From Tolypothrix carrinoi HA7290-LM1 (lineage in GTDB: Bacteria > Cyanobacteriota > Cyanobacteriia > Cyanobacteriales > Nostocaceae), in assembly GCA_019358935.1 (NCBI GenBank), contig JAHHIK010000160.1, forward strand, positions 1 through 13,465: DNA of 13,465 nucleotides, written 5' to 3'. The notes beneath the pieces were generated by a model, which was not told the DNA's origin, searched no databases, and worked only from the letters and a program-made list of their open reading frames with translations. Positions 1 to 13,465 of the stretch are shown piece by piece (positions within the stretch are counted from its first letter, which is position 1; every line of letters starts with the position of its first letter). A program made the translations under genes and the position numbers.

Positions 1-22
1 CTCATCGACGAGTATTAATTTA

Positions 23-499
23 TCAAGAACCTGATGCAGCTTTAGCAGTTCTACCTCTGATAGCTTTAAACCGTTCACCTAACTGTTCGGCAATAGTTTT
101 TAAGCCTGGAGTCTTCTTTGCAGCAGTCTTTACATAGTCATAAACAGTCAAACTGCTGGTCATGGCATCACTACCGACTGCTAATAGGGTATCATCTACT
201 TGTTCGGTGAGTTGCCGCATTGAGGTTAAAAGTTCGGTGAGTGTGCTGGTTAATTGATAATCTCGCACCAATTCCTCAACGTCAAAACTTGCGGGGAGAA
301 TGTCGCGGTTGGACTGAGCAGCGGCAACGCTATTATTGACAAAGGCTAGGCTTTTATCACCCATTTTTACCAACTTGCGTCGTTCTTCGGTAGTTAGGGT
401 AATCAAAAAGGGCAGCTTTTTCTGGACTGTCTGTAGTGCTGCTTTAATTTCTTGGATATCTTGTGGGGAAATGCTGGCGTTGACATTTTGATAAGCCAT
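23..499 (-). CDS. Conserved hypothetical protein, about 158 aa, predicted alpha-helical
   Basis: ORF 23..538; the likelier start is the ATG at 499 (MAYQNVNASISPQDIQEIK...). It has amphipathic helical patterning and resembles a hypothetical family I recognise from cyanobacteria and Bacteroidetes. No catalytic motif seen. Confidence 0.7.
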   Translation of the reverse strand: MAYQNVNASISPQDIQEIKAALQTVQKKLPFLITLTTEERRKLVKMGDKSLAFVNNSVAAAQSNRDILPASFDVEELVRDYQLTSTLTELLTSMRQLTEQVDDTLLAVGSDAMTSSLTVYDYVKTAAKKTPGLKTIAEQLGERFKAIRGRTAKAASGS

Positions 500-641
500 C
501 GTATAATTACCTTGGTGAGAGTATTGCTGTAGTAGCAATGTTTACTACGTTTATGATTCCCACAAAGTCATGCGATCGCACATTTTATTTAAATTTTTAC
601 ACCCAGGTCTGATTATCACTATTGAATCACGGTTGTCTATT

Positions 642-1094
642 TCATTCTTTGGTCTGCTTAATCATCCGTCGCAGCGCTGATTCTGATGGATATATACAAA
701 CTGACATCAATGCTTGCCGTTCGAGAATGCGATCGCCATTGTTAAAATCAAAGATACGTACAGTTACTTCGCCAATATCTGTTAAAGGCTCAATTACAGC
801 TTCATTTAAGCGGAAATGTTCTCCCCAAAAGTCTCGACGGGGGTTGAAAAAGCGCACGAGTTCACCAGTCTGCCAATTAATAGAGCCTAAATCGCTGCCT
901 TTTTGTAGATTACAATAAATACAGGCATAGCTCAAATTATCTGCCGTAGTGGAACCACTGTGTTTTACACTGATGATGTGGTCAACTTGAAAGCTTACGC
1001 CGTTTGTATGTGGAATTAGGCAGTATTCGCACAAGCAATCAGCGCGATCGCTAACTAAACGGCGAAGTTCTAAACTAACGTAAGGTCGAGACAC
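642..1094 (-). CDS. HNH endonuclease family protein
   Basis: GTG start; CEYC...VDHIISVKHSG.T...NL...CIYCN..KG is a classic HNH/zinc-binding motif, followed by FFNPRRDFWGEHF. Confidence 0.9.
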   Translation of the reverse strand: MSRPYVSLELRRLVSDRADCLCEYCLIPHTNGVSFQVDHIISVKHSGSTTADNLSYACIYCNLQKGSDLGSINWQTGELVRFFNPRRDFWGEHFRLNEAVIEPLTDIGEVTVRIFDFNNGDRILERQALMSVCIYPSESALRRMIKQTKE

Positions 1095-1103
1095 TTCTTA
1101 TAT

Positions 1104-1358
1104 TTACTCGGCTGTAATGTACTTATAAGCGCGTGCTTTTGCCAACCTCATTATATGCTCTAAGGTGAGGAACCGATCTAACTCTTTTTTTTCTTCTGGT
1201 GTCAGTTCTCCGGTTTGGTGCGCGTAAACCAAATCTTCTAAACGCTCCTGCGCTGCATGTGATAGTTTAAAATCTATAACACTTTGGGGTGTAGTTCCCG
1301 CAGCAATAAAGTCAATAATTTCGTCGTAGACTTTGGTTGTATTTATAGATGTGGTCAT
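1104..1358 (-). CDS. Small helical protein, putative antitoxin or partner of the HNH nuclease
   Basis: 84 aa (RLEDLV..HQTGELTPEEKKELDRF), ending 9 bp before the HNH start. The antitoxin role is inferred from this gene arrangement. Confidence 0.65.
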   Translation of the reverse strand: MTTSINTTKVYDEIIDFIAAGTTPQSVIDFKLSHAAQERLEDLVYAHQTGELTPEEKKELDRFLTLEHIMRLAKARAYKYITAE

Positions 1359-1383
1359 AATCCCTCTTTCATCGAATCAATAT

Positions 1384-1609
1384 TTATGCTACTTTAAATG
1401 TCTTTGCTAACGTTTGCGGTTCTGGTAGAGATGTACCGTCTTCTAACGATGACGAAATCAGCATTTCTAAAACTTCTTGAGCATTTTTAACTGCCTCCTC
1501 GTAAGTGTCTCCGTGGGTATGACAAAATTCTCCCCATTCAGGAAGGCTAACAACATAACAGTTATCTTCGCAACTACCATTGAATAATAATAGTGTAGTG
1601 AGAATTCAT
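1384..1609 (-). pseudogene. hicB: HicB-family antitoxin pseudogene (+1 frameshift)
   Basis: Reads MNSHYTIIIQW then TAG. Seven nt (TAGTTGC) separate TGG from the resumed frame EDNCYVVSLPEWGEFCHTHGDTYEEAVKNAQEVLEMLISSSLEDGTSLPEPQTLAKTFKVA*. Length is 226 nt (3n+1). The 3' half is close to hicB at 2482..2706. Not in the ORF track. Confidence 0.85.
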
Positions 1610-1723
1610 TCTTGTTCTTCCTCTTGAGCCTTTTTAATTTCCTCTAGCTTTTGAAGTGCATTATTAACGTCTTTTTCCTGGTAAGCTTTCGCATCATTCC
1701 CATCCTTACCAGATAAAGTTAAT
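1606..1723 (-). pseudogene. hicA: HicA-family toxin, 3' fragment
   Basis: LTLSGKDGNDAKAYQEKDVNNALQKLEE aligns with IIIAGKDGSDAKLYLEKQVNEALEELKK of the intact HicA, and has the same ATGA overlap with hicB. The N-terminus of ORF 1606..1833 is repeat-derived. Confidence 0.85.
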
Positions 1724-1724
1724 A

Positions 1725-1900
1725 AATTCAAATGTAGGGGAGCCAGTGCGTTGCGCGGGTTACCCGCGTTGAAGCACCTGGCGTGAGGTTCCCTCCGTTG
1801 TAGCAACTGGCGTTGTGTTGTCGCGCAGCGCAACGCACCATCAAGAATTCAAGGTGGGTGCGATCTTCCTACGGCATAACACACCCTACCGACTTGAATT
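1725..1900. repeat. Inverted pair of GTAGGG-type REP-like palindromes with a nested short dispersed repeat
   Basis: Outer inverted repeat AATTCAA(1725)/TTGAATT(1900). Left unit GTAGGG(1734-1739)...TGTGTTGTCGCGCAGCGCAACGCACC(1814-1839) is interrupted by GAGCCAGTGCG...ACTGGCGT (1740-1813). Right unit is GGTGCG...ACACCCTAC (1857-1889). Confidence 0.75.
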
Positions 1901-1915
1901 GTCTGCACTTGAGCC

Positions 1916-2158
1916 TTAAGAATCTTGCTTTCTTTTGTTTGCTTGCTCGATACGCTGCTTAATTGCTTGTTCTGCTATACGAATATTTTCTTCTATTGGT
2001 GTACCGTCTTCAGTCGCCATTGGTCCATACCATGTTGCTTCAGAGTCGGGAGGATTGCGACGACTAAACAACACACGAATAGCCTCATCATCATCTCGAT
2101 GTGCCAGTATATAAGCGGTTAATTCTTTACTAGTCATCGCTTCAAAGTCCGGTTTCAT
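1916..2158 (-). CDS. DUF6887-like small protein (putative antitoxin-like)
   Basis: MKPDFEAMTSKELTAYILAHRDDDEA matches a common cyanobacterial family from memory. It overlaps the upstream gene by 17 nt and has a paralog at 6448..6732. Confidence 0.7.
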   Translation of the reverse strand: MKPDFEAMTSKELTAYILAHRDDDEAIRVLFSRRNPPDSEATWYGPMATEDGTPIEENIRIAEQAIKQRIEQANKRKQDS

Positions 2159-2381
2159 TTAAAAACCTCCAGAGTCCACTAGGGGGTACGATAATTTGAA
2201 TATTCTCGCCTGCCAAAATATACACATCTCTAGTTTGAATTTCAAAACGAAACAGGTGGATATCTTTGTAAGTGTTTGATAACATTTGGCAGACTCGCAC
2301 ACAGGCTTGTGCTTGTTCGTTGGTTGGGTAAATAGCCTTTTCCTCAATTGTGACATAGATAATATAAGCCCCAAATGGCAA
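2142..2381 (-). CDS. DUF6888-like small protein; true start uncertain, possibly near 2330
   Basis: PTNEQAQACVRVCQMLSNTYKDIHLFRFEIQTRDVYILAGENIQIIVPPSGLWRFL resembles the usual upstream partner of DUF6887. A purine-rich GAGGAAAAGG lies just before the PTNEQ codons, but no ATG follows it. Confidence 0.6.
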   Translation of the reverse strand: MPFGAYIIYVTIEEKAIYPTNEQAQACVRVCQMLSNTYKDIHLFRFEIQTRDVYILAGENIQIIVPPSGLWRFLNETGL

Positions 2382-2397
2382 CGTGTCAGAAACCTAA

Positions 2398-2441
2398 TGC
2401 TTGAGAACAAGCTTTTGAATTCTCTAATTTTCAAAGGGCAT
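2398..2441 (-). pseudogene. hicA: HicA-family toxin, degenerate 5' fragment
   Basis: ATGCCCTTTGAAAATTAGAGAATTCAAAAGCTTGTTCTCAAGCA versus intact hicA ATGCCCAAGAAAATTAGAGAACTCAAAAGCTTGTTGCTGCAAGCA. Confidence 0.8.
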
Positions 2442-2481
2442 ATCCCCGTATTCTTCAACTTTCTCGGCTCTCCTGGCTTAT

Positions 2482-2706
2482 TTATGCTACTTTAAATGTC
2501 TTTCCTAGCGTTTCCGGTTCTGGTAGCGGTTCGCTGTCTGACAAAGATGACGAAATCAACATTTCTAAAACTTCTTGAGCATTCTTAACAGCTTCTTCGT
2601 AAGTATCTCCGTGGGTGCAAGGCTGCATTATATTAGTAAACTCAGGAAGCAAAACTACATAACATTCGTCTGATTCTGACCATTTAATCACAATTGTATA
2701 TTTCAT
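2482..2706 (-). CDS. hicB: Type II TA antitoxin, HicB family (short form, no DNA-binding domain)
   Basis: Y.IVIKWS..DECYVV.LPEF....CTHGDTYEEAVKNAQEVLE motif; ATGA overlap with hicA. Confidence 0.9.
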   Translation of the reverse strand: MKYTIVIKWSESDECYVVLLPEFTNIMQPCTHGDTYEEAVKNAQEVLEMLISSSLSDSEPLPEPETLGKTFKVA

Positions 2707-2924
2707 TCTTCTGTTTCCTCTTCTTCCATTTTCTTTAGTTCTTCAAGTGCTTCGTTGACTTGTTTTTCTAAATACAGTTTGGCATCACTACCATCTTTGC
2801 CAGCGATGATGATAGCTTTAGGCAATTGTGGATGTATCCATTTACTATGGCTTCCTTTTGCAGGTTTACAAATAAACCCTGCTTGCAGCAACAAGCTTTT
2901 GAGTTCTCTAATTTTCTTGGGCAT
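2703..2924 (-). CDS. hicA: Type II TA toxin, HicA family mRNA interferase
   Basis: KIRELKSLLLQAGF....AKGSHSKWIHP includes the catalytic GSH motif. Confidence 0.9.
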   Translation of the reverse strand: MPKKIRELKSLLLQAGFICKPAKGSHSKWIHPQLPKAIIIAGKDGSDAKLYLEKQVNEALEELKKMEEEETEE

Positions 2925-2951
2925 ATAATCAGCTTACATTCTCACATCCGA

Positions 2952-5900
2952 TTATTTTGCCCCTTCTAACTCCTTCAACTTTTTCTGTGCAAACTCCCGC
3001 ACTTCCTCATCTGCGTCATTTGCTGCTTTGTCGCGCAATAGTGGTAAAGTCTGGGGATGTTGAGGATATTGCTCGATAATTGCCTTAAGTGCTGTTTTTC
3101 GAGGGTTATTTTCCAAGTTGTACTTGCGTTTAAACGGGTCATTAACAGCGCAATTGTAGAATACTTCAAACATCCCAGGGTCATCTTTAAAGTTGCTGGC
3201 TAAAGCTTCGACTGCTACACGTCGCACATCCGAATCATTATTAGCGATCGCCCGTTCTTTTAACCATCGCAGAGTGTCCGGGTCATCTTTAAAGTTGCTG
3301 GCTAAAGCTTCGACTGCTGCACGTCGCACATACCATTCATTATCAGCGATCGCCTGCTCTTTTAACCATCGTAGAGTGTCCGGGTCATCTTTAAAGTTGC
3401 TGGCTAAAGCTTCGACTGCTGCATATCGCACATCCGAATCATTATTAGCGATCGCCCGTTCTTTTAACCATCGCAGAGTGTCCGGGTCATCTTTAAAGTT
3501 GCTGACTAAAGCTTCAACTGCTACACGTCGCACATTCGTATTATTATCAGCGATCGCCCGTTTTAACAATCCCAGAATGTCCGGGTCATCTTTAAAGTTG
3601 CTGACTAAAGCTTTAACTGCTGCACGTCGCACATCCCAATCATTATCAGCGATCGCCCGTTCTTTTAACAATGGCAGAGTGTCCGGGTCATCTTTAAAGT
3701 TGCTGACTAAAGCTTCAACTGCTGCACGTCGCACAAAATAATCATTATCAGCGATCGCCCGCTCTTCTAACCAGGGGAGAGTGTCCGGGTCATCTTTAAA
3801 GTTGCTGGCTAAAGCTTTAACTGCTGCATATTGCACATCCCCATCATTATCAGCGATCGCCCGCTCTTTTAACAATGGCAGAGTGTCCGGGTCATCTTTG
3901 AAATTGCTGGCTAAAGCTTGGACTGCTGCACGTCGCACATCCCCATGATTATCAGCGATCGCCCGCTCTTTGAGCCAGGGGAGGGTGTCGGGGTCATCTT
4001 TAAAGTTGCTGGCTAAAGCTTGGACTGCTGCACGTTGCACATCCCCATCATAATCAGCGATCGCCCGCTCTTTTAACAATGGTAGAGTGTCCGGGTCATC
4101 TTTAAAGTTGCTGACTAATGCTTCGACTGCTGCACGTCGTACATACCATTCATAATCAGCGATCGCCCGCTCTTTTAACAATGGTAGAGTGTCCGGGTCA
4201 TCTTTAAAGTTGCTGACTAAAGCTTCAACTGCTGCACGTCGCACATCCGAATCATTATCAGCGATCGCCCGGTCTTTGATCTGCTTAACTAATTCATTAG
4301 CCGTTGAAACAATTACCGAGCGATTCCTCACTTCTACAAGACATTTAGCAGCTAAAGACAAAATGCTAAACTTTTTCTTTTCACCATCTAACTTTATTAA
4401 ATACTGAATAATCTCACCCGCAAATTTAGGCTCAATCATTCCTACAATTAGCTGCAACACCTCATGCCAAGTTTCATCTTGCCAGTGTTTACCAAAAACT
4501 TCTGTCTTCAATTCCTCAATAGTCAGCGATCGCGTCTTCTCAAACTGCCAAACAAACTCCCAAGCACAGAAATATTCTAAAAATGTCCGATGCACAAAGG
4601 CATAATAATCTGCACCGAGGAAACACAACATAAAATTGCGAGTCCGCAGTTGATTAATCATCACCCTCGCAACTTCTCTCGGTTGACTAACTATATCTTT
4701 CAGAGAATCCGTTAAAATATTCTCTAAATCACCCGCACTAATCAAATTGCCTGCTAAACCTTTCTCACTGGTTTGCATATAACAAGCAACCTGACGCAGC
4801 ATCGCTTGCTTATCTTTATAATCAATCGTTTTTGGATCTAATCTTTTATCTTCTATTAAAGCGCGTTCCACATCCCATTGATGCAATAACACCCGCGATG
4901 CTTGATTATAAAGTTCCGCTCTATCTCGCGGCAATTCTTGATTTCTATTAAGTATTGCCATCATCGTCAGCAGCAGAGGATTACCCGCTAATTCGGCAAT
5001 AGATTTTGAAGCTTCTATTCCTCTTTGCAATCGCTCACGTTTTCTAAGTTTATCCGCTTCATCGTTAAATGTTAACTCATGCCAGCGGTAAATAAAATCC
5101 TGAATTTGTTCAGCTTCTAAATCTTGCAATATGAAATGCCGAAACTCAGCATCTCGCAATCGTTGCGCTTTGTAGCCAATGACGCGAGATGTTACAATCA
5201 CCTGCACATTCGGATACTCGTTAGTGAAGCGATGAATATCGTTAATCACATCTTCTCGCTTACCCGGATAGAAGACTTCATCTAAACCATCAAACATCAC
5301 TAAGGCTCTACCAGCTTTTAGCTGTTCGTGTAGTTCATGTTGATTCAAATGATAAATTGCACCGCTACATTTATGGAAAAATTCCAGAAAATTATGACAC
5401 TCCTTATCCTCTCGTCGTCGCATATAAGTGCGTAACTCAATTAGCAAAGGTATCGGCAGTGAGATAACATTATCTAGGGGTGTTTGTGCCCAATTCAAAG
5501 CGAGAAATTGCAACAATGTAGACTTACCCGAACCCGGATCGCCCAAAATGACGATATATTTATAAGTCCGTTTTTCATTTACAATATCTAATACTGAACG
5601 TATGGCTTGTTCTAAATAAAGTTGTTTGTAACGTTTTAATTCTTCCTCTTGAACTTCTGCCTCTAATTGGTTGCTTTCTCGCAGTCGTCGCAGATGTTCT
5701 TTAGGCAGTTCGTGTTGTGGTAATATTTGATTAGCTTCCCGGACATTTTGGGCGATAAAGATGCGCCATAACTTTAGTTCGTTATATGCGTAACCTGTAG
5801 TATCCAAATTATCTAACTTCAGATTACCATATAGCTCGCCAATTGCTTCTTGATAGCGTTCTAAATCAAATTGAGGAATAATCCCGGCTATCTCGGTTGT

Positions 5901-6416
5901 GTTTTGTGCGGTTTTTTCTAGATTCTGGGAATTAAGAATCTCTCGCAGTTGATCAACTTCGAGAATTATCTCTTTAACCTTTTGCAGATACTTTTTGCCT
6001 ATTGGTTTCCAGTTAAAATCATCTGATGAATTAAGTTGATACCAAATTTGTTGTAATTTACTTGTGTCTATTGCTTGACAGTTATGCTTAAAGGCACTTC
6101 CTAAAATTTGTTTGACTTCTTGATTCTTGAGAAAGTGCTTTATCGGTTGCGTATACTTTTTGATGTCATCTTGCGATCCATTATATTCTAAATCCTGCTG
6201 CATCAGTTGCACAAATTCTGTCAGTGCCATAACTTCAGCTTTCTGAAGCGGTTCTTGCTTAAAGGGTGCGGTTATGGCATTATTTAAGATATTCTTGAAA
6301 AAATCTTTAGCGTAGTCTTTGACTAAATCTTTGAGAAATTCTTCGCTGATAATGGTTTTGACGAGAAATCCAAATGTTTTTGTAGTTATCCAGGTGGTGA
6401 ACCATTCAACTATCAT
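2952..6416 (-). CDS. NACHT (STAND) NTPase with C-terminal HEAT-like (PBS lyase type) repeats; bacterial NLR-like protein
   Basis: Walker A GDPGSGKST, Walker B LVMFDGLDE, VIVTSR sensor, GNPLLL, winged-helix FVHRTFLEYF; about 185-aa helical N-terminal region; eleven 34-aa repeats DxDxxVRxAAVxALxSNFKDDPDTLxxLKERAIA. Confidence 0.92.
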   Translation of the reverse strand: MIVEWFTTWITTKTFGFLVKTIISEEFLKDLVKDYAKDFFKNILNNAITAPFKQEPLQKAEVMALTEFVQLMQQDLEYNGSQDDIKKYTQPIKHFLKNQEVKQILGSAFKHNCQAIDTSKLQQIWYQLNSSDDFNWKPIGKKYLQKVKEIILEVDQLREILNSQNLEKTAQNTTEIAGIIPQFDLERYQEAIGELYGNLKLDNLDTTGYAYNELKLWRIFIAQNVREANQILPQHELPKEHLRRLRESNQLEAEVQEEELKRYKQLYLEQAIRSVLDIVNEKRTYKYIVILGDPGSGKSTLLQFLALNWAQTPLDNVISLPIPLLIELRTYMRRREDKECHNFLEFFHKCSGAIYHLNQHELHEQLKAGRALVMFDGLDEVFYPGKREDVINDIHRFTNEYPNVQVIVTSRVIGYKAQRLRDAEFRHFILQDLEAEQIQDFIYRWHELTFNDEADKLRKRERLQRGIEASKSIAELAGNPLLLTMMAILNRNQELPRDRAELYNQASRVLLHQWDVERALIEDKRLDPKTIDYKDKQAMLRQVACYMQTSEKGLAGNLISAGDLENILTDSLKDIVSQPREVARVMINQLRTRNFMLCFLGADYYAFVHRTFLEYFCAWEFVWQFEKTRSLTIEELKTEVFGKHWQDETWHEVLQLIVGMIEPKFAGEIIQYLIKLDGEKKKFSILSLAAKCLVEVRNRSVIVSTANELVKQIKDRAIADNDSDVRRAAVEALVSNFKDDPDTLPLLKERAIADYEWYVRRAAVEALVSNFKDDPDTLPLLKERAIADYDGDVQRAAVQALASNFKDDPDTLPWLKERAIADNHGDVRRAAVQALASNFKDDPDTLPLLKERAIADNDGDVQYAAVKALASNFKDDPDTLPWLEERAIADNDYFVRRAAVEALVSNFKDDPDTLPLLKERAIADNDWDVRRAAVKALVSNFKDDPDILGLLKRAIADNNTNVRRVAVEALVSNFKDDPDTLRWLKERAIANNDSDVRYAAVEALASNFKDDPDTLRWLKEQAIADNEWYVRRAAVEALASNFKDDPDTLRWLKERAIANNDSDVRRVAVEALASNFKDDPGMFEVFYNCAVNDPFKRKYNLENNPRKTALKAIIEQYPQHPQTLPLLRDKAANDADEEVREFAQKKLKELEGAK
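3178..4271 (-). repeat. Intragenic tandem array of 11 x 102 bp (one 99-bp unit), each with one HIP1 site
   Basis: GCGATCGC begins at 3244, 3346, 3448, 3550, 3649, 3751, 3853, 3955, 4057, 4159 and 4261. Spacing is 102 bp except one 99-bp step (LLKRAIA, one codon missing). Confidence 0.97.
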
Positions 6417-6447
6417 GTTGGTGTCTGCTTAGATAATGTTTCGGAAT

Positions 6448-6732
6448 TTACGGCTGATTTAAGAAATGTCTCACGCAAAGGCGCAAAGACGCAAAGGAAG
6501 AGGGTAGAGTTATAGGTCTTGCTGGATGCGCTATCGCGATCGCTTCCTCTACTATCCGCTTATTTTCTTCTATCGGTGTACCATCTTCAGTAAACATCGA
6601 CGGATATATAATTGCTTCTGAGTCTGGAGTACGACGATTAAACAGAATTTCTAGCGCTTCTACATCATCCCGATTAGCAAGCACATACGCTCTCAATTCT
6701 TTTGTGGACATTTCTGCAAAATTAAACTTCAT
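6448..6732 (-). pseudogene. DUF6887-like paralog, 3' end replaced by unrelated and repeat sequence; partner gene absent
   Basis: Colinear with 1916..2158 up to EDGTPIEENKRIVEEAI. Similarity stops at a HIP1 site (6536-6543) and the frame runs on into the CTTTGCG repeat (SSFASLRLCVR). Confidence 0.7.
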
Positions 6733-6769
6733 CTCTCTTCCTTCGTGCTCTTCGCGTCTTTGCGGTTCG
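6470..6769. repeat. Inverted pair of CGCAAAG-type short repeats bracketing the DUF6887-like fragment
   Basis: Left 6470-6502 CTCACGCAAAGGCGCAAAGACGCAAAGGAAGAG. Right 6735-6769, reverse complement CGAACCGCAAAGACGCGAAGAGCACGAAGGAAGAG. Confidence 0.7.
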
Positions 6770-7122
6770 TAAACAAATATACCCCTTCACAACCCAGACG
6801 CGTTCCGCAAGGTTGCGGTACTCCGCATCGCCCCAATTGCATAAAACTAAGAAATGTTTATAAATATATAGATATTAGATATAGGATTTGGCACTACTGA
6901 TGGTTTATACTCACCCACAGGGTTGCAAATCGCCAATCATCAGATATATATAGGAGGCAAAACCACATCATCCTTTACCCAACGCTCTCACAACCATCAT
7001 CATGAGAGGTAACTAAAGGCAAGCTTGATGTCAAACGAATAATTTTTGCTTCAATGGCGACGCATAAATATTAAACTTAAAAGTCTTGTGCAGCGATATC
7101 TCTAGCTATAAAATCAGCAATC

Positions 7123-8703
7123 ATGTCTAAGGTTCTAGTCTCCGATCCAATTGACCAAGCTGGGATTGACATTCTCTCCCAAGTTGCCACTGTCGATGTT
7201 AAAACAAATCTCAAACCAGCAGAACTAATAGAAATCATTGGTGAATATGACGCGCTGATGATTCGTTCTGGCACTCAAGTTACCAAAGAAATCATTCAAG
7301 CCGGCACGCAATTAAAAATTATCGGTCGTGCTGGTGTCGGTGTCGATAATGTCGATGTTCCCGCAGCCACCCGCCAAGGTATAGTCGTTGTTAACTCTCC
7401 TGAGGGTAACACGATCGCCGCTGCCGAACACGCGCTAGCAATGATGTTATCTTTATCTCGCTACATTCCCGATGCCAATGCTTCTGTAAAACGCAATGAG
7501 TGGGATCGTAAAACTTTTGTTGGCGCAGAAGTATACAAAAAAACTCTCGGTATTGTCGGTTTAGGCAAAATCGGTTCTCATGTAGCTGCTGTTGCTAGAG
7601 CAATGGGAATGCGATTGTTAGCTTTTGACCCTTTCATTTCCACAGAACGAGCCGAGCAAATAGGCTGTCAATTAGTCGATTTGGATCTTCTATTGCAGCA
7701 AGCAGATTATATCACGTTACACATCCCGAAAACTCCGGAAACGACACATTTAATCAACGCCGAGAGATTGGCGAAGATGAAACCCAATGCCAGGATAATT
7801 AACTGCGCTCGTGGTGGGATAATTGATGAAGACGCTTTAGCTGCTGCGCTGAAAGAAGGTAAAATAGCAGGGGCAGCTTTGGATGTTTACGAATCAGAAC
7901 CTCTAAAAGAATCTCAACTGCGAGCGATCGGTAAAGAAGTTATCCTCACTCCTCATTTAGGCGCATCCACTACAGAAGCACAAGTAAATGTAGCGATCGA
8001 TGTAGCCGAACAAATCCGCGATGTGCTTTTAGGACTACCCGCACGTTCAGCAGTGAACATTCCCGGACTTAATCCCGATGTCTTGGAAGAACTTAAACCC
8101 TACATGCAGCTAGCAGAAACCTTAGGTAGACTAGTCGGACAACTCGCCGGCGGACGAGTAGAATTACTGAACGTGCGGTTACAAGGCGAACTCGCAACCA
8201 ACAAAAGTCAGCCTTTAGTTGTCGCTGCCCTCAAAGGACTACTTTACCAAGCTCTACGCGAACGTGTAAACTACGTTAATGCCAGCATCGAAGCCAAAGA
8301 ACGCGGAATTCGTGTCATTGAAACGCGGGATGCTTCAGTTAAAGACTATGCCGGTTCGCTGCATCTCGAAGCTACAGGTTCTTTAGGTACTCATTCTGTA
8401 ACCGGCGCTTTGTTAGGTGACGGAGAAATCTACCTTACCAATATTGATGGGTTCCCGATTAGCGTCCCCCCCAGCCAATACATGGTATTCACCTTACACC
8501 GCGACATGCCGGGAATTATCGGCAAACTCGGTTCCCTACTCGGCAGTTTTAATGTCAATATTGCCAGTATGCAAGTAGGCAGAAAAATCGTTCGTGGTGA
8601 TGCTGTGATGACACTCAGCATTGATGACCCCTTACCCGATGGCATTTTGACGGAAATCATCAAAGTGCCGGGAATTAGGGACGCATACACGGTAACACTT
8701 TAA
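7123..8703 (+). CDS. serA: D-3-phosphoglycerate dehydrogenase
   Basis: 526 aa; IIGRAGVGVDNVD, Rossmann GIVGLGKIG, INCARGGIIDE, TPHLGAST, and a C-terminal ACT domain (HRDMPGIIG). Confidence 0.98.
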   Translation: MSKVLVSDPIDQAGIDILSQVATVDVKTNLKPAELIEIIGEYDALMIRSGTQVTKEIIQAGTQLKIIGRAGVGVDNVDVPAATRQGIVVVNSPEGNTIAAAEHALAMMLSLSRYIPDANASVKRNEWDRKTFVGAEVYKKTLGIVGLGKIGSHVAAVARAMGMRLLAFDPFISTERAEQIGCQLVDLDLLLQQADYITLHIPKTPETTHLINAERLAKMKPNARIINCARGGIIDEDALAAALKEGKIAGAALDVYESEPLKESQLRAIGKEVILTPHLGASTTEAQVNVAIDVAEQIRDVLLGLPARSAVNIPGLNPDVLEELKPYMQLAETLGRLVGQLAGGRVELLNVRLQGELATNKSQPLVVAALKGLLYQALRERVNYVNASIEAKERGIRVIETRDASVKDYAGSLHLEATGSLGTHSVTGALLGDGEIYLTNIDGFPISVPPSQYMVFTLHRDMPGIIGKLGSLLGSFNVNIASMQVGRKIVRGDAVMTLSIDDPLPDGILTEIIKVPGIRDAYTVTL

Positions 8704-8933
8704 AGAGTTAGGAGTTACGAGTAGAGTTAGGAGTTAGGAGTTAAGAGTGAGGAATGAAGAGTTAAAAATTAATAGTAAAGAATTTTTTATTTTTAACTCC
8801 TAACTCCTAACTTCTAACTCCTAACTCCTCACTCCCCAACGCCAGTCGCTACAAACTCCTCCACCCCCGCAACGCGCTGGCTCCTCCCCACTCGCAACTC
8901 CTAACTCCTCACTCCTAACTCCAAACTCCTAAC
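8704..8933. repeat. Heptamer short tandem repeats (GAGTTAG)n then (AACTCCT)n in inverted arrangement, with an embedded dispersed repeat at about 8838-8884
   Basis: Direct reading. The two blocks are complementary and could form a long hairpin. The embedded AACGCCAGTCGCTACAA...CGCAACGCGCTGGCTCC is a reverse-orientation relative of 1740-1813. Confidence 0.9.
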
Positions 8934-8941
8934 TTTTTCTT

Positions 8942-9862
8942 GTGGCAAACACCTGGTGGGAACTACAAATTCTGTGTGAACCAGACCTAGAAGAATCTAT
9001 CTTTTGGCGTTTGGAAAATTTCGGCTGTCGTGGTACAGCGAGTGAAACAAAAGCAAATTCCTGTTTAGTGCGGGGTTATTTGCCGCAATTTCAAGCACAG
9101 TTACTCGATTTGGCAGCGCTTTCATTATGGCTGCGTCAAGATGCTTTGTGTGTCGGATTGTCTGCACCGACTTTGCATTGGCAGATAATTGATGAGGAAG
9201 ATTGGTCAAGTAGCTGGAAACAACATTGGCAACCTCAAGAAATAGGCGATCGCTTTCTCATCAACCCCGCTTGGCTACCTCTACCACAATCAGGCGATCG
9301 GCTGGTGATTAAATTAGACCCAGGTGTTGCTTTTGGCACAGGCAACCATGCCACAACTCAGTTGTGTTTAGAATCATTAGAAATGCGTTTTGCCCAAGTA
9401 CCGCCATCTTTCGCAAATACAGACGCGCAACAAAACCTTGTGGTAATTGCCGATATCGGCTGCGGTTCTGGTATCCTTTCGATAGGGGCATTGCTTCTGG
9501 GAGCAAAGAAAGCTTATGCAGTAGATACCGACCCTTTAGCAGTACAATCAACTAAGAGCAATCGCATCCTCAACGATATTAATGCAGAAAAGCTGGTAAC
9601 AGCAGAGGGAAGCGTAGACGTTTTAGCAAAACTGCTAGAAAAGCCCGTTGATGGAATCGTCTGCAATATTTTGGCTGATGTGATTATTCAACTAGTACCG
9701 CAAATGAGTGCGATCGCTAAATCTACCACTTGGGGTATCTTCAGTGGTATTTTATTAGAGCAATCGAAATCTGTTGCTGATGCTTTAGAAAAAAACGGTT
9801 GGGTAGTTGCTACTTTGTGGCGTCGTAAAGAATGGTGTTGTTTGAATGTGCGGCGATCGTAA
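8942..9862 (+). CDS. prmA: 50S ribosomal protein L11 methyltransferase
   Basis: [54 protein letters not shown] start. Confidence 0.97.
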
Positions 9863-10219
9863 CTCTCAAGGAACAATTTTTGCCACAATGATAGACCATG
9901 ACAGACTCTTCAAAGAACTCCTCTCTAACTTTTTCTGTGAATTTATCGAGCTATTTTTCCCCACCATCAGCACATACTGGGAAAGGGAATCTATAGAATT
10001 TTTACCCCAGGAAATATTTACCGATGTCACCGAGGGAGAGAAAAAAATTCTCGATATCGTCGTCAAAGCCAAATTTAGGAATCAGGATACTGTATTTATC
10101 ATCCACACCGAACACCAATCCTACTCCCAAGCAGGTTTTGAGCGACGAATGTTTGCATACTTCGCTCGTTTACATGAAAAATATGCTCTCCCCATTTATC
10201 CCATCGTCATTTATTCCCA

Positions 10220-11004
10220 GGCGTTGCTGAACCAAAATATGAATCAAGCGATCGCCTTAAGCTCAGTGGCGCTACGCGCCTTTACTCGCCACTGAGCCAT
10301 ACTTAAGATAATGTATTACTAAACGAATTGAATGTTTAAGCATTTCCTCGGATGCGCGAGTAACAAAAACTTTTACGATGTAGTCGAGCAAGATAATGTC
10401 TTAAACGACTATTCTCTCCCTCCACTCTTGTCATATATGTTTTACTAACGATGTGATCTTCATTGTTGATAAAACAAGGATAAACAGGATAACCATCGGT
10501 GACGTAAAAATAAGACTGCCAACATCTTATTATCAACCACAAATGTTTAAAAGTTTTTGAACTTCTGTCGCCTAAGACCCAAGCTATAATTCCTGGAACG
10601 CTTTGATTTACCGCTGTCCACAGCCAAATCTTGTTTTTTTTGAGCCAATAAAAGTTTCTAGTTCATCGATTTCTGTTACTTCCGGTATTTCACTTCTGTA
10701 AGGTGTATCTGGTAAAGTGCTAGCCACTTGCTTCACCCAATTTATAACAGTAGTATGATGTACTTTTTTAACTCTTTCTATCGCCCGGAACCCAGAACCA
10801 TTGACATACATTTCTAGGCATTCACTTTTAATATCTTCCGTGTATCCTTTTTGAGCATAAGATTCGCTCTCACTGACGTTTACAGTTGACACATATGTAG
10901 TTTTGTTTACCACGTTGCCGCCCATTCTTACGAATGTGAGTAGATTCACACCTTGGACATTACAAGCGCGATCGCCCATTATCATATTTCTATTCTGCAA
11001 CGCC
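10220..11004 (-). mobile_element. IS1-family insertion sequence, 785 bp, with 8-bp target site duplication TATTCCCA
   Basis: Terminal inverted repeats GGCGTTGCTGAACCAAAATATGA and (reverse complement of the right end) GGCGTTGCAGAATAGAAATATGA. TATTCCCA occurs at 10212-10219 and 11005-11012. Confidence 0.95.
10272..10965 (-). pseudogene. IS1-family transposase (InsA/InsB), inactivated
   Basis: Zinc ribbon CPRC...CVNC, HTH GFRAIERVKKVHHTTVINW, DELETF, A8C slippery site (T run 10634-10641), TDG and VEGENSRLRHYLARLHRK. Lesions: TTG TAA at the start, a stop/frameshift near 10870 and a frameshift near 10355. Confidence 0.9.
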
Positions 11005-11353
11005 TATTCCCACGACTCCCCGCAAGCACCAGAACCGAATTGCTATCGCATCGATTTTCCCAACAAGAAAATTCTGGAATTTAACTACGAAGTTATTCAG
11101 TTAAATCAATTACAATGGCAAGCCTTTGTAAATCAGCGAAATCCCTTAGCTAGTGCATTAATGTCGAAAATGCGGATGGATGTTCAAGAACGTCCTATAG
11201 TTAAGCTGATCTCATTACAATTACTTGCGAGTTTGGGACTAAATCCAGCACAAATGCAATTAATATCAGGATTTATTGATACCTATCTCAAGTTAAACCC
11301 CGAAGAGAAAATACGCTTTGAAGCAGAACTTGCTACGATTGAACCAAGACAGC

Positions 11354-11367
11354 AGGAGGATGTTATG
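11354..11367 (+). promoter_or_regulatory. Putative internal ribosome-binding site and in-frame ATG within the Rpn gene
   Basis: AGGAGG (11354-11359), 5-nt spacer, ATG at 11365. Confidence 0.6.
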
Positions 11368-11649
11368 CAAATAGTCACCAGTTGGATGGAAGAAGGTATC
11401 GAACAAGGTATCGAACGGGGTATCGAACAAGGAAGAAAGCAAGGAGAATTAGCTTTGCTTAACCGTCAACTTAACCGTCGTTTTGGTTCGCTGTCTCCTC
11501 AACTGCAAGAAATAATTGATAATTTGCCAATTCCACAGTTGGAGGAGTTGGGTGAAGCGTTGCTAGATTTTACCACTATTGACGATTTGTCAGCTTGGTT
11601 TGAAGGTAAGTGAGAGCGCACAATTGAACCAAGACAGCAGAAGGATGTT

Positions 11650-11898
11650 ATGCAAATAGTCACCAGTTGGATGGAAGAAGGTATCGAACGAGGTATCGAA
11701 CGAGGTATCGAACAAGGAAGAAAGCAAGGAGAATTAGCTTTGCTTAACCGTCTACTTAACCGTCGTTTTGGTTCGCTGTCTCCTCAACTGCAAGAAAGAA
11801 TTGATAATTTGCCAATTGCACAATTGGAAGAGTTGGGTGAAGCGTTGCTAGATTTTACCACTATTGACGATTTGTCAGCTTGGTTTGAAGGTAAGTAA
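11650..11898 (+). CDS. Stand-alone DUF4351 domain protein (RpnS-like), 82 aa
   Basis: Open frame with AGAAGG-N5-ATG; differs from the upstream C-terminal 82 aa at 4 residues. Confidence 0.7.
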   Translation: MQIVTSWMEEGIERGIERGIEQGRKQGELALLNRLLNRRFGSLSPQLQERIDNLPIAQLEELGEALLDFTTIDDLSAWFEGK

Positions 11899-11906
11899 GA
11901 GCGCAC

Positions 11907-12062
11907 AATCCCAAATCTTGTAGGGTGCTGTTAGCGAAGCATAACGCACCATTGATATTATTTTTATCGCTCGCCTGAAGGTGCGTGACGGCAAATTTGA
12001 TTATCTCGTTACGGTTCATAATTTATCGCAGCCGTCACACACTCTACAAATCTTTGGGGATT
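11907..12062. repeat. Inverted pair of GTAG-type REP-like palindromes between convergent genes (possible bidirectional terminator)
   Basis: GTAGGGTGCTGTTA...TAACGCACC (11920-11950) and GGTGCGTGACGGC...GCCGTCACACACTCTAC (11980-12047), with outer AATCCCAAA/TTTGGGGATT complementarity. Confidence 0.75.
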
Positions 12063-12078
12063 GCAAAAAAAGGAGTCC

Positions 12079-12174
12079 TCAAAGATATAAGGCAATACGA
12101 AAACCAATATCGAAGTAGAGAGTGTCGCGCTCTGCCCTAAAGGTGAAGACGCGAAACGCGGAACGGCAGAAGTC
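12079..12174 (-). other. Putative DGR variable region (VR)
   Basis: GAC TTC TGC CGT TCC GCG TTT CGC GTC TTC ACC TTT AGG GCA GAG CGC GAC ACT CTC TAC TTC GAT ATT GGT TTT CGT. Every codon in the variable stretches ends in C or T, as expected for diversified AAC/AAT codons. Confidence 0.65.
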
Positions 12175-13290
12175 AAATGTTCCCCCTGGTATCTCTACCA
12201 TTTCCAAGCTGACACCATTCCCCAAATCTTCAGTAAAGTATTTCGCGTCTAAATTCCTGCGATTAATAATATTTCCCCTCGCATCTACCGTCACAGTTTC
12301 AAAATTAAAGGTTTGTAATCTTAATTCTTTTCCTTTTATCGCTGTAAATATCCTTTCACCAACAAAAGCTAAACCTAGACCAGCAACCATCCATTGCAAA
12401 CCTTGAATTACTTTGCGTCGTGGTAATAGATTGGGTTGTGCTTGCGACTTCGGATATATTGGGGGTGCTGCTAAAGACGCGATCGCATCCAATGCATCAA
12501 ACGCACTTTGATATCTGTCGCTAAAGTTGTATCGCACCATCTTTGTTAAAACATCAGCCATGCTTTCGCTGATATTTGCCCAGTTACGCCAAATTACCTC
12601 ACCATTTCTTGGGTCTTTCGGTAACTCGTGGGGTTGTACACCTGTCAAAGCATATATTCCCAACATCCCAATTGCATAAATATCACTACAAAGTTTTGGC
12701 TGTCCGCTAGCTTGTTCGCTGGGCATATAGCCAACTGTCCCAATCGCCACTGATGGGATTGTTTGTCCTTGTGCATTTACCGTCAATGTACCAATTTCTT
12801 TAACTGCACCAAAGTCAATTACAACAATTTTGCCGTCTTTGTAACGACGCATTAAGTTTGCTGGCTTTATGTCGCGGTGAATGATATTTTTATTATGGAT
12901 AACTGTAAAAACTTCGAGTATTTCCTGTAATAGCTGGGTAACTTCTGCTTCGCTCGATTGTTTTCCAGGATATATTTCTCGTCTTAAATCTTGACCATCA
13001 ATAAATTCTTGAACTAGATAAAACTCGCCATTTTCCTCGAAGTGAGCAAATAATTTAGGTATTTGGCTGCATTCATTCCCCAATCGATATAAAACTTCTG
13101 CTTCGCTTTCAAATAGCCTTTTAGCGATTTGTAATACTTTTGGGTTGGGGTTGCGTTTGAGGTGCTTAACTACGCACTGGGGATAGTTGGGTAAATCGAT
13201 GTCTTCGGCTAAATATGTGTCCCCAAATGCACCGCTTGCCAGAGTTTTGGTGATTTTGTATCGGTTGCGAAGTATTTGACCGATATGCAT
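12079..13290 (-). CDS. Hanks-type Ser/Thr kinase fused to an internally deleted FGE-sulfatase (CLec-fold) domain
   Basis: LASGAFGDTY, VVK, HRDIKPAN, DFG and GTVGYMPSEQ; hydrophobic segment WMVAGLGLAFVG. The FGE N-terminus (FTEDLGNGVSLEMVEIPGGTF) is joined directly to the FGE C-terminus (CRSAFR...IGFR). Confidence 0.88.
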   Translation of the reverse strand: MHIGQILRNRYKITKTLASGAFGDTYLAEDIDLPNYPQCVVKHLKRNPNPKVLQIAKRLFESEAEVLYRLGNECSQIPKLFAHFEENGEFYLVQEFIDGQDLRREIYPGKQSSEAEVTQLLQEILEVFTVIHNKNIIHRDIKPANLMRRYKDGKIVVIDFGAVKEIGTLTVNAQGQTIPSVAIGTVGYMPSEQASGQPKLCSDIYAIGMLGIYALTGVQPHELPKDPRNGEVIWRNWANISESMADVLTKMVRYNFSDRYQSAFDALDAIASLAAPPIYPKSQAQPNLLPRRKVIQGLQWMVAGLGLAFVGERIFTAIKGKELRLQTFNFETVTVDARGNIINRRNLDAKYFTEDLGNGVSLEMVEIPGGTFDFCRSAFRVFTFRAERDTLYFDIGFRIALYL

Positions 13291-13348
13291 AGATTTACTT
13301 AAGTTGCGTGTTGATTGGTTTTATTTTGCCATATTCGCCTTGAAGAAA

Positions 13349-13465
13349 GGCAGAGGGCAGGAGGCAGCTATGCTGAAGGAGCAATCGGATGGGGATTCAA
13401 ACCCCAACCGATTGAATCCACCGTGTAGACGGTGGGGTTTTATACCCAGTTGGCTCCAGCCAGAA
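13349..13465. repeat. GGCAGA(G/A)-type short repeats followed by a multi-hairpin palindromic element, cut by the window end
   Basis: CAATCGG.TGGGG...CCCCA.CCGATTG (13382-13414) and CCACCGT-GTAG-ACGGTGG (13418-13435). Confidence 0.6.

What the first reader, a model, noticed from the sequence alone, without database searches (positions are those of the whole stretch)
3178..4271. NLR-like NACHT protein with a homogenised HEAT-repeat array carrying a hypervariable dipeptide code
Seen: 11 units are nearly identical in DNA, but the two residues before V-R/Q read SD, WY, GD, GD, GD, YF, WD, TN, SD, WY, SD. Further changes occur at the next positions (RR/QR/QY/RY; E/Q/K). Motifs recur in distant units (EWY in units 2 and 10; NNDSD in 9 and 11), giving a mosaic pattern. 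Known: these positions correspond to the variable binding surface of HEAT-like alphaRep scaffolds (DxDxxVRxxAAxAL), and fungal NLRs such as HET-E change specificity by shuffling highly conserved repeats. Inference: a bacterial NLR whose ligand specificity, for example for a phage protein, is reprogrammed by repeat shuffling.
Basis: partly seen in the sequence, partly recalled or inferred. Interest (0 to 1): 0.8.

Follow-up and report, generated by a model that had tools for sequence, protein, structure and literature searches.

The report
Cyanobacterial NLR with reshuffled HEAT sensor
This cyanobacterial immune-receptor-like protein ends in 11 near-identical repeats that vary mostly at the few residues forming a binding face; across its family those residues are under positive selection and the arrays differ between close relatives, as in fungal non-self receptors, but what it detects is unknown.

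Summary
Confirmed. The array is the sensor end of a 1154-aa NNH2-NACHT-HEAT protein (2952-6416, minus strand) with 11 units of 102 bp. The dipeptide series is as reported. Units are about 88% identical in DNA, not quite 'nearly identical'.

The variable codons align with the randomised concave-face positions of solved alphaRep proteins. With those positions fixed in advance, dN/dS exceeded 1 in 38 of 40 homologous arrays (34 significant; median 3.0, framework 0.56). This array alone gives 1.8 (p=0.06) or 4.8 (p=1e-4), depending on the codons used. Homologues 95-99% identical in NACHT share about 1-2% of unit codes (0 of 672 pairs identical).

A retroelement mechanism is rejected. An immune role is inferred from effector swaps (SIR2, caspase, trypsin) in the same NACHT clade and a downstream toxin-antitoxin cluster. 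No ligand, phage link or within-culture switching was shown.

The regime is known from fungal NLRs and was suggested for bacterial WD/TPR NLRs. I found no paper testing it on a bacterial HEAT NLR. This scan noted the family before on other DNA (Trichodesmium, Nostoc). Verdict: new variant of a known kind.

The parts
2952..6416 (-). NLR-like gene, 1154 aa: NNH2 - NACHT - helical region - 11 HEAT units - C-cap
   Evidence: ORF; Pfam NNH2 5e-57, NACHT 7.5e-13, HEAT_2 1e-66
5799..6338 (-). NNH2 N-terminal helical domain (aa 27-206), presumed effector or adaptor, preceded by a hydrophobic/amphipathic N-terminal helix
   Evidence: Pfam PF22734; all-helical model, pLDDT 71.9; no clear solved fold; hydrophobic moment
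5076..5558 (-). NACHT NTPase core (aa 287-447) with Walker A at aa 292-299 and the D-G-L-D-E Walker B signature at aa 376-380
   Evidence: signature as defined in Kibby et al. preprint
3178..4271 (-). Array of 11 alphaRep-type HEAT units. Starts: 4271, 4169, 4067, 3965, 3863, 3761, 3659, 3560, 3458, 3356, 3254. Variable unit positions 7, 8, 9, 12, 13, 16 (and 30/31). Each unit carries the HIP1 octamer in frame at codons 2-4.
   Evidence: model secondary structure; alignment of 36 close homologues
2703..2924 (-). HicA-type toxin gene, starting about 30 bp after the NLR stop
   Evidence: Pfam PF07927 2.7e-10
2482..2706 (-). HicB-like antitoxin gene
   Evidence: Pfam PF15919 3.5e-8
1916..2381 (-). 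DUF6888-like ORF (2142-2381) plus DUF6887 ORF (1916-2158): TA-like pair
   Evidence: DUF6887 by Pfam; the 79-aa ORF resembles, by eye only, a neighbour-family member that Pfam names DUF6888
642..1358 (-). 84-aa protein (1104-1358) plus HNH nuclease (642-1094), a recurrent pair downstream of homologues
   Evidence: Pfam HNH; recurrence in 33 and 24 of 74 loci
23..499 (-). 158-aa unannotated protein that closes the cassette in many homologous loci
   Evidence: 34 of 74 loci; no Pfam, PADLOC or NCBIfam family; unnamed Atlas clusters in Cyanobacteriota and Bacteroidota
6448..6732 (-). DUF6887 gene directly upstream of the NLR, next to divergent serA (7123-8703, +)

Best explanation
A cyanobacterial NACHT-class NLR whose HEAT solenoid is a variable-specificity receptor.

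Shown: each 34-aa unit has a conserved two-helix framework and five or six variable residues at the start and along one face of the second helix, the positions that form the concave binding face in alphaRep. These codons are under positive selection across the family, units are homogenised within genes, and arrays turn over almost completely between alleles whose NACHT cores are 95-99% identical.

Inferred: point mutations create new contact residues. Unequal crossing-over and gene conversion between the 102-bp units spread, reorder and multiply them, and exchange between strains swaps whole sensors onto a conserved NACHT. Binding of a protein ligand (most likely from an invader such as a phage, or a host protein that the invader alters) triggers nucleotide exchange and oligomerisation. 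This clusters the N-terminal NNH2 helical domain, which kills or arrests the cell and so protects the filament. The effector step is the weakest link.
For: Variable positions match alphaRep 18/19/22/23/26/30 residue for residue (positions and concave face from PMC3754942, passages) and lie on the second helix of each unit in the model. Fixed-class codon model with those six positions set in advance: omega >1 in 38 of 40 arrays, p<0.05 in 34 of 40, median 3.0 against 0.56 for the framework. Neutral simulations gave 5 of 70 false positives without and 7 of 70 with recombination. Pooled over 36 other arrays, omega is 8.4 at position 8, 3.6 at 9 and 12, 2.0 at 16 and 1.5 at 7. Turnover: 0 of 144 pairs at 97-99% and 0 of 528 at 95-97% NACHT identity have the same unit code; mean shared fraction 0.02 and 0.01. 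P0108/P0120 have identical N-termini and 99.3% NACHT but share 0 unit codes and only 77% of the C-cap. Single-unit gains in P0090/P0134 and P0051/P0131, and a sub-unit replacement in P0077/P0081. Nearest unit lies in the same gene 49% of the time against 1.4% expected; 28 of 55 informative site pairs in this array are incompatible with one tree. 18 of 31 scanned relatives (from 150 representatives) carry SIR2 (6), DUF4062 (6), caspase (3), CHAT, trypsin or metallophosphoesterase before the same NACHT. TA-type genes lie within 3 kb downstream in 48 of 74 loci, against 0.3% of random windows in this genome. The family is patchy (27 of 61 genomes) and 15 of 71 resolved loci are interrupted.
Against: No ligand or phenotype. 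This array alone is borderline with the a-priori set on 9 full units (omega 1.80, p=0.06; counting bootstrap 0.19); it is significant only when all 11 units are used over codons 1-26 or the site set is changed. Positions 31 (omega 4.7) and 1 (2.0) are also elevated but lie on the first helix, 31 aligning to an alphaRep core leucine, so not all variable sites are on the concave face. No coordinates were available to measure exposure. Identical codes persist in some isolates: 9 of 13 pairs at 99% or more (several are the same gene called twice or re-assemblies), and P0091/P0096/P0099, which the filter missed. The protein set is biased toward different alleles because it holds 90%-cluster representatives. 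Short-read assemblies can misorder or chimerise such arrays (PMC12222747, passages). PADLOC has no model of this system. The TA count is circular (families defined from the same loci) and the loci are related. NNH2 matches no known death-effector fold.
Confidence: 0.68

Rival explanations
1. Same variable receptor, but the ligand is not viral: a polymorphic self/non-self determinant exchanged between fusing or contacting filaments (allorecognition as for fungal HET-D/HET-E), or a symbiont, predator or competitor protein.
For: The fungal NLRs with this evolutionary regime were defined by allorecognition. Named homologues are mostly filamentous cyanobacteria. The family is commoner in the window's own family (21 of 36) than in other families of the order (5 of 24). 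Avs receptors recognise conserved phage folds (bioRxiv 10.64898/2026.01.04.697583, passages), which would not obviously need a hypervariable face (inference).
Against: No co-varying partner gene is linked in 102 loci. Tested bacterial NACHT proteins are antiphage. The effector swaps are those of antiphage systems.
Confidence: 0.17
2. Neutral repeat dynamics: recombination homogenises the units, surface residues drift under relaxed constraint, and short-read misassembly exaggerates the differences.
For: Many arrays end at contig breaks or N gaps (27 of 102 loci). Two of 40 arrays have omega <1 at the variable sites and 9 of 40 have framework omega of 1 or more. This array is borderline on its own.
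Against: Relaxation predicts omega near 1, not a median of 3.0, and the null simulations do not reproduce it. Variable codons differ at first and second bases far more than at third bases for positions 7, 9, 12, 13 and 16. Misassembly cannot create unit codes absent from the other allele.
Confidence: 0.06
3. A non-immune signalling STAND protein (developmental or stress scaffold) whose HEAT domain binds host proteins.
For: No catalytic effector domain and no PADLOC system match. Several records are named 'signal transduction protein'.
Against: Patchy presence, frequent breakage, positive selection and wholesale sensor replacement do not fit a conserved host partner.
Confidence: 0.06
4. Targeted mutagenesis by a diversity-generating retroelement acting on the repeats.
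For: Positions 9 and 12 are mostly NNT codons, as an AAT template would give. DGR-diversified NACHT sensors are proposed for FGS-type proteins.
Against: No template copy: blastn finds only the 11 units in the assembly. Adenines at fourfold sites are the least polymorphic base (3.5%, against 8-18% for T, G, C). Positions 13 and 16 vary as NNA codons with a fixed third A.
Confidence: 0.02

Closest known systems
Bacterial NACHT (bNACHT) NLR-related proteins, antigen-receptor type (Kibby et al., bioRxiv 10.1101/2022.07.19.500537; passages and Supplementary Discussion section read)
   Same: N-terminal domain - NACHT - superstructure repeats. The D[GAS]hDE signature is present, HEAT is listed as a sensor type, NNH domains are named, and cyanobacteria are rich in them.
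   Different: The text read stresses effector variation and similar sensors among close NACHTs; it does not describe homogenised, positively selected, reshuffled HEAT arrays. Whether this exact architecture is in its tables, or was among the 27 tested genes, could not be checked (supplements closed).
Fungal NLRs with high internal conservation: HET-D/HET-E (HNWD) and TPR/ANK/HEAT types (PMC4986451, passages; PMC13449251, passages and section 12; PMC12222747, passages)
   Same: Highly similar repeats, repeat-number polymorphism, positive selection at a few positions on the concave binding face, NACHT switch. One Podospora NACHT gene has conserved HEAT repeats.
   Different: Bacterial host, HEAT rather than WD40, NNH2 rather than HET/HeLo effectors. 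No exchange with paralogues is possible in this genome (single copy). The cross-domain survey in PMC13449251 covered ANK, TPR, WD40 and LRR, not HEAT.
Bacterial NLRs with internally conserved WD/TPR repeats (Dyrka et al., bioRxiv 10.1101/2020.01.06.895854; passages)
   Same: Proposes that such bacterial repeats 'might similarly' diversify rapidly.
   Different: A suggestion without selection or allele tests in the passages seen; 'HEAT' occurs 0 times in its main text.
alphaRep artificial binders (PMC3754942, passages; PDB 6ft5, 4zv6, 3ltm)
   Same: Same repeat subfamily and same variable register (18, 19, 22, 23, 26, 30).
   Different: Artificial 31-aa library; the natural unit is 34 aa, also varies at the residue before position 18, and is fused to an NTPase.
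Avs antiviral STANDs (bioRxiv 10.64898/2026.01.04.697583, passages)
   Same: STAND receptors with helical-repeat sensors activated by phage proteins.
   Different: They recognise conserved phage folds; no homogenised hypervariable array appears in the passages seen; no PADLOC Avs match here.

Membership tests
Bacterial NACHT (bNACHT/NLR-related) | NACHT module with Walker A and D[GAS]hDE Walker B signature | tested here: met
   Pfam NACHT above cut-off; Walker A aa 292-299 and D-G-L-D-E aa 376-380
Bacterial NACHT (bNACHT/NLR-related) | Tripartite layout with C-terminal superstructure repeats | tested here: met
   NNH2 - NACHT - HEAT
Bacterial NACHT (bNACHT/NLR-related) | NTP-dependent antiphage activity | not testable with these tools
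   needs experiment
NLRs with high internal conservation (HET-E-like regime) | Repeat similarity above published thresholds (Psim 0.7, or 85% over 100 aa) | tested here: met
   0.845 to consensus (my approximation of Psim); 89% over 100 aa
NLRs with high internal conservation (HET-E-like regime) | Positive selection at a few repeat positions | tested here: met
   family 38 of 40 arrays omega >1, 34 significant; this array p=0.06 to 1e-4 by codon set
NLRs with high internal conservation (HET-E-like regime) | Selected sites on the concave binding face | tested here: inconclusive
   positions 8, 9, 12, 16 map there by alignment to alphaRep; positions 31 and 1 do not; no coordinates to measure exposure
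NLRs with high internal conservation (HET-E-like regime) | Repeat number and order polymorphism among alleles | tested here: met
   1-14 detected units among 90 complete homologues; turnover among close pairs. Shown for the family; no second allele of this species was available.
NLRs with high internal conservation (HET-E-like regime) | Shuffling changes recognition specificity and triggers cell death | not testable with these tools
   needs experiment
HNWD (HET-D/E proper) | HET effector domain and WD40 sensor | tested here: not met
   NNH2 and HEAT instead
DGR target | Template repeat and adenine-specific variation | tested here: not met
Four-helix-bundle membrane effectors (MLKL/HeLo/Bell-like; names recalled) | N-terminal domain with that fold | tested here: inconclusive
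   no Foldseek hit at E<=0.001; best VIA Z 5.9, rmsd 4.0, 110 aligned

The most novel reading that the evidence does not exclude
Filamentous cyanobacteria keep a natural alphaRep-like library. A single-gene, reverse-transcriptase-free variable receptor is recombined fast enough, in polyploid cells and in this lineage at a HIP1 site placed in every unit two codons before the variable patch, to give different specificities within one population or filament. It would be a bacterial anticipatory immune or allorecognition receptor read out by an unknown helical death domain.
Probability: 0.2. Interest if true: 0.88.

Novelty: new variant of a known kind. Interest (0 to 1): 0.6.

Why it matters
Characterised bacterial STAND receptors recognise conserved phage proteins. 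This family looks built for the opposite strategy, fast-changing specificity, and shows in bacteria the evolutionary regime so far tested only in fungal NLRs (within my searches). It makes an open question testable: the code is five or six residues per 34-aa module, at least 2518 homologous proteins exist, and the model strain Nostoc sp. PCC 7120 has a member, all1888. Natural, selected alphaRep-type binding faces are also of interest for binder design.

Tried and rejected
- DGR origin: rejected.
- Donor cassettes or paralogues sharing units in this genome: none found; four distant NACHT hits at 26-28%.
- Collapsed extra copy suggested by depth: explained by k-mer multiplicity.
- Within-culture variants: only contigs were available, which drop rare variants; no joint was listed for X1; no RNA holder listed. 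No conclusion.
- Decay of site incompatibility with distance in this array: none (r=0.04, p=0.38), so recurrent mutation cannot be separated from conversion by that test.
- HIP1 as the general shuffling mechanism: rejected; only 3 of 73 arrays have it in at least half of their units.
- Relatives in viral contigs: none confirmed with a single-protein query. Plasmids: 7 records, 1 near full length.
- NNH2 fold and function: Foldseek, VIA-align and Atlas gave nothing beyond NNH-family clusters.
- Full-length fold search returned only generic HEAT solenoids and one alphaRep; the NACHT part of the model is low confidence.
- Literature searches with no paper on this family: 'all1888' 0 papers; 'NNH2'+'NACHT' 1 irrelevant paper; some searches gave only the papers cited. 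The journal version of Kibby et al. is not held and bioRxiv supplements are closed, so a catalogue entry or test of this architecture there cannot be excluded.
- No complex prediction was run: no candidate partner.

Full report
Observation. The array is real. TRF reports 10.8 copies of 102 bp at 3178-4277, in frame in a 1154-aa ORF at 2952-6416 on the minus strand. Pfam gives NNH2 at aa 27-206, NACHT at 287-447 and HEAT repeats. Walker A and the NACHT D-G-L-D-E signature are intact. The 11 units carry exactly the dipeptides and recurrences reported. Mean DNA identity is 0.885 over 9 full units; identity to consensus is 0.845 and the best 100-aa self-match 89%. Ten of 11 units have distinct six-residue codes. 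Contigs of run X1, possibly the source sample, match with 0 other letters in all 8 listed pieces, and the one high-depth piece fits k-mer multiplicity. No record spans the array, so unit order rests on the assembly; the longest in-register tract shared by two units is 79 nt.

Organism and family. HIP1 occurs about once per kb in the genome, and named close homologues are Nostocales-type cyanobacteria. The gene is single-copy and its unit occurs nowhere else in the assembly. Homologues were found in 27 of 61 genomes searched: 8 of 10 congeners, 21 of 36 in the family, 5 of 24 in other families of the order. A protein search scored 8000 candidates and found 2518 at E<=1e-100, of which 120 were retrieved. 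Nostoc sp. PCC 7120 all1888 is a member.

Where the variation lies. phmmer aligns the units to solved alphaRep proteins (best E 1e-19) so that unit positions 8, 9, 12, 13, 16 and 20 match alphaRep 18, 19, 22, 23, 26 and 30. These are the randomised positions on the concave face (PMC3754942, passages). In the AlphaFold2 model (mean pLDDT 70.6; mostly 78-94 per block over the array and cap; NACHT part poor) the second helix of each unit starts at position 8. Across 55 of the 120 proteins (at least 4 units, identity 0.65 or more), within-protein variability is 0.71 at position 8, 0.67 at 9, 0.63 at 12, 0.62 at 7, 0.56 at 16, 0.46 at 31 and 0.41 at 13, against 0.01 and 0.00 at framework positions 10 and 18. 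Among 36 homologues with NACHT 96% identical on average, the loops at the same register in the N-cap and C-cap are also hypervariable. The window's protein lacks the N-cap unit.

Selection. I fixed the six alphaRep positions in advance. By counting, nonsynonymous divergence there exceeded framework synonymous divergence in 41 of 53 arrays. A fixed-class codon model on 40 of those 53 (13 dropped for fewer than 5 clean units or DNA identity under 0.75) gave omega >1 in 38 and p<0.05 in 34; median 3.0, framework 0.56, framework <1 in 31. Neutral simulations gave 5 of 70 false positives without and 7 of 70 with recombination. Pooled over 36 arrays without the window, omega is 8.4 at position 8, 3.6 at 9 and 12, 2.0 at 16, 1.5 at 7, but also 4.7 at 31 and 2.0 at 1, which lie on the other helix. 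For this array alone: 1.80, p=0.06 on 9 full units; 4.8, p=1e-4 on all 11 units over codons 1-26; 2.1, p=0.02 with the family-derived set on 9 units. The alphaRep set carries more amino-acid change than random six-position sets (p=0.0035), but the counting bootstrap against synonymous change is not significant (0.19). The arrays are related, so they are not independent trials.

Turnover and homogenisation. Among 140 proteins, 947 complete pairs had NACHT identity of 93% or more. None of 144 pairs at 97-99%, 528 at 95-97% or 262 at 93-95% had the same unit code; shared fractions were 0.02, 0.01 and 0.00. Of 13 pairs at 99% or more, 9 had identical codes, several being the same gene or re-assemblies. 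P0091, P0096 and P0099 (99.6-99.8% NACHT) have identical codes but were missed by that filter. P0108/P0120 share an identical N-terminus and 99.3% NACHT yet 0 unit codes and 77% of the C-cap, which points to whole-sensor exchange. P0090/P0134 and P0051/P0131 differ by one unit, and P0077/P0081 by replacement of the variable patch of unit 1; assembly error could mimic these small cases (PMC12222747, passages). My pattern misses some units, so counts are lower bounds, and the set is biased toward different alleles. Congeners have 3, 5 and 14 detected units (L033, L032, L052) and share none of the window's codes in the five loci listed. Among 575 units of 72 genes the nearest framework neighbour is in the same gene 49% of the time (1.4% expected). 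The window's units are as close to those of its nearest congener as to each other. 28 of 55 site pairs in the array are incompatible with a single tree, with no distance trend.

Mechanism of diversification. A retroelement is excluded for this assembly: no template, and adenines at fourfold sites are the least variable base. The pattern fits point mutation under selection plus recombination between units and between alleles (inference). Every unit here carries HIP1 in frame at codons 2-4, but only 3 of 73 arrays have it in at least half of their units. HIP1 raises recombination-dependent transformation in Synechococcus (bioRxiv 10.1101/2024.09.10.611283, abstract), so it may speed shuffling in this lineage but is not needed by the family.

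Function. Of 150 distant representatives, 82 have a full NNH2 N-terminus. Of 31 scanned (29 with another or unclear N-terminus plus 2), 18 carry SIR2, DUF4062, caspase, CHAT, trypsin or metallophosphoesterase. Four of these six types are listed as bNACHT effectors by Kibby et al.; that DUF4062 is TIR-like is recalled. NNH2 therefore sits in an effector slot. It is all-helical with an amphipathic start but matches no solved fold. The gene heads a co-directional run of TA-type genes: HicA/HicB, DUF6887, an HNH pair and a 158-aa unknown. Such genes lie within 3 kb downstream in 48 of 74 loci with enough sequence, against 62 of 20000 random windows here; that contrast is circular and phylogenetically dependent. 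Upstream neighbours differ among lineages. 15 of 71 resolved loci are interrupted, some perhaps by assembly error. PADLOC has no matching system and no viral-contig relative was confirmed. An anti-invader receptor is the most likely reading; allorecognition is the main rival.

Comparison. It is a bNACHT by the features I could test and works like the fungal high-internal-conservation NLRs, without being an HNWD. Dyrka et al. suggested the regime for bacterial WD/TPR NLRs, and PMC13449251 surveyed ANK, TPR, WD40 and LRR but not HEAT across bacteria. Searches found no paper on this family; closed supplements of the Kibby preprint may list it. Earlier scan notes describe the same family in Trichodesmium and Nostoc, one with a similar reading; they are unchecked and did not set my score.

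Verdict. Observation confirmed, interpretation largely supported at the evolutionary level, function untested. New variant of a known kind; interest 0.6.

Noticed in passing
window 3244, 3346, 3448, 3550, 3649, 3751, 3853, 3955, 4057, 4159, 4261: The HIP1 octamer sits in frame in all 11 units, two codons before the variable patch; only 3 of 73 arrays have it in at least half of their units.
   Followed up: partly
L049:6532-8757, L050:6470-8689, L054:7605-9806, L047:6147-8346: A sensor-less NNH2-NACHT paralogue (about 740 aa, 40-45% identical; split in L047) lies directly upstream of the repeat-bearing gene, like a helper/sensor pair. L051 looks like a rearranged version.
   Followed up: partly
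L052:7059-9431: At the locus syntenic with the window (next to serA), genome G006 has an in-frame open version lacking NNH2 and most of NACHT but keeping 14 or more units; a full 5-unit copy lies elsewhere in that genome. Possible decoy or repeat reservoir.
   Followed up: no
L036:8229-9989: In G003 the NACHT is deleted, with the junction at the HIP1 site of the first unit, and the C-cap is partly deleted.
   Followed up: partly
L035 and L057: Two congeners couple an 82-84% identical NACHT region to a different, degenerate repeat type: sensor exchange within the genus.
   Followed up: no
window 23-499 (-): 158-aa protein with no family closes the cassette in 34 of 74 loci, often followed by a short-period repeat ORF; Atlas look-alikes are unnamed clusters in Cyanobacteriota and Bacteroidota.
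   Followed up: partly
window 1441-1833 (-): Decayed second hicAB-like copy: a HicA-like tail in a 75-aa ORF and, by eye, a broken hicB after it.
   Followed up: no
NNH2 region of homologues (alignment A2): Two distinct N-terminal types occur on NACHT cores that are 96% identical (N-region 84% on average), suggesting the effector end is also exchanged.
   Followed up: no
window 12079-13290 (-): Ser/Thr kinase whose tail looks, from recall, like the start of an FGE-sulfatase domain cut short; such domains are DGR targets in cyanobacteria. Not tested.
   Followed up: no
window 9846-11909: An Rpn/DUF4351-type gene split by IS-like ORFs near 10339-11000, with a 285-bp tandem duplication of its 3' end.
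   Followed up: no
window 8703-8934: Heptamer tandem repeats in both orientations between serA and prmA.
   Followed up: no
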